Source: an uncultured Thermoplasmata archaeon (GTDB taxonomy: Archaea > Thermoplasmatota > Thermoplasmata > UBA10834). From it: a DNA stretch of 64,000 bases. Below the pieces are notes generated by a model, which was given only the letters and a program-made list of their open reading frames with translations, ran no database searches and was not told the DNA's origin. Location of the stretch: contig CAVRDX010000001.1 in assembly GCA_963719945.1 (NCBI GenBank), positions 1 through 64,000 of the forward strand, in the 5' to 3' direction. How positions within the stretch are numbered: the first letter of the stretch is position 1; every line of letters starts with the position of its first letter. Position numbers and translations under genes: made by a program. Positions 1 to 64,000 of the stretch are shown here, in pieces.

Positions 1-288
1 CTTCTCCTTGGCCCTCGTGCCTGCGAGATAGCCTGTGAGGTACGCGCCTGGCGAGTTCTTGCCCGAGAGCTTCCATCCCAGCTCGGCCAGCTCGGACGAG
101 ACTGCCGATGCGAGGACGAAGTCGCTCCCGTCCTTGTATTCTATCAACTGTATCATCATGTTCCTGTTAGACTTACGAACGACTGCCCTCGGAACATGGC
201 TCCGGAGCAGCGCCGCCCTCCGCCTGTAATCCGTGCGGCCCTCGCGTCTCCTTCTGAACGGAACTCTGTATCTAGGTCCTGTGGCCAT
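1..288 (-). CDS. rpl18: 50S ribosomal protein L18 (uL18), 3' end outside the window
   Basis: Manual translation MATGPRYRVPFRRRREGRTDYRRR...NSPGAYLTGYLAG; follows rpl19e as in the conserved archaeal operon. Confidence 0.95.
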   Translation of the reverse strand, partial: MATGPRYRVPFRRRREGRTDYRRRAALLRSHVPRAVVRKSNRNMMIQLIEYKDGSDFVLASAVSSELAELGWKLSGKNSPGAYLTGYLAGTRAKEK

Positions 289-293
289 CTTGC

Positions 294-742
294 TCACTCC
301 TTCAATATGCCCTCGGACCTGAGGTGCGAGTCGAGGTGTGGCCTGTTCTTGAACATTCCACCCTTGGCCCTCATGTAGTACTTCCTGTAGGTCCTGGTGT
401 CTATCTTCCCTTCTTCTCTGAGCTCCCTCAACCTGATCCTGATGGGTCGGATGGACTGCATCCAGACCTCCTTCGAGGGCTTCCTCGCGTTCTTCCTGCC
501 ACGCCTGGAACCCTGGCCTTTCCTGCGGCCCTTGGCCTTCTGGGCCTTGATGTGGTTGGTCCTGCCCCTGGAAACGCCCGTCTTCTGCTTCGCGGCCACG
601 GTTCCGGACGCTATGAGCGTCCTGACATGGCCCTGGGCACGGCGTCTGTTGCGTCTTCGGTTCGGTTCGGGTCTATCCAGACCCTGTTCTCACCGCACTT
701 GAGCAGCTCCGAAGCAACCCTCCGCTGATTCTTCAGATCCAT
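294..742 (-). CDS. rpl19e: 50S ribosomal protein L19e, apparent 1-bp frameshift near 620-640
   Basis: N-terminus [25 protein letters not shown] from ATG 742; C-terminal ORF 294..599 has [12 protein letters not shown] and [11 protein letters not shown]; span of 449 nt is not a multiple of 3. Confidence 0.9.
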
Positions 743-744
743 GT

Positions 745-1520
745 TCATCCGCTCCTGTTGAGTACTCTGATCTTGAGCTCGTCGGCCTTCGCTTCTATCT
801 CAATGCGCTTCTTCATGCCGACCTTGTGCGCGACCCTCGCGGCCTCGACCTCGGGGTTGATCTTCTCGAGGTCGCGGACGTTATGGACCATGACCTCTCG
901 GAATCCCGACGGGTGCAGATGCCTCGCGAGCTTCGGGGAGCCGTATCCGATCGACACCACCGGCCGTCTGTATCCGAAGTTCTGCCTCATCTTGGAGTGC
1001 ATACCCATGGCTTCCTCCACTGAACTTCTCGAAGCCTCGGTCTCTTGTGCCACTCCTGTCTGAGGAACTCGGGCCTTCTGGATCGTATCTCCGCGCGCTT
1101 CTTGAGCGCGTCGAGCATCTCCTTCGAGAGCTTGGGCTTGAGCTTGACCTTGTATCCGATGTCCTCATCGTCTCCGATCTTGACGTCCTCTTCATCGTCC
1201 TTGACTTGAGCTGTCCTTCTTCCTCATCGGCTTCCTTGACCTTGCGCGTCTTGGGGGCGGACTTCTCGTCAGCCTCTTCTTCCTCGGCTTCGTCTCCCTC
1301 TTCATCGAGTTCGACACCGAGTTCCTCGCGCCAGTGCTCGATAGTCTTCGGGCCCACGCCCTTGCAGTGCTCGTGTATCTCCGCGACACGGGCATCGTCA
1401 GCGAGCGCTTCGGCCAAATCGTCCATCGTTTCTGTGCCCAAGGCTGCGAGCTTCTCGACGTAACTCCTCCTTGAACATCCTGAGCTTCATGAAATCCTGT
1501 GGATCTTTCTTCTCTGCCAA
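745..1520 (-). CDS. rpl32e: 50S ribosomal protein L32e with N-terminal HhH/acidic extension, several frameshifts
   Basis: C-terminal ORF GMHSKMR...[16 protein letters not shown]...RVLN; upstream pieces [12 protein letters not shown] and HhH-like KGVGPKT; probable TTG start at 1520. Confidence 0.85.
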
Positions 1521-1525
1521 ACCGC

Positions 1526-2070
1526 TCACCTCCCGGGCTTCTCCGTGATGTATATGCCGTCCTGGAATATCCTCGGGTCGAATCCCCTGATCTTGGTGGC
1601 CCGCTCTATGTTCGCGGCGGTCTGTCCGACCTCCTCGATGTCCGAGCCGTTCAGGATCACCTGGTCACCTTTGACCGTGACCTTCGTCTTCCCTAGGATG
1701 CTGGTCTTCCTCGGGCTCTCTCACCGAGGAAGTTCTCGACCACGAACTTGTCCCCCTTCACCGATGCCTTGATCGGGAAGTGGGCGTACACGATCTTCAT
1801 CTTGTACTCGAAGCCCTCCGTGACTCCTTGTATCATATTGCGCATGTGCGCTGCATAGGTACCGACAAGTGCCCTGTCCTTCGCCCTCATGGTCTCGCAC
1901 GAGACGAAGAAGTCCTTCCCCTTCTGCGCGATCGTGATCTTCGGGTTGTAGAGCTTCCTGGAGATCTCCCCCTTCGGCCCCTTGACCTTGACCATGCCGC
2001 TGCTGTCGAGGGTGACCTGGACCTTCTCCGGCACCTTTACCTGCTCCTTCACCAAACCTTCGGAAGTCAT
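1526..2070 (-). CDS. rpl6: 50S ribosomal protein L6, 1-bp frameshift near 1715
   Basis: VKGPKG...YAHFPIK...ENFLGER in one frame, then [27 protein letters not shown] in the next. Confidence 0.92.
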
Positions 2071-2080
2071 CTGTGGCACC

Positions 2081-2470
2081 TCAGTATACATACGCCAGGA
2101 GCTTGCCCCCGACGCCTCCTTTCTTCGCCTCGGAGTGGTTCACGACACCATTGGTGGTCGTTAGTATCAGCACGCCGAAGTCTTGGGCAGGAAGGTATCT
2201 CGCCTCGAACTTCTCGAGATCGGTCGTCTTGACCGAGTACCTTGGTCTGATGACCCCGCAGTTGTTTATCTGACCGGCCAGAGTGACTTTGAACATGCCG
2301 CTCCTTCCGTCCTCCAGCAGCTCGAACTGCTTGATGTATCCGCTCTCCTCCATCACCCGGAGGACGCGTCCGATGAGCTTGGACGACGGCTTGATGTAGC
2401 ATTCTCCCTTGCCGACCTTCTCCGCGTTCTTGATGGTAACCATCGCGTCGTTGAGTGTATCCTGTTGCAT
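2081..2470 (-). CDS. rps8: 30S ribosomal protein S8
   Basis: [10 protein letters not shown]...[14 protein letters not shown]...GGKLLAYVY. Confidence 0.97.
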
Positions 2471-2481
2471 TTCTGGTCACC

Positions 2482-2628
2482 TCATGAGTATTTCCTGAAT
2501 CCGATCTGTGGGGCGATCTCTCTGAAGCACTGCCTGCACAAGTGGAGCCCGTATCTCCTGACGATCCCCCTCTTCCTGCCGCACCTCAGGCACCCTATCT
2601 TTCTGCCAAACTGCTTCTTAGGCTTCAA
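2482..2628 (-). CDS. rps14: 30S ribosomal protein S14 (zinc-binding type)
   Basis: Not in the ORF track (48 aa): [51 protein letters not shown] start. Confidence 0.95.
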
Positions 2629-3137
2629 TCGACCACCTCGACGTTGAACTTGGACCTTACAAACTCCTGGCCTTCTTCCTTCGTGATCCTGTGGTCCTTC
2701 GGGATGGATCTCTTCATGACCCTTCTTATCTTCACGCGCCTGCCCGGCCTGCTCAGCGAGATGCAGACATCGAGGCCGAATATCCCTATCTCAGGGTCGT
2801 ACTTCATGCCTGGGAAGTCCGTGTAGTCCTGGATGCCGAAGGAGAAGTTGCCTTCCGGGTCGAATGACCACTTGGCCAGCCTGTTCTCCCTTATCCAGAG
2901 TGCCTTCTTGACGAACTCCTCGGCTTCAGCGCGCCTAAGGGTGACCTTGCACCCTATGTCCTGTCCCTGCCTGATGCCGAGGTCCCTGTTCGTGGTCTTC
3001 GCGATCGTGCGCACGGGCTTCTTCCCGGTGACCATCGCCAGGACCTTCACGGCCTTCAGGAGGCGTTCTCCGGCGTCGCCGACACCGATATTCACAACGG
3101 CCTTTTCCAGCCGTATGTTCCTCATAGCGTCGCTCAT
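2625..3137 (-). CDS. rpl5: 50S ribosomal protein L5
   Basis: [33 protein letters not shown]. Confidence 0.97.
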
Positions 3138-3844
3138 GCCACTTTCGCCTCCAGGAGCTTGATCTCAGGGGTCTTGTCTCCGACGACGAAGACGTTCTCC
3201 TCGATGGTCGTCAGACCCTCCTTGAATGCCACTATGTTCGCAGCGGAACCTCTCTTGACCTGATAGCTGTCGACGGTCTGGAGGGTGCCCGGGTGTGAGC
3301 CTCCTGTGAGCAGCGCGACGCTGCCCTTGTCCAACTTGAACGCCTTCAGGACCTTCTGGGACGGCACCTCTATCTTCAGCACGTCGCCAGTCTTGTACTG
3401 GTCCTTCGGCAGGAGTATGTTCCTCCCGTCGTGGAGCGTCACCTGGGTCTTGCCGCTTTTTACGGTCGTCTTGTTGTCGACCCTCGCGAGCTTCCAACCG
3501 CTCTCGTTCTCGTCAATCGGAGCGAGCTGCAGCCTGCCCTTGTAATCTATCAGCATCCTGTAGCTCAGCTTCGTCTTCTTGATCGTCACCACATCCATCA
3601 GTCCGACCGGGAACTTGTAGTCCGTGACCACGCGTCCATCGACCGCGATGTTCCTGCTGCTCAGTATGAGCTTCGCCTCTCTCGCGTTGTCACATACCTT
3701 CAGCATGTCCCTCAGGACCGTCTCGATGGGTATGCTGTCCATCATTGCGTGCGGTCCCGGCCTCGGCTTCGTGACCCAGTGGCTGGTCTTCCTCGTCACG
3801 GACCAGCTTCGGGGAGCCGTCATCCTCTTCATGTGCTTCTTCAC
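3134..3844 (-). CDS. rps4e: 30S ribosomal protein S4e
   Basis: KHMKRMTAPRSW...PRPGPH, FPVGLMDV, LHDGRNI. Confidence 0.97.
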   Translation of the reverse strand: MKKHMKRMTAPRSWSVTRKTSHWVTKPRPGPHAMMDSIPIETVLRDMLKVCDNAREAKLILSSRNIAVDGRVVTDYKFPVGLMDVVTIKKTKLSYRMLIDYKGRLQLAPIDENESGWKLARVDNKTTVKSGKTQVTLHDGRNILLPKDQYKTGDVLKIEVPSQKVLKAFKLDKGSVALLTGGSHPGTLQTVDSYQVKRGSAANIVAFKEGLTTIEENVFVVGDKTPEIKLLEAKVA

Positions 3845-4224
3845 GCTCTCGCCTCCTTAAGGCTGTCGAGCTTGCGCTTTCTCCACGGATCGGATAGGTC
3901 CAGCTTGGTGATCAACACGTTCGACGGGTCGATCGCCCTCTGTTTCTGTGTGCCGTCAGCCTTCGCGATCGTGATGCTCTCTATGATGATCTTGCATTCA
4001 GTGAGGTCCACGGAGGCGACCTTCGATTCGACGCCCTTCACGCCCTCGGGTCCTCTGACTACTTTGACCGTGTCGCCCTTCTTCACGGTGAGCGAACGCA
4101 CATTGTACTCGTTCATCAGCGCGGAATCCAGATGGGCTGCGACCATGCGCCTCTTCTTGTGCAATGGGGCATTTGCCCTCGCCTTCCTCTGCTTCCTCGC
4201 CTTGGTGCTCTTTGTCATTGTCAT
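3841..4224 (-). CDS. rpl24: 50S ribosomal protein L24
   Basis: ARKQRKARANAPLH, VKKGDTVKVVRG (KOW), IDPSNVLITKLDL. Confidence 0.96.
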   Translation of the reverse strand: MTMTKSTKARKQRKARANAPLHKKRRMVAAHLDSALMNEYNVRSLTVKKGDTVKVVRGPEGVKGVESKVASVDLTECKIIIESITIAKADGTQKQRAIDPSNVLITKLDLSDPWRKRKLDSLKEARA

Positions 4225-4235
4225 TCCTGAACACC

Positions 4236-4634
4236 TCACACTATCATGGACGCCGTCGCTGCGATCCTGGGCCATCTCTCGGCGGCCTCTCTCGCCACGG
4301 GTCCCTTGATATCCGTACCCTTTGTCTCACCAGTCTCGGTCACGATGACCACGGCGTTGTCCTCGAACTGGACCATCGTGCCCTCGGGTCTCCTGAAAGC
4401 CCTCTTCTGGCGGACTATGACTGCCCTCATGACCTGCTTCCTCGTCTCCGGTGTGCCCTTCTTGACCGTCACCACGAGTACTTCGCCAAGGGCGCCTGCC
4501 GGATTTCTCCTCTTCACACCGTGCCAGTTCATAACGGCGATTACCTCGACGATCTTGGCTCCTGTGTTGTCTATGCAGTCGAGCCTCGCCCCGGTCGGTA
4601 TGCCCCTGGTCTGTCTTCCTGGAACTCCTTTCAT
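4236..4634 (-). CDS. rpl14: 50S ribosomal protein L14
   Basis: [33 protein letters not shown]. Confidence 0.97.
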
Positions 4635-4644
4635 CGCGGCCACC

Positions 4645-5004
4645 TCACTTCCTGTTCTCTATTACAACGTATGATACGCGCTTGCTGAGAGGCCTGCATT
4701 CCATGATGCTGACCTTGTCCCCGAGCTTGGCCAACTGGCAGGGCGGAGAATGAGCGAGGTACTTGCTGGTCCTCTTCTCATACCTCTCATACTTGGGCAC
4801 GAATTTCAAATGCTCCCTCTCAACGACTACTGTGCCCTGCATCTTGGCCGAGACGACCGTGCCGCTCAAGACGGTGCCCCTCACCGGGAGCTTTCCGTGG
4901 AACGGACAGTGGATGTCTTCACAGCTCTCCATCGGCGGCACGACGTCCAACCCTATATCGTTCGCCTTGGGCTTGTCGCCCGCCTCTTTTGACTTGTCTG
5001 CCAT
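4645..5004 (-). CDS. rps17: 30S ribosomal protein S17
   Basis: [26 protein letters not shown]. Confidence 0.97.
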
Positions 5005-5021
5005 CGTACTTCACCTTCGTG

Positions 5022-5285
5022 TCATCGTACTTTCTTGATCCTGTCTTCAGGTCTGAATTTGATGTCCTTGCCGGAGACCTTGAATGCCTGCGAACCCTCC
5101 CTGAAGAGGAACTCGCAGCACTCCTTCGGCACGATCTTCTCGGCCCCTTCGTGCTCTATGACGAATGTGTTCCTCGTCTCGTCCACGACCTTGCCGCGGA
5201 TCTCGAGGTACGAGGCACACGTCGCCTGCACGATCTCTACATCGAGGCCTATCAGTTCGCGCCTTCGGAAGTCACCTGCCTTCAT
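5022..5285 (-). CDS. rnp1: Ribonuclease P protein component 1 (Rpp29)
   Basis: ELIGLDVEI, GKVVDETRNT, RPEDRIKK; conserved operon position. Confidence 0.93.
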   Translation of the reverse strand: MKAGDFRRRELIGLDVEIVQATCASYLEIRGKVVDETRNTFVIEHEGAEKIVPKECCEFLFREGSQAFKVSGKDIKFRPEDRIKKVR

Positions 5286-5292
5286 GCTCGGT

Positions 5293-5592
5293 TTACCTGC
5301 TGTCCACGGAGAAGCCCAGCTCCTCCAAGACATCCTTCACCTTCTTCTTGTGGTCGCCTTGCAGCTCTATCTTCCCGTCCTTGTAGGTCCCTCCGGCGGC
5401 ACACCGTGTCTTGAGCTTTCTCGCGAGGTCTTCCATGTCGATCTCACCCGAGTTTATCCCGACGATCACGGTCATCACCTTTCCGTAGCGCCTAGTGTCC
5501 GTTAAGATTCGTATCTGTTGCTGTTCCTTGGCGATCTGTTCACACATGCACAGTTCTTCAGGCAATCCACAAACCGAGCAAATACCAGCCAT
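5293..5592 (-). CDS. Translation initiation factor SUI1/aIF1
   Basis: CSVCGLPEELC, RRYGKVMT, GGTYKDGKIELQGDH. Confidence 0.95.
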   Translation of the reverse strand: MAGICSVCGLPEELCMCEQIAKEQQQIRILTDTRRYGKVMTVIVGINSGEIDMEDLARKLKTRCAAGGTYKDGKIELQGDHKKKVKDVLEELGFSVDSR

Positions 5593-5915
5593 TACTTCTT
5601 CTCCTCCTTCTCCTGGGCATCATTCTTCTTCTTCTTCTTCGCTGAAGTCGAAGCCTTCTTCGGGGAAGCCCTGGTGGTCTCCTTGGCCTTCGCCTTCGCA
5701 GGAGCGGCCTTCTCGGCCCTCTCCTTCTCGAGCATGATGGTATGCATCCTGGCGACGTTGGTCCTCAGCGCCCTGATCTTACCCGGGCTGGCTGGCGCAC
5801 CACCCATCGCCGCGACGCCACGTTCGTGCATGAGCTCGTCCTTGAGCTCCTGTAGCTTGATGATCCGGTCCTCCGGCCTCATATCCCTGATGTCCTTCGT
5901 CTTGAGAAGTGCCAT
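5592..5915 (-). CDS. rpl29: 50S ribosomal protein L29 with Lys/Ala-rich C-terminal tail
   Basis: MALLKTKDIRDM...GGAPASPGKIRALRTNVAR. Confidence 0.93.
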   Translation of the reverse strand: MALLKTKDIRDMRPEDRIIKLQELKDELMHERGVAAMGGAPASPGKIRALRTNVARMHTIMLEKERAEKAAPAKAKAKETTRASPKKASTSAKKKKKNDAQEKEEKK

Positions 5916-5920
5916 CTATC

Positions 5921-6826
5921 TCACTCCTTCTTCTCCACGGGCGCCTCGACCTTTGGTGCCTCGGGAGCCTCCTTGGCGGGAGCGGGCTCTGCTGCTTCGG
6001 CCTTCTTCTCCTCGACGTCCTTCTTCTTTGGAGCGCGCTTCCTGGGCTTCTTCTCCTCGCCCTCGGCGCCAGCCTCGGTGGCGTCCTTCTTCTTCGGAGA
6101 GCGCCTCTTCGGCTTCTCCTCGTCATCAGCGGCCTTCTTCAGGCCCTTGACCGCCTCGTCGACCTTCTTGTCCTCTTCCTTCGCGGTCTCCTTCGTCTGA
6201 ACCGGGACCTCGGGTTTCGCCTCGACCGGTACCGGCGGTATGATGTCTATCTCATCCGGCAGTCTGGCATTCGGGTCCATTATCCTGACGGTGATACCTA
6301 TCACTCCGGGCTTCAGCTTGGCCACGGCAAATCCGTGGTGCATGAACACCAGCTTGACATGACCGCAGTACTTGATGTGCCCGTCCTTGAACTTCTCAGT
6401 CCTGTGCCTCTGTCCGGTCAACTTGCCGGAGATGATAACCTGGCATCCCCTCGCGCCGGATTCCATGATCCTCCTGACGGTGGAGTGTCCCGCCCGTCTG
6501 AAGTGCCATCCGCGCTCGAGTGCGTTCGCCAGCTTCTCCGCCATGATCTGCGCGTTCAGGTTGGGGTTCTCCACTTCCTGAACCTCGATCTGCGGGTTGC
6601 TGTACTTGAAGTCCTCCTCGATCGCCTTGGTGAGGCTCTTGATCGCCTCTCCCCTGCGGCCGATGACGAGTCCAGGTCTCTCTGTTATGAGCGTGACCCT
6701 GGTGCCCATGGGGGTCCTCTGCACGTCCAATCCTCCGAAGCCGGCCCTGCTCACTCTCTTCTGTACGAACTCTTTTAGCAGGACTCTGCGGACATTCTCA
6801 GTGACGAACTTTCTCTCGCTTGCCAT
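5921..6826 (-). CDS. rps3: 30S ribosomal protein S3 with long charged C-terminal tail
   Basis: KH motif RPGLVIGRRG, LERGWHFRRAG, ISGKLTG. Confidence 0.97.
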   Translation of the reverse strand: MASERKFVTENVRRVLLKEFVQKRVSRAGFGGLDVQRTPMGTRVTLITERPGLVIGRRGEAIKSLTKAIEEDFKYSNPQIEVQEVENPNLNAQIMAEKLANALERGWHFRRAGHSTVRRIMESGARGCQVIISGKLTGQRHRTEKFKDGHIKYCGHVKLVFMHHGFAVAKLKPGVIGITVRIMDPNARLPDEIDIIPPVPVEAKPEVPVQTKETAKEEDKKVDEAVKGLKKAADDEEKPKRRSPKKKDATEAGAEGEEKKPRKRAPKKKDVEEKKAEAAEPAPAKEAPEAPKVEAPVEKKE

Positions 6827-6849
6827 GCAATATCCTCCTTCGAAGGCGA

Positions 6850-7299
6850 CTAGGACGCCTCGACCTCCTCTAGTATAATCTCTATATTGGTAGTCTGCTC
6901 GTTCCAGGGCGTGCTTCTGCCCTGCGCCCTCGGCATGTAGGACTTCTGGATCCTGCCCCTGTGGGCGCAGGCGACCTTGATCCTCATGTTGTCGGCGTCC
7001 AGACCTTTGTACTCCGCGTTCGCCCTGGCGCTCTCAACGACTTCGAGGATCGCCTTGGCGGCATTCACGGGGTACTTGGCCGGGCCCACCCCTGGCTTCG
7101 GGCTGACGTACTTCTTGTATCTCGTGAAGGGAACGGCCACCCTAAGCTCGATGACCCCCTGGAGATACTCCTTCGCCTTCTCCACGGTCATGCCTTTGAG
7201 TTCCTTCAGGACCTCTCTGCAGTTCTTGGGCGAGACGCCCTTCTCCTTGCCGATCGCTTTCGAGGTCTTCTCCGGGTTGGTTTCCTGTGTGTATCCCAT
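6850..7299 (-). CDS. rpl22: 50S ribosomal protein L22
   Basis: VPFTRY, ESARANAEYKGLD, PRAQGRSTP. Confidence 0.96.
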   Translation of the reverse strand: MGYTQETNPEKTSKAIGKEKGVSPKNCREVLKELKGMTVEKAKEYLQGVIELRVAVPFTRYKKYVSPKPGVGPAKYPVNAAKAILEVVESARANAEYKGLDADNMRIKVACAHRGRIQKSYMPRAQGRSTPWNEQTTNIEIILEEVEAS

Positions 7300-7308
7300 G
7301 TAAATCCC

Positions 7309-7929
7309 TCACTTCAGCGGCATGAACTTGGACGATCTCGTGGCACCGACACCAAGACCGCTGTGGTTCACGATCCTCCTGGTAAGAGCGAACTCTCCCA
7401 GGGCATGTCCGATCATCTCGGACTTGATCTCGACCATCTGGAACTCCTTTCCGTTGTACACGTGCACCGTCTTGCCCACGAAGTCCGGGAGTATCGGTAT
7501 CTCCCTCCTATGGGTCCTGATCGGGGCATCGGTCTTCCTGAGCTTGTCGACGAATGTCTGCTGCTCCTCGTTGAGTCCGCGGATGTAAGTCCTACGGGGT
7601 CTCGCGGGCAACAGTTCGATTATATCTGCCAGCGGCATCTTCTGGAGCTCCTCCAGCGAGTATCCGCGGTAAGTGAACTCCTTCTTCCTCCTGGCCTGTA
7701 TCTGGCTCCTCTTCTTCCTGAGCTTTCTCCTGGCGGCTTTGGCTGACCCTACGTGCCTCGCAGAAGGCTTCATCTTCTTCTCAGTCGGGGCTGCTGCCGT
7801 CGTCGCTGGAGTGGCTGCCGCTTTCGTAGCGGCCCCCGCCGCGGCCGGAGCGGCTGCTTTTGCCTTGTCCTGGGCTGGGGCCTTTGCAGTTGCTGGAGCC
7901 TTTGCAGTTGCCTTCTTGTCTTCGGCCAT
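7309..7929 (-). CDS. rps19: 30S ribosomal protein S19 with Ala/Lys/Pro-rich N-terminal extension
   Basis: EFTYRGY, RTHRRE, MIGHALGEFALTR, GATRSSKFMPLK. Confidence 0.95.
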   Translation of the reverse strand: MAEDKKATAKAPATAKAPAQDKAKAAAPAAAGAATKAAATPATTAAAPTEKKMKPSARHVGSAKAARRKLRKKRSQIQARRKKEFTYRGYSLEELQKMPLADIIELLPARPRRTYIRGLNEEQQTFVDKLRKTDAPIRTHRREIPILPDFVGKTVHVYNGKEFQMVEIKSEMIGHALGEFALTRRIVNHSGLGVGATRSSKFMPLK

Positions 7930-7931
7930 GT

Positions 7932-8636
7932 CTACACCTTCCTTACTTTCTTCTGGGGTGCCAATCTACCGACCTTCCTGCCTGGTGGAGTGTTCCTTCC
8001 GACGCTGGATTGTGTACCAACGTGCGGGTGACTGCCACCACCGTGCGGGTGGTCTACAGGGTTCTTGGCCACGCCCTTCACTGAGAAATATGCTTTCGAC
8101 TTCGCGCCGTATGCATGGAACTTCTTTCCCGACTTCGCGAAAGGCTTCTCCTTGTGCCCTCCACCGGATATGAGTCCAACCGTCGCGATACATTTATTGT
8201 CAATCTCCTTGAACTTGCCAGACGGCAACAGGACCACGGTCTTCGCGCCATGGCTGACGACCGTCGCTGCGTTCCCGGCGGTCCTGGCGAGCTTGCCACC
8301 GTCTCCCGGCTGCAGCTCGATGTTGTGCAGCAGCGTACCCTCGGGCATGTCCCCGACGGGCATCGTGTTGCCTGCGGTTATCGCACCCCTTCTTCCGAAG
8401 GTGACCTCCTGGCCGACTTGGATTCCATCCGGCGCCAGCATCCAGTGCTCAGCGCCAGCGTATTCGACCTTGGCCAAAGGTGCGATCCTGCCCGCCTCAT
8501 GCTTGAGCTCGGTGATCGTACCGTTGACAGTCTCCTTCAGCTTCGGGTGCTTCGCATTAGTGAACCTGAGGTGTCTCGGGGACAGATATCTTCCGAACCC
8601 GCGCCCCCTCCTCTGTGTTATCAGTCTCTTTCCCAT
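7932..8636 (-). CDS. rpl2: 50S ribosomal protein L2
   Basis: MGKRLITQRRGRG, NPVDHPHGGG, PPGRKVG. Confidence 0.97.
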   Translation of the reverse strand: MGKRLITQRRGRGFGRYLSPRHLRFTNAKHPKLKETVNGTITELKHEAGRIAPLAKVEYAGAEHWMLAPDGIQVGQEVTFGRRGAITAGNTMPVGDMPEGTLLHNIELQPGDGGKLARTAGNAATVVSHGAKTVVLLPSGKFKEIDNKCIATVGLISGGGHKEKPFAKSGKKFHAYGAKSKAYFSVKGVAKNPVDHPHGGGSHPHVGTQSSVGRNTPPGRKVGRLAPQKKVRKV

Positions 8637-8645
8637 GTGAACACC

Positions 8646-8933
8646 TCAGAATATTCCTATCCTCATGCCGATCTCCTCTGCGGAGTAGCCTTTTTTCAAT
8701 TTGATGATCGCGTGCTTGCCGTCCTTCGATATCTTGATGTTGATCCTATCCACCTTGGCGTCGAAACGCTCCTCGAAGGCCTTCTTGATCTCCGGCCTCC
8801 TTGCGTCCCTTCGGACCACGAATTCCAGCTTGTTGCCGTCCTTTAGGTCCTGGGATGGTGTGCCAGACATCGCGTTCATCGTCTTCTCAGTCACATACGG
8901 ATGGAGCAGTACCGGCTTCCTCACGAGCTCCAC
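8646..8933 (-). CDS. rpl23: 50S ribosomal protein L23
   Basis: HPYVTEKT, NKLEFVV, AEEIGMRIGIF. Confidence 0.95.
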   Translation of the reverse strand: MELVRKPVLLHPYVTEKTMNAMSGTPSQDLKDGNKLEFVVRRDARRPEIKKAFEERFDAKVDRINIKISKDGKHAIIKLKKGYSAEEIGMRIGIF

Positions 8934-9748
8934 CCCCTGATCTCTTCCAGAGCGGCTTCGGACACGACCATCAGCCTGCCTGCATCTCCGCCAGGCGCCA
9001 ATAGCGACGCGTTCAGCGACTTGGGGGTGGCGATATCCACACCCGTCAGGTTCCTAAGGCTCTTGCCTCCTTCGCAGTCCCTCTTCGAGAGTACCACGAG
9101 CAAGCTCTTCGGGGTCCTGTATCTCCTGCCCCTCATCTTGCCCCTGCCTGCGCGGACGCTCTTGCCGTCGACCGCCCTCAGGATATCGTCATAGACACCG
9201 ATCGATTCGAGCGCCTCGACTGCATCCTTCGTGCTCTTCAATGATTCCAGGCCGTCCTTCACGACGACTGGCATCGTCAATTCGTCCTTGAACTGGTGAC
9301 CCCTGGCCTTCACCAGGTCTGCCGAGCTGGTTGCCCCGAGCGCGGAGACCTTGGCCAGGTACATCTCCTTCTTGTTGATCTTCTTGCCCAGGTCCTTATC
9401 GACCTTTGGCGGGTGCGCACGCCTGCCGCCGACGTTGTTCGGCGATTGTGCAGCGGTCGAGCCACCCTTGACCCTCTGGACCCTGGCGACTCCGCGGCCC
9501 TTGCCCCATGTCTCGACTGAGTGGCGGCTGCCGCTCCATCTGCCTGGCCCATAGGGCTGCCTCGCGTTCGCCTCTATGGCGACGACCGCCCTGTGGATCA
9601 CATCGGTCCTCAGCTCGTTCTTGAATATATCGGGCAGATCCTTCTCACCCGAAACCTCACCCTTGAGGTCGTAAACGTTAACCTTGCCGGGAGCGACATG
9701 AGCCTTGGATTCTTCTGCCTTTATTTTCTTCACTTTCTTCTCGGCCAT
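8921..9748 (-). CDS. rpl4: 50S ribosomal protein L4
   Basis: WGKGRGVARVQR, GGRRAHPPK, RAGRGKMRGRRY, LAPGGDAGRL. Confidence 0.97.
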   Translation of the reverse strand: MAEKKVKKIKAEESKAHVAPGKVNVYDLKGEVSGEKDLPDIFKNELRTDVIHRAVVAIEANARQPYGPGRWSGSRHSVETWGKGRGVARVQRVKGGSTAAQSPNNVGGRRAHPPKVDKDLGKKINKKEMYLAKVSALGATSSADLVKARGHQFKDELTMPVVVKDGLESLKSTKDAVEALESIGVYDDILRAVDGKSVRAGRGKMRGRRYRTPKSLLVVLSKRDCEGGKSLRNLTGVDIATPKSLNASLLAPGGDAGRLMVVSEAALEEIRGWSS

Positions 9749-9752
9749 CAAA

Positions 9753-10757
9753 TCACACTCCCTGTTTTGATTCAAGTGATACAAAAGTGACCTGCGGCGC
9801 CTCCGACAGCTTCATTCCGATGTCCCTCACGGGTTCCCTGAGCCTTATCAGGCGCTTCGAGGGCCCCGGAACGGAACCGTGCAGTAGCAGGTAAGAGTTG
9901 GACACGTTCCCATAGTGGAGGAATCCTCCCCTGGGAGTGATCTCCTCGCCCTTCTCGCCGATCTTGAGTATGCGCTTGTTGAGTTCTGTCCTCTGGTGGA
10001 ACCCTCTCTGCCCACCCTGTGGGACAGTCGGGCTGACATAGTTCGGTCTCTTGTGACCGAGGGTACCGATGAGCCTCCTGTGCTTGCTGTTCTTGTGCAT
10101 GAGTAGCTTGGTGCCCCAACGCTTGGTCACACCCTGCCATCCTCTGCCCTTGGTGACGGACGCGACATCCACCATCTCGCCATCCTTCGCAAAATCATTG
10201 ATCGTGACCGGCTTGCCGAGGATATCCTTGGCGTACTTCATCCTGTCATCGAGCTTCGCCCCGCCGATCCTGACTTCCATCATCTCGGGCCTCTTCTTAG
10301 GCAGCCCGCTCACAAGCACCGGCTGGGTGTACATGATCGCGCGTATATCGTCATATTCTAGCTTCTCGGTCTTCTTCCAGGCGGATTCCTCATCGTAATC
10401 CTTTGGAACCGGGAACTTCCTCGAGAGTTCCTTGTCCAGCTTCTTCGCCCAGACCTCTCCAACGACCTTCTTGCCGTAGGCAGTTTCAGCGTAGAATCGT
10501 ATTCCGCAGACCTTCATAGGTGGAACTTCGAGCACCGTCACAGGGATCTGTATCTCCTGTCCGGCTGTCGTGCTCCTGGGCCTGTAATCCACGACGAACG
10601 CGTGGGTCATGCCCGCCTTGTAGCCTGCAAACCCCTGCAGCTTCGCGCCATCTCCATCGGACTCTGGCCACGTGGAGACTCTGGCGGTTATGCTCTTGGC
10701 TCTCTTCCTGGGAGAATATCCCATTGAGCCCTGTCTTGGCCTCCTTCTGGTTGGCAT
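9753..10757 (-). CDS. rpl3: 50S ribosomal protein L3
   Basis: GSMGYSPRKRA, GFAGYKAGMTH, GFHQRTELNKR. Confidence 0.98.
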   Translation of the reverse strand: MPTRRRPRQGSMGYSPRKRAKSITARVSTWPESDGDGAKLQGFAGYKAGMTHAFVVDYRPRSTTAGQEIQIPVTVLEVPPMKVCGIRFYAETAYGKKVVGEVWAKKLDKELSRKFPVPKDYDEESAWKKTEKLEYDDIRAIMYTQPVLVSGLPKKRPEMMEVRIGGAKLDDRMKYAKDILGKPVTINDFAKDGEMVDVASVTKGRGWQGVTKRWGTKLLMHKNSKHRRLIGTLGHKRPNYVSPTVPQGGQRGFHQRTELNKRILKIGEKGEEITPRGGFLHYGNVSNSYLLLHGSVPGPSKRLIRLREPVRDIGMKLSEAPQVTFVSLESKQGV

Positions 10758-10977
10758 TTACTATCCCTCTTTTTGAAGCGATAGACCTGGCTGAACAAAC
10801 TCGAACAGTTCGAGCACACAGTCCGAGGCATCACTTCTCGGCCGTGACGCCTCGTGCACGCCTGAAAATTTGTTCTGGCGCGAGTGATGGGTTGCTCATT
10901 AGGCATTGCCCAAACGGCGTCTGGCCGATACCGCCTCAGGTATCGCAATGTGGCGAATGGGGTACTTATATATAAAT
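10758..10977 (-). promoter_or_regulatory. Promoter and structured ~190-nt 5' leader of the ribosomal protein operon
   Basis: TATA box TTTATATA (minus, 10969-10976); hairpins at 10926-10945, 10824-10854 and 10800-10814; GAGGG SD-like site before the rpl3 ATG. Confidence 0.65.
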
Positions 10978-11004
10978 CTAGCAGGTGTCTGCGAGGGATG
11001 TTGG

Positions 11005-11331
11005 CTATGCGCCGCCCTGCTTGACTTTCTTCTGGGCGCGCTTGCCGCGTTCCTTCGCGTTCAATCCCGTGACGTTCTCGAGGAACGTGTTGTACGCCTT
11101 GATCGTCTTCTGAGCGGTCTCGTCGTCCACGGTCGGATCCATCTTGGTCTCGACGCACAGAGACTTCTTCGACTCGCCTGGCCATGCAGACACTTCCTTG
11201 AGCGCACCGAAAGATGCGAAGAGCTTCCCGTCCTTCTCGATGACGTTCCCGAAGCTCTCCTTCATCGTCGTCTTCAGGTTGTCGGCCTTGACATTGTCGT
11301 ACTTCCCTCTCTTGACCTCGTACTCGTTCAT
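11005..11331 (-). CDS. Conserved small archaeal protein (DUF5611-like)
   Basis: MNEYEVKRG...YNTFLENVTGLNAKERGK; family recalled, not searched. Confidence 0.7.
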   Translation of the reverse strand: MNEYEVKRGKYDNVKADNLKTTMKESFGNVIEKDGKLFASFGALKEVSAWPGESKKSLCVETKMDPTVDDETAQKTIKAYNTFLENVTGLNAKERGKRAQKKVKQGGA

Positions 11332-11478
11332 GCGGTCGTCACCTTGCTAGCCTCTAAGCTCGATGCGTCTTCAAAAAGCTTTGGTGGCTAGCCGATTCGT
11401 TGAATTCCTTCGCTCGAAATCATAATCTATTTATCACGATGCGTCGCTTCGAGCAATTGACTAGGCTGGGTTGTTTGG

Positions 11479-11496
11479 TCAGCGCATATGCGCTGA
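11479..11496. promoter_or_regulatory. Perfect 18-bp palindrome, candidate operator
   Basis: TCAGCGCATATGCGCTGA, 23 bp before the clostripain ATG. Confidence 0.45.
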
Positions 11497-11519
11497 ATAG
11501 AGGATCAATGGGGGAATCG

Positions 11520-12719
11520 ATGGTGGATAGGAGAATCAGCACTCTCATAGTGGTTATGGTTGCTCTGACCGTTTCTTGCACCGCTATACCTGCGTCTGGA
11601 CAGCCAGGGGCCAAGGACTGGACTCTGATGATTTATATGGATGCGGACAACAACCTGGAGGCCGTGGGTCTGTTATGCTTGGATCTTCTGGAGGATGTTG
11701 GCTCGAACGAGAAAGTCAACATCATCGTATTGTTGGACACCCTTTCCGGAGGATCAGACATTCTCTATGTCGAATCCGACAGCTCGATGGTGATCTCAGA
11801 TGATTACGATCTCCCTGAAGAGGTCGATATGTCCAATCCGAATACGCTGCAGATGTTCATTCGGATATGCGTGACGGACTTCAAGGCAGACAATTATGCG
11901 CTTGTCATTTGGAACCATGGCGGTGGTTGGCTCGGAATCTGCCAGGATGATACGACTTGGGATGAAACTGATATCTATGATCTCATAGACATGAATGACC
12001 TGAGAAGCGCATTCTCGGGGGCTCTGGAAGGCACCGGTGTTATCATTGATGTTGTGTTCTTCGAAGCATGCAACATGGCCATGGCTGAGGTTGCCTATCA
12101 GTTGAGGGATTATGTGGATTATATGGTGGCGAGTGAAGAGACCATCTTCATCCGCTATCCTCTGGACGATATTGCCAGGAGGTTGGCTGCCCCAAATCCA
12201 ATCACAAGTCTTGAATTAGCCCTCTACATCGCGGACGATTTCGCAGATTGGTTCACGGTAAACCATGGATATTCAGAATGGACGATTAGCGTATTCGATA
12301 TGCATTTCATCTATGATTTGAAAGTCTCTGTGAGTGCTTTTGCGGTCGAGATGCTCTGCTCGCTTGATGAATATGTGAATTCGATTCAGGGTGACATGTG
12401 CCAGGTGGAGCAGTATGAATACCCCTGCAATATTGATCTCAAAGCGTTTGCTGACTGCATTGCATCCGACGATATGATCGATGATACTGGTATCAAGGGC
12501 GCGGCCTCCATTATCTCTAATGTGATCGATGTTGGCGTATTGTCATCATATTGCTGTGCTGCCACGGTTGGCTCGAACGGTCTGGCCATATACTTGCCTT
12601 CGACTGCGACGAGTGGCGTGCATGTCATGAGCGCCAGGTATGCATCTGTACCGTTCGCGATGGACACTGGCTGGTACGCTTTCGTTTCTGCGTTCTCGGA
12701 GTACTACGGTGGAATATGA
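11520..12719 (+). CDS. Secreted clostripain-family (C11) cysteine peptidase
   Basis: Signal peptide; WTLMIYMDADNNLE, WNHGGGW (catalytic His), FEACNMA (catalytic Cys), VASEE. Confidence 0.88.
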   Translation: MVDRRISTLIVVMVALTVSCTAIPASGQPGAKDWTLMIYMDADNNLEAVGLLCLDLLEDVGSNEKVNIIVLLDTLSGGSDILYVESDSSMVISDDYDLPEEVDMSNPNTLQMFIRICVTDFKADNYALVIWNHGGGWLGICQDDTTWDETDIYDLIDMNDLRSAFSGALEGTGVIIDVVFFEACNMAMAEVAYQLRDYVDYMVASEETIFIRYPLDDIARRLAAPNPITSLELALYIADDFADWFTVNHGYSEWTISVFDMHFIYDLKVSVSAFAVEMLCSLDEYVNSIQGDMCQVEQYEYPCNIDLKAFADCIASDDMIDDTGIKGAASIISNVIDVGVLSSYCCAATVGSNGLAIYLPSTATSGVHVMSARYASVPFAMDTGWYAFVSAFSEYYGGI

Positions 12720-12812
12720 ACACCCTCATCATGTTGGGTGAACACGATTCGAATGCCAACCTGCCATCGAAAGTAAGTCTTCGAAGGACCATTGCCGCCA
12801 TAGAAGGATCAT

Positions 12813-13652
12813 GTGGATGAGATGAGCGAGAGGGAAGCGATAGAACGGACCCGTGGAACTCCACCTACTATCGATTCCATGGCGAGCGAAATGTCTGCGT
12901 TGGGCGTTGAGTCAGGCATGGTCCTGATGGTCCATTCCTCTCTGAGTTCTCTTGGATGGGTGTGCGGAGGTGCGGTTGCCGTCACCCTCGCGATGGAGAA
13001 TGCATTAGGTCCCAAGGGCACGCTGGTCATGCCGTCTATGGCCGGCGATCTATCTGATCCTGCAGACTGGCACAATCCTCCGGTTCCCGAGGCTTGGTGG
13101 CCCATCATCCGGGCAAACGCACCGGCGTTCGACCCAGAGATGACTCCTACCAGGAAGTTGGGGGCCATTCCTGAGTGCTTCTGGAAGCAGCCTGGAACCA
13201 TCCGCAGCAGCCATCCTAACGCCGCGTTCGCTGCCCGCGGTCCGAAGGCGCGGGCGATTGTGGACAACCACTCGCTCGACTTCTCGCACGGCGAAGACTC
13301 TCCCCTTGCTAGGATATACGATCTCGATGGCTGGGTCTTGCTGATAGGTGTCGACCATGATGTCAACACATCTCTTCACTTGGCGGAGTATCGCTCATCA
13401 CCCAAGAACCACAAGCTGGCAAAACGCGGCGCTCCCATGATTGTCGCAGGTCGTAGGGAATGGGCAAGTTACGACGACATCGAGCTTTCCGATGATGACT
13501 TCGTGGATATCGGGAAACGATTCGCCGATGAGACTGGTTTGGTACGCAGTGGATCCGTCGGATGCGCATCGTGTCGCCTGATGCCTCAAAGACAACTGGT
13601 TGATTTCGCCGTACGGTGGATGGACGAGAATCGCACCCGAAGAAACGTATGA
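12813..13652 (+). CDS. AAC(3)/YokD-family N-acetyltransferase
   Basis: VHSSLSSLGWVCGG, GTLVMP, RSSHP, NTSLHLAE. Confidence 0.9.
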   Translation: MDEMSEREAIERTRGTPPTIDSMASEMSALGVESGMVLMVHSSLSSLGWVCGGAVAVTLAMENALGPKGTLVMPSMAGDLSDPADWHNPPVPEAWWPIIRANAPAFDPEMTPTRKLGAIPECFWKQPGTIRSSHPNAAFAARGPKARAIVDNHSLDFSHGEDSPLARIYDLDGWVLLIGVDHDVNTSLHLAEYRSSPKNHKLAKRGAPMIVAGRREWASYDDIELSDDDFVDIGKRFADETGLVRSGSVGCASCRLMPQRQLVDFAVRWMDENRTRRNV

Positions 13653-13675
13653 ACGAGACCCCTGCCCGAGAGAAT

Positions 13676-14707
13676 TCATCCTCTGTGTTGCGGTCTGAAA
13701 AATCTCTGAAGATCGCAAGTCCCGCCAGTGACCAATCCTTCTATATCGAGGATCATGTTCCACATATCTTTGCAGCTGCAATCCTTGGAACCCAATCTTG
13801 ACCAATTCTGGGAGATGCTGAAATCCTTCAGACCATCTATGATTATCTGGTCACACTCACCACAGTTGTGCGCGCCCCTGATGCTGCCACCGCCGACCGG
13901 GTCGCACACGACCTTCGCGCCGAGGTCCTTGCTCTCCCTCACGACCTGAAGGACGCTCCACAGCCATGGCGGTCGGTAGGCCCAGTTCCTCCACAGCTTA
14001 TCGACGACCGTCCCCTTTTGGACATTCACCGCGTTTATCGATATCGTGGCGCTGGTCTTGGCTGCATGCTTGACTGTCGCGACCGCATCCGCGATCGCCT
14101 CTGCCTCTGTCAGGAATGGGGGCTTTATCAGCACATAGGACCGCAGGTCCACCTTGCGCTCTTTCAGAACGACAGCTGCTCTGTCATAGTCCGCCACGGT
14201 GAACCCTTTGTTGATCGAGTATTTCAGAACCCTGTCGTTCGCGCTCTCGAAGCCTATGGCGATCTCCAGGTCCTCATGCACGTGCAGGATCTCATCGACG
14301 CGCTCACCGGTGACATATTCTGGGCGTGACTCCACGAGGAGCCTCATCCCTCTGGACGAACACTCCTCCAGGACCCTCTTCGCCGCCTCCTCTGGCACCT
14401 CTGTCTTGTCGAGGAACGATCCCGAGGTATAGACCTTGAGGACCTGAACATCTCCTATGCCTGGGAGGGCTCGTTCGAACTGCTTCACGATGTGCTCGGC
14501 GGAGATACCTTTCTTCGATTCGGTGTTGTATCCGCACATGGAGCAGCCACCGTTGTGGAAATGGCTGCAACCGCCTGTCCGGAGGATCATGACACCCGCA
14601 TCGAGCAGCTTGCCGTCCAGGAACTCCTTCTCCTTCCAGACGGCCACGGCACTTCCCTCGTCCTTTCTTCGAGGACGCCGGCCATTGTCCCTCTCATATG
14701 CTGTCAT
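13676..14707 (-). CDS. Archaeosine biosynthesis radical SAM protein RaSEA
   Basis: ILRTGGC-x6-GCSMCGY, YTSGSFLD, KPPFLTE, YRPPWLWS, RGAHNC. Confidence 0.9.
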   Translation of the reverse strand: MTAYERDNGRRPRRKDEGSAVAVWKEKEFLDGKLLDAGVMILRTGGCSHFHNGGCSMCGYNTESKKGISAEHIVKQFERALPGIGDVQVLKVYTSGSFLDKTEVPEEAAKRVLEECSSRGMRLLVESRPEYVTGERVDEILHVHEDLEIAIGFESANDRVLKYSINKGFTVADYDRAAVVLKERKVDLRSYVLIKPPFLTEAEAIADAVATVKHAAKTSATISINAVNVQKGTVVDKLWRNWAYRPPWLWSVLQVVRESKDLGAKVVCDPVGGGSIRGAHNCGECDQIIIDGLKDFSISQNWSRLGSKDCSCKDMWNMILDIEGLVTGGTCDLQRFFRPQHRG

Positions 14708-14741
14708 TCGATCGCGCCGTGGTGTGATGTAGAGAATATGC

Positions 14742-14906
14742 TCAGAGGTCGTATGGCTTCAGGGTCTTGCGCCCGTTCCTCTTGGCCCTTCTCGCAGCGC
14801 GCTCAATCATCTCGTGGACCTCGCGGTCCAGCTCGCAATAGAATTCTTCCGAGATCCTGAGTCGGTCGCCGACAGCATCCTTCACGTCTGATACTTTGAT
14901 TATCAT
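14742..14906 (-). CDS. Short histone-fold protein (DUF1931/face-to-face-histone-like)
   Basis: 54 aa MIIKVSDVKDAVGDRLRISEEFYCELDREVHEMIERAARRAKRNGRKTLKPYDL; histone loop2-alpha3 motif GRKT-x4-DL. Confidence 0.75.
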   Translation of the reverse strand: MIIKVSDVKDAVGDRLRISEEFYCELDREVHEMIERAARRAKRNGRKTLKPYDL

Positions 14907-15063
14907 TTTTCCGTTCCGAAGACTAGAAACAGGCATCTTCTCTCCCCTCAATATGGCCCCGGCAGGGAGATATTGCTAATGCGTGCTCTGTTCTTAACTC
15001 TTTTCGGTCTAGCCTCCGCAAAGCTTTTCCACGGGTCCGATTCTTCACTGTCGAGGCACTAGG

Positions 15064-16107
15064 ATGGACATCGACGCGAAAGTGGAGCTCGCAACCAGGA
15101 ACGCACTCGAAGTGGTCACGGAGGGTGAGCTCAGGACACTTTTCGAGACGAAGCAGACACCGACCGCGTACATTGGCTACGAGCCGAGCGGTTTCGTGCA
15201 TGTCGGCCAGGCGATAACTGCGACCAAGATCGCGGAGCTCCAGAAGGCAGGCGTCGAAGTGACCATGTTCCTGGCTGACTGGCACGCCATGATAAACGAC
15301 AAGCTCGGTGCAGATATCGAGAACATCCGCATGTGCGGCGAGTACATGCGAGAGAGTTTCATCGCGCTCGGCATCCGGGAAGATACGAAGTTCGTATGGG
15401 CGAACGACCTGGTCAACCGGGCCGAGTACTGGGAGAAATTCATACGTATATGCAAGGCGAGCTCGTTGATGAGGATCAAGCGGGCGATGACCATCATGGG
15501 CAGGACTGAGGACGAAGCTGAGATAGATGCCTCCAAGGTGATGTACCCTCCCATGCAGGTCGCGGACATATTCGAATTGGATGTCGATATCGCGCTTGCT
15601 GGCATGGATCAGAGAAGGGCGCATATGCTGGCCAGGGACGTCGCCGAGAAGCTCGGTTGGAGGAAACCGATCGCGTTGCACACACCACTCCTTATGAGCC
15701 TGGTGGGCGGAGGCCGCATGGACCCTGTCGAGGCGAAGATGTCGAAGAGCGACCCGAACAGCGCGATATTCTTACACGATACACCCGAGGACATACACCG
15801 CAAGATGAAGAGCGCGTTCTGCCCGCCCGAGGCGGAGAACAACCCTGTGTTGGAAGTCATGAGGTTGATAGTCTTCCCGAAGCTGGGCAGCGTCACAATC
15901 GAGCGACCCGCGAAATTCGGAGGGCCGACCACGTTCAGCAGCTACCAGGAGATCCATTCTACATACGAGTCGAAGAGTCTGCACCCGATGGACCTAAAGA
16001 AGGGCGCCGCAGATTCCCTCGCTACGGTCCTGGCTCCTGTCAGAGAGTATTTCTCGAAGAACCCGAAGAACCTCGACAGGCTGAAGAACATCTCAATCAC
16101 GAGATGA
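15064..16107 (+). CDS. tyrS: Tyrosine--tRNA ligase
   Basis: YIGYEPSG, HVGQ, YPPMQVAD, GMDQRRAH, KMSKS. Confidence 0.96.
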   Translation: MDIDAKVELATRNALEVVTEGELRTLFETKQTPTAYIGYEPSGFVHVGQAITATKIAELQKAGVEVTMFLADWHAMINDKLGADIENIRMCGEYMRESFIALGIREDTKFVWANDLVNRAEYWEKFIRICKASSLMRIKRAMTIMGRTEDEAEIDASKVMYPPMQVADIFELDVDIALAGMDQRRAHMLARDVAEKLGWRKPIALHTPLLMSLVGGGRMDPVEAKMSKSDPNSAIFLHDTPEDIHRKMKSAFCPPEAENNPVLEVMRLIVFPKLGSVTIERPAKFGGPTTFSSYQEIHSTYESKSLHPMDLKKGAADSLATVLAPVREYFSKNPKNLDRLKNISITR

Positions 16108-17046
16108 GTCCAGGTTCCTCAACAGCTTCATGGCGTTGTCGACCGATATGTTCAGGATGGCCTCTACATCGCCCATGCCCGTTATGCCTGCCGCTCCTGG
16201 ATGACCCCCGCCGCCGTTAGTGGTCTCCGTCCCGACACCTCCGAGCAGCTTGCCCAGGTGCACTCCGCTCCTCACCATTGCCTGCGTGGCTCTCGCACTT
16301 ATCCTGAACATGTTGCCTCTCTGCGAACCAACGAACACTATGTCCGCTCCGAGGCCGAGGAGCGCCTTGCAGACGGAAGCTTCGAAAGCGCTCCCTTGAG
16401 AGGCTGCGATGATCTTGTCTCCGACCTTCCAGTACTTCAATCTCTGAGCTCCTCTGAGCTGCGATATCTTCTCGGAAGTGTCGACGTCTATCGAGACCAG
16501 CCCAGTGGCCTCGTCTATCTGGATGCCATTCTGTTCCATGAGCTCAGAGAACACACGCAGAGTGGCTGGCTTGGCGAACTTGAACATGCCCGTGTCGGTT
16601 ATTATCCCTGCCATGAGGGCCAACGCGACCTCTCGCGTCATCTTCATGCCTGCCAGCTTCGCCAGCTCGTACACAATCTCGGAGCACGAGCTCTTGCCAT
16701 CATCACAATAGTAGTACATCGCCTCGGACCATCTGTCGCTCCTTGCATGATGGTCTATCACGATCGCTCCCTCGAGGTCGATCCCTTCCGGGAGCTGTTC
16801 TGGTCCAGAGGTGTCAAGAACCAGGAGCCTGCCGGGAGGCTCGTCGGGGCCGTCGACGGTCTCGATTCCGAGAGTCTTCGTCATCACCTTCGCCATCCGG
16901 TCTATCCCTCCTGGGGTCCAGATGACGACATCGGGGAACGCGGACTGCACGACGAACGCACTCGCGATAGCATCTGGGTCGGCGTTTCCGTGCAGGACGG
17001 CCTTCGTCGGCCCTTTCGACAATTCCTTCACTATGCTGGAAAGCAA
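16093..17046 (-). CDS. DHH-family phosphoesterase
   Basis: HGNADPDA, IDHH, GGGH. Confidence 0.9.
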   Translation of the reverse strand: MLSSIVKELSKGPTKAVLHGNADPDAIASAFVVQSAFPDVVIWTPGGIDRMAKVMTKTLGIETVDGPDEPPGRLLVLDTSGPEQLPEGIDLEGAIVIDHHARSDRWSEAMYYYCDDGKSSCSEIVYELAKLAGMKMTREVALALMAGIITDTGMFKFAKPATLRVFSELMEQNGIQIDEATGLVSIDVDTSEKISQLRGAQRLKYWKVGDKIIAASQGSAFEASVCKALLGLGADIVFVGSQRGNMFRISARATQAMVRSGVHLGKLLGGVGTETTNGGGGHPGAAGITGMGDVEAILNISVDNAMKLLRNLDSSRD

Positions 17047-17150
17047 GTATCTCAGGGCTGAATGATGCCCGATGATAAAATAGATGCCTAAAAGACCGTT
17101 CGTCCTGGTCAGAATACGAGTTAAAGGGTTTATCGTTTCATTCGGTCCGA

Positions 17151-17534
17151 TCAGTTTTCTTCTGATTCATCGGACTTCTGTGCGGGACCGCCCTGGAGCG
17201 CCTGGGTGATCTGCTGCTGGAGTGTCTGGTGCCTCTCCCTCAGATGCTTGTCCTGCCTCTCAAGGGTCTTCACGCGCACCTCTACAGTCTCCTTCTGGTC
17301 CTTCAGCTCGGTCACGAGCCCTGTCCTGTCCTTGTTCTGGACCAGGAGCGTCCCGACGTTCTTGAACACCGCCGCATCCTCAGAGGCCCTCTCGAGCTCC
17401 TGGACCGTCCTTTCCAGCTCCTTGGCCTGCGCCTCTAGCTGGATCTTCTGTGTGGTGACCATCTGTATCTGCTGCGTGAGCTGTTGGAACTGCGCGATCT
17501 GGTTCTGAACTTTCGGTGGGATGTTATCCATCAT
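17151..17534 (-). CDS. pfdB: Prefoldin beta subunit
   Basis: IPPKVQNQIAQFQQ, VFKNVGTLLV, coiled coils. Confidence 0.93.
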   Translation of the reverse strand: MMDNIPPKVQNQIAQFQQLTQQIQMVTTQKIQLEAQAKELERTVQELERASEDAAVFKNVGTLLVQNKDRTGLVTELKDQKETVEVRVKTLERQDKHLRERHQTLQQQITQALQGGPAQKSDESEEN

Positions 17535-17773
17535 CTGCTTGCCTCCTTTGCCGTTTCCTCTGCCACATTGGCCCATCTGATATATGAGTTGAGGGCCGCT
17601 CTCAGCGATGTGATGTCGTCCGCCTGTACGCGAATCGTCACCTCTCCCTCTCCTCCGAGCACATCGACCTTCGTCCGCGGGATGCTCTCCGACATCTCCG
17701 GAGACAATGCACGCACGACCACGTCGGCGTGCGCGGTCTTGAAGGTCAATTCCGCTCTGTTGGTCAAGTTCAT
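17531..17773 (-). CDS. pcc1: KEOPS complex subunit Pcc1
   Basis: ADDITSLRAALNSYIRW; conserved position. Confidence 0.9.
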   Translation of the reverse strand: MNLTNRAELTFKTAHADVVVRALSPEMSESIPRTKVDVLGGEGEVTIRVQADDITSLRAALNSYIRWANVAEETAKEASR

Positions 17774-17904
17774 CTGCCCTTGACCGACTTGCGCACGTTA
17801 GGTCTCTCCTTGTAGAACACCTTGGATCCACACTTCTCGCATTGAAGTCCCACGGTGTTCATGCCGGACCTGACGGGCTCTTTGCATCTCGAGCATTTGT
17901 ACAT
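17770..17904 (-). CDS. rpoP: RNA polymerase subunit P (Rpo12)
   Basis: Not in the ORF track (44 aa): MYKCSRCKEPVRSGMNTVGLQCEKCGSKVFYKERPNVRKSVKGR. Confidence 0.93.
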   Translation of the reverse strand: MYKCSRCKEPVRSGMNTVGLQCEKCGSKVFYKERPNVRKSVKGR

Positions 17905-17912
17905 TCGTCCAT

Positions 17913-18266
17913 CTACTCCTTATCCAAGGTCTCTTCCGACCTCTCTTCTTCGCTGAGCATCTCGTTCTCCTCGACTGAGGAAGCGGCGGCCGCCCTGGCT
18001 CTGGCCTCCGCGAGCACATCTGTCACTTCACGCTTGACCGCGACGGGCTGGGTCAGCACATACGAACTGCTCGCTATCGATACGCCACAGTGTCTGCATT
18101 TCCAGATACCGTTCGCCTCTCTCTTGACAGACTTCGCCCTGCACTTGGGGCATTCGTGCCACTTCTTGCTCAGCTTCTCTATATCGGCTATGCGTTTCCT
18201 GATCCTGACGCCGTATCTCGGGCCCAGCCGCCCAGCCGAGCCAACCTTCTTGGTTCTTCTGGCCAT
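17913..18266 (-). CDS. rpl37ae: 50S ribosomal protein L37ae with acidic C-terminal tail
   Basis: RTKKVGSAGRLGPRYG, CPKC...GIWKCRHC. Confidence 0.95.
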   Translation of the reverse strand: MARRTKKVGSAGRLGPRYGVRIRKRIADIEKLSKKWHECPKCRAKSVKREANGIWKCRHCGVSIASSSYVLTQPVAVKREVTDVLAEARARAAAASSVEENEMLSEEERSEETLDKE

Positions 18267-18271
18267 GGTCA

Positions 18272-19048
18272 TCACCCGGAGAGCTGGGCGCGCACCTCAG
18301 CGCCTCGCTTCCTAGACATCTCGATTATCTTGAAGACTTCGTCCACCTTGAGCGAACCATCGCCGCCCTTCTGCATGGCGCATATGTTGCCGTTCTCCAA
18401 GGTCGCGACCGTGAGCCTGGCATCTGCGACCCGTTCCTCATCGTGGGTCGGGTCTATGAGCAGGTGCTCGCCTATCTTGACCGCGGTTATTGAGATTGGT
18501 TCATGGGAGATCGGCATCGGATAATCCTCTCCCTTGCCTGCCCTTGCCGCCGGCACGACCGCAGACTTCAGTGCGGCCAAGGCCCCTATGTTGCCCGCGT
18601 CGAACAAGTTGCCATCGAAGTCGAGTGCATGGACGTCCAGGAACATTATCCAGACCTCCTTCCCAGCCTCGATGCAGAGCTTCTTCATGTCGACCGCGTG
18701 GCCTTCCCTGATGCCTCTGTCGATCACACGGGACACCTCGATGGATTCCTGGTCCGGTGGACCGGATTCGAATGTCTCGCTTGCCAATGGAATGAGCTCT
18801 GCGTTCGTGGTCATCACGCCGGAGTTGGGCGTATCCGGGAACGGCGAGCCTACCATCATCTTGATTCCGACCAGCACGTCCGTGTTACCCAGCCGGACCC
18901 TTGCGGATCCTTCTGCGGATAATACGTAGTTTGTCTCAACAGTGAGCGGGCGCATCTCGTCGAAGGCTCTCCCATCGACCCTTGTGCCCTTGGATAACAG
19001 CTGTACTATGTGGTCCTTCTTCAGGTCGGCCATTACATCCTTGCTCAT
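18272..19048 (-). CDS. rrp42: Exosome complex component Rrp42
   Basis: RVDGR, AEGSARVRLG, SRVIDRGIRE, DGNLFDA. Confidence 0.95.
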   Translation of the reverse strand: MSKDVMADLKKDHIVQLLSKGTRVDGRAFDEMRPLTVETNYVLSAEGSARVRLGNTDVLVGIKMMVGSPFPDTPNSGVMTTNAELIPLASETFESGPPDQESIEVSRVIDRGIREGHAVDMKKLCIEAGKEVWIMFLDVHALDFDGNLFDAGNIGALAALKSAVVPAARAGKGEDYPMPISHEPISITAVKIGEHLLIDPTHDEERVADARLTVATLENGNICAMQKGGDGSLKVDEVFKIIEMSRKRGAEVRAQLSG

Positions 19049-19819
19049 CTAAGCCACCTCCTTCGGTTCTTCCACTTCTGCATCCACGGACCGCACCTGG
19101 TATCTCCTCTTGAGTGCGTTCCTCTGCTCCTCGTACACCTTCTTGCAGCCCTCGATGGCCATATTCAGGCCCTGGGTGTACTCGTCGTGCGTGAGGTCGC
19201 CGTCCATCTGGAGCAGGACGATCTCTTCGGTCCTCGGGACATATCCGACTGGTATGTCCGCCTCTCCGAAGTTGTCCTCTTCCTTTCCGAGGTCTACCAT
19301 GACTGTGCCGGCCGCCTTTCCAGCGGCGCACGATGCGACCAGGTCCCTCATCGGCACGCCAGCATCTGCCAGCGCGACGGATGCTGCAGTCAACCCGGCA
19401 CATCTCGTGCCGGCATTCGCCTGCAGGACCTCGATGTACACATCGATGGATGTCCTCGGGAAGTACTCTGTGAATACCACATGTGTGAGCGCCTCGCTGG
19501 TGATCTTGGAGATCTCGTGCGACCTCCTGTCCGGTCCCGGCCTCTTCCTGTCGTCGACCGAGAACGCTGCCATATTGTAATGGCACTGTACCAAAGCCCT
19601 CGTCGGGTTCTGCAGGTGCCTAGGGTGACATTCCCTGGGTCCGTAGACCGCCGCTAGTACCTTGTTCAGTCCCCATTCTACATATGCGGAGCCGTCTGCC
19701 TTCTTCAGCACGCCCGCCTCTATCTTTATCGGCCTCATATCTTCGGGTCTTCGTCCATCGACCCTCTTGCCGTTCTCATCTAGCAACTTGATATCATTGG
19801 GTATAGGTGTTCCGCCCAT
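19049..19819 (-). CDS. rrp41: Exosome complex exonuclease Rrp41
   Basis: ADGSAY, VYGPRE, RRSHEIS, AGTRCA, LLQMDG. Confidence 0.96.
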
Positions 19820-20519
19820 CAGTCTCACTCTCCATCTCCTGAACCGTGTCTCCCAGGAGTTTCTTAACTTTCTCGGTGAGGCCTACGCTGTGCGCCTCTT
19901 CCTCTATCAGTTTGACGGCCTTGATGGCCCTGACAATATTATCGAGGTCTCCATCGATCCATATCCTGCCGTTCTGCCCGACGTATATCCTGCATCCCGT
20001 CGAGTTCTTCAGCATCTGGATCATGGAACCACTCTTGCCAATCACTCGTGGTACCTTCGAGGGCGATATGTCCAGAATCATGCCCCCCGTGAGTTTCCTC
20101 AATCCGTGCTCCTTCATGGAGACATGGATCTTTCTGGTCTCGTCCACATCGATTACCTTGAGGAGCACGACATCTCCAACGGTCATGAACCTCGTGGTCT
20201 CTCCGAACTCCACCCTCCAGGGCACCTCATTGACATGCAACGGTGCTGGGTACGGGGAGTTGATGTCGACCAACCAGTTGGACGAGCTGACGTCCACTAT
20301 CTTGCCGACTACCATATCCCCTCTATCGGGCACATACTGCCCTGACAACGGGACCACGCCGACAACGTTCTGCCTCACGCTTTTAATCCCTAGCTGCGCG
20401 GCGTAGATGTTTTTGCCCTCGTTGAAAGTCCCGGGGCCCGGAGTCAATCCGGAGCTGTCCAGGAGGTCCCCTGGTACAACTATCTCTCTCGCAACGTCTT
20501 TAGAATCACTTGTCTGCAT
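19794..20519 (-). CDS. rrp4: Exosome RNA-binding protein Rrp4
   Basis: IVVPGDLL, S1 domain, KH motif [20 protein letters not shown]. Confidence 0.95.
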
Positions 20520-20708
20520 CTGACTCACTCGCATTCACAGTCAGATAAACATGCCAGCACGGCCCTGGACACAGATTCGTCCCGAGACCTGCAGCGCATT
20601 TACCTCTGTCTCTTTTCGAATGGCTGAAGAACATCTCCTGTTTTAATCTTTTGGTCGTAATAGGCCCGTTTCAGGGACATGCCTGGCATTGTGCTGGGGC
20701 GGGAGAGT

Positions 20709-21413
20709 TCACTTGCCCGCCTTCAGAACCTTGACATCAGCCTCTCCATGGGTCCTGTTGTTTATCTTCTCGAAGAACTCCGTCTGCAGCCCCGCAGGCA
20801 TCTCCACGACCCCTATCCAAGAGCCGTCGGTCTGCCATTCCTCTTTGACGATCTTCCCGAAATGTCGGAATTCCTCGTAGCAGCGGCCGTAGTCCTCCCC
20901 GGATACCTTGACCGCGATCCTGACCTTGTCGAACTTGATCGGAATGAGCGGTCTGAGTGCGTCCATGATGGCTGGGACCTGCGCCTCGACAGACTTGAAC
21001 GGGTCTATGTGCACCCTCGCCTCCTCCATGGCGGTCTCGATCCTGGTGGGTGGGTGCGGTCCGCCTGTCTGCGGGTTCATCGCGTTCCTCGCGATGTACT
21101 CCACGATCCTCTTGCGCTTGTTCTCCTGCATCACCTTGCGCTGTTCCGTGGTGAGCTGGACTTCGCCCTTGAGGATGATGATCTTCGCGACTTCCATGGG
21201 GTCAATGGTCCCGAAGATCTCTTTGATCTTGTCATCGGACGCCCTGGTACCCTTCTTGGCATTCTTGAAAATCGTATCTATCGCCATGTGGTCCAGAAGG
21301 TCTACCTCTTTGCCGTCCTTCATCTTCTGGACGACGTCTGGGTCTATCAGTATCTCGAAGCTCTCGCCATGAGATTCCATCCTGGCTACTATCGCCTCAT
21401 CGAGGTCGACCAT
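20709..21413 (-). CDS. Ribosome assembly factor SBDS (Sdo1)
   Basis: [28 protein letters not shown]. Confidence 0.95.
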
Positions 21414-21423
21414 GGTCCTCAAC

Positions 21424-22146
21424 TCACTTCGCTAGTTTCTTGACGTACCCTTCTACCTCGGAGTCGCTCAATCTGCGGAAATTCTCTCCGACTCTGACGA
21501 CACCGATCTCGACGGCCTTCGTGTTCAGGTTCTCCTCGGTGGCCTTGGAGAGCGCCCTGAGTCCGAGCAGGATGGCCTCGTCCACGCTGAGGTCCTCCTT
21601 GTAATCCTCCTCAAAGACATCCATGATGGCGTTCTTGCCAGCACCGATTGACCCGGCCTTGTATGAGACCAGCGCGCCGCTGGGGTCCGTCTCGTAAAGG
21701 TGGCAACCTTGATCATCGACACCTGCGACCAGGAGGGCTGTTCCGAACGGCCTGACGCCGCCATACTGTGTATAGTTCTGCTTGAAGTCACAGAGCCTCT
21801 TGACGAGGGTCTCTATATCGACCTTCTCCGCATAGGTGACCTTGTTGATCTGTGCGACTACCCTTGCGTGGTCCACGAGCACTCTCGCATCCGCAACCAG
21901 TCCCGAGGTCGCGCAGCCTATGTGTTCGTCGATCTGGAATATCTTCTCTATCGAGCGTGATTCGATGAGCCTGCTCGCAATCCTCTTGTCGACTATGAGT
22001 GCGACGCCGTCCTTGAACTTCAGACCGACTGTCGTTGTGCCTCTCTTAACTGCTTCTCTTGCGTATTCGACCTGGAATAGTCTGCCATCTGGTGAGAACA
22101 CCGTGATTGCCCTGTCATACGCCATCTGTCCTGGCTGCATCTTCAT
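21424..22146 (-). CDS. psmA: Proteasome subunit alpha
   Basis: [29 protein letters not shown]. Confidence 0.98.
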
Positions 22147-22227
22147 TACACCTCTTTTCTTGACTGTGATATAAGCCTAGCCGGCATATCGCCCGCTATG
22201 TCTGGGAAGTGCCTAACGCGGTTGCCG

Positions 22228-22244
22228 GTATAAAGGTTTTTGGC
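22228..22244 (-). promoter_or_regulatory. psmA promoter (BRE plus TATA)
   Basis: Minus strand GCCAAAAACCTTTATAC, about 80 nt upstream of psmA; BRE overlaps the target-site duplication of the adjacent element. Confidence 0.6.
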
Positions 22245-22440
22245 GAATGTGGTTCTGTCAATGATCGGGTGGTGGTCATCATGACCGCCCCACCGATCGA
22301 CTCGTCCCATTCGGCTCCGACCGTGCGCCCATGAATGGGTCGCAGAGGGTCATCACCACGTCATGCTGGAACGCGCCGGGGCTGAACCGTAAGCCCCCTG
22401 CCATCCCTTCCGGGAAGGCTGTATTCAGCAGGTTTATGCC
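22230..22440 (-). ncRNA. Predicted omegaRNA (scaffold overlapping the tnpB 3' end, plus flanking guide)
   Basis: Hairpins at 22263-22298 and 22324-22344 at the element end; general TnpB biology; boundaries approximate. Confidence 0.5.
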
Positions 22441-23303
22441 GGCGTTGACATGCCTGTCGGCACGCCAACCGCACTCACACTCGAACTCGGAGCCCATTCG
22501 GGAATGATTCAATCTCCCACATATCGGGCACCTCCTGCTGCTGTTGTATGGGTCCACCTTGATGACTGGCACGCCTATCCAGGCTGCCTTGTACTCGATG
22601 AAGTCGTGAAGCATCTTCCGAGGCCACGAGCTCAACCGACGGTTGAGCGATTTGCCACGCTTACGCCCGATCATCCCATTCAGATCCTCGAGCACAATCG
22701 TCGATTTATGCTCCTCCGCGAGGCCGAGGACCGCATTGGCCACTTGGTGCATGCGATACTCGATCCGATGATGCTCTCTCTTCCCCTCTCTGCGACACAA
22801 CCACCTCGATGTCCGTCGATCGTGCGCCTTCCTCTTCTGAAGGCGCTTCCGTCGGTCGTGATGTCGTGCCTGGATGATTGCGACATCTGGATACGCAGCC
22901 CGGATCGGCACGCTTCCAACTTCGCTCATAAACACGCTGTCCAAGCTCCGCTCATTGGTATCGAGCGACAGGACCGTCTCTGGAATGTATGATATAGGTG
23001 GGCTCTTCCTGAAGTCTTTGTACGCCAGCTTCACCAGGGCATTTCTGGAGGTGACCTTTGCCTGGAGGCCGGCCCTGATCGCGCAATTGGCCGCCAGGCG
23101 GAAATCCTCCATGAGCATCCTGGCCTCAAACGGGAGCTCCCCATGAATGTGGAACACTACCGCTCTGTGGAGCATCTAATACGGTATCTGGCCAGGGACA
23201 TATCCATCACCTGGCTACATGCATGCTACTCGTGCGATCGACGAGATATTCATGTCATCGGGAAAGGCACCATCGACAACACCACCCGAAAATTGACAGA
23301 GCC
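22251..23303 (-). mobile_element. Non-autonomous TnpB-carrying element with terminal inverted repeats and a 9-bp target-site duplication
   Basis: TIRs GGTTCTGTCAATGATCGGGTGGTG (22251-22274) and CACCACCCGAAAATTGACAGAGCC (23280-23303), 21/24 match; direct repeat GGCGAATGT at 22242-22250 and 23304-23312; tnpB is the only recognisable gene, no transposase. Confidence 0.9.
22279..23175 (-). CDS. tnpB: TnpB RNA-guided nuclease family protein, short, apparently with an in-frame internal deletion
   Basis: RuvC-I LSLDTNE, RuvC-II IVLEDL, zinc finger CPICG...CECG, RuvC-III ADRHVNAGINL; only ~70 aa precede RuvC-I. Confidence 0.9.
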   Translation of the reverse strand: MLHRAVVFHIHGELPFEARMLMEDFRLAANCAIRAGLQAKVTSRNALVKLAYKDFRKSPPISYIPETVLSLDTNERSLDSVFMSEVGSVPIRAAYPDVAIIQARHHDRRKRLQKRKAHDRRTSRWLCRREGKREHHRIEYRMHQVANAVLGLAEEHKSTIVLEDLNGMIGRKRGKSLNRRLSSWPRKMLHDFIEYKAAWIGVPVIKVDPYNSSRRCPICGRLNHSRMGSEFECECGWRADRHVNAGINLLNTAFPEGMAGGLRFSPGAFQHDVVMTLCDPFMGARSEPNGTSRSVGRS

Positions 23304-23344
23304 GGCGAATGTGAAATCGAGCATATCGATATTGTCGATCGGAC

Positions 23345-23683
23345 CTACTCCCAAGTCTTCTGCTTGGGCGAATCCGCTTTCAGATACTGTCGTTTGAGGT
23401 TCTTGATGGTGCCCGAAGTCCTGAGCGTGACCACCTTGCACGGGACATTCCTGACCGAGTCCACCTTCGTCAATACCTCTATCGCCTCGTCCTTGAGCCT
23501 GTGAGGGACCTTGAGTATTCCGACCTCGGGTTCGAACACGGTTATCCTGAAACCGTTCTGGACGGGCGTGCCTTTCGCCTTCGCCAAAAGTGATGTTAGA
23601 AAATCGTTTCTGGCGAAAGGTCTCACGCTCTCGATCCTGAAAGCGATGTACCTCCACCTCTCGCCAGGTGCCTTCTTCGGCAT
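23345..23683 (-). CDS. rnp2: Ribonuclease P protein component 2 (Pop5/Rpp14)
   Basis: ERWRYIAFRI, TLRTSGTIK; normally directly upstream of psmA. Confidence 0.88.
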   Translation of the reverse strand: MPKKAPGERWRYIAFRIESVRPFARNDFLTSLLAKAKGTPVQNGFRITVFEPEVGILKVPHRLKDEAIEVLTKVDSVRNVPCKVVTLRTSGTIKNLKRQYLKADSPKQKTWE

Positions 23684-23688
23684 GGATC

Positions 23689-24798
23689 TCAGCGCACGAA
23701 TTCCATGCCATGTTTGGCGTTGTTCTGTGAATCGGGGGACAGTAGCTGCGGGCTCTTGACTCCGGTGAGGACGAGCATGACCCTCATGAGTCCGTCCATG
23801 GCAGGGTCCACGCTGCAACCCCAGATTATCCTCGCGTTCGGATTGATCTTGGCGTTGACGAGTTCGGCAGCCTTCTCCGCTTCGGAGACGGTCATGTCCG
23901 TTCCGCCAGTCACCCTGATCAGAGCGCCTCTCGCGCTCGAAAGGTCGATATCTCCCAGGAGTGGCGATTCGAGTGCTTGTCTGACTGCGCTGTCCACACG
24001 GTCTCCTCTCGAGGAAGTCTTGTTGTCAGCCTCTCCCATTCCTATGAGCGCGACACCGCCGTTCTTCATGATCGTCATGACATCGTTGAAGTCCAAGTTG
24101 ACGAGTCCAGGTTTGGTGATTATCTCCGTGAGCCCCTTGATGGATTCCATCAGGACCTCGTCCGCCACTCTGAAAGCAGCGTCCAGAGGCAGTTTTGGGA
24201 CCAGCTCGAGGAGCTTGTCGTTCGGTATGACTGCAGTGGTATCGCAATTCATCTTGAGCCTTTCAAGACCTCTGATCGCGTTCTCCATGCGGATCTTGCC
24301 CTCGGCTTTGAACGGCATAGTGACTATGCCGATCGTGAGAGCGCCGGATTCCCTGGCCATCCTCGCGACGACTGGTGCGGACCCTGTGCCCGTTCCGCCG
24401 CCCATACCCGCAGTGACGAAGACGATATTGGACCCCTTCACATACTGCTTCAGGTCCTCTTCGGATTCCATCGCGGCTCTCTCGCCTATTTCGGGGAGTG
24501 CTCCTGCGCCCAACCCCTTCGTCAAGGTCTTGCCTAGGAGAATCTTGTGCGGTGAATGGATATGCAACAGGTGCTTGGCATCGGTGTTCGCAGCGACAAT
24601 ATCGGCACCGAATATGCCCGATTGCTGGAGACGGTTGACCGTGTTGGAACCTCCGCCCCCACATCCTACGATAGTTATGTTCACCTTCAGCTTCTCAACT
24701 ATCTTGGCAAGCTCCTCATCCTCAGGAGTGCCCATTGCTTCCTTCGTGCTCTTTTCCAGCGCGTGCAGCTCGAGAGCATCATCTATGAGTGATTTCAT
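23689..24798 (-). CDS. ftsZ: Cell division protein FtsZ (paralog A)
   Basis: GCGGGGSN, ANTD, GMGGGTGTG, NLDFND. Confidence 0.96.
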   Translation of the reverse strand: MKSLIDDALELHALEKSTKEAMGTPEDEELAKIVEKLKVNITIVGCGGGGSNTVNRLQQSGIFGADIVAANTDAKHLLHIHSPHKILLGKTLTKGLGAGALPEIGERAAMESEEDLKQYVKGSNIVFVTAGMGGGTGTGSAPVVARMARESGALTIGIVTMPFKAEGKIRMENAIRGLERLKMNCDTTAVIPNDKLLELVPKLPLDAAFRVADEVLMESIKGLTEIITKPGLVNLDFNDVMTIMKNGGVALIGMGEADNKTSSRGDRVDSAVRQALESPLLGDIDLSSARGALIRVTGGTDMTVSEAEKAAELVNAKINPNARIIWGCSVDPAMDGLMRVMLVLTGVKSPQLLSPDSQNNAKHGMEFVR

Positions 24799-25149
24799 TT
24801 CATCCCATCCTAAATTGTTTGCATTATGAAATAATCTGCTAACTATATAAACGAATCCACACCCGCCAGTGTGCGTTTCTTCGAAGGTGCGTGAGCGCGC
24901 ACGCGCATCGTGTCTTCGACCAAAACCCAAGACCGTTCCCATCGTCTCTCATCTCCGGCGTTCGACCACCCGCATGTGCATGCGTATATCGAGAGTTTTC
25001 AATGAATTATCGAGCGCGCGCACCCCCGTGCACGGTGAACGGGACACGACTTTATCGTGTTTGAGAACGAAATACTGGCTTGACCCAGTATTTAGGAATG
25101 TTTATATTCGAGTTACTGGATATCTTATACAGCTTTATGGGGTGCATTA

Positions 25150-26364
25150 ATGCCGAAATCACTTGTCAAAGACGCATTGGGAAAAGACGTGCAAGAAATT
25201 ATAGAGAAATCTTCTCAACAGCCCGAACAGAAAGCGCAGGCTCCACAACCTGCACCCATGTCCGCGGACGATGAAGAGATAGCCAAAATCGCGGAGCAAC
25301 TGGATGTTAGCATCAAGATCATTGGTTGCGGCGGTGGCGGATCGAACACCATAAACAGGTGTGTTGAGGCTGGGATCTCAGGAGCGCAGCTGTGTGCGAT
25401 AAACACGGATGCCAAGCATCTGCTGGTCATACACGCGCCCCGGAAGATATTGATTGGAAAGAACGTCACGCGTGGTCTGGGTGCCGGCGCGATACCGCAG
25501 GTCGGAGAGGCTGCAGCTAAGGAGAACGAGCGCGAGATACGCGACTTCCTGAACGGTGCCAACATCGTGTTCGTCACCGCAGGAATGGGTGGCGGGACTG
25601 GTACTGGCTCAGCACACTTTGCTGCGAGGCTTTCGAAGGAGATGAAGGCCCTGACCATCGGTGTCGTCACTATGCCGTTCAAGGCGGAGGGCGAACTCCG
25701 GATGGAGAACGCTCTTGATGGATTGGAGAGGCTGAGGAGACTCTGCGACACGACCATCGTGATACCGAACGACAAGCTCCTGGAACTGGTCCCGAAGTTG
25801 CCAGTCGATGCGGCTTTCAAGGTCGCCGACGAGATTCTGATGCAGACCATCAGAGGCCTTACCGAGATCATAACGAAGCCCGGACTGGTCAACCTCGATT
25901 ACAGTGACATAATGACTGTCATGAACGAGGGCGGAGTGGCCTTCGTGGGAATGGGCGAGTCCGAGGATTCGGACGCCGAGGAGAGGATCCAGTCCGCAGT
26001 GGATGAGGCTCTCAACTCACCGTTGCTGGGCGAGATCGACCTCGGAGATGCGAGGGGTGCGCTCATCAGGGTAGTCGGTGGACCGGACATGACCGTCACC
26101 GAGGCTCAGCGGGCTGCTGAGGTCGTCGGTGAGAGGATCAACAAGCATGCGAGGCTCATATGGGGATGCAGTGTCGACCCAGCCTACGAGGGACAGGTCC
26201 GCGTGCTGCTGATCGTGACCGGTGCGAAGTCGAGCACATTGATCGGCAAGAACCACAACAGCGTGGCACACACACAGTCGAACAACAACAACGACAGGCC
26301 TTCACAAGCACAATCGCGTTCGTACGGTGCCGAGGACGACTCTGGAATCGACTTCGTGAGATAG
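25150..26364 (+). CDS. ftsZ: Cell division protein FtsZ (paralog B)
   Basis: GCGGGGSN, INTD, GMGGGTGTG, NLDYSD, C-terminal GIDFVR. Confidence 0.96.
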   Translation: MPKSLVKDALGKDVQEIIEKSSQQPEQKAQAPQPAPMSADDEEIAKIAEQLDVSIKIIGCGGGGSNTINRCVEAGISGAQLCAINTDAKHLLVIHAPRKILIGKNVTRGLGAGAIPQVGEAAAKENEREIRDFLNGANIVFVTAGMGGGTGTGSAHFAARLSKEMKALTIGVVTMPFKAEGELRMENALDGLERLRRLCDTTIVIPNDKLLELVPKLPVDAAFKVADEILMQTIRGLTEIITKPGLVNLDYSDIMTVMNEGGVAFVGMGESEDSDAEERIQSAVDEALNSPLLGEIDLGDARGALIRVVGGPDMTVTEAQRAAEVVGERINKHARLIWGCSVDPAYEGQVRVLLIVTGAKSSTLIGKNHNSVAHTQSNNNNDRPSQAQSRSYGAEDDSGIDFVR

Positions 26365-26420
26365 ACCGATCTGATAGTCAGCAAACACAAAAGGCGCGGC
26401 GGCCGAATGGTCGTCCCCGC

Positions 26421-27440
26421 CTAAACTTTGATTTTTCTCTCCCTCTTGCCTTCCAGCTTCGGCTCGTCGGCGAACCTCGCACCGCATTTCGGGCAGAACT
26501 TGTCCTCCAGACTCACCTTGGAACCGCATAGGGAGCATTCGGCTCCGCCCACTCTGTCGGAGAATACGACACCGCACAGGCAGGCGAAAGCGTCTTTGTC
26601 TACCCGTCGTCCGCACGACGGACATTCGGTTATGTATTCGACGAACGACCGCCCACAGAAATGGCACTCAGCCGATGACTCTGGTATCTCCTTGCCGCAT
26701 CCTGTACAGATCATGTTGCCTTCTCCGACCAGTCTCGCTCCGCACTCGCACAGGGCCTCTTCGTCAGAGACCACCCTCCCGCATTCCGGGCACTGGTACA
26801 GGTCCAGCGAGAAATCCGTCGAGAACACAACGCCGCATCTGTTGCAGAACTGATCGTCTTCCGACAGTGTGTTCGCACACTCGGGGCACTGGAGTGCCCG
26901 CTTGTACATCGAGCAATCGCAGCTTTCGCCATGGATGAGTCTGCGCCCGCAGATGTTGCAGAACATCGCATTGTCCGGCGAACTCCTCACCTGCTCCTTG
27001 AGCGCGAGATAAGTGTGCTCGGTCATTTCGCCGAGCAGGAACCTTTCCTCGATGAGCAGCAATTTATCCTCTTTCGAGAGAGATATCGATCTGATGGCGG
27101 GCATCTCGGAATCGACCACGTGAGGTTTCTGCCTGGAGTATCCGAGCTCCTTGTTGCACACAGGGCATGTCTCGACGCGCATGGCACATGAGTTATGGAA
27201 CTGTTTGCCACACCCGCATAGCACGCTGGGCAACCCTTGCTTGATGACCCCGAGACAAATGTCGCACTTGGTCTGCCCCTTCACTCTGACCGCCTTGACC
27301 TGCGGTCTTGTCCTGACCTGCATCCTTCTGGTGGCCGCACTGATCTTCTGTCCTTTCGGCACCTTGATCAGACGCGGTCCCGCCTTGGCCCTTCCTTTAC
27401 GAGCGATGACTCTGGACGATTTTCCCGTTCTGATAGACAA
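26421..27440 (-). CDS. Multi-zinc-ribbon protein with a RING-like N-terminal module
   Basis: Many CxxC/CxC pairs in double-zinc-ribbon spacing; CDIC...CGCGKQFHNSC...CPVC. Confidence 0.7.
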   Translation of the reverse strand: MSIRTGKSSRVIARKGRAKAGPRLIKVPKGQKISAATRRMQVRTRPQVKAVRVKGQTKCDICLGVIKQGLPSVLCGCGKQFHNSCAMRVETCPVCNKELGYSRQKPHVVDSEMPAIRSISLSKEDKLLLIEERFLLGEMTEHTYLALKEQVRSSPDNAMFCNICGRRLIHGESCDCSMYKRALQCPECANTLSEDDQFCNRCGVVFSTDFSLDLYQCPECGRVVSDEEALCECGARLVGEGNMICTGCGKEIPESSAECHFCGRSFVEYITECPSCGRRVDKDAFACLCGVVFSDRVGGAECSLCGSKVSLEDKFCPKCGARFADEPKLEGKRERKIKV

Positions 27441-27508
27441 CCTCTTCTCTCCAGCGATTGGTGCAACGTCTGCAACGGATATAAATTCCAGGCCTCCGAT
27501 TCCCCATC

Positions 27509-28043
27509 ATGTCTCTGAAGGAAACCGTCCGGTTCGTTGGCGAGCTCATGGCCCTGTCCGCCAGGACCGCTCCGAAGGCAGTGGGCCAGGATTTCATCGA
27601 GATAAGGCTGCTCACGGATTCCGAACGGATCGCGGTCGGCAATGACATGATACAGGTGGCGAAGGAAAGGAGCTCTCCAGGATTCGAGAGGGATGGACAG
27701 AACTGTCCTTGATTCGGATGCAGTGCTTCTCATCGGTCTGCAGGCACACAAAGGGATAGGTCTGGACTGCAGCGCCTGCGGATTCGCTAGCTGCGCGGAT
27801 TTCAACGAGGCTGCCCGCAAGGGCGACTTCATAGGGCCTAGCTGCGCGGTCCGATTGCTGGACCTCGGCATCGCCCTAGGGTCGGCGGCGAAGACCGCAT
27901 CCGATCACAATGTGGACAACAGGATCATGTATCGTGTGGGCGTCTCAGCAAGACGTCTCGGTCTCTCTCAATCGAACATCGTCCACGGGATACCATTATC
28001 CGCCACTGGTAAGAGCATCTTCTTCGACCGTTCAAAGAAGTGA
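27509..28043 (+). CDS. Ferredoxin-domain protein (DUF2148-like), 1-bp frameshift near 27704
   Basis: ARTAPKAVG...ERDGQN, then VLDSDAVLLIG...DCSACGFASC...DLGIALGSA...DNRIMY. Confidence 0.8.
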
Positions 28044-28050
28044 CTGGTAA

Positions 28051-28822
28051 TCATTCCGATGGATTCCTGAGTTTCAGCGGGTTCCCGACAAAAGTGCCAT
28101 CGAGAAGGTATGCTCTGAACGATTCCTCGTCCGCGATGGAGTTTCTGAATATCGGTCCTAGGAATGCTCTTGGGTCGTTGTTCACCGCCGTTCCTGTCAG
28201 AAGTGGGTTGAATGCCGGAACCACGACCAGTTCCTTGGGGCACGAATCGTATCTCTTCAAGGGTCGCCTCTTCATGCAAGGATGATCTGAGCCAACATTT
28301 CTCGATGTTCCTCGCGCCGATCGAATCCTTGAGCAGGACGGATGGATGAATGTGCCCCATGACTATCTTCTCGCATCTCATGACCTCATCGGACGGCCAC
28401 ACATGTCCATGGAACAGGCCTGTATCCTGCACGGCCCACCCCTTGCTTCCCATGCCCTCGCATCCCTCGGGAAGAACGGACGCGATGCCGCTATCGTGAT
28501 TGCCAGAGATCAAGACGACCCTGTCGAACACCTCAAGCATGCGTCCGAGCAGATGTTTGATCTCTTCATCTTCCCTCCTGCCGACATTCGGTATCTTGTG
28601 CTTCAGGTCACCGAGCAATACCAGGTTGCGCGCGATCTTCGACAGGGATTCCAGATCCCGCATCATCTTTGGCATCTGGGTCGGTATGCTGAATCCGGCC
28701 ATCTTCATCTGGACCTCTATGCCTATGTGAAGGTCAGCGACGGCCGCCCAGCAGTCTTTCCCTTTCATTATGAGTGCTGGCATATCGGGCACTGGTTCGA
28801 GGTCCACGGTCTCTTGTACCAC
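28051..28822 (-). CDS. Metallophosphoesterase (ICC-like), frameshift near 28262
   Basis: ADLHIG, LGDLKH, GNHD, HGH, GHIHP; C-terminal VVPAFNPL lies in another frame. Confidence 0.82.
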
Positions 28823-28847
28823 CTGGGCTGTGATAAATATCCTTCCC

Positions 28848-29525
28848 CTACCTTCCTATCCTGAGCCGATCGGCCAGGACATGGGGCAGCCCCTGTTCAG
28901 TTATCGCTTTCGCAGCATCATCTATCGGGTAATCGAAGCGGATTATGCGACACTTCAACGGATCCGTTTCAACCACCGCGAGGCTGCCATGTGGATCGCC
29001 GTCCCTCGGCTGCCCAACTGAGCCAGGATTAAGGATCACGCCTCTCGCGAACTCCTTGACGTATGGCATATGCGTATGGCCGAGGATGACCAGATCCGCC
29101 TTTGCGATGTCTATGATGTCTTCCTGCGCACTTTCCACGTACACATAATCATTCATCGCTCTCGGCGAGCCATGGTACATGGCGATCGTCCGTTTTTCGA
29201 TGACCTCTTTCGCTGACGATCCAAGCGATCCGAGAAACATCCGCGCACTCTCGTTCAGCGCATCAATGGTCCAGTTCGCTGCCGCATGGGCATATGGATT
29301 CATCCCTGAGCATGTCTTAGTCACGACGGCTTCGTCATGATTCCCTCGGATCGAGCGATGACAGATCTTCCGGATGGTTTCACAACATTCGTTCGGGTTC
29401 GCACCGTAGCCGACGGCATCGCCTGCGAAGAATACCTTCTCGACCCCCTCGGCCTCCATGACATCGGCAGCGCTTCTCAGGGCATGGATGTTCGAATGCA
29501 CATCCGCGATCACGCCCAGCCTCAT
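28848..29525 (-). CDS. Metallophosphoesterase (YfcE-like)
   Basis: ADVHSN, GDAVGYG, GNHD, HGSP, GHTH, NPGSVGQPRDG. Confidence 0.92.
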   Translation of the reverse strand: MRLGVIADVHSNIHALRSAADVMEAEGVEKVFFAGDAVGYGANPNECCETIRKICHRSIRGNHDEAVVTKTCSGMNPYAHAAANWTIDALNESARMFLGSLGSSAKEVIEKRTIAMYHGSPRAMNDYVYVESAQEDIIDIAKADLVILGHTHMPYVKEFARGVILNPGSVGQPRDGDPHGSLAVVETDPLKCRIIRFDYPIDDAAKAITEQGLPHVLADRLRIGR

Positions 29526-29533
29526 GCCCTCAC

Positions 29534-30985
29534 TCAGCTTCCGATGGCTATGAGATACCTTCTCAGAACGATGGGTATCTTATCGATCACATCGGTGGCC
29601 AAAAGGCCGTAGCTCTTCTCCTCGAACGCTAGGTCCCCTGCGAGACCAGCTGTGAAAACACCTATCCTGCCAGCTGCGTATGGGGTCGCTTTCTGCGCCA
29701 TTATCCCTGCGATCAGACCTGTCAACACATCCCCGGTCCCCCCGACGGTCATCGCATCGTTGCCAGTCCTGTTGAACTTCACATACCTGCCGTCGCTCAC
29801 GATGTCCCTAGGTCCCTTGAGCACGACCGTCATCCTCAGCTTGGCTGCGGCCTCGCGGACCATCTGGGCACGTTTCTCGTAATCATCCTGGGGCACGGTC
29901 TTCCTCGTGAGCTTCTTGAACTCGCCCGCATGGGGGGTTATGACACCTGATTTCCCTTTCAGTATCTGCGGCTTCGCCCCGCACGCAGCGATGGCATCCG
30001 CATCTATTACCATGGGTTTCCTGCATTTGCCTATGAACTTCTGAACGGCAATAATGGTCTGCTTGGAGTCTCCGAGCCCCGGTCCTATGACCACCACATC
30101 GAACTCTGCGGACATCCTCAACAGCTCTTCAACGTGCTCTGACCCGAGCACCATCCCTTTGAGCGGGCGAACGATCAGGTTGGGAGAATAGATCGATACC
30201 GGGGTCGCAGCTGGCTCAGGTGTCGCGACGAATATGAGGTCGATGCCCGATCGCATGGCCGCCATTCCCGCAAATGCTGGTGCGCCGCTGTAAGGTCCCC
30301 CGCCGATGACCAGCACTCTGCCGGAGTCGCCCTTGTGGCCGTCCCTCTTCCTCGGTGGCAGGAGTGCGTACTCCCCTGGTCCACAGTACATCTCCGCTTC
30401 GGGTGGTATCCCGATATCCGCGACGACTATCTTGCCGCAGTTCCTCTTGGTCATGCCTGTCTTCGGAGCATGGAATGTGATTGTGGTATCTGCGCGGACC
30501 GTGACATTCGAAGGCCATCCAGATGGCACATCCACAGCTATCCTTGGCTTCTTCGTCCTGTTGAGGTTTCTTATGATGCTGGCGTATGGTTCCCTCGGTC
30601 GGCCCTTTATGCCAACCCCGAGCATCGAATCTATGATGATGTCATACTGTCTGATATCCATGAACTTGACCGGTCTGGCCACGCCTCGGACGAGGTGTAG
30701 GTTGGACCGTGCGAGGTCCGTCGTGATCTCCTGCTCTGGCTCGACCAAGAACACATCTGGCCTCATGTTTCTGAGAAGGTGCCTGGCAGCGACGAAACCA
30801 TCTCCGCCGTTGTTGCCCTTCCCGCAGATGATTGCTATGCGCGAGTTATGTGGATAGTTTTCGATGACATATCTGGCTACAGCTTCTCCGGCGCGCTCCA
30901 TGAGTGTGATTGTCCTGACGCCGTGATATGCGGCGTTGATGTCCAGAACCTTGACCTCTTCCGGCGGAATAGCTGCCTTGACCAC
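29534..30985 (-). CDS. nnr: Bifunctional NAD(P)H-hydrate epimerase/dehydratase
   Basis: LMERAG, GKGNNGGDG, HKGDSG, TPHAGEF, GGTGDVL; start uncertain. Confidence 0.93.
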   Translation of the reverse strand: MVKAAIPPEEVKVLDINAAYHGVRTITLMERAGEAVARYVIENYPHNSRIAIICGKGNNGGDGFVAARHLLRNMRPDVFLVEPEQEITTDLARSNLHLVRGVARPVKFMDIRQYDIIIDSMLGVGIKGRPREPYASIIRNLNRTKKPRIAVDVPSGWPSNVTVRADTTITFHAPKTGMTKRNCGKIVVADIGIPPEAEMYCGPGEYALLPPRKRDGHKGDSGRVLVIGGGPYSGAPAFAGMAAMRSGIDLIFVATPEPAATPVSIYSPNLIVRPLKGMVLGSEHVEELLRMSAEFDVVVIGPGLGDSKQTIIAVQKFIGKCRKPMVIDADAIAACGAKPQILKGKSGVITPHAGEFKKLTRKTVPQDDYEKRAQMVREAAAKLRMTVVLKGPRDIVSDGRYVKFNRTGNDAMTVGGTGDVLTGLIAGIMAQKATPYAAGRIGVFTAGLAGDLAFEEKSYGLLATDVIDKIPIVLRRYLIAIGS

Positions 30986-31121
30986 GAGCGCTGATTGGTC
31001 GGAAACGTAATAAACGTGACTAGTTGCCTTTATGAACATAAAGGCTATGGATTGCGCGATTTCTAAAAAGAACTAAATACACAGACTTCTTAATGCCGAA
31101 ATACTGGCAGGGATTGTGTAA

Positions 31122-31412
31122 TTGAGCGACATAAAACGTCTCGTATTGGACGTGTTGAAACCACACCATCCGACTATTATCGAACTGTCTCGAAGAATAT
31201 CAGTTCTGAACGGTGTGTCTGGCGTGAACTGCAGCCTTGAGGAAGTGGATCGTGAGACCGAGAGCGTCAAGATCACGGTCGTTGGCAATGCAATCGATTT
31301 CGAGAGTCTCGAGGAGACCATCTCCGATTGCGGCGCGGTGATTCACTCGGTCGACAGCGTATCCGCGGGCAAGATGCTCGTCGACGAAGTCGAGACTCCA
31401 CAGGACCGCTGA
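31122..31412 (+). CDS. DUF211-family protein
   Basis: RLVLDVLKPHHP, GAVIHSVD. Confidence 0.85.
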   Translation: MSDIKRLVLDVLKPHHPTIIELSRRISVLNGVSGVNCSLEEVDRETESVKITVVGNAIDFESLEETISDCGAVIHSVDSVSAGKMLVDEVETPQDR

Positions 31413-31420
31413 GATCAGGC

Positions 31421-31726
31421 CTACTTCTCTCGTGGCGTCGTCTTCAGCTTAGTGGCTACCTGAGCTATCAATTTCTTCTTGTCCAGCTTTGGCTCCACAA
31501 GTACCCTTCCCTCTTTCCTATACCAGAATCTCGGATACGCCTTTTCGAGTTCCAGTATACAATCCAGGTCGAGGGCTCTCACCGCCTGATAAAGCATGTG
31601 TGCGGTTGGCGCATCGATGGCGTCTCTCCTAGGTACTCGCCTTCCGTTCTCCCTGCTTATCTTCACGTCGAAGTAGGTCGGCCAGAGGACGATGGCTTTC
31701 TCAGGATCTACGGTCATATGGCTCAT
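31421..31726 (-). CDS. srp19: Signal recognition particle SRP19
   Basis: VLWPTYFD, SRENGRRVP, YPRFW...GRVLV. Confidence 0.93.
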   Translation of the reverse strand: MSHMTVDPEKAIVLWPTYFDVKISRENGRRVPRRDAIDAPTAHMLYQAVRALDLDCILELEKAYPRFWYRKEGRVLVEPKLDKKKLIAQVATKLKTTPREK

Positions 31727-31823
31727 TTGTCCAAACGTGCCGCCTCTATCTAATTCTGTCGGTCAGCATGTTCGGAATTACTCTTATCTACTGGACTATG
31801 CGATTACCTGGCGGGGCGAGGCT

Positions 31824-33239
31824 GTGATTGACGAAGATATTGCCGAATCTGTTCTTGATTATGCGAGCTCGTTCGCGAATGCAAAGTTGATCGAAGTGCG
31901 CATGGAGATCTCCGAGAAGAAGGACATCGCACTTCAATCGGGAGTGGTCAGCAGTCTCGGATCCAACAGGGACATCGGCATGAATGTCCGCGTGATACTT
32001 CCTACTGGGATAGGCTTCGCAAGCACGAACGGTGTCTCGAAAGAGATTGGCAAGGCGATGGCGGACAAGGCGTTCAAACTGGCAAGGAATGTCAATCTGA
32101 AGAAGCCGATCTCGTTCTCTGATGAATCTGCAGTCACTACGAGTTGGGCTGTCAGTGAGTCGAAGCCCATAGCCGATATGACGATGGAAGACCGTGTCGA
32201 GTTCCTCAAAGGGGTCGACAAGTCCATCATGGGCTCGAAGGTGAAGGTTCAGGGGAGATTCTTGGAGCTCCGCGACGCCGAGATAGAGAGTTACTTTGCC
32301 AATTCTGATGGATCAAGGATTTCATCGCATCTGCCACGGCTGAGGTTCGATTCATTCCTGGTGGTCTCATCGAAAGGTCAGAGCGAGCAATCGATCAGGG
32401 AATGGGGTGGAACAGGTGGCTGGGAGATCGCTGAGACGTGGGATCTGTCAAACGCCCTCGACAAGGAAGTCCACATGCTCAAGAAGATGATCGACCACGG
32501 CAAGCCCGTGAAGCCAGGAAAGTACGACCTGGTCTGCGGGCCGGAAGTTGCTGGCATAGCTGCTCATGAATCGTGCGGTCATCCTATGGAATCCGACCGC
32601 ATTCTGGGTCGGGAGATGTCCCAGGCAGGCAAATCGTTCGTTTCCCCGGATATGATCGGATCGAGGATTGGTTCGGAATATGCGACTGTCATAGACGATC
32701 CAACGGTCCGGAACTCGTATGGTTACTATGCATACGATCAGGAAGGGGTGAAGGCCCGCCCGCGACACCTGTACAAGAATGGCATCATAAATGAGTTCTA
32801 CACAAACAGAGAAACCGCTGGTAGGCTGGGTACGACCAGCAATGGCTCCTCAAGGTCCGAGACGTACCTCCAGGAGCCGATAGTCCGCATGGCCAACACA
32901 TATGTCGCTCCTGGCAATTTCGAGGATGATGAGATATTCGGGTCGGTGAAGTCGGGCGTGTTGATGCACTCGTTCACAGAATGGAATATCGATGACAAGA
33001 GGTTCAATCAGAAATATGTCTCTCGCGAGGCCTATTTCATCAAGGATGGTGAGTTGGCCGGACCCGCGAGAAAGTGCGTTCTCGAGATAACGACTCCTGA
33101 ATTCTGGGGCTCACTCGATGCAGTGTCCAAGAATGTCGAATACCAGGCTGCGGAATGTGGGAAGGGCGACCCTATCCAGAGCATGGCGGTGTTCACGGGT
33201 GGACCGATGATGCGCTTGAGGGGGGTGACTCTCTCTTGA
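31824..33239 (+). CDS. tldD: TldD metalloprotease
   Basis: HESCGH, DDPT, YDQEGV, PIVRMANT, CGKG. Confidence 0.92.
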   Translation: MIDEDIAESVLDYASSFANAKLIEVRMEISEKKDIALQSGVVSSLGSNRDIGMNVRVILPTGIGFASTNGVSKEIGKAMADKAFKLARNVNLKKPISFSDESAVTTSWAVSESKPIADMTMEDRVEFLKGVDKSIMGSKVKVQGRFLELRDAEIESYFANSDGSRISSHLPRLRFDSFLVVSSKGQSEQSIREWGGTGGWEIAETWDLSNALDKEVHMLKKMIDHGKPVKPGKYDLVCGPEVAGIAAHESCGHPMESDRILGREMSQAGKSFVSPDMIGSRIGSEYATVIDDPTVRNSYGYYAYDQEGVKARPRHLYKNGIINEFYTNRETAGRLGTTSNGSSRSETYLQEPIVRMANTYVAPGNFEDDEIFGSVKSGVLMHSFTEWNIDDKRFNQKYVSREAYFIKDGELAGPARKCVLEITTPEFWGSLDAVSKNVEYQAAECGKGDPIQSMAVFTGGPMMRLRGVTLS

Positions 33240-34582
33240 CGAGCTTCAAGGACACAGCCGAGGAGATAGTTCAGAAGGCCCGCAGCTTAGGCGCGCACGA
33301 TGTAATATGCGAAGTGATCGAGTCCAGGACCAATCAGATCAGATATTCGTCAAACCGCATCGATGCCTCCAACATGTGGCGGGAGCATCACGCGGTACTC
33401 TTCGTCGCGATAGGCAAGAGGAACTTTGCCACAGACCTACGGGACATCAGCTGCGCGCTGGATGCGGTCCCGGATGCAGTCCAGGCTGCGAAGATCGCGC
33501 CTGAGAACAAGAACTATCGTGGCATTCCGAGCGGCCGATTCAAGTACAAACGAATTCCGGTGGATAAGCAGATCACCGACCTGCGGTCTCCTGCGAAATT
33601 CGTATACGATGCGATCTCGGGCGCGGAGTCTGAGGGGGCAATCGAGGTAGGCGGGACATTCTTCGCACGATATCACCGGACCGGTATCGCGAGTTCCGGG
33701 GGCGCGTATGCGGATGACGAATCCGCATCTGTCGAGCTCTCTGTCCGGGCATTCTCAGGACCGGAAGCCTCTGGCCACGCGATTTGTTGCGTTCCCAGGC
33801 TTGCCAAGATGGATGCAAAAGGCACTGGAATTCGCGCAGGTACTCTAGCTGAGAGTGCCAAGAATCCTATCCAAGGCGATGTGGGGAAGACGGACATCAT
33901 CGTCGAGCCGCTCTTACTCGGAAGTCTGACACATTCGACATCCGAGATGATGTCCGCGTTCGCGGTGGATATCGGCATGTCCATGTTCGCGAAGAGGTTA
34001 GGCAAGAAGGTCATGTCGGACGAAGTCACGTTCGTGGATGACCCAACAGTCGTATCCATCTCGCGAAGGTCTTTCGATCATGAAGGTAGGCCCACAAAGC
34101 GCAATGTCATGATCAAGGATGGTGTCCTGAAGACATACCTCCACAACACATCGACTGCCAAGAGGTTCAAGGCGAAGCCTACAGGCAACATGGGTCCTCT
34201 CATCCAGACCTCCTTCAATTTCCCTGGCCAGCCGACTCCCTTCCACCCGATCGTGGAGCCAGGAGACTGGAAGCTGGATGAGCTGATAGCAGACACCGAG
34301 TCCGGCCTCTACTTGAACAATGCCTGGTACACCAGGTTCCAGAGCTATTCGAAGGGTGATTTTTCGACGATCCCACGTGACGCAATTCTGCAGATAAAGG
34401 ACGGAGAGATCGTTGGCTCTGTCAAGAATATCCGGGTGAGCGACAACATGCTCAACCTATGGAAGAACGTGGATGGCATAACCAAGACGGCCCAGGAGGT
34501 CTTCTGGTGGGACGAGGCTGCTCCACCGTCCACACTTCCCTCGCTGCGTATGAGGAACGCCAATATCACTCGCTCAGCGTGA
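33236..34582 (+). CDS. pmbA: TldE/PmbA protease partner
   Basis: FDHEG, DGVLKTYLHN, GDFST; overlaps the tldD stop. Confidence 0.88.
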   Translation: MTSFKDTAEEIVQKARSLGAHDVICEVIESRTNQIRYSSNRIDASNMWREHHAVLFVAIGKRNFATDLRDISCALDAVPDAVQAAKIAPENKNYRGIPSGRFKYKRIPVDKQITDLRSPAKFVYDAISGAESEGAIEVGGTFFARYHRTGIASSGGAYADDESASVELSVRAFSGPEASGHAICCVPRLAKMDAKGTGIRAGTLAESAKNPIQGDVGKTDIIVEPLLLGSLTHSTSEMMSAFAVDIGMSMFAKRLGKKVMSDEVTFVDDPTVVSISRRSFDHEGRPTKRNVMIKDGVLKTYLHNTSTAKRFKAKPTGNMGPLIQTSFNFPGQPTPFHPIVEPGDWKLDELIADTESGLYLNNAWYTRFQSYSKGDFSTIPRDAILQIKDGEIVGSVKNIRVSDNMLNLWKNVDGITKTAQEVFWWDEAAPPSTLPSLRMRNANITRSA

Positions 34583-34627
34583 TCATACGAAGAATCGAGA
34601 AAATAATCCGGAGAACCTGGTCGCCGA

Positions 34628-35014
34628 TCATTCCAGCTTGATCAAGGTGGCGTTCACGACGCCGTCCTGACCGCATCTGGATGTGATGACAGCCTCGCCC
34701 AGCTCAGTCATGATCGTTGCGCCCTTGGTCATGATGTTACGCTGGACATAGTTCGGGTTCGAGGGGTTGCTCTTGACGGTCTGGATCGCGACCTTCTTGA
34801 CTGCCTTCGTTGTCGGGTCCACGACATTCACTGTATCGACCATAAGGAGTCTAGCCTTCGAGTTCGCCCCTTTCGTCCTGTACATCTTGACCTTTCTGGG
34901 GCCCAGGCGGGTGAACTGCTTCTCTCGGCCGATCTCGAACTTCCTCTTCTTCCTGGCCGGTGTGATTCTTCCGCCCGAAGACTTCCTCTTTGGTCTTCCT
35001 TGCCAAATGGCCAT
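34628..35014 (-). CDS. rps8e: 30S ribosomal protein S8e
   Basis: MAIWQGRPKRKSSGGR, RNIMTKGA, GQDGVVNA. Confidence 0.96.
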   Translation of the reverse strand: MAIWQGRPKRKSSGGRITPARKKRKFEIGREKQFTRLGPRKVKMYRTKGANSKARLLMVDTVNVVDPTTKAVKKVAIQTVKSNPSNPNYVQRNIMTKGATIMTELGEAVITSRCGQDGVVNATLIKLE

Positions 35015-35079
35015 CTGAAACCTCTCGCGAGATGTGAAAGTGGGAAGGGTATTAAAAGCTTTTGTGACTCACCGGCGGC

Positions 35080-35715
35080 TCAGAAGAGATCTACCTGGAT
35101 GTCATCCCCTATCCTGGCGACCGCGTAGTGTCCTCCCCTTGCGGGCCCTGGGTTCACGAAGACCGTGCCGTCCTTCTCCTTGCACCCTCTAGACTCATGG
35201 ATGTGTCCTGAGAGTACCATCCTTGGCTTGTGCTTCTCGATCACTTCCAGGATCCCCTGTGATCCAGCGTTCCTGCCGTTCCTATCGACATCGTTCATGC
35301 CATGAGGCGGTGTATGGGTCACCATGACGCCTCCTTTGACCGCGATACCGTTCAATATGCTCACTATCTCCTGCTCATCCAGCTCGAACGGCATGGATGC
35401 CGGCGAGGGGAGTCCTCCACCGCAACCGTAGAACACTCGGCCATCAATCTCGGACGATGCTCCATGTAGACTGCATCCCGATTGTTCCAGCAGCTTGAGC
35501 GTGTCTGCAGTGTCACAGTTACCAGGAACTGCCATGAGCTTCGACCCAAAAGTGTCCATGACCTTCTTCACATACTTCTCGGAACCATATGTAGTGAGGT
35601 CGCCGCACACTACCACGGCGTCGAAAGTATCCTCACTCGCCACCTTGCCCAGCAGCTTGATCGCATCTTCCGACGCGTGGAGGTCTGCGCATATCAGTAA
35701 TCTCAACTCTTTCAT
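35080..35715 (-). CDS. Icc-related metallophosphoesterase
   Basis: ADLH, GDLT, PGNCD, THTPP, GHIHE, NPG. Confidence 0.9.
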   Translation of the reverse strand: MKELRLLICADLHASEDAIKLLGKVASEDTFDAVVVCGDLTTYGSEKYVKKVMDTFGSKLMAVPGNCDTADTLKLLEQSGCSLHGASSEIDGRVFYGCGGGLPSPASMPFELDEQEIVSILNGIAVKGGVMVTHTPPHGMNDVDRNGRNAGSQGILEVIEKHKPRMVLSGHIHESRGCKEKDGTVFVNPGPARGGHYAVARIGDDIQVDLF

Positions 35716-35719
35716 CCGA

Positions 35720-36646
35720 TCACCATGGCGTTACGATTCCCAGAGAGAATTCCTGGAATACGATCAGATAGGATATCGCGTATCCGGCGACAGCGCCGCC
35801 GTTCAGCAATGGCAGTCCTGCCTGTGGATTACCTTTGAGCACGTATCTCATGAGCACCAAGAATCCGATAGTCGCGCCGATTATGGTGCCCAACGCGACC
35901 AGGAGGTTGCCATCCATTCCTCCCACGATCTGGGTTGGTAAGAAATAGAACGCTGAGGCGACGAGCACTCCAGGGATTATGATGTCTCCCAGTCCCATGT
36001 ACATGGCCTCCCTCTCCTCTCCGTCTTCGAGCTGAGTCTTCAAAGACTTCTGTCGGAGATATGAGAACCCTCTTCTCTTCGGTATGACCAGCAGGATGGG
36101 GAGATGCATCTTGGTCACGCCATCCGCCAGGTCGACCATGTGTTTCGTGCCGTAGACCGATATCGCATCGTATACGGCTAGGATTATCAGCAATATCAGG
36201 ACTGGCAGGATGTTGAGTGATACGCCCAGTATCCCGATGACGCCTATCGCGACGAGTATCCCAGTCGCGTCGACGACGTACCATTCGGGTCTCTTCACGA
36301 GCAGATATACCAGGATGGCTGTGAGTGAGACCGAAGTCATCAGCGCCAGCAATCCCTCGTCGAACAGTGTCGCGACCGTCAGGATCACATAGAATATTGT
36401 GAACGAGACCGCTCCGATGAAAATGATCCTCACGACATCGTCTCGCTTCTTCTTTATTATGTATAATATTAGGAATGTGAACAGCACGATAGCTATCACA
36501 TAATACACCGGTATCATGGGGTCGTTCGGGTCCTCGAATGCCTGGTTCTCCGCTCCAAGCGCGGACGCGACCAGTACTAGTGCCCCCAACTGTGAGAACA
36601 CGAATATCGCAGCCATTATCAGGACTGCCCTGTTGGTATCGTCCAT
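35720..36646 (-). CDS. Presenilin-family intramembrane aspartyl protease (PSH)
   Basis: Multiple TM helices; AVYDAISVY, MGLGD, AGLPLLN. Confidence 0.92.
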   Translation of the reverse strand: MDDTNRAVLIMAAIFVFSQLGALVLVASALGAENQAFEDPNDPMIPVYYVIAIVLFTFLILYIIKKKRDDVVRIIFIGAVSFTIFYVILTVATLFDEGLLALMTSVSLTAILVYLLVKRPEWYVVDATGILVAIGVIGILGVSLNILPVLILLIILAVYDAISVYGTKHMVDLADGVTKMHLPILLVIPKRRGFSYLRQKSLKTQLEDGEEREAMYMGLGDIIIPGVLVASAFYFLPTQIVGGMDGNLLVALGTIIGATIGFLVLMRYVLKGNPQAGLPLLNGGAVAGYAISYLIVFQEFSLGIVTPW

Positions 36647-36731
36647 CGTCCCGCTATTCCGACGCGCTTTAGAAATACTTTTGCGTCCGATGGGAAAAAC
36701 ATCAATATAGCCAAAAGCCCTAGCAATATCC

Positions 36732-37634
36732 GTGACTGAGCTGGAAGTGCTCAAGCTGGACGTGTTCGCCGAGAGCCTGTTTAGCGGCAATCCTACCTGG
36801 GTGGTGTTCGATGCGGACACCCTCGACGAGATTATCATGCAGAGAATAGCCTATGAACTCGGGTCACCCGAGACGGTCTTCGTCATGAGGTCGAAGAAGG
36901 CGGATGTCAAACTGAGGTTCTTCAATGCGGACTCGGAGGAACCGATAAGCGGCCATTCCACGATCGGCGCGCTTTGGGCCATGGCTGATCAGGGCGCATT
37001 TGGAACATCCTTCGGGAGCAGGCACAGAGCCGAGACCTCGGTAGGCATACTTCCTTTCTTTGTGGAGCTCGATCCTGAAGGGACAAAGAGGGTCTGGATG
37101 ACTCAGAAGCGGCCGATGTTCTCCAAGGTGGAGGAAGTGACTGAGGTAGCCAGTGCGCTGGGTATCGGCGCAGAATCGATTTTCCTCAAAGAGTTCCCGA
37201 TGACCAGAGCGTCGACTGGGCTACCTTGTCTGCTGGTCGCGGTGCGTTCCCTCGAAGTGATCGAGAAGCTCAATCCTAGACAGAACGAACTCGTCAGCCT
37301 ATGTAAGGACCTCGAGGTAGGCGCGGTCGCGGTGTATGTATGGGGTGGCTTCGATTCTTCCACGACCGTACATGCTAGATGCTTCCTCCCGACACCATCG
37401 TATCATGAGGACCCCGCATCCGGCATGCCCGCAGGAGCGCTCGCATCATACATCGCAGACAACGATTTCATACCCAGGGATAGACTGGGTGAAGTGATAA
37501 TCGAGCAGGGACATTTCATGGGACGGCCCTCCAAGATTTATGTCAGGATAGAGAAGCGTGGATCGACCATAAAGAAAGTGGATGTGGGTGGATCCGTTAG
37601 GCCGGCGGTGAGAGGGAAGATAACAGTTCCGTGA
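36732..37634 (+). CDS. PhzF-family isomerase
   Basis: DVFA...GNP, SPETVF, GHSTIG, EDPASG, QGHFMGRPS. Confidence 0.9.
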   Translation: MTELEVLKLDVFAESLFSGNPTWVVFDADTLDEIIMQRIAYELGSPETVFVMRSKKADVKLRFFNADSEEPISGHSTIGALWAMADQGAFGTSFGSRHRAETSVGILPFFVELDPEGTKRVWMTQKRPMFSKVEEVTEVASALGIGAESIFLKEFPMTRASTGLPCLLVAVRSLEVIEKLNPRQNELVSLCKDLEVGAVAVYVWGGFDSSTTVHARCFLPTPSYHEDPASGMPAGALASYIADNDFIPRDRLGEVIIEQGHFMGRPSKIYVRIEKRGSTIKKVDVGGSVRPAVRGKITVP

Positions 37635-37645
37635 CGCTCTGTGTC

Positions 37646-38272
37646 CTATCTCACTAGTGTGCCGAAAGCAACCGTTCCGGATACCTTCTCGATCTTGACC
37701 TTGACCTGAACGCCCTTTGCAGTGCCTGGCACATAGATGATGAACTCACCCTTGCGAGCGATCCCATCACCCTTCTTGCCGACATCTTTTATGAGGAGGT
37801 CGTACACCTTTCCTGCCTCTATCTCCTTCACTTCTTCGGCCTTCATGTGCTTTCTAACATGCACCGGTCTATGGGCGCCGCAGGTCTCACAGGTGAGTAT
37901 GAGCACTCTCCCGTCCTTGACCATGTTCGTATCCGGGCTCTCGCACTCCGAACACAATACATATTCTGAAACGTAATTGTCGATCCTGTCGACGATCTGT
38001 GATGTGGCGACCTTACCCTTGAAGACAACCCTCGTCCCCTCCATCGTTCCTGCTGTACCTAGTTCTCTCAGCAGATATCCAAGGAGGTGGTCGGGCTCTC
38101 GTCTCAGAGTGTCGACGATATCAGCGAAGTTCCTGATGACCGTCGTCTTGCCCTCGATCATCACATCTGGCTCAGGTATCTTGAACCTCTCGTGTGATTC
38201 AACCTTCTGGGGCAATTTCTCTTTTGCCCTTTCGAGGAGGGCTTCGTAATCGACACTCTCGTCGGCCGCCAT
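37646..38272 (-). CDS. eif2b: Translation initiation factor 2 beta subunit with C-terminal TRAM domain
   Basis: RELGTAG, CSECESPDT...CETCGA, TRAM GKKGDGIA. Confidence 0.93.
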   Translation of the reverse strand: MAADESVDYEALLERAKEKLPQKVESHERFKIPEPDVMIEGKTTVIRNFADIVDTLRREPDHLLGYLLRELGTAGTMEGTRVVFKGKVATSQIVDRIDNYVSEYVLCSECESPDTNMVKDGRVLILTCETCGAHRPVHVRKHMKAEEVKEIEAGKVYDLLIKDVGKKGDGIARKGEFIIYVPGTAKGVQVKVKIEKVSGTVAFGTLVR

Positions 38273-38462
38273 CGTGGTTCCATAGTGGATTTGCTAGTTA
38301 AAGCTATTGGATTCCCTCGTGGACAACTTGAGCAATCGCAGGCCCGAATGAGTGTGTGGTGCTCCTTCTTCTCTGTCGAGGTGACCAACTGCGAAACGTT
38401 TATTGGTGACCGGGAACTATGAGTCGGATTGCCAGCCTCGAAGCAGGGTGAAATCGACGACG

Positions 38463-41400
38463 ATGAGAAGTTCTGTAGACACCCTAAAGCAAGAGAAGCC
38501 CTCCGGTTCGTTCGAGCATCGGCTCTCACTGTTGGAAGCCTACCCAGGACGCGTATCCGTGGTCCGCGAGGACCGCACAGTTGTCTTCATGAGCAAAGCC
38601 CTGCGGGATTCATACGGCGATCTTGTGGGCAAGAAGTGTTACGAGACCGCGCTCGGATCCGGGGACGTGTGCAAAGGCTGCCCCGTTGCGCAGAACTGGG
38701 AACCGTCCAATTTCCCGCATTCTCGCACGGCGAATGAGCCGGACGGGACGGTATACGAGCTGACCACTACCAGATACGAGGACGACGAGACTGGTGAGGT
38801 GTACTATTTCTCATTCGAGCGCGACATAACTGTGCAGGTGGAACAGGATCGATATCTGAAGAGCCTCGCTGCATCGCTCGATCAGATGGCAGAAGCGGTC
38901 GCGGTAGCCGATGCGGACGGACACATTGTCTATTCCAATAAATTCTTCGAGACTGTAACGGGGTACAGCAGAGATAGGCTCTCGAAACTCAACATCATGA
39001 CGATGGAGGAGCACATCGAACCCGAGGCCCTGATGCGTCAGATACTCAAGGACTCGTTGGAGAGCGGTTGGTCTGGAGAGATGACCATTAACCGAGACGG
39101 CAGTGGCCCGTCCATCATCCATGTCGAGACCAAACCTGTCAAGACCCCCGAAGGAACCGCAATCGGCATAGTGGGGCTATTCAGGGACATCACGAGGGAA
39201 CGGTCCGAGAAGGTCGAGCTAGAGAAGTACAAATCGCAGCTCGAGAAGAAGATGGAGGCCAGGACCGCAGAGCTTGCAAGACGGGTCAACCAGCTCACGA
39301 CCATCAACAAGATCAGCCGAGTGGTGACATCGATTATGGACCCACACGACCTGATGAAGGAGTTCGTCAAGTCTATTGCCAGCGGCTTCGGGTACCAACA
39401 TGTCGTCATCATGATGATGGACAAGGATCGAGGCGAACTGCACTTCAATGCGGGCGACGGCTCCAAGATCCGACAGGTCCACCGGGACATCACGATCAAG
39501 CTCAAGGAAGGCATAATCGGTCATGCCGCTTTCTTCGGGGAGACGCTGGTGACTGGGGACGTCGATGCGGACCCTCGCTATGTGAGCAAAGACATCAGCG
39601 CTACAAAATCCGAACTGGCCATCCCTATCGTTTTCAGAGGCGATCTCATAGGTGTATTGGATATCCAGAGCGATGCCAAGGATGCGTTCACCAGGAACGA
39701 TGTCACATTGCTGGAGATGCTCGCCGATATCCTCGCCACCGCCATAATCAACGCTCGGACATTCACGGAATCCAAGGAGAGAGAGCAGGCGCTTACAATT
39801 CTTGACAGGATCAGCAAACAGATCTCCTTCAGGAGGGAGCCTGCAGTGATCCTCGACCAGGTCGCCAGAGATGCCGCAGCACTGCTGAAGGGCGAAAAGG
39901 CTCTGGTGGGTCTGAAAGAGGAGGGGACAGGGTACCTGCGATGGTTGGCATCGTTCAATGTCGAGAAGTCTTTGATTGACAAGCTCGAATTCAACTCGGA
40001 CCGTGGAGTGACCGGGCGAGCAATGTCGAGGATGAAGACCGAAGTTGTGAACAATTATCTGCTAGACTCGGACGCGCGCCCCAGAGACGCGGAGCTGTTC
40101 AATATCAAGTCTATCGTATCCGCGCCTTTGATCATCCAAGGACGTGGCATCGGCGTGATCAATGTATACAACAAACTGGACGGTGCCAAGTTCACGAAGG
40201 GCGATGCGTTGTTCTTGTCCTCGCTCGCGGACCATGCGGCGATTGCCCTTGAGAACTCCAACCTGCTGACCTCCCTGAACCAGAGGGTGCGGTCTCAACT
40301 GGCGCTCCTCGAGACCGCCTTCCTCATGCAGAGGCAGATCGATTCGAGCGGGATATATGAATACGTCGCGGAGAAGCTCCGCGAAGTCATATGGTATGAT
40401 GCCCTCACATTCTATCGACTGGACAGCGAAAAGGAGCTGGTTGTGCCAGTCCTCGCGATAGGACCGTATACGGACGAGGTGATGTCTGATATATTCCCAA
40501 TCGGAGTCGGCGTTACAGGCCAAGTCGCTCAGACCGGCAAGGCCGAGGTCATCAATGATGCCATCTCCGATACCCGCGCAGTCCAGGTCGAGGGCACACC
40601 CCTGGATGAGGAGGCCATCATGGCCATCCCGCTGAAGGGCCGCGAACGCGTGATCGGCGTGCTGACGGTGTATAGGCAGGGGGGCAAACATTTCACTTCA
40701 TCAGAATTCGAGATCGCTCAGCTATTCGCCAACCAAGCCACTGTGGCGGTCGAGAACGCCGAACTGTACAAGAAGGAAGAGACTCTGCTGGATGAGAGCA
40801 AGAAGAAGATCGCGCAGATGTCCAGCGTGCTTGAGCTGACGACATCCGTGATGTACATGGACAGCCTAGACACCCTCCTGCGAAGACTGGCGAAGGCGAC
40901 CGTCCGGTCGTTCGGATTCAAGAGAGCGTCCGTGTCCCTGCTCGAGCCGGACAAGAATGTGTTCGTGAACTGCGCCTTGGCAGGTTACCCTGAATGGGTG
41001 TCGGTGGGCGAACACATGCCTGCAGAGGATGTCCTCGAGGACATGAAGGACGAGTTCCGCGTGGGTGAAACCAGTTATTACGTGCCCTACGAGAAGCAGG
41101 TGTATGGCATAGAGAAGTTTGACTTCATCGCACATCCCGAACTCGCATCGAAACCTCGCGAATCAGAAGATGCCTGGCACGAGAGAGATATCCTCATGCT
41201 CGCTCTGAAGGATCGAAGCGGTCGGCTCATCGGCTATATGCTCGTTGACGAGCCGATGGATATGAAGGTTCCCCGGAAGGAGCAGATCGAATTCCTCGAG
41301 ATATTGTCTGGGATCGCGTCGATTGCAGTGGAGAATTCCAGACTGTTCGAGAAGCAGGTATTTGCTGTCAATGAGATCGCTTTGTTGAACGATCTGATGA

Positions 41401-42071
41401 CCCACGACATCAACAACTTCAACCAGGGCATCATGGGCTATATCGAGTTGTTGCTCCAGGACAAGCGGCTGGACGATGGCCAGCGCAGATATGCCGATAA
41501 AGCGTTGGTGCAGGTGAGGAACAACGCTCGCATCATAGACAACATACGCAAGTTGTCCAAGGTCCGGGCGATGTCCGATAAGGACTTCGTGCAGTGGGAT
41601 CTATACACTCCTATCTCCAGCGCAATAGATGCCTTGAATAAATCGTTCTCCGACCGGAAAGTGACGGTGGCGTCATCGGTTCCGAAGGGCGAGCATTATG
41701 TGATGGCTAATCAATATATTGCCGACCTGTTCCAGAACATCATATCGAATGCTATCAAGTTCGACAGTGCGAAATCAGTCCATGTCGATGTCATGGTATC
41801 GGATGCGACCGATGCGCAAGGGGCTTTCTGGGTAGTATCGGTCATCGATAGAGGCCGTGGGATCCCGGACGAGCGCAAGAAGACCGTGTTCGAGAGGTTC
41901 GCCACGGGCATGACCGGTGTGAAAGGGTTCGGGCTCGGCCTATCGATCGTGAGTACGGTCGTGGAAAAGTTCCAGGGTAGTATATGGGTAGAGGACAGGG
42001 TCCCCGGGAATTTCTCAAATGGCACGGTCTTCAAGATCAAGCTCCCAAAGGCTCGGCCTCCGGAGAAGTGA
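38463..42071 (+). CDS. Soluble PAS-PAS-multi-GAF sensor histidine kinase
   Basis: PAS folds, repeated GAF motifs, H-box THDINN, N-box NIISNAIKF, DRGRGI, GFGLGL; no TM segments evident. Confidence 0.92.
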   Translation: MRSSVDTLKQEKPSGSFEHRLSLLEAYPGRVSVVREDRTVVFMSKALRDSYGDLVGKKCYETALGSGDVCKGCPVAQNWEPSNFPHSRTANEPDGTVYELTTTRYEDDETGEVYYFSFERDITVQVEQDRYLKSLAASLDQMAEAVAVADADGHIVYSNKFFETVTGYSRDRLSKLNIMTMEEHIEPEALMRQILKDSLESGWSGEMTINRDGSGPSIIHVETKPVKTPEGTAIGIVGLFRDITRERSEKVELEKYKSQLEKKMEARTAELARRVNQLTTINKISRVVTSIMDPHDLMKEFVKSIASGFGYQHVVIMMMDKDRGELHFNAGDGSKIRQVHRDITIKLKEGIIGHAAFFGETLVTGDVDADPRYVSKDISATKSELAIPIVFRGDLIGVLDIQSDAKDAFTRNDVTLLEMLADILATAIINARTFTESKEREQALTILDRISKQISFRREPAVILDQVARDAAALLKGEKALVGLKEEGTGYLRWLASFNVEKSLIDKLEFNSDRGVTGRAMSRMKTEVVNNYLLDSDARPRDAELFNIKSIVSAPLIIQGRGIGVINVYNKLDGAKFTKGDALFLSSLADHAAIALENSNLLTSLNQRVRSQLALLETAFLMQRQIDSSGIYEYVAEKLREVIWYDALTFYRLDSEKELVVPVLAIGPYTDEVMSDIFPIGVGVTGQVAQTGKAEVINDAISDTRAVQVEGTPLDEEAIMAIPLKGRERVIGVLTVYRQGGKHFTSSEFEIAQLFANQATVAVENAELYKKEETLLDESKKKIAQMSSVLELTTSVMYMDSLDTLLRRLAKATVRSFGFKRASVSLLEPDKNVFVNCALAGYPEWVSVGEHMPAEDVLEDMKDEFRVGETSYYVPYEKQVYGIEKFDFIAHPELASKPRESEDAWHERDILMLALKDRSGRLIGYMLVDEPMDMKVPRKEQIEFLEILSGIASIAVENSRLFEKQVFAVNEIALLNDLMTHDINNFNQGIMGYIELLLQDKRLDDGQRRYADKALVQVRNNARIIDNIRKLSKVRAMSDKDFVQWDLYTPISSAIDALNKSFSDRKVTVASSVPKGEHYVMANQYIADLFQNIISNAIKFDSAKSVHVDVMVSDATDAQGAFWVVSVIDRGRGIPDERKKTVFERFATGMTGVKGFGLGLSIVSTVVEKFQGSIWVEDRVPGNFSNGTVFKIKLPKARPPEK

Positions 42072-42093
42072 AATCGCGTGGCTGGGTCCCGAT

Positions 42094-43704
42094 CTACTTC
42101 TTCCTCTTCTTCGAGAACTCCAGGGCTGCTTTGACCAGACCGAAATGCATGGGCGCCGGTTTCTGAGGTCTCGACTTGAACTCCGGGTGGAACTGGGAGC
42201 CCATGAAGAATGGATGTCCATCGAGCTCGAATATCTCCATCCTCTTGCTATCGGGAGACCTTCCAGTGTACTTGAGCCCGCTCTCCTGTATTCTGTCGAT
42301 GTAGTGCGGGTTGACCTCGTACCTATGCCGGTGTCTCTCCGAGATCTCGTTCGACCCATACAGTTTCTCGGCGTTCGACCCCTTCTCGATCACGATCGTT
42401 TGCGCTCCCAATCTCATGGTAGCGCCCTTCCTGGTCACATTCTTCTGCTCGGGCAGGATGTCTATCACTGGATGTGATGTGTGTGAGTCGAACTCCGTGC
42501 TGTTCGCGTCGTGCATCTGAAGGACGTTCCTCGAGAACTCGACAGTGGCGAGCTGGAATCCGAGGCAAACCCCCAGGAACGGAACGTTGTTCGTCCTGGC
42601 GTGCTTGATCGCCTCCATCTTGCCCTCGGCACCCCTCGACCCGAACCCTCCAGGTATGAGAACGCCATCTGCATCTTCCAGAAGCTTCTTGGGGTTGTCC
42701 TTCTCGATATCCTCTGCTTCGAGTCTGATGAATGTGACTTTCGTATCGAGTTCCGCCCCTGCATGTGCCAGAGCCTCGTAATGGCTCATGTACGAATCGT
42801 ATTGGTCCATGTACTTCCCCACGAGCGCGATCTTGACCTCGTGCTTGGGGTTCATCACCTTGTTCAGGAACTTCTTCCAGTCCTTCAGCCCGTCCTTTGG
42901 GACGTCGATGTTCATCCGCTTCATGAGATAATCTGGAAGTCCCTGTTCCTCCAGGAATATCGGGACCTGATAGATCGATTTCGCATCGGGGGCGCTTACG
43001 ACGGCTTCCAATGGGACATCGCAGAACAGTGCTATCTTCTTCCTCGCGCTGTCCTCGAGCGGCCTTTCGCACCTCGCGACGATCACATCGGGCTGTATCC
43101 CGAGTCCTCTGAGCTCTCTGACCGAATGCTGGGTCGGCTTGGTCTTCTGCTCCTTCAGCGCTCCAAGCGCGGGAACGAGTGTGGTATGTACGAACAGAAT
43201 GTGCTCGTGTCCCATCTCGGAGTGCATCTGCCTCATAGCTTCCAGAAACGGCATGGACTCGATATCACCGACCGTGCCCCCGAGCTCGACTATGACCACG
43301 TCGGCACCGGACTTGATCCCGACATTGGATATCATCGATTTGATCTCGTTCGTAATATGGGGGATTATCTGCACGGTCTTCCCCAGGAAGTGCCCATCCC
43401 TCTCCTTCTCGATCACATTGCCATAGACCTTACCTGTGGTCATGACATGATCGCTGGTGAGGCTAGAATCCATGAAACGTTCGTAATTGCCGAGGTCGAG
43501 GTCAGCTTCCCCCCCATCATCAAGGACGAAGACTTCTCCATGTTCGAACGGGTTGAGTGTTCCCGCATCGGAGTTGAGGTATGGGTCGATCTTCATTGCG
43601 GTGACATTGACACCCCGTGCCCTCAGAACACATCCGATGGACGACGATGTGATGCCCTTTCCAAGGCCTGACAAAACTCCGCCCGTGACAATAATACACT
43701 TCAT
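42094..43704 (-). CDS. pyrG: CTP synthase
   Basis: GGVLSGLGKG, KTKPTQ, GVCLG, RHRHRYE, QFHPEF. Confidence 0.98.
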   Translation of the reverse strand: MKCIIVTGGVLSGLGKGITSSSIGCVLRARGVNVTAMKIDPYLNSDAGTLNPFEHGEVFVLDDGGEADLDLGNYERFMDSSLTSDHVMTTGKVYGNVIEKERDGHFLGKTVQIIPHITNEIKSMISNVGIKSGADVVIVELGGTVGDIESMPFLEAMRQMHSEMGHEHILFVHTTLVPALGALKEQKTKPTQHSVRELRGLGIQPDVIVARCERPLEDSARKKIALFCDVPLEAVVSAPDAKSIYQVPIFLEEQGLPDYLMKRMNIDVPKDGLKDWKKFLNKVMNPKHEVKIALVGKYMDQYDSYMSHYEALAHAGAELDTKVTFIRLEAEDIEKDNPKKLLEDADGVLIPGGFGSRGAEGKMEAIKHARTNNVPFLGVCLGFQLATVEFSRNVLQMHDANSTEFDSHTSHPVIDILPEQKNVTRKGATMRLGAQTIVIEKGSNAEKLYGSNEISERHRHRYEVNPHYIDRIQESGLKYTGRSPDSKRMEIFELDGHPFFMGSQFHPEFKSRPQKPAPMHFGLVKAALEFSKKRKK

Positions 43705-43856
43705 CTTAATTCACGGGATACGGAGAACAGTTCGGACCAACTTAAAGATTTGCTACAACCTCCAATGGAGTCACCAGGCATATCTGCCCTTGGAATGTGA
43801 TTGCTTCGTACAGGTGGCACCTATCACGTGCATCTTCATTGACCGATGGATCAGGC

Positions 43857-44369
43857 TCAGTTCATCCGTTTCATTAGATCCTCGAGGGCACCTGTGACCA
43901 CAGCGATTGCTTTCGCGACCGGCTGGGAGACCTCTCCGCGGAACTCGATGGTGCCAGGTTGTATGCCTATGACTGCGACCCTCTTGCCCTCCTTGGCCAA
44001 CAAAGCCGACAGCAGTGCGACCGCGACTCTGTGCGTCGTGATCTCCCTGTCCTGTATCTCCTCTCTCATGATCACGCGAATGGTTCCTGGCTCGGCCTTG
44101 AGCCCCGCGGCGTCCACGAAGAATATGGTCGCATCCTCGTGCTTCTCTGAGATGTCCAGGGCAGTGCCCTCTACTCCATCGTGTTCAGAAAATGAATAGG
44201 TTGGAAAGAGTTTCTTCAAGGCCTCGGCCACGAGCACGCCCGCACCGTCATCGGCCTTGTCCGTATACCCCAGGCCTAGGACGTAGATCCGCCCTTTGCC
44301 CGCGATATCCGCGAGACAACGCCTCAGATCCTCTTCAGATTCACAAGGTGTGTCGCGCAGCTTATGCAT
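43857..44369 (-). CDS. Hydrogenase maturation endopeptidase
   Basis: VLGLG...DDGAG, FVDA, TTH; follows the large subunit; start uncertain (46-nt overlap). Confidence 0.85.
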   Translation of the reverse strand: MHKLRDTPCESEEDLRRCLADIAGKGRIYVLGLGYTDKADDGAGVLVAEALKKLFPTYSFSEHDGVEGTALDISEKHEDATIFFVDAAGLKAEPGTIRVIMREEIQDREITTHRVAVALLSALLAKEGKRVAVIGIQPGTIEFRGEVSQPVAKAIAVVTGALEDLMKRMN

Positions 44370-45616
44370 GGGTCGTACGCCCTCGCTACCATTTCAAGGC
44401 CAAGTCGGACCTCGGCATCGCTCTTGTCATCTGCGAGCATCCTCTCGGCCGTGAGCTTCATGTGCATCTCGATGTCGTCGAGGTTCTGAGCCGTGGGTGT
44501 GATGATGTCCGCGACATCGATCAACCCATCCTTGATCTCGTAGTGGTGGTAGAGCGTACCGCGTGGAGCTTCGACCGCTCCGGTGCCGGATCCAGTCTGC
44601 CTCGTGGGTTGTTCAATCGCTGGGTCGTCCAGCGCAGCGACCTTGTCGCATGCTTCTGGAAGGTGCTCCACCGACCACAACAACTCGATGGCCTGCGCGA
44701 GGTTGTTGTACAATGGGTTCGTGAGCCATCTGTCGTTGAAGTGCTCCTTGAAGAGGTCGCCGGCCTGTCCGTCGAGCCTCTTGCCCATGTTGACCATCCT
44801 TGCGTTCGCACCGACCGTGAATGTCTTCTCGTTGAACTTCGATCTCTTGGCGAATGAGTGCGGGACTATGCGCTCGTTTGTGAGCTTCTTGTAATCCTCT
44901 GCACTCGTCTCCTTGCCGTTAGAGATGAGGATCGTGTCGCCGTAGAATCCATACTTCTTATTCGGCGCGTTCACGGACATGAACACCATCTTATCGGATT
45001 CCGGGTACTTTGGATACTCGACCGCGGTTGCGAACAGCTCGACCGCTCGGGCTGCATCTGGGACCAGTTCACGGGACCTCAGCTTGATCTCCTCGAGGGC
45101 CTTCTTGCTCGGATACTTGCCGAAGCCTCCAAGGATCGGGTTCTCGCCGTGGACTATTCTTCCGCTCGTGACCTCCATGACATGGTTGCCGAACTTCTTC
45201 AGACGCAGCGCACGCTTGACATCGTCCCCGAAATCGTTCAACATCGCGATCGCGGACGGATATCCGAGGAAGTCGGGAAGTGCCAGCATGAATGTGTGGA
45301 GCGAGTTGCTCTCGACGTTCTCTCCGAGCATCATGAGCTCCCTCGTGAGCTGAGCCTTCTCGGGCGGCGTTATGCCTAGCGCCTTCTCAAGGCCGCGGAT
45401 CGCGGCGAACTTGTGAGAGAGGGTGCATATCGCGCATATCCTCGGTACCACGTTCAGATCGTCAGCCGGGGTCATGCCGCGGACCAGCTGCTCTATGAGC
45501 CTCGGACCCTCGTGCACATCCAATGTGACGCTCTTGACCTTCTTGCCATCGAGCGTGACGGTTATGCCACCGTCTCCCTCGACCCTTGCGAGTGCTGGAA
45601 CGTTAAGCTCCTTCAT
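44324..45616 (-). CDS. hydA: Group 3b [NiFe]-hydrogenase (sulfhydrogenase) large subunit alpha
   Basis: RVEG, L1 RICAIC, EAPRG, L2 DPCISCATH with cleavable tail. Confidence 0.93.
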   Translation of the reverse strand: MKELNVPALARVEGDGGITVTLDGKKVKSVTLDVHEGPRLIEQLVRGMTPADDLNVVPRICAICTLSHKFAAIRGLEKALGITPPEKAQLTRELMMLGENVESNSLHTFMLALPDFLGYPSAIAMLNDFGDDVKRALRLKKFGNHVMEVTSGRIVHGENPILGGFGKYPSKKALEEIKLRSRELVPDAARAVELFATAVEYPKYPESDKMVFMSVNAPNKKYGFYGDTILISNGKETSAEDYKKLTNERIVPHSFAKRSKFNEKTFTVGANARMVNMGKRLDGQAGDLFKEHFNDRWLTNPLYNNLAQAIELLWSVEHLPEACDKVAALDDPAIEQPTRQTGSGTGAVEAPRGTLYHHYEIKDGLIDVADIITPTAQNLDDIEMHMKLTAERMLADDKSDAEVRLGLEMVARAYDPCISCATHLVNLKRI

Positions 45617-46410
45617 TTCTTAGCCCCCTTCTTCTTCTCGAGGTCCTTGACAAGCTCGACGACACCAGATCCTCCGAACTTCCTGATCTTCTTGATGATC
45701 TCGTCCGGATCGTACCCCTTCTCCTTGAGCAGGTTGTACTCCGATGTCACATTCAGATCGTCGGTGGGTCCCCAGCAGCCAACGCATGGCAGGTTGTGAG
45801 ACGGACATACCGCGCCGCAGCCTCCCTTGGTGAGTGGGCCTGCGCAGAACTTGCCATTGTTGAGCAGACAGATGTTCTCCTTCCACTTGCACTCCAGACA
45901 TACAGGAGACTTCAGTAGGTACGGGTGTCTGCCAGCGACGAGCTTGGATACTGATTTCAGGAACTCCATCTTGTCGATCGGGCATCCCGGGATCTTCATG
46001 TCCACCTTGACGAATGCGTCCAGTGGCTGCGCCTCGAACGCCTTGGATATGGTGATCTTTGCGTTGCCGTAGACCTTCTTGTAGCGTTCCTCGTAGCTAC
46101 CTTCACCGAGCTTCATGGCCTGGGGTCCACCCCAGCAGGCGCATGTGCCGATCGCGATGAGGATCTTGGCGCGCTCTCTGATCTCCTTCAGGTGCTTCAG
46201 TTGCGCCTCTGTGGATATCGATCCCTCGACGAGCGCGACATCCAGCTCGCCCTCGTGATTGTCGCTCTTCGCCATCACGAACGAGCGTATCTCGGTCGCG
46301 CCGAATAGGTCCACCAGTTGATCCTCGCAGTTGAGTATCATAAGTTGGTCGCCTGCGCAACCGGTGAAGCCGTATACTCCAATCTTAGGCGATGATTTTG
46401 TCACTGACAC
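45613..46410 (-). CDS. hydD: Group 3b hydrogenase small subunit delta
   Basis: GCAGD, VEGS, GTCA, PGCP, CLECK...C...CAGP...C...CP...CVGC. Confidence 0.9.
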   Translation of the reverse strand: MSVTKSSPKIGVYGFTGCAGDQLMILNCEDQLVDLFGATEIRSFVMAKSDNHEGELDVALVEGSISTEAQLKHLKEIRERAKILIAIGTCACWGGPQAMKLGEGSYEERYKKVYGNAKITISKAFEAQPLDAFVKVDMKIPGCPIDKMEFLKSVSKLVAGRHPYLLKSPVCLECKWKENICLLNNGKFCAGPLTKGGCGAVCPSHNLPCVGCWGPTDDLNVTSEYNLLKEKGYDPDEIIKKIRKFGGSGVVELVKDLEKKKGAKK

Positions 46411-47287
46411 CCCTCCCTATGAGCTCCTTCATGTGGAGCACGTCCCAGTAGGTGAATATAGGACCGTCGATGCAAGTGTACAGATATTCTATGGCACAGT
46501 GCCCGCACTTGCCGACCCCGCACTTCATCCTCCTCTCTAGGGTCATCACGATCTGGTGCTTCGGTATACCGAGCTTCACCAGGTTTTCCATCACGAACTT
46601 GTACATGACTGGCGGACCGCACACCGCCGCGTATGTGTTCTTCGCGTCGACCGGTCCTAGGTCCTTGAACAGAGTCGTGATCAGTCCGACCTTCTCGGTC
46701 CACTTGCCCGTGTCGTCCTTGTCCACGGTCAAGAGACAGTTCAGGTCCTCCCGCTCCTTCAGCTGGAAGAACTCATCCCTGAAGAGCATCTCTCCCGGGT
46801 TCTTCGCGCCGTGCAGGTAGGTCACCTTGCCGAACTTGTCCCTGTTGTCCAGGATGTAAAGGAGCAGCGACCTCAACGGAGCGACTCCCATGCCTCCCGC
46901 GACGATCATTATGTCCTTGCCTTCCATCTTTTCGATGGGGAAGGTGTTCCCGTAAGGTCCTCTTATCCCGATCGTCTGGTTCTCCTTCAGTCCGAAGAGG
47001 GATTCCGTCAGGGTTCCCGTCTTCCTTATGCAGAACTCCAGGAGCCCCGGTCTCGACGGCGTGGACGATATGCAGAACGGTGCCTCACCCTCTCCAGGAA
47101 CGGAGAGCATGACGAACTGCCCTGGAAGATAACTCATCTTCAACGCCTCGTCCACATCAACGGGCCTCACCTGGAAGAAATTCACATCGCTGGTCAACGG
47201 GTACTTGCGGACGATCCTCCACATGTCCGGCTGGTAGGGGTTCTCATCTACCTCCCTGTCGTCCAGCACTACGCACAGTCTCTTCAC
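46385..47287 (-). CDS. hydG: Group 3b hydrogenase FAD/NAD(P)-binding subunit gamma
   Basis: PGQF, RGPYG, AGGMG, CGPPVM, MKCGVGKCGHC. Confidence 0.92.
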   Translation of the reverse strand: MKRLCVVLDDREVDENPYQPDMWRIVRKYPLTSDVNFFQVRPVDVDEALKMSYLPGQFVMLSVPGEGEAPFCISSTPSRPGLLEFCIRKTGTLTESLFGLKENQTIGIRGPYGNTFPIEKMEGKDIMIVAGGMGVAPLRSLLLYILDNRDKFGKVTYLHGAKNPGEMLFRDEFFQLKEREDLNCLLTVDKDDTGKWTEKVGLITTLFKDLGPVDAKNTYAAVCGPPVMYKFVMENLVKLGIPKHQIVMTLERRMKCGVGKCGHCAIEYLYTCIDGPIFTYWDVLHMKELIGRGVSDKIIA

Positions 47288-48309
47288 TTGCCCACCTCCT
47301 GTTCCTTCAACGCCTGCGAAACGGTCTCGACATTGATGTCGACCGGGCAGGTCGAGACGCATCTTCCGCAGCCAACGCAGGCCGGCTTCCCGAACTCGCC
47401 GATGTATGCCTGCAGCTTGTGAGTGTACCAGAGCCTCAGTCTGTCGGCTCTCTTGTCCCTGAAGTTGTGCCCGCCCGCGACGAGCGAGTACTCCCTGAAC
47501 ATGCAGCTGTCCCAGGATCTCTCCCTGGTGCCCTCCACGGTCCCCAGCTCTACCTCGTCAACCACGTTGAAGCAGTTGCAGGTCGGACAGACCATGGAGC
47601 ACTGTCCGCATGACAGGCATTTCTCTCCCAGCTCCTCCCATATCGGGCTGCTGTAGGCGAGCTCGAATATGTCTGGCATGCCGGTGAAATCCACCTTCGC
47701 CTTGAACTGGGAGTTCTTCCACTTCCTGTACTCGGTGTAATTGAGGATGTCGTTCTTGTCCAGGTCCCTGCTGAACAGCTCGGGCCTCATCCTGATGAGA
47801 TCGTGGCCCCTGCTTGAGCCGACCCAGACCAGGTAGAACATCTTGAGGTCCGTGAAGAACAGATCGAAGCCCTCGGCGACGAAATCAGTGTTCGTCGCGA
47901 AGCACATGCACTTCTCATCCGGGATGCAGCTGTGACCCATGAGTATGGTCTTCTCCCTGCGCTCGGCGTAATACGGGTCCTTGTAGGTCTCCAGGAAGAG
48001 CTTGTCCATGATCAATATCCCGTGCACGTCGCATGGGTGCAGACCGAACAGAATCTTCTTCGAGACATCGCCCGTCCTCTCGACGAACCCTTCCTCGTCA
48101 AAGTCGAACATAGTGAACTTTGGCGGGTATAGGAACTTCTTCGGCGGGATGACCGTCCTGGTCGCCTTCAGATCCATTTGGGAGAGCGATTCGACCTTCG
48201 CGTAGGTGGTCTTGCCTCCCTTGCTCGCAGGACCCCATAGCTCTCCCCATTCCTTGGCGCTCTCGAGGAAAGCGGGAAGGTCCTCTTTCTTCATCTTCAA
48301 AATCATCAT
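47284..48309 (-). CDS. hydB: Group 3b hydrogenase Fe-S subunit beta
   Basis: CLSCGQCSMVCPTCNCF, WDSC, CVGCGRCVSTCP. Confidence 0.92.
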   Translation of the reverse strand: MMILKMKKEDLPAFLESAKEWGELWGPASKGGKTTYAKVESLSQMDLKATRTVIPPKKFLYPPKFTMFDFDEEGFVERTGDVSKKILFGLHPCDVHGILIMDKLFLETYKDPYYAERREKTILMGHSCIPDEKCMCFATNTDFVAEGFDLFFTDLKMFYLVWVGSSRGHDLIRMRPELFSRDLDKNDILNYTEYRKWKNSQFKAKVDFTGMPDIFELAYSSPIWEELGEKCLSCGQCSMVCPTCNCFNVVDEVELGTVEGTRERSWDSCMFREYSLVAGGHNFRDKRADRLRLWYTHKLQAYIGEFGKPACVGCGRCVSTCPVDINVETVSQALKEQEVGK

Positions 48310-48769
48310 GGTATCTCTTCCCTAGCTTGGAGTATCACCCTATTTCCACACAGGCGCAGACAAAAGGATGCCAGACCTGCGGATAAACCGTGTGATTGGA
48401 GGTATCGAGCCGTGGTATAAAAACATTCGGAACTTCTATCGAAGATGTGTTGTCGATTATAGAAAAACGTTTCAAAAGTCTTGTCGTTCGTGAGGGGTCT
48501 TTCGATGGTTTTCCAAATGATCACCCTCCGCAGGCGATTCTGCCATGCAATTGACGTGGCTTCGGTTCGACCATCCGCTGAACACTAGCGAACAATCGGA
48601 TCCTATCAATGAACGAGGGAACGCAGGTGATTCAAGTGCGTCTGTCTGCACGCGTCTTAGTCACGGGATTTCTCCCTTCCCTGCCCATTTTGTTAGTATT
48701 TATATATATGAGACCTGACAATGCCTTTTATGCATCTTAGACCCCCGTCTAAGGTCGCAAGGAAGGGAT

Positions 48770-50533
48770 TTGAATATGAATGAAATATTGAGATCTAGGA
48801 TTATAGTCTCAACAATGGCACTGGCGATGGTTGCGATGGCGTTCTCGCTTTCTGCACCAAACGCAGAGGCCGCATGGACTAATTCCTGGAGCACTGAAAC
48901 AGCGTTGGGTGCACCCGCTGCTCAGTCCGTCGTTGTGAGCGGTCTGGACGGGACCGTATATGTCATGGGCGGAGTGACGGATGCGACATATGGTGCGATA
49001 GCAGATGCGTATGCATACGATCCCGACTCTGGGGATTGGACTGTTCTCGCGTCGATGCCGGCGGCTGTCAGAGGAGCCGCAGGCGCAGTGGGAGTTGATG
49101 GCAAGGTATACGTCTTCGGAGGAGCTTATGCTGGCGTCGTGACAAACACCCAGATATATGACCCCGAGACAGATTCATGGGATGCTGGAACTGCGTTGCC
49201 TCTCGGAGTATGGGAAGCAAAGGCTGCAACCGTTGGCAACGGATCGATATGGGTTGTTGGCGGTGAGTCTGCTGGAGGTATATCGCAGATATACGATCCA
49301 GTTGCGGATACTTGGTCTGTCGGACCGTCTGCCCCTGAATCGGTGATGTGCGGTTCGATGATTGCGGATGGCGACAATCTCTACTATGCTGGTGGCGGTA
49401 GCGGCGGTTATTCCGGAACGACGAATTTCTTCATGTACGACGGTGACCTTGGCAGCTGGGCGAGTCTCACGGATTTGCCCGAAGTTCGCGCTGGCCATGC
49501 GATGGTCATGGGTATTGACGGACTTATCTACCTCATTGGCGGCTCGGACAGCGGGCTGAACTGGGGAGGCGGCGTTACCTATGATACAGTCATCGCATAC
49601 GATCCTGTCGCCGAAGAATGGATGGACGTCGTGAGCCTCGATAATACCCGTACATATCTCGGAGCTACGATGACTGCCGATGGCAGGATAATGGCTATAG
49701 GCGGAAACACGGACACTACGGTCCTGGATGTCGTGGAATCTCTCCAGCTGTATTTGTTCGATTACTCGATTGAATTCTCATCGACATCGGTTCGGGCTGG
49801 AGAATCCGTTCTGATGACAGTCGACCCGCAGCTCACATACATTGAGGAGTACTATTCTGACGTCTCCTGGTATCTGGTATCGGATGTCGACGGGACCCTC
49901 TATAATGACGGATACATGTGGAATCCGACAGATGCTCCGATGGCACTCGAGATATATGTGTCACTCCTTGCTGAGCCTGGTGACTACATCATCGTTGTGG
50001 AATATCTCGAGGTCTGGGGTGATGGCTCCTACGATTATGTGGAGATGTTGGAGTTCCCGTTGGAGGTACTCCCTGCAGCTACACCTGTGGAAGACCTGAT
50101 TTCCGACTTGGAGGCTCAGATATCAGCGTTGGAGACCCAGGTTGCGGACCTTCAGACACAATTGGATGATCTCAGCACTGCCATGGATACTGCCGATGCA
50201 GATATGGCGGTCGAGATTGCGGCACTTCAGACTCAGGTGGCTGCCCTCGAAGAGTCACTGGCTGCCTTAGAAGCATCTATGACTGCTGACAACCAGGATC
50301 TGATGGACGAGATCACTGCACTGCAGGGCCAGATGGACGAGATCACCGCACTGCAGGATCAGATAGCGTTGCTGCAGGACTCGCTGGATAATGTGAGCGC
50401 GGATGTATCGAGCGATGATACGGACAACACGATGAACTATGTCGTGATCGTTCTGGTCATAATAGTCATCCTGCTGCTGGTCGTCATGATGCTCATGAGA
50501 CCGAAGTCCGTGCCTCCACCACCGGTAGAATGA
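48770..50533 (+). CDS. Secreted Kelch-repeat protein with acidic coiled-coil stalk and C-terminal membrane anchor
   Basis: Signal peptide, ~6 Kelch repeats (VYVxGG...YDP...W), heptad stalk, C-terminal TM helix and PPPP tail. Confidence 0.85.
   Translation: MNMNEILRSRIIVSTMALAMVAMAFSLSAPNAEAAWTNSWSTETALGAPAAQSVVVSGLDGTVYVMGGVTDATYGAIADAYAYDPDSGDWTVLASMPAAVRGAAGAVGVDGKVYVFGGAYAGVVTNTQIYDPETDSWDAGTALPLGVWEAKAATVGNGSIWVVGGESAGGISQIYDPVADTWSVGPSAPESVMCGSMIADGDNLYYAGGGSGGYSGTTNFFMYDGDLGSWASLTDLPEVRAGHAMVMGIDGLIYLIGGSDSGLNWGGGVTYDTVIAYDPVAEEWMDVVSLDNTRTYLGATMTADGRIMAIGGNTDTTVLDVVESLQLYLFDYSIEFSSTSVRAGESVLMTVDPQLTYIEEYYSDVSWYLVSDVDGTLYNDGYMWNPTDAPMALEIYVSLLAEPGDYIIVVEYLEVWGDGSYDYVEMLEFPLEVLPAATPVEDLISDLEAQISALETQVADLQTQLDDLSTAMDTADADMAVEIAALQTQVAALEESLAALEASMTADNQDLMDEITALQGQMDEITALQDQIALLQDSLDNVSADVSSDDTDNTMNYVVIVLVIIVILLLVVMMLMRPKSVPPPPVE
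50302..50361 (+). repeat. In-frame tandem 30-bp duplication
   Basis: GATGGACGAGATCACTGCACTGCAGGGCCA / GATGGACGAGATCACCGCACTGCAGGATCA (MDEITALQxQ twice). Confidence 0.85.
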
Positions 50534-50767
50534 TCGTGGAGCGGAAACAAAACCCATTAAACCTCTTACCGTTTTATCTTCTTGATTGGTTGATTCAAGA
50601 GCGTGTTCGCACTTTTCAGGTTCAATGCCGATAGAGCTGAAGCTGATCGATGTGAATGAAAAATTTATGATGGTCGTTCGATGGCAGACAGTTGCGTTCC
50701 AGGTCTTGGAACCATGCCTTCTTCTGCAAATCTGGTTGGAGGGGTAGTTCCCCTCCGTTGATTGCGT

Positions 50768-52235
<1,468 letters not shown>

Positions 52236-52569
52236 TGATCTGTCGTCGATACACAGTACTATCATTCACTATTATTGTTGGTCGCAATTTCGCTTGGTCT
52301 TCGTTTCTTGAATTGACAAGGATCACTCACTTTAGCACCTATTTGTGTTCCCTGCTGCGCGACGATCGTGTCGTCGCGGAGTTTCTTGCACGAAACCTAT
52401 TCTGCCATCGAACGTCAGAATCGAGAGAACACGGCTAATGCCGGAGATCTCGATCCTCCATCATGTCTGCGACAAGTGGATGTTGGTTGATCATCAGAAA
52501 AGGCATAAGCGCCTCCCTCTCAACCATCGCCGTATGTCGCAGATTGGGTAGTCCCGCTAAGTTCGATGC

Positions 52570-52586
52570 TGTATATATGCGTTTCG
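52570..52586 (-). promoter_or_regulatory. Putative 16S rRNA promoter
   Basis: Minus strand GAAACGCATATATAC, about 340 nt upstream of the mature 16S. Confidence 0.5.
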
Positions 52587-52694
52587 AACTCGGTTCACGA
52601 AGCAACATATGTCGCTCCGCAGGTCCTCCCCCTACTATCTACAACTGCGTGGTATTTGAGGATTTCGTACGCGGAACCGCACACCCGGTGAATA

Positions 52695-54449
52695 TCATCC
52701 AGTGAATACTGCGCTGTATATGGGCGAATCCGTCGGAGTGTAGTCGATGGATATGCTATATTCAACATCTGGACGGAATCCTTCTCCCAATGTCACGATG
52801 ACCTCGATGGTGTCTCCAGCGTTCACCAATCCGTTGCCCTGCAGGTCTCCGACGACACATATCAACGTCATGTTCCCCAACTGGGTGCCTTCTGGAGATC
52901 CATGTGGATGGCTCCCCAGTGCCCAAGAGATATCCGTCAGGGTTCCATTCGATCTGGTACTCTTCATAACTGATTAGGACGCGAACATCATTCCACAGCA
53001 CATCCATCAATTCGTAATCGTACCCTGTTCCATTGTGGACTGGATTGAAGGTGAGGATAATGGATTGGCCATCAGCGGTAAAAGCACATTCGCTGCGTGG
53101 TATTGCTCCGAACAGGAACACCTCTTGGAGCATCGCGGTGTCCGCAGGTTCGTATATGCACACCACCCATAGATACTCGATATCCTCTGGTCGTGTGTCG
53201 TCTCTCACGAGGATCTCGATCCGATCACAAATACCTAGGATGCCATCTCCAGCCGCATCGATCACGACACACTCCATTGAGTATTCGCCGATCTTGTCAC
53301 CCCGCAACTATAGTTCGATGTGGAACCGGTGCTCAGTGCCGTCTGGTCTACCTGCAGGTCAACGCTGTCCGCGCCGTCGCTGAGGAGGATGGTCACATCA
53401 TCCCATCCTACAGGGTCTGATATGTAATCTACCGTGATGGCGACCCCCTCTTCGCAGTTCGATTGGACCGAAGTGGTGTGGACAATCTGCGGATCAGTGA
53501 CCAATATGACCCCCTCATCTGTCATGATGATGTATGCGCTGAAAACCATCGACCGGATCCTCTTGAGGTTCTCTTCTGGATACGGATCTCTCTGCACCGA
53601 AATTATGTATGTCTGGGCACTGCACTCTGTATTCGGTTTTGTGAGATTATGTAGGGTGAAAGTGTCCCCATCATCCAGGTAACCATCGTCATCCTCGTCT
53701 GAAAATTCGAGAGTGCCAGTTGGTCCGATGGGGTCACTCAGGTCTTGAATCGTGTCAATATCCGGCGCGTCCCCATAGAATCCGAGAATGTCCATGTAGT
53801 CGAAGATACCTGCATGGGTTCCTGCTCTGATGGTGCAATTGGATCCCGATATTGGAACTGGTTCGGGTACCCTTTCGATGCTAATGAGGACATCCTCGAC
53901 CATCGTGTCTCCATTTCCATAATCAGTTCCGAATGAGTCCAGCTGAGCGACTGCATGATTTCCTGAAGCGCTTCCAGGAATCTAATTGCCAATCCACGCT
54001 CTGGGGGGAGTAGACCCCTTCGTTGCCGTTTATCGTCGCCCATTCGAATCTGACCTCTACCTCTATCCTATCACCCACATCATATTCCAATGGTCCCCAC
54101 ATCATCAAAGTTACATGCTCCCCGTCCTTCGGAGATATGAGATTCAATTGACCCATGCTAGTCTGCAATGTCCTTACACCGTCAATCTCCACCTCGACCG
54201 TAACGGTCCTTCCCGCCAGATCCGTGTCGAATCCATCCAAGAACGGTCCCAATGATTCATCTCTGACTAGGACGGCGTCCTCGAGGTCCTGAATGTCCCA
54301 GTGTCTGTAGTATTCATACCAGATGAGCACTCCTGATGCTCCAAGAAGGATGGCGACAATCGCCTGCGAGGAATTTGCGGGAGATCTTCCCAGATCCTTT
54401 GGTTGGCCTTCTGGAGTTTCTGTTACTCCCTCTCGGTCCTCTCTTCCAT
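52695..54449 (-). pseudogene. Membrane-anchored acidic surface protein split by several frameshifts
   Basis: Consecutive overlapping ORFs 53923-54618, 53262-53903, 52762-53307 and 52695-52967; N-terminal TM; recurring D-x-x-G-[DN]-G-x4-GD motif. Confidence 0.6.
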
Positions 54450-54682
54450 CGCACCCACCTCTCGCCCTATTGGAAATGCATTGCGGTATAACTAATTCCT
54501 GTCTGTTGGCTGCGATTGAGCTGGTCCTCGATGCAACACGATGCGTGAGACATCTGCTGAGATACAATGAATTTTCTCGCTCAACTGATGCGGGAGCAGC
54601 TTGATGGTCCTCAACCATGTCATGTCGAATTCAACACATATGAAATATCAGGTTCGTCATTTCGTTGGATTGGGGTACGATC

Positions 54683-56578
54683 ATGTCTGGGGAAGAGATC
54701 GCGAACGAAGGCGATTCAGATTTTCTGCCGGGTTTGGATGAAGCAGAGGGCGCCTCCACTGATCCAGAACCAATCGGTGATGCGCCGGAACAGGCACCAA
54801 GAGCTCACAAGATCATATATCCGAAAAGGGCGGATCGCCGAAGGTCCAGGGTGACTAATCGTGCATATTTTCCCCTGTCGCTGCTCGCTGGATTGTTTGG
54901 GTTGATCTCCCTCTCCTTCCCTTGGGTCTACGAATCTTCTTCGTACAGATATGTTGGATTGTACCAGGCTTTCAATATCTTCTCCTACGCTCTCATGGAC
55001 GATTTCAATCTGGCATATTCGGTGATACTATTTCTGATCCTCACCGGATCGATTATCTGTTTCGTGTCACCGCTTGGCGGTCTTCTGCAGCTTTCTGGAG
55101 TAGTGCTATATGCAACTCAATTTCCCCAAGGGGCCGACCTGTTCGGTCCAGGTCCGTTCGTCGCTGTAGCCGCAGCTTTCCTGGGAATGACCTCGCTGAT
55201 TCTTAGAACGAGAATATTCATCCCAGAACGGTTCGCAACCCTGTCATTCGGGGCCGATGGCCGCCTTTCAGTCAGACCGTGCTGGCAATAATCGCATTCG
55301 GCCTTGGATTAGCGTCCGTATTCGCGTGCTGGTTCACAACTGGATATAGCTTCAGCGGCCAGCCATCATTCCATGAATCGAACTATAGCCTGCTATCATT
55401 CATCTTCAGCGTACAGTTTCAGTGACACCACTCTGAATGATTGTCGCCGCAACACTGATTGCGGTCGGCTCAATCGTGTGTATATTGACGCCTCTGGGTA
55501 GTGCACTCCAACTCTCAGGAATCCTGCTATTCTTCATTGAATACAGGTCGGAGATCGCAGGCTATGATTCAGATTACTCGCGGCAGTCTGCTGCCCTCGA
55601 AGCTGGATTCTACCTATGCATCTTGGCGGCAACTGCTGGCATCCTCTCGATGATGTATGTTAGGCGAGTCACATTGTCAAAGAGTTGCAGTTCAGATCTG
55701 CTTGTCCGGAATGCCGCTCCATTTGTGCAGACGAGTCTTCTGCCGGAAGATCATTCAGGAGCCAGCGAGCCATCACGCTTATCGAGAATGTTGGGACGGA
55801 TGCCGAAAGCTGCCAGACTCCCCGCTGTGCTATCAATCGGAATTGCAGTCATGATTGTCATCCTCGCGATTCCCTATGCTGCATCGGTGAGCTCGTTCGA
55901 GATGCATATGATGAACAGTTTCATCGAAGATGTAGAGATAGATGTCTACATCGATGGTGCATATTCAGGTTCCGGGATGGCGACCTCTTATCAGCAATTC
56001 ATCGAAAAATGCAATATCAAGGCAGGCGCGCACTCAATAGCGATTGACTATGCATTTTCCGGAGACGATGATCCAAATCCAGATGGCTCGATGGATTGGG
56101 CGTCATCCTTCGTGGCGGAACCATATACCCGATTCGTGGTCTTCGTCTATCTGAAGGGGTATTTCGATGCATCCCTCCCACAGGTCCAAATCTCTTCTAC
56201 AGAAACCGCTGATGGATTCATGTTGACCTTCGACGAGATTATCAACTATTCAGTATACGGGGAACGCATTGATGATATCTTATGGACCGACTGTCCCTCT
56301 TGCTTTTCGATGGGACAGAATCCGCCAAATGGTCTCCGCAGACGGGTGATCTCGATGATGTTTACATGTCCATCCACGATTATGGATTGCAGTCTCTCAG
56401 CGGCATAGAAATCAATTGTGTGGTATTCGACCTGGCCGGCAATGGCTATGCCAATGTGGGTGACTACTTCGAACTGACGATAGTCTCAGGAGCACTGGAT
56501 CCAGATGTCGACTATATTGCCTATATCCTGGACGACTCGAAAAGTTCCATGATCGGGCAGGTGTCATTGCAGAGCTAG
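54683..56578 (+). pseudogene. Polytopic membrane protein with extracellular C-terminal domain, split by frameshifts
   Basis: ORFs 54665-55291, 55437-56408 and 56282-56578; duplicated TM unit (GSI-x-C-xx-[ST]PLG-xx-LQLSG); C-terminal DLAGNGYANVGD. Confidence 0.6.
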
Positions 56579-56647
56579 TGGCCCGATCAAGGGCCTGCCC
56601 CATGATACAAACTATTAAAGAACGGCGTTCTATTATGCGCCATCAGA

Positions 56648-56757
56648 GCGGGGATGGCCCAGCCCGGCAAGGCGCTGGATTGCTATCTCGTCCCAGATGG
56701 GACAGGCAAACATCCAGTGCTCGAAAGAGTTCGGGGGTTCAAATCCCCCTCCCCGCG
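56648..56757 (+). tRNA. tRNA-Ser(GCT) with a 26-nt intron at position 37/38
   Basis: Acceptor GCGGGGA/TCCCCGC with discriminator G; anticodon stem CTGGA/TCCAG; GCT at 56682-56684; intron 56686-56711 forming a bulge-helix-bulge; long variable arm; GGTTCAAATCC T-loop; CCA not encoded. Confidence 0.93.
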
Positions 56758-56814
56758 CCTTTTTCACTCATGGTTAACGACGGTATAAGGTTATCATACG
56801 TAGATACACGGTGC

Positions 56815-57141
56815 ATGAAGCTGTTCGGTGTATCGTTCGGGACCCTCAACGCCCAGCTTGCAGCGACTTTCATGGCACTCGCCGGTATGATCTCTCTGGG
56901 AACGGTGACCTACCATTCGATGGAAGGGTGGAGTTGGACTAGTTCGTTCTATTTCACTGTGTGCACGATAACGACGGTCGGCTACGGGGATATGGTACCG
57001 TCGACGGAGACTTCTCGGCTCGTGACGGCGTTGTTTGCGCTCGCTGGTGTGTCTATCGCGTTCGCCTCGTTCGGGATAATCGGGGCAACATACATCAGAC
57101 GAGGGGAGGACGTTGTTCGCAAGGTCCGTCGGGAAGACTGA
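56815..57141 (+). CDS. Minimal two-TM potassium channel
   Basis: TM-pore-TM with filter TTVGYGD. Confidence 0.92.
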   Translation: MKLFGVSFGTLNAQLAATFMALAGMISLGTVTYHSMEGWSWTSSFYFTVCTITTVGYGDMVPSTETSRLVTALFALAGVSIAFASFGIIGATYIRRGEDVVRKVRRED

Positions 57142-57547
57142 CGGCGGGTCTGAGGATATCCTTACGCGATCGATACGATGGGAGCGATGTCAGTCACAAG
57201 GATTCGTTCATTATTCGAACTATGGGATTCTCTCTGGGAATATGAACGTAGACAAGTGATATCCAGACGTTCAATTCGGATGTTACTGGTCACGTAATAT
57301 TTTCCTTCAGAACTATATTTATATGGGGTATGTATAATTATAATCATGTTGTTATCTTTTATATAGAGTTAGGACATTCGTGCGGTCAGATCGAGTGTCG
57401 GTTACGTGGATGCGGTCACTCTTCATAATCCGCGGAACTGACATCCATTCGAGGGGGAAGAGAAGATTGAACTCGGATCGTCGAGGGTTCAGTGGAATTC
57501 ATTTTCTAGGAATTCCAGTTGATTTGCGAAAGAGAAAGAACAAACGC

Positions 57548-59632
57548 ATGACCCAGATCGCGGTGGCCGTCCTTTTCCTGTCGGTCTCATTGATCTCGCC
57601 CATCATGGGCATCATGCCAATTCCTTTCACGAATGATACGGAGCCGTCCGAGATTCCTGCGTGCATCGAGGCAAGCACAATCATCAATTTCGTTGCCAGT
57701 CCATCTCGCGTATATGTAGGGGATGAGGTGACATTCTATGCAAACGCATCGAGCGATGTTTCTTCTTCTCTTACTTTCACAATATTCTACGATGCAAGAC
57801 TCGCCAACAGCACGAACAACACTCAGAGTCCATATTCAGTCAACAATACTGTCAATCCTGGCTCGATAGTTACAAAATTCACCTACGACCACATCGGCAA
57901 CCTGAGTTCCACACAGGGGACATATTTCCAGGTGAAGCTGTACGTGGGCGATGGTACGAACACTGTTAGCACGATCATACTGGTCTATGTCGGAGAGAAT
58001 GTGCCTCCTACATTCACTCGCCGTCTCCCCAGTGGGATGACGGTCGATCCTGGAGTCGAAGTGAGTTTGAGCGTGAGTGTGTCTGATAGTGATGATGACA
58101 CATTGACCGTTAGCTGGGATTTCGGTGACGGATCGCCTGTGGCCACGAACTCGACCGGACCCGCTGCATCAGGTGCCTATGCGAATCAGACACACACATG
58201 GAATCCAGATGTCGCCCCTGGCTGGAATGAGGCGGACCCGATATACTATTGGCTGACTGTAACAGTCGAAGATTCCGAGGGGCACATGATATCATCCCTG
58301 ACAAATGTGACGATCTACTTGCCCTATAATTTCGTGCCAAACATTACTCTTGTCTCATCGAAGGACCAATCGAGTCCGATGAGTGAAGTGACCTTCTTTG
58401 CCACCGCTCTGGATCTCGAGGGTGAGGCTCTGACATGGACATTCACATTCAACAACAGCGTAAGCATCTATCACACTGAGGTCTACCACACTGATGTCAC
58501 TCCTCCTGGCACAGATGTCTCGCTCAATATCACTCACATCTTCGAGGAAGTCGGCAATTACACGGTCACCCTCTACGTCAGTGATGCATTGATTCCAGAC
58601 CAGATATTCCCTCATAACATATCCACGAAAGCCAAGGTCACAGTGACGCTGAACTATGCGCCATCGGTCATGATGGTCATCAGCTACACCGCGCCGACAC
58701 TAATACTCGATGATGTCAACACGACGGTGAACGTTACATTCACCGCCAAGGCCAATGATATCGATGGAGACATCTTGACTGCAGTCTGGGATTTCGGTGA
58801 TTCTTCAGACACTGTCACTCAGCAATCTAGTGGAGGGACCAGTGTCTTCAATTTCATCCTGACCCATAGCTACAACAAGAGCGGAATCTACAATGTGACC
58901 GTGATCATCACCGACGGCCGAGACGGTCATGAGGTGACCAGATATCTTTTGCTCGCGGTCAATTCGACGAACCAGGCTCCGAGCATCGTATCCTTTGCAC
59001 TCGGGATGTCAGAGCGCACTTACGCGTTGCCCGGTTCAGTCGTCACATTCACAATCAAAATACATGACAATGAGATGGACCCTCTAGACCTATACTGGGA
59101 TTTTGATGATAACGGTACTATCCTGCACATTCAGACGACAGATTACGACTCGAGTGGGAACGCAACGATCACCGTCAATTACACATACGATGTATCCAAC
59201 GAATACCATCCAATGGTCTGGATTACTGATAATCAGACCGGTGTCGGGTTCCACAATATCTCTTACACGATGCGCGTTGTCGTCTCGAACTTCGCTCCTA
59301 GCGCAGACCGTGTCTGGGATGAATGGGACTATGTTGGTCTCTTGATATTGTTCGGTTCGATCAGCGGGCTTGCCCTGCGCGCATTGATTCTCGGTCGATA
59401 CAGGAAGTGGCTTGATCAACACGGAATGACTCTCGATGAGTATAAGCTACGAATGAAGGATTTGAAGACGTCATATCGGAAAGCGCGAGCATCCGCGAAG
59501 GACGATGGAGCTAGGTTCAATCTCAAGGAAAAGTACGTTTCCGACAAGTCTGCCCTTAGGAAGATGCTGAGACGGAGGACCGATATGCCAAGCGAAGCTG
59601 GAAGAACCGAAGTGTCTGGAGGTGGTCGTTGA
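57548..59632 (+). CDS. Multi-PKD-domain membrane-anchored surface protein
   Basis: Signal/TM segment, repeated WDFGDG and YTVTL PKD motifs, many N-x-S/T sequons, C-terminal TM with basic tail; start may be TTG 57524. Confidence 0.85.
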   Translation: MTQIAVAVLFLSVSLISPIMGIMPIPFTNDTEPSEIPACIEASTIINFVASPSRVYVGDEVTFYANASSDVSSSLTFTIFYDARLANSTNNTQSPYSVNNTVNPGSIVTKFTYDHIGNLSSTQGTYFQVKLYVGDGTNTVSTIILVYVGENVPPTFTRRLPSGMTVDPGVEVSLSVSVSDSDDDTLTVSWDFGDGSPVATNSTGPAASGAYANQTHTWNPDVAPGWNEADPIYYWLTVTVEDSEGHMISSLTNVTIYLPYNFVPNITLVSSKDQSSPMSEVTFFATALDLEGEALTWTFTFNNSVSIYHTEVYHTDVTPPGTDVSLNITHIFEEVGNYTVTLYVSDALIPDQIFPHNISTKAKVTVTLNYAPSVMMVISYTAPTLILDDVNTTVNVTFTAKANDIDGDILTAVWDFGDSSDTVTQQSSGGTSVFNFILTHSYNKSGIYNVTVIITDGRDGHEVTRYLLLAVNSTNQAPSIVSFALGMSERTYALPGSVVTFTIKIHDNEMDPLDLYWDFDDNGTILHIQTTDYDSSGNATITVNYTYDVSNEYHPMVWITDNQTGVGFHNISYTMRVVVSNFAPSADRVWDEWDYVGLLILFGSISGLALRALILGRYRKWLDQHGMTLDEYKLRMKDLKTSYRKARASAKDDGARFNLKEKYVSDKSALRKMLRRRTDMPSEAGRTEVSGGGR

Positions 59633-60648
59633 TGGCATCCCGTTCGTTTAGACAGATGATATTCAAGCGGTCGATCTTCGCAATCATAACGATTCTTGGA
59701 ATCATGACATTGAACTTCTTCCTGATTCACTGGATGCCTGGTAATCCTATCGATACAATGGTCCCAAGGGATCCGAAGTTCAACGAGGCTCTAAAGTATG
59801 ATCTGATGGAACGGTTCCACCTGAACGCGTCTCTTCCTGAGAAATATCTCGTGTACATGAAGAACACGATGACTCTGGACTGGGGCATATCTTACATGCA
59901 AAATTCTCGACCTGTTGCAGATATCATCTTCAATGATATGCGATGGACTTTATTATTGGTCGGAACATCGACCATCTTCACAACGCTCATCGGCATGGTT
60001 GTAGGTGCATATTCCGCATATCGTAGGGGTGGTGCATTCGACTTCTCATCGACAGGAGTATCCTTGTTCTTCTACGGTATGCCGATATTCTGGTTCGCCA
60101 TCATACTCCAGATTTTGTTCAATTCCTACCCGCTTGGGATGGATTGGTGGCCACAGCTGCCCACGGGCAAGTATTTCGACACCATCACCTATGGTTCGTC
60201 GTTCAAATGGGAGCTCCCGATCGTGCTGAGCGTCCTCAAGCATCTGATACTCCCGGCTCTGACGTTGTCGATCGGGTCCTTGGCAGGCGTGTCTCTAGTC
60301 ATGAGAAGTTCGCTCGTCGATGTCATGACCGAGGATTTCATCACGACCGCGAGGGCAAAGGGGTTGACGGACTACATGGTCCTGAGAAGACATGCGCTCC
60401 CGAACGGTATGGCTCCGATGGTCACACTGATCGCGATGGGCATTGCGTTCGTAATCGGCGGCGCGTATCAGGTCGAAGTGATCTTCAATTATCCTGGCAT
60501 CGGATATAGAACCCTAAATGCCATCTACAATAGGGACTTCCCGATCCTGCAATTCATAATTGTCGTAGGCGGTGCTGCAGTCGTGTTAGCGAACCTCTTC
60601 GCTGATGTGATCCTACTTTACATCGACCCAAGAATCAAGATTGCGTGA
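59629..60648 (+). CDS. Peptide ABC transporter permease (OppB/DppB)
   Basis: MPGNP, EDFITTARAKG, RHALPN, FNYPGIG. Confidence 0.93.
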   Translation: MMASRSFRQMIFKRSIFAIITILGIMTLNFFLIHWMPGNPIDTMVPRDPKFNEALKYDLMERFHLNASLPEKYLVYMKNTMTLDWGISYMQNSRPVADIIFNDMRWTLLLVGTSTIFTTLIGMVVGAYSAYRRGGAFDFSSTGVSLFFYGMPIFWFAIILQILFNSYPLGMDWWPQLPTGKYFDTITYGSSFKWELPIVLSVLKHLILPALTLSIGSLAGVSLVMRSSLVDVMTEDFITTARAKGLTDYMVLRRHALPNGMAPMVTLIAMGIAFVIGGAYQVEVIFNYPGIGYRTLNAIYNRDFPILQFIIVVGGAAVVLANLFADVILLYIDPRIKIA

Positions 60649-60658
60649 GGTGACCCAA

Positions 60659-61600
60659 ATGGAAAATGATAAAACCAACACCGTCAAAGCTTCCAAGAAG
60701 GGCATACTCTCCGATGTCACCCACGAGAAGATCCGACTGATGCTCAATCATTGGCGCACAATGACCAAGCAGGTGCTGAGGAATCCGATGGGTCTAATCG
60801 GAATCTCCCTGTTGGTCTTCTTCGCATTGATTGCAGCGTTCGGACCCTTCCTGGCTCCTTACACAGTGGACCCTGAAGGTGTGGGACAGTTCGACGACTT
60901 GATGCCTCAATCAAGTGAGCATATCATGGGCACAGACGCTTTCGGGTTCGACATATTCAGTCAGCTTCTGTATGGTGCTAGGACCTCCATCATCGTCGGC
61001 GTATTCTCTGCGATGATTGCATCATTCCTTGGCGCGCTGATCGGTCTATACTCGGGTTATGTGGGGGGTTGGAAGGACGAGGTCATCATGAGGCTCAACG
61101 ACATCGTCCTGTCAATTCCATGGCTCGTCCTTATGATCATCATTGCTGCGTTCCTTGGAGAGATCAACCTCACAGGTATCATCCTTATCATTGGGCTAAC
61201 TGGATGGTCCGGGACTGCTCGTCTGGTCCGTTCTCAGGTGCTTTCGATCAAAGAGCGGCAGTATATCGAGCGGGCTCGTGCCATTGGTTCGGGGGATATG
61301 CAGATCATCCGAAGACATATCCTTCCGAATTCGTTCCCTCTGGTGTTCGCCAACACCATTTTGACTGTCGCGATATCCATATTGTCGGAGGCGACCCTGA
61401 GTTTCCTCGGAATGAGACCTATCGGCGTCGTGACTTGGGGCACCATGCTTAGCCACGCGTTCAGCCAGGGTGCGTTCCATATCGGCCTTCACTATTGGAT
61501 CATAATGCCAGGTCTCTGCATCGTGTTCGTGGTCTTGGGCTTCACGCTGCTCGGATATGCCCTAGATGAGATAATGAACCCGAAGCTAAGGAAACGATGA
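60659..61600 (+). CDS. Peptide ABC transporter permease (OppC/DppC)
   Basis: HIMGTD, YGARTS, YIERARAIG, RHILPN, LSFLG. Confidence 0.93.
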   Translation: MENDKTNTVKASKKGILSDVTHEKIRLMLNHWRTMTKQVLRNPMGLIGISLLVFFALIAAFGPFLAPYTVDPEGVGQFDDLMPQSSEHIMGTDAFGFDIFSQLLYGARTSIIVGVFSAMIASFLGALIGLYSGYVGGWKDEVIMRLNDIVLSIPWLVLMIIIAAFLGEINLTGIILIIGLTGWSGTARLVRSQVLSIKERQYIERARAIGSGDMQIIRRHILPNSFPLVFANTILTVAISILSEATLSFLGMRPIGVVTWGTMLSHAFSQGAFHIGLHYWIIMPGLCIVFVVLGFTLLGYALDEIMNPKLRKR

Positions 61601-62003
61601 TGTCGAAGAGGCTTCTCGCCCGTTCATAGCGGGTGCCCTTCATACGGTTCGGGCCGTCGTTCGAACCCGTGCAGGTTGTATGCTATCTGCCGCGATACAA
61701 TTTGATGCGCCAGTATTGCGCTATGATGCCCTTGGATGACAATCATACAAATGACAATATTCAAAAGGATTTTATAGCGCCCCGAGCTTTAACTCCTTAG
61801 TCCTTCTCTAAGAGGGCACGGGGGAGTAGTGCGGTCGGATGCGGTCACCAGTCGCGCAGAGCCTTAGACCTGCTGATTACGGTACATGGTCAATTTCGAT
61901 TAGTGCGACTTCTCTATAAAACTCAAGTTGAATGATGGAATATATAGAATTTCGAATAGATTCGCACGATGATTTGGAATCTGATGTACGAATGGGGGAA
62001 TCA

Positions 62004-64000
62004 ATGATGGATAGTATTGGCAAGAATAGGAGCATATTCAGGGCAAGAGCGACCAAGACTCTTCTCGCAGTTGTCCTGGCGATATTGATGATCGGTATCC
62101 CGTCCTTCCTTACAGGCGGAGATGCCGTAAAGATTGTTGACGAGGCGAGCGCAGCTGACCGCGACAGAGGCCAATTTGTGGTGGGCCTGAGCGGTGAGCT
62201 GACGATATCAACTCTGAATCCGAATACATACACATGGATGGCCGAAGCCATGGTGATCTGGAGTTTGTACAGCTCGCTTCTTCAAAGAGATGTGGACAAT
62301 ACCATCATCGGGGATCTTGCTTACGAATGGAGTTCTACCCCTGATGGATTGACATGGAATTTCAAAATATGGGATAACATCTACTTCTGTGATCCAGCTG
62401 ATCCAGACCCCACTGACCCTGTCGTGAAGGAGTCAAGACACCTCACGATAGACGATGTGATATGGTCCTTGTGGATGTATCAGGACAACGACCTTAGCCG
62501 ATTGCACGGAAGCATGGGCGATGCGGTTGGTTCGATGGAAAAGATAAACGATTATGAGATGAACCTCACACTGTGCAAGCCATATGCACCGTACATCGAT
62601 ATATTCACGATGCCGATCCTGCCGAAGTACATATGGGAGGATGTCAACCCCCAGAGTTTCGACAATATGCCCCCGGTGGGCTCTGGTCCATGGTACTACG
62701 CCACTGACGGTCTGCCGACCACCAACACGGTTGAGCTCCGAAGAAATCCGAACTGGTATATGGAAGAGAACTGTGGATGGCAGATGCATGCAGAGCAGAT
62801 ATTCATAGTGGGTGAACTCGAAGCGAGCACTGCATGGCAGGATGTCAAGGCCGGTACGATCGATGTCATGCTCGGTGTCTCCCCATCAGTCTACGTGTCC
62901 GAGGCGGAATCCACACCATATGTTCTTGGATTCGCACAGAGCCAGGGATTCGTTTACGAGTTCAACCTCAACCAAATGACAGATGAACTCAGGGCACAGC
63001 TCGGCGGCACTGTCAAGAGCGGAACGAACAGCCAGCTGCTACTGATAGACGAAGTCAAACTGGCGATTGCGATGTGCGTCGACAAACCCACCTTCATACA
63101 TGAAGTGCTGGAGGAGCTTGGAAGCGTTGCCACATCTCTAGTCCCTGATGTGAATCCTTGGTACTATGAGTATGGTAGCGTAGAGGGTGAGAGTCAGATT
63201 CCATTCGACCCTGCTGCTGCTCGTGATATCTTAAACGATGCAGGTTGGAAGTATGATGCGCTGGGGAAGGACGCGACTGATACCACTTGTCCGTTGTACA
63301 GAGAGTTGCCGACCGGTGGATACGGCGATCCACTCGAATTCAGATTCTACAGTCTGAACTCTGCCACAGAGTGGGAAGAGGGCGCCAGAATGATTGTGAA
63401 CTGGACAAGGGATGCTGGTATCAAGCTCAACCTGGAGCTTGTTAGTGGGACCACATTGACCAATTACTGGTACGCAGCCGATTACGACATATGGCTATGG
63501 GACTGGATATTCGGTCCATTGAATGATCCATGTACCGGTGTGTTGTCTGTCTTGACGACCGATGCTATCGGTATAGACAGCGACGTGTACTGGTCGAACG
63601 CGACCTTCGATGCAATGTACAATGAGAGCATCATCACCATGGATCCTGCAATCAGACGTGAGATTGTAGACGACATGCAGAGGATGGCATACGAGAACAT
63701 GGGTTGCCAATGCATTGCCTTCAGGAAGGATCTGTACGCAGCTAGCACTAGATACTGGTCGAACTACGGTGACTGGAACAACACCTACATGCTGCTTCCG
63801 GACGTCACATTCCAGTACCTCGGAATGAGGATACAGCCGACTGACAATGAGGCTCCTCAGTTCGACGGATACACAGCTACCCTGACTGGTAACATGAATA
63901 CAGCGATCACTGGGTTCAGCGCCACCGTCTCCGATGATGATGCTACGACCCCACTCAGAATGAAATGGTTCTGGGGTGATGGCAGTTCACCATCTGATGT
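62004..64000 (+). CDS. Peptide ABC substrate-binding protein (family 5) with a C-terminal PKD-like domain, running off the window
   Basis: Not in the ORF track (no stop in window). MMDSIGKNR...signal; TLNP, GDLAYEW, PVGSGPW, LNDAGW; ends in frame with KWFWGDGS. Confidence 0.88.
   Translation, partial: MMDSIGKNRSIFRARATKTLLAVVLAILMIGIPSFLTGGDAVKIVDEASAADRDRGQFVVGLSGELTISTLNPNTYTWMAEAMVIWSLYSSLLQRDVDNTIIGDLAYEWSSTPDGLTWNFKIWDNIYFCDPADPDPTDPVVKESRHLTIDDVIWSLWMYQDNDLSRLHGSMGDAVGSMEKINDYEMNLTLCKPYAPYIDIFTMPILPKYIWEDVNPQSFDNMPPVGSGPWYYATDGLPTTNTVELRRNPNWYMEENCGWQMHAEQIFIVGELEASTAWQDVKAGTIDVMLGVSPSVYVSEAESTPYVLGFAQSQGFVYEFNLNQMTDELRAQLGGTVKSGTNSQLLLIDEVKLAIAMCVDKPTFIHEVLEELGSVATSLVPDVNPWYYEYGSVEGESQIPFDPAAARDILNDAGWKYDALGKDATDTTCPLYRELPTGGYGDPLEFRFYSLNSATEWEEGARMIVNWTRDAGIKLNLELVSGTTLTNYWYAADYDIWLWDWIFGPLNDPCTGVLSVLTTDAIGIDSDVYWSNATFDAMYNESIITMDPAIRREIVDDMQRMAYENMGCQCIAFRKDLYAASTRYWSNYGDWNNTYMLLPDVTFQYLGMRIQPTDNEAPQFDGYTATLTGNMNTAITGFSATVSDDDATTPLRMKWFWGDGSSPSD

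What the first reader, a model, noticed from the sequence alone, without database searches (positions are those of the whole stretch)
22242..23312. TnpB element with DDE-type ends: terminal inverted repeats and a 9-bp target-site duplication, no transposase
Seen in sequence: a 1053-bp unit whose only recognisable gene is tnpB, bounded by 24-bp imperfect TIRs (GGTTCTGTCAATGATCGGGTGGTG vs GGCTCTGTCAATTTTCGGGTGGTG) and flanked by an exact GGCGAATGT direct repeat. It splits the normally adjacent pop5 and psmA genes. Established: canonical TnpB hosts (IS200/IS605 with HUH TnpA, IS607 with a serine recombinase) make neither TIRs nor TSDs. GG(C/T)T(C/T)TGT ends with 9-bp TSDs resemble IS5-family IS903-group DDE elements. 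Inference: a MITE-like RNA-guided element moved in trans by a cut-and-paste DDE transposase. TnpB-DDE associations have been noted in surveys but are little characterised, especially in archaea.
Basis: partly seen in the sequence, partly recalled or inferred. Interest (0 to 1): 0.9.

Follow-up and report, generated by a model that had tools for sequence, protein, structure and literature searches.

The report
TnpB guide-RNA element with IS6-type ends
This is a decayed copy of a small archaeal jumping element that carries an RNA-guided nuclease gene but has the ends and insertion footprint of a different, DDE-type transposon family, and it always sits in one orientation beside a fixed TT in the target DNA.

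Summary
Window 22251-23303 is a 1053-bp element with 24-bp inverted ends (21 of 24 match) and an exact 9-bp duplication, GGCGAATGT. A sister genome and a metagenome contig carry the empty site.

It is an in-frame, 321-bp deletion derivative of a 1.36-kb element. The genome holds 4 copies, and related Thermoplasmata hold many more, including 276-593-bp miniature forms.

The ends are not IS5/IS903-like. They match the IS6/IS26 end consensus, and they match the ends of archaeal IS6-like (DDE_Tnp_IS240) transposase elements. Those elements also make 9-bp duplications and prefer similar TATA-like/TT sites. Sister genomes keep transposase remnants whose stop codon lies inside such an end. No transposase of this family was found in this genome. 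No locus held both genes (0 of 249).

The element's 3' 160 nt form a covariation-supported RNA that looks like a TnpB guide-RNA (omegaRNA) scaffold. tnpB is under purifying selection.

New here: in 34 of 34 independent insertions, an invariant TT lies 2-3 bp before the duplication on the tnpB 5' side only. That is where a TnpB target-adjacent motif would lie in the empty site.

Verdict: a non-autonomous TnpB/guide-RNA element moved in trans by an IS6-like DDE transposase. This is a new variant of the known TnpB-DDE association. The TAM reading is inferred, not shown.

The parts
22242..22250 (.). Target-site duplication, left copy (GGCGAATGT). On the tnpB strand it is the first 9 nt after the element's 3' end, so it would be the start of a read-out guide.
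   Evidence: single copy at the empty site in G005 and in a metagenome contig.
22251..22274 (-). Terminal inverted repeat at the 3' end of tnpB (GGTTCTGTCAATGATCGGGTGGTG read inward). Its inner part is the 3' arm of a terminal hairpin.
22251..22408 (-). Conserved structured RNA that looks like an omegaRNA scaffold. It overlaps the last codons of tnpB and runs to the element's end.
   Evidence: Covariance model R1 matches 22251-22408 (-) at 178 bits. The structure has 28 pairs, 16 of them with compensatory changes.
22279..23175 (-). tnpB, 298 aa. It is an in-frame deletion form that lacks 107 residues of the N-terminal half. The zinc ribbon and the residues I read as the RuvC D, E, D are present.
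23002..23017 (.). Junction of the 321-bp internal deletion, at a 12-13-nt direct repeat (CTCTTCCTGAAG) that occurs twice in full-length copies.
   Evidence: Overlapping matches; alignment.
23176..23279 (-). Conserved leader between the 5' end repeat and the tnpB start codon.
   Evidence: Alignment of the four copies.
23280..23303 (+). Terminal inverted repeat at the 5' end of tnpB.
23304..23312 (.). Target-site duplication, right copy.
23313..23317 (-). Flank ATTTC on the tnpB strand. It holds the invariant TT at -3,-2 before the duplication, the candidate target-adjacent motif.
   Evidence: 34 of 34 insertions.
22229..22241 (-). TATA-like/A-rich stretch (AAAAACCTTTATA on the minus strand) upstream of psmA. 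It is the kind of site these elements insert beside, but here it lies on the tnpB 3' side. Calling it the psmA promoter is my reading; no transcript data were seen.

Best explanation
The unit is an old, internally deleted copy of a non-autonomous archaeal insertion element. The cargo of that element is a TnpB RNA-guided nuclease gene with its guide-RNA scaffold. Its ends are those of an archaeal IS6-like DDE transposon. An IS6-like (DDE_Tnp_IS240) transposase supplied in trans binds the 24-bp ends and integrates the element with a 9-bp staggered cut, preferentially next to a TATA-like/B-T-T-N motif just upstream of host promoters. Shown: the ends, the duplications, the empty sites, the multi-copy family with miniatures, the same ends, duplication length and a similar site preference in transposase-bearing relatives, the conserved RNA structure, and purifying selection on tnpB. 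Inferred: the trans-mobilisation itself. Also inferred: that the RNA is transcribed through the 3' end into the duplication and flank, so that TnpB can cut the unoccupied allele (TTN + duplication + 3' flank) and drive copying of the element into it. That would explain why all TnpB-type insertions share one orientation.
For: Family and mobility. There are 4 copies in the genome: 3 have both ends and distinct 9-bp duplications, and the fourth has lost one end. Relatives at E<=1e-40 occur in 71 of 401 genomes of the class, including 29 of 45 in the own family, 21 of 33 in f25 and 15 of 59 in f11. Duplications are 9/9 in 27 and 8/9 in 13 of 78 candidate pairs, against an offset control maximum of 5/9. 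Empty sites exist for all three flanked own copies. One site was hit twice independently, 1 bp apart.

Link to IS6-like transposase. The ends start GGTTCTGT(T/C)..., matching the IS6/IS26 consensus GGTTCTGTTGCAAA (PMC6807381, passages read). In G001 and G002 a DDE_Tnp_IS240 remnant ends with its stop codon inside GGTTCTGTCTAGCCATCGGGTG. Transposase fragments lie next to such ends in 12 of 45 genomes of the family. Ten transposase-bearing elements of 1.6-4.1 kb have perfect 9-bp duplications, and 7 of the 10 have TT at -3,-2 on one side or both. Pfam: DDE_Tnp_IS240 at E 1e-17 to 8e-21.

RNA. 28 pairs, 97.5% of cells paired, 16 pairs with changes on both sides against 7.9 +/- 1.5 in shuffles (0 of 500 reach it), and 31-44% paired when partners are slid. 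The model hits only the 3' ends of the 4 own copies. It hits every TnpB locus tested in other families, and it gives no match above 22 bits in the 10 transposase-bearing elements with duplications, apart from one 60.6-bit remnant inside the composite L049.

tnpB. dN/dS is 0.13-0.28 in all 28 pairs with measurable dS. The RuvC/zinc-ribbon region aligns to solved TnpB and Cas12f structures, E 2e-11.

Polarity. TT at -3,-2 on the tnpB 5' side in 34 of 34 independent insertions; the mirrored 3' side has it in 2 of 34. Orientation was set by tblastn, independently of the flanks.
Against: No transposase of this family was found in the window's genome (87% complete), either with Pfam PF13610, a protein query or a profile. 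None was found in G012 (97% complete, at least 29 TnpB matches). G010 and G013 have only fragments, and G006 has one copy interrupted by a TAG. So no working partner is seen where the elements are most numerous.

Copies within a genome are only 77-96% identical, so there is no sign of recent movement.

Classical IS6 members make 8-bp duplications, not 9 (PMC7986276 and PMC6807381; only ISH15 and ISPfu5 are listed with 9). Harmer and Hall question whether archaeal 'IS6' elements belong to that family at all.

No RNA data exist for the guide RNA, and no Rfam family matches.

Of 10 plausible true end pairs with a poor duplication (7/9 or less), 2 lack the TT. Which of the 20 low-scoring candidate pairs are real was my own judgement.

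The transposase-bearing comparison set is small (10 elements). Several are tandem or sit at what may be one hot spot, so the contrast in polarity is suggestive only.
Confidence: 0.78

Rival explanations
1. The fixed orientation and the invariant TT come from the transposase alone. It reads an asymmetric target and tells the two ends apart. TnpB and its RNA are passive cargo with some other role, or with none at these sites.
For: Transposase-bearing elements without TnpB also sit beside TATA-like/TT motifs: 7 of 10 have TT on at least one side. So the site preference belongs to the transposase. The sample of such elements is too small to exclude a bias.
Against: In those 10 elements the TT is on the transposase 5' side only in 2, on the 3' side only in 4, on both in 1 and on neither in 3. 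TnpB-type elements show 34 of 34 on one side. A Fisher test of 34:0 against 3:4 gives p = 3e-4, but the rows are not all independent. The end sequences do not mark polarity. GGTTCTGTCACAA(A/T)TCGGGTG is the 5' end in L024, L137 and L138 and the 3' end in L022, L038, L101 and L108. Orientation therefore follows tnpB and the RNA, not the end sequence.
Confidence: 0.3
2. The orientation bias reflects selection on expression. Only insertions whose tnpB 5' end abuts the A/T-rich promoter region of a divergent host gene are transcribed or tolerated. The opposite orientation would send read-through into the host gene.
For: The 5' flank is TATA-like at -11 to -6 in most insertions. The elements sit in intergenic promoter regions.
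Against: The TT at -3,-2 is invariant (34 of 34), while the TATA-like part is only a preference (for example 22 of 34 A at -10). The window's own copy has its 3' end facing the TATA-like stretch upstream of psmA and no TATA-like stretch on its 5' side, yet it still has ATTTC there. That fits direct read-out of TT better than promoter context.
Confidence: 0.15
3. It is an ordinary IS200/IS605-type (IS1341-like) TnpB element moved by a Y1 TnpA. On this reading the inverted repeats and direct repeats are incidental.
For: The protein is a TnpB, and a structured RNA lies at its 3' end as in IS605 elements.
Against: Forty insertions with 8-9 of 9 identical flanking 9-mers of unrelated sequence, together with clean empty sites, are incompatible with HUH single-strand transposition, which makes no duplication (PMC13565253, passages read). 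The two ends are inverted copies over 22-24 nt. Y1 TnpA itself was not searched for in the genomes.
Confidence: 0.02

Closest known systems
TnpB branches associated with DDE transposases (IS630, and IS5-family ISL2 and IS1031 groups), Altae-Tran et al. 2023 PNAS (PMC10691335, passages read); review PMC13565253 (passages read)
   Same: TnpB inside an element with symmetric inverted terminal repeats. The tnpB 3' end lies within 250 bp of the element's end. Solo TnpB elements share ends with transposase-bearing ones and are thought to be moved in trans.
   Different: The partner family here is IS6-like (DDE_Tnp_IS240), which is not among the families named in the passages I read. I could not see their supplementary tables, which may list more. 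Transposase and TnpB were never found in one element here (0 of 249 loci). The duplication is 9 bp and of variable sequence. The strict polarity beside an invariant TT is not described in those passages.
IS6/IS26 family, including the archaeal members (Harmer and Hall 2019, PMC6807381; Varani et al. 2021, PMC7986276; passages read)
   Same: GG tips, a cTGTt core, and the first 12 nt of some copies identical to the consensus GGTTCTGTTGCAAA. Related elements carry a DDE_Tnp_IS240 transposase. Direct head-to-tail arrays occur.
   Different: The duplication is 9 bp, not 8. The ends are 24 bp with a conserved inner CGGGTGGTG block. The element has no transposase but carries TnpB. Varani et al. report a single passenger-carrying member and two MITEs for the whole family. 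The related transposases are 300-450 aa with a zinc ribbon and often a SWIM domain, against 213-254 aa.
IS200/IS605 family, IS1341-type TnpB-only elements with omegaRNA (ISDra2, IS608)
   Same: A TnpB of about 400 aa with a RuvC domain and a zinc ribbon. A structured RNA overlaps the gene's 3' end and ends at the element boundary. A transposase target motif could double as the TAM.
   Different: IS200/IS605 elements have no inverted ends and make no duplication, and they are moved by an HUH TnpA. Here both features are present.
Fanzor in eukaryotic DDE transposons (as summarised in PMC13565253)
   Same: A TnpB-type nuclease rides in TIR/TSD transposons. The 5' side of the insertion supplies the TAM.
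   Different: According to that review, in Fanzors the short, fixed duplication (for example TA) is itself part of the TAM, and the 3' duplication lies in the RNA scaffold. Here the 9-bp duplication is variable and the fixed bases lie just outside it.

Membership tests
TnpB (OMEGA effector) protein family | C-terminal RuvC nuclease with an inserted zinc ribbon (TNB domain) | tested here: met
   Pfam PF07282 at E 8e-19. NCBIfam guided_TnpB scores 97.6 bits, just under its 100-bit cut-off. The region aligns to solved TnpB 9nzp at E 2e-11. I read the D, E, D positions in the translation; they were not verified in a structure.
TnpB (OMEGA effector) protein family | Cognate structured guide RNA encoded at the 3' end of the gene | tested here: met
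   Covariation-supported structure. The model is specific to the elements' 3' ends. Transcription and the guide portion were not observed.
IS200/IS605 transposon family (IS1341 group) | No terminal inverted repeats and no target duplication; asymmetric hairpin ends; HUH TnpA | tested here: not met
   24-bp inverted ends and 9-bp duplications in 40 insertions.
IS6/IS26 family | Terminal repeats with the consensus GGTTCTGTTGCAAA (GG tips, G at position 7) | tested here: met
   GGTTCTGT is invariant. Several copies read GGTTCTGTTGCA.... The window copy reads GGTTCTGTCAAT. Consensus taken from PMC6807381.
IS6/IS26 family | 8-bp target duplication | tested here: not met
   9 bp throughout, including the transposase-bearing relatives.
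IS6/IS26 family | Encodes a DDE_Tnp_IS240-type transposase | tested here: not met
   None in the element, and none found in the genome. Relatives with the same type of ends do encode it. The element is therefore at most a non-autonomous derivative.
   The 9-bp duplication fits. No search for IS903-type transposases was run. The only transposases found with these ends are IS240-type. In the own genome the ends occur only at the four TnpB copies.
MITE (miniature inverted-repeat element) | Short non-coding element made of the two ends of a parent IS | tested here: not met
   The window copy is 1053 bp with a 298-aa ORF. True miniatures of 276-593 bp that keep the RNA-coding 3' part occur in relatives.

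The most novel reading that the evidence does not exclude
The IS6-like transposase's target motif (…B-T-T-N just before the 9-bp staggered cut) doubles as the TAM of the cargo TnpB. The guide RNA, read out through the 3' end repeat, matches the duplication plus the 3' flank. TnpB then cuts only unoccupied alleles and drives copying of the element into sister chromosomes or incoming DNA. This would be a homing-type gene drive grafted onto a DDE transposon. It would leave its mark as a strictly one-sided orientation (34 of 34), including in miniatures that keep only the guide-RNA module.
Probability: 0.45. Interest if true: 0.85.

Novelty: new variant of a known kind. Interest (0 to 1): 0.7.

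Why it matters
TnpB is the ancestor of Cas12 and a compact genome-editing nuclease. Its natural role has been worked out only for IS605/IS607 elements, which excise without a scar. How an RNA-guided homing nuclease can serve a DDE transposon that duplicates a variable target is an open question. The 2026 OMEGA review suggests that the benefit to DDE transposons may be small and the association rare.

This family offers a concrete, testable answer. The fixed bases lie just outside the duplication, on one side only, where a TAM must lie.

It also adds three things. It is an IS family partner (IS6-like) not named for TnpB in the papers I read. It is a large natural series of guide-RNA-bearing miniatures. 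And it points to a probable short T-rich TAM for a 405-aa archaeal TnpB.

Tried and rejected
- IS5/IS903 reading: rejected in favour of IS6-like.
- Autonomous partner in the own genome: not found. The end motif (up to 6 mismatches) occurs only at the 4 copies, plus 2 chance matches with 6 mismatches. Self-BLAST shows no other IS-like repeat. PF13610, the transposase fragment and a 12-sequence profile found nothing.
- An element holding both the transposase and TnpB: 0 of 80 transposase loci and 0 of 249 held loci.
- The 2017-bp end pair in L049 looked like a candidate autonomous element. It encloses a secreted-protein ORF, a transposase C-terminal remnant and a reversed guide-RNA remnant. It is a composite, not a partner.
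- The 1186-aa open frame around a TnpB in G208 is spurious. It is an antisense extension over a long ORF on the other strand that I read as Lon-protease-like.
- My automatic end finder failed on most transposase loci. Only 3 of 80 gave ends plus a duplication, so the transposase comparison set stayed at 10.
- Rfam: no match at E<=1.
- Expression: no RNA holder listed among the public runs.
- Contigs of four DNA runs were laid. They are fragmentary, and the only usable result is the empty-site joint and some loose ends from other copies.
- Two loose ends from that run seem to show further insertion sites with the same 5'-side motif. I read this by eye from 30-nt consensus strings and did not count them.
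- I looked for TT loss in empty alleles. G005 reads TCC where the window has TTC at site W, but the empty alleles of sites B and C keep the TT. No conclusion.
- Structure prediction, complex prediction and the large protein-database searches were not run.
Full report
**1. What is in the window**

Positions 22251-23303 are bounded by 24-nt inverted arms, with 21 of 24 positions matching. The arms are flanked by GGCGAATGT at 22242-22250 and 23304-23312. The only long ORF is 22279-23175 on the minus strand. It encodes 298 aa with a Cas12f1-like TNB domain (E 9e-19). The neighbours are the proteasome alpha subunit gene psmA (21424-22146, -) and an Rpp14/Pop5 gene (23345-23818, -).

**2. It is a deletion derivative of a multi-copy element**

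The window's genome (4 contigs, 1.78 Mb, 87% complete) holds three more copies of 1342-1374 bp.
- Copy B (C1:372213-373586) is intact. It has both ends, the duplication CCACTCAGA and a 405-aa TnpB.
- Copy C (C3:308280-309621) has both ends and the duplication GTCTCAAGA, but its gene is frameshifted.
- Copy A (C1:171965-173317) has an intact 407-aa gene but has lost its 5' end.

The window copy lacks 321 bp (107 codons, in frame). The deletion lies between two copies of a 12-13-nt direct repeat, with the junction at 23002-23017. The missing codons are in the N-terminal half. The zinc ribbon and the residues I read as the RuvC D, E, D remain.

**3. The insertions are real**

The closest sister genome, G005 (95% identical in the flank), has the uninterrupted site with one GGCGAATGT. 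One contig of a public metagenome run joins 22241 to 23304. G006 and G010 carry, at the same place, a solo end remnant with a 38-bp flank deletion. The insertion therefore predates the split of those genomes and is decaying.

Sites B and C are empty, with a single copy of the target, in G005 and G010 (site B) and in G006 and G010 (site C). Site B was hit independently in G006 by a 345-bp miniature, 1 bp out of register and in the same orientation.

**4. The family**

TnpB relatives (E<=1e-40) occur in 71 of 401 sampled genomes of the class: 29 of 45 in the own family, 21 of 33 in f25, 15 of 59 in f11, and a few elsewhere. They are often multi-copy and often lie at contig ends.

The end motif GGTTCTG-N7-10-GGGTGGT occurs 150 times in 30 of 46 genomes of the family, against 3 matches for the reversed control. 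Many hits form pairs 276-593 bp apart. These are miniatures that keep about 60-130 bp of the 5' end and the last 200-300 bp.

Over all loci I held there were 78 non-redundant candidate end pairs. Twenty-seven had 9/9 identical flanking 9-mers and 13 had 8/9. An offset control never exceeded 5/9. The remaining 38 pairs are mostly false pairings produced by my loose pattern.

The same ends and a 9-bp duplication are seen in family f25, where TnpB is only 46-48% identical (L101, L108).

Copies within one genome are 77-96% identical, so no recent burst is visible.

**5. Whose ends are these?**

The ends begin GGTTCTGT, and several subfamilies read GGTTCTGTTGCA.... The consensus of the bacterial IS6/IS26 family is GGTTCTGTTGCAAA (Harmer and Hall 2019, PMC6807381, passages read). 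Varani et al. 2021 (PMC7986276, passages read) give GG tips and a cTGTt core for bacterial and archaeal members.

Searching the family for Pfam DDE_Tnp_IS240 gave matches in 4 of 46 genomes. In G001 and G002 the match is an N-terminally truncated transposase whose last codons and stop lie inside GGTTCTGTCTAGCCATCGGGTG. That is an end of the same extended type as the TnpB elements.

With that fragment as the query, 63 of 401 genomes of the class matched. In the own family, 12 of 45 matched, all as fragments, and those I examined lie directly beside end-motif hits.

Full-length genes occur in other families. They encode 300-450 aa with a zinc ribbon, often a SWIM domain, and a DDE_Tnp_IS240 domain (E 1e-17 to 8e-21).

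Ten transposase-bearing elements of 1.6-4.1 kb have ends starting GGT(T/A)C(T/C)GT and perfect 9-bp duplications. So this archaeal IS6-like group makes 9-bp duplications, unlike the 8 bp of classical IS6. ISfinder lists 9 bp only for ISH15 and ISPfu5, according to Table 5 of PMC6807381.

TnpB and the transposase were never in one locus: 0 of 80 transposase loci and 0 of 249 held loci.

In the TnpB-rich genomes G000 and G012 no transposase of this family was found. G010 and G013 have fragments, and G006 has one copy with an internal TAG. The TnpB elements therefore look like orphaned non-autonomous relatives of these IS. Alternatively, their partner may lie on DNA that is not in these assemblies.

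**6. A conserved RNA at the 3' end**

I aligned the last 160 nt of 20 diverse copies, on the tnpB strand. They fold into a common structure of 28 pairs. Cells are 97.5% paired, and 16 pairs show changes on both sides, against 7.9 +/- 1.5 in column shuffles (0 of 500 reach the observed value). Only 31-44% are paired when partners are slid by 1-3 columns.

By eye, a further terminal hairpin uses the inner part of the end repeat as its 3' arm. It co-varies between subfamilies, for example GGTGGTCAT/ATGACCACC against GGTGATC/GATCACC. This hairpin was not scored.

A covariance model of the region finds exactly the four 3' ends in the own genome; in the window that is 22251-22408 (-), at 178 bits. 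It also finds every TnpB locus tested in families f2, f11, f25 and f27. In the ten transposase-bearing elements with duplications it gives only weak matches to the end repeat (about 21 bits), except for one 60.6-bit guide-RNA remnant inside the composite L049.

Rfam has no match. Position and form are those of a TnpB omegaRNA scaffold that ends at the element boundary. Transcription was not observed: no RNA run is listed.

tnpB itself is under purifying selection. dN/dS is 0.13-0.28 in all 28 pairs with measurable dS, among 8 intact genes of the genus and close kin. The ninth gene was too diverged to give a dS.

**7. The unexpected part: a one-sided, invariant TT**

I oriented every insertion by tblastn with TnpB, which does not use the flanks. 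I kept those with at least 8/9 duplication identity: 36 rows, or 34 after removing orthologous sites. All 34 have T at both -3 and -2 before the duplication on the tnpB 5' side. Position -4 is never A, and positions -11 to -6 are A/T-rich and TATA-like. The duplication itself and the 3' flank show no pattern. The mirrored positions on the 3' side are TT in 2 of 34.

Among 20 low-scoring candidate pairs, I judged 10 to be real elements with degraded duplications. Eight of these have the TT, and L112 and L164 do not.

The reverse complement of the motif reads AAAG-N-TTATA, which I take to be a BRE/TATA-like promoter pointing away from the element. On that reading these elements sit just upstream of host promoters. 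The promoter reading is mine and was not tested.

Transposase-bearing elements share the site preference but not the polarity. The TT is on the transposase 5' side only in 2, on the 3' side only in 4, on both in 1 and on neither in 3 of 10. This set is small. Several members are tandem or lie at what may be one hot spot, and the two most distant ones lack the motif.

The end sequences do not encode the polarity. The same end variant is the 5' end in some subfamilies and the 3' end in others.

The window's own copy is instructive. Its 3' end faces the TATA-like stretch upstream of psmA, so the promoter-like motif is on the 'wrong' side. Yet its 5' flank is ATTTC.

**8. Reading**

In the unoccupied allele the sequence is ...B-T-T-N | 9 bp | 3' flank. 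An RNA read out through the 3' end repeat would carry the 9 bp plus the 3' flank as its guide. The TT would then sit exactly where a TnpB TAM must lie. In the occupied allele the guide-matching sequence is preceded by the element's end (...GAACC), so it would be spared.

This is the IS605 logic, in which the transposase target equals the TAM, transferred to a transposon with inverted ends and duplications. It differs from what the 2026 OMEGA review (PMC13565253, passages read) reports for Fanzors. There, the short fixed duplication is itself part of the TAM.

This reading would explain the polarity, the retention of the RNA module in the miniatures and the selection on tnpB. It is an inference. 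The rivals are a polar transposase, or selection through expression. They are not excluded.

**9. Comparison with what is known**

Altae-Tran et al. 2023 (PMC10691335, passages read) report TnpB branches associated with DDE transposases, naming IS630. They found inverted terminal repeats around all six DDE-associated TnpBs that they examined. They also report solo TnpBs with ends nearly identical to those of transposase-bearing systems, and inferred mobilisation in trans. The 2026 review lists ISL2, IS630 and IS1031.

An IS6-like partner is not named in the passages I read. A whole-word search for TnpB together with IS6 (15 papers, listing only) returned only incidental co-mentions, mostly in resistance genomics. 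Two other searches surfaced nothing on it. Supplementary tables, which I could not see, may hold such a branch.

The kind of association is therefore known. The partner family, the 9-bp variable duplication, the large set of RNA-bearing miniatures and the one-sided TT are new as far as I could check.

**10. Verdict**

It is wrong in family, which is IS6-like rather than IS903, and the mechanism (cut-and-paste or copy-in) remains open. The window copy itself is an old, crippled member. The interest lies in the family.

Noticed in passing
L067 589/599, L069 1379/1389 (= L167 3716/3726), L081 1772/1782 (= L049 84/94), L078 left flank, L166 2222/2232: Ends of two elements lie back to back, head to tail, separated by exactly 9 bp, and that 9-mer is repeated at the far side of the second element. 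New copies seem to insert into the 9 bp that abut a resident end. In L167 a 2.3-kb transposase element sits this way beside a 353-bp miniature.
   Followed up: partly
L061/L065 (G001), L063/L066 (G002), L049 (G013), L070 (G339): Transposase genes or remnants of this IS6-like family repeatedly lie next to a short ORF that I took for a CopG-like gene, followed by ftsZ, in different genera and families. This is either an old shared insertion or a hot spot at that promoter.
   Followed up: no
L177 1324-5458: A 4135-bp element with the same type of ends and a perfect 9-bp duplication (GTTACAAGC). It holds the transposase gene plus about 2 kb of further DNA, possibly cargo.
   Followed up: no
G000 C1:142210-144448 and C1:155626-157864 (outside the window): A 2.24-kb repeat, 98.75% identical, encoding two proteins of 327 and 287 aa. 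I saw no transposase-like features in them and ran no domain search. Apart from the TnpB element it is the only long, near-identical (over 90%) repeat in the genome.
   Followed up: partly
window 23689-24942 (-) and 25150-26364 (+): Two divergently arranged ORFs directly beside pop5 that look like FtsZ paralogues, judged from their sequences only.
   Followed up: no
L114 (G005) empty site, opposite window 23313-23315: The empty allele reads TCC where the occupied allele has TTC at the candidate TAM. The empty alleles of the other two sites keep their TT, so nothing can be concluded.
   Followed up: partly
L115, L116 (G010, G006), site of the window element: A solo 3' end repeat of about 33 bp is left at the psmA-pop5 site, with 38 bp of flank deleted. 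It is a relic of the same insertion.
   Followed up: yes
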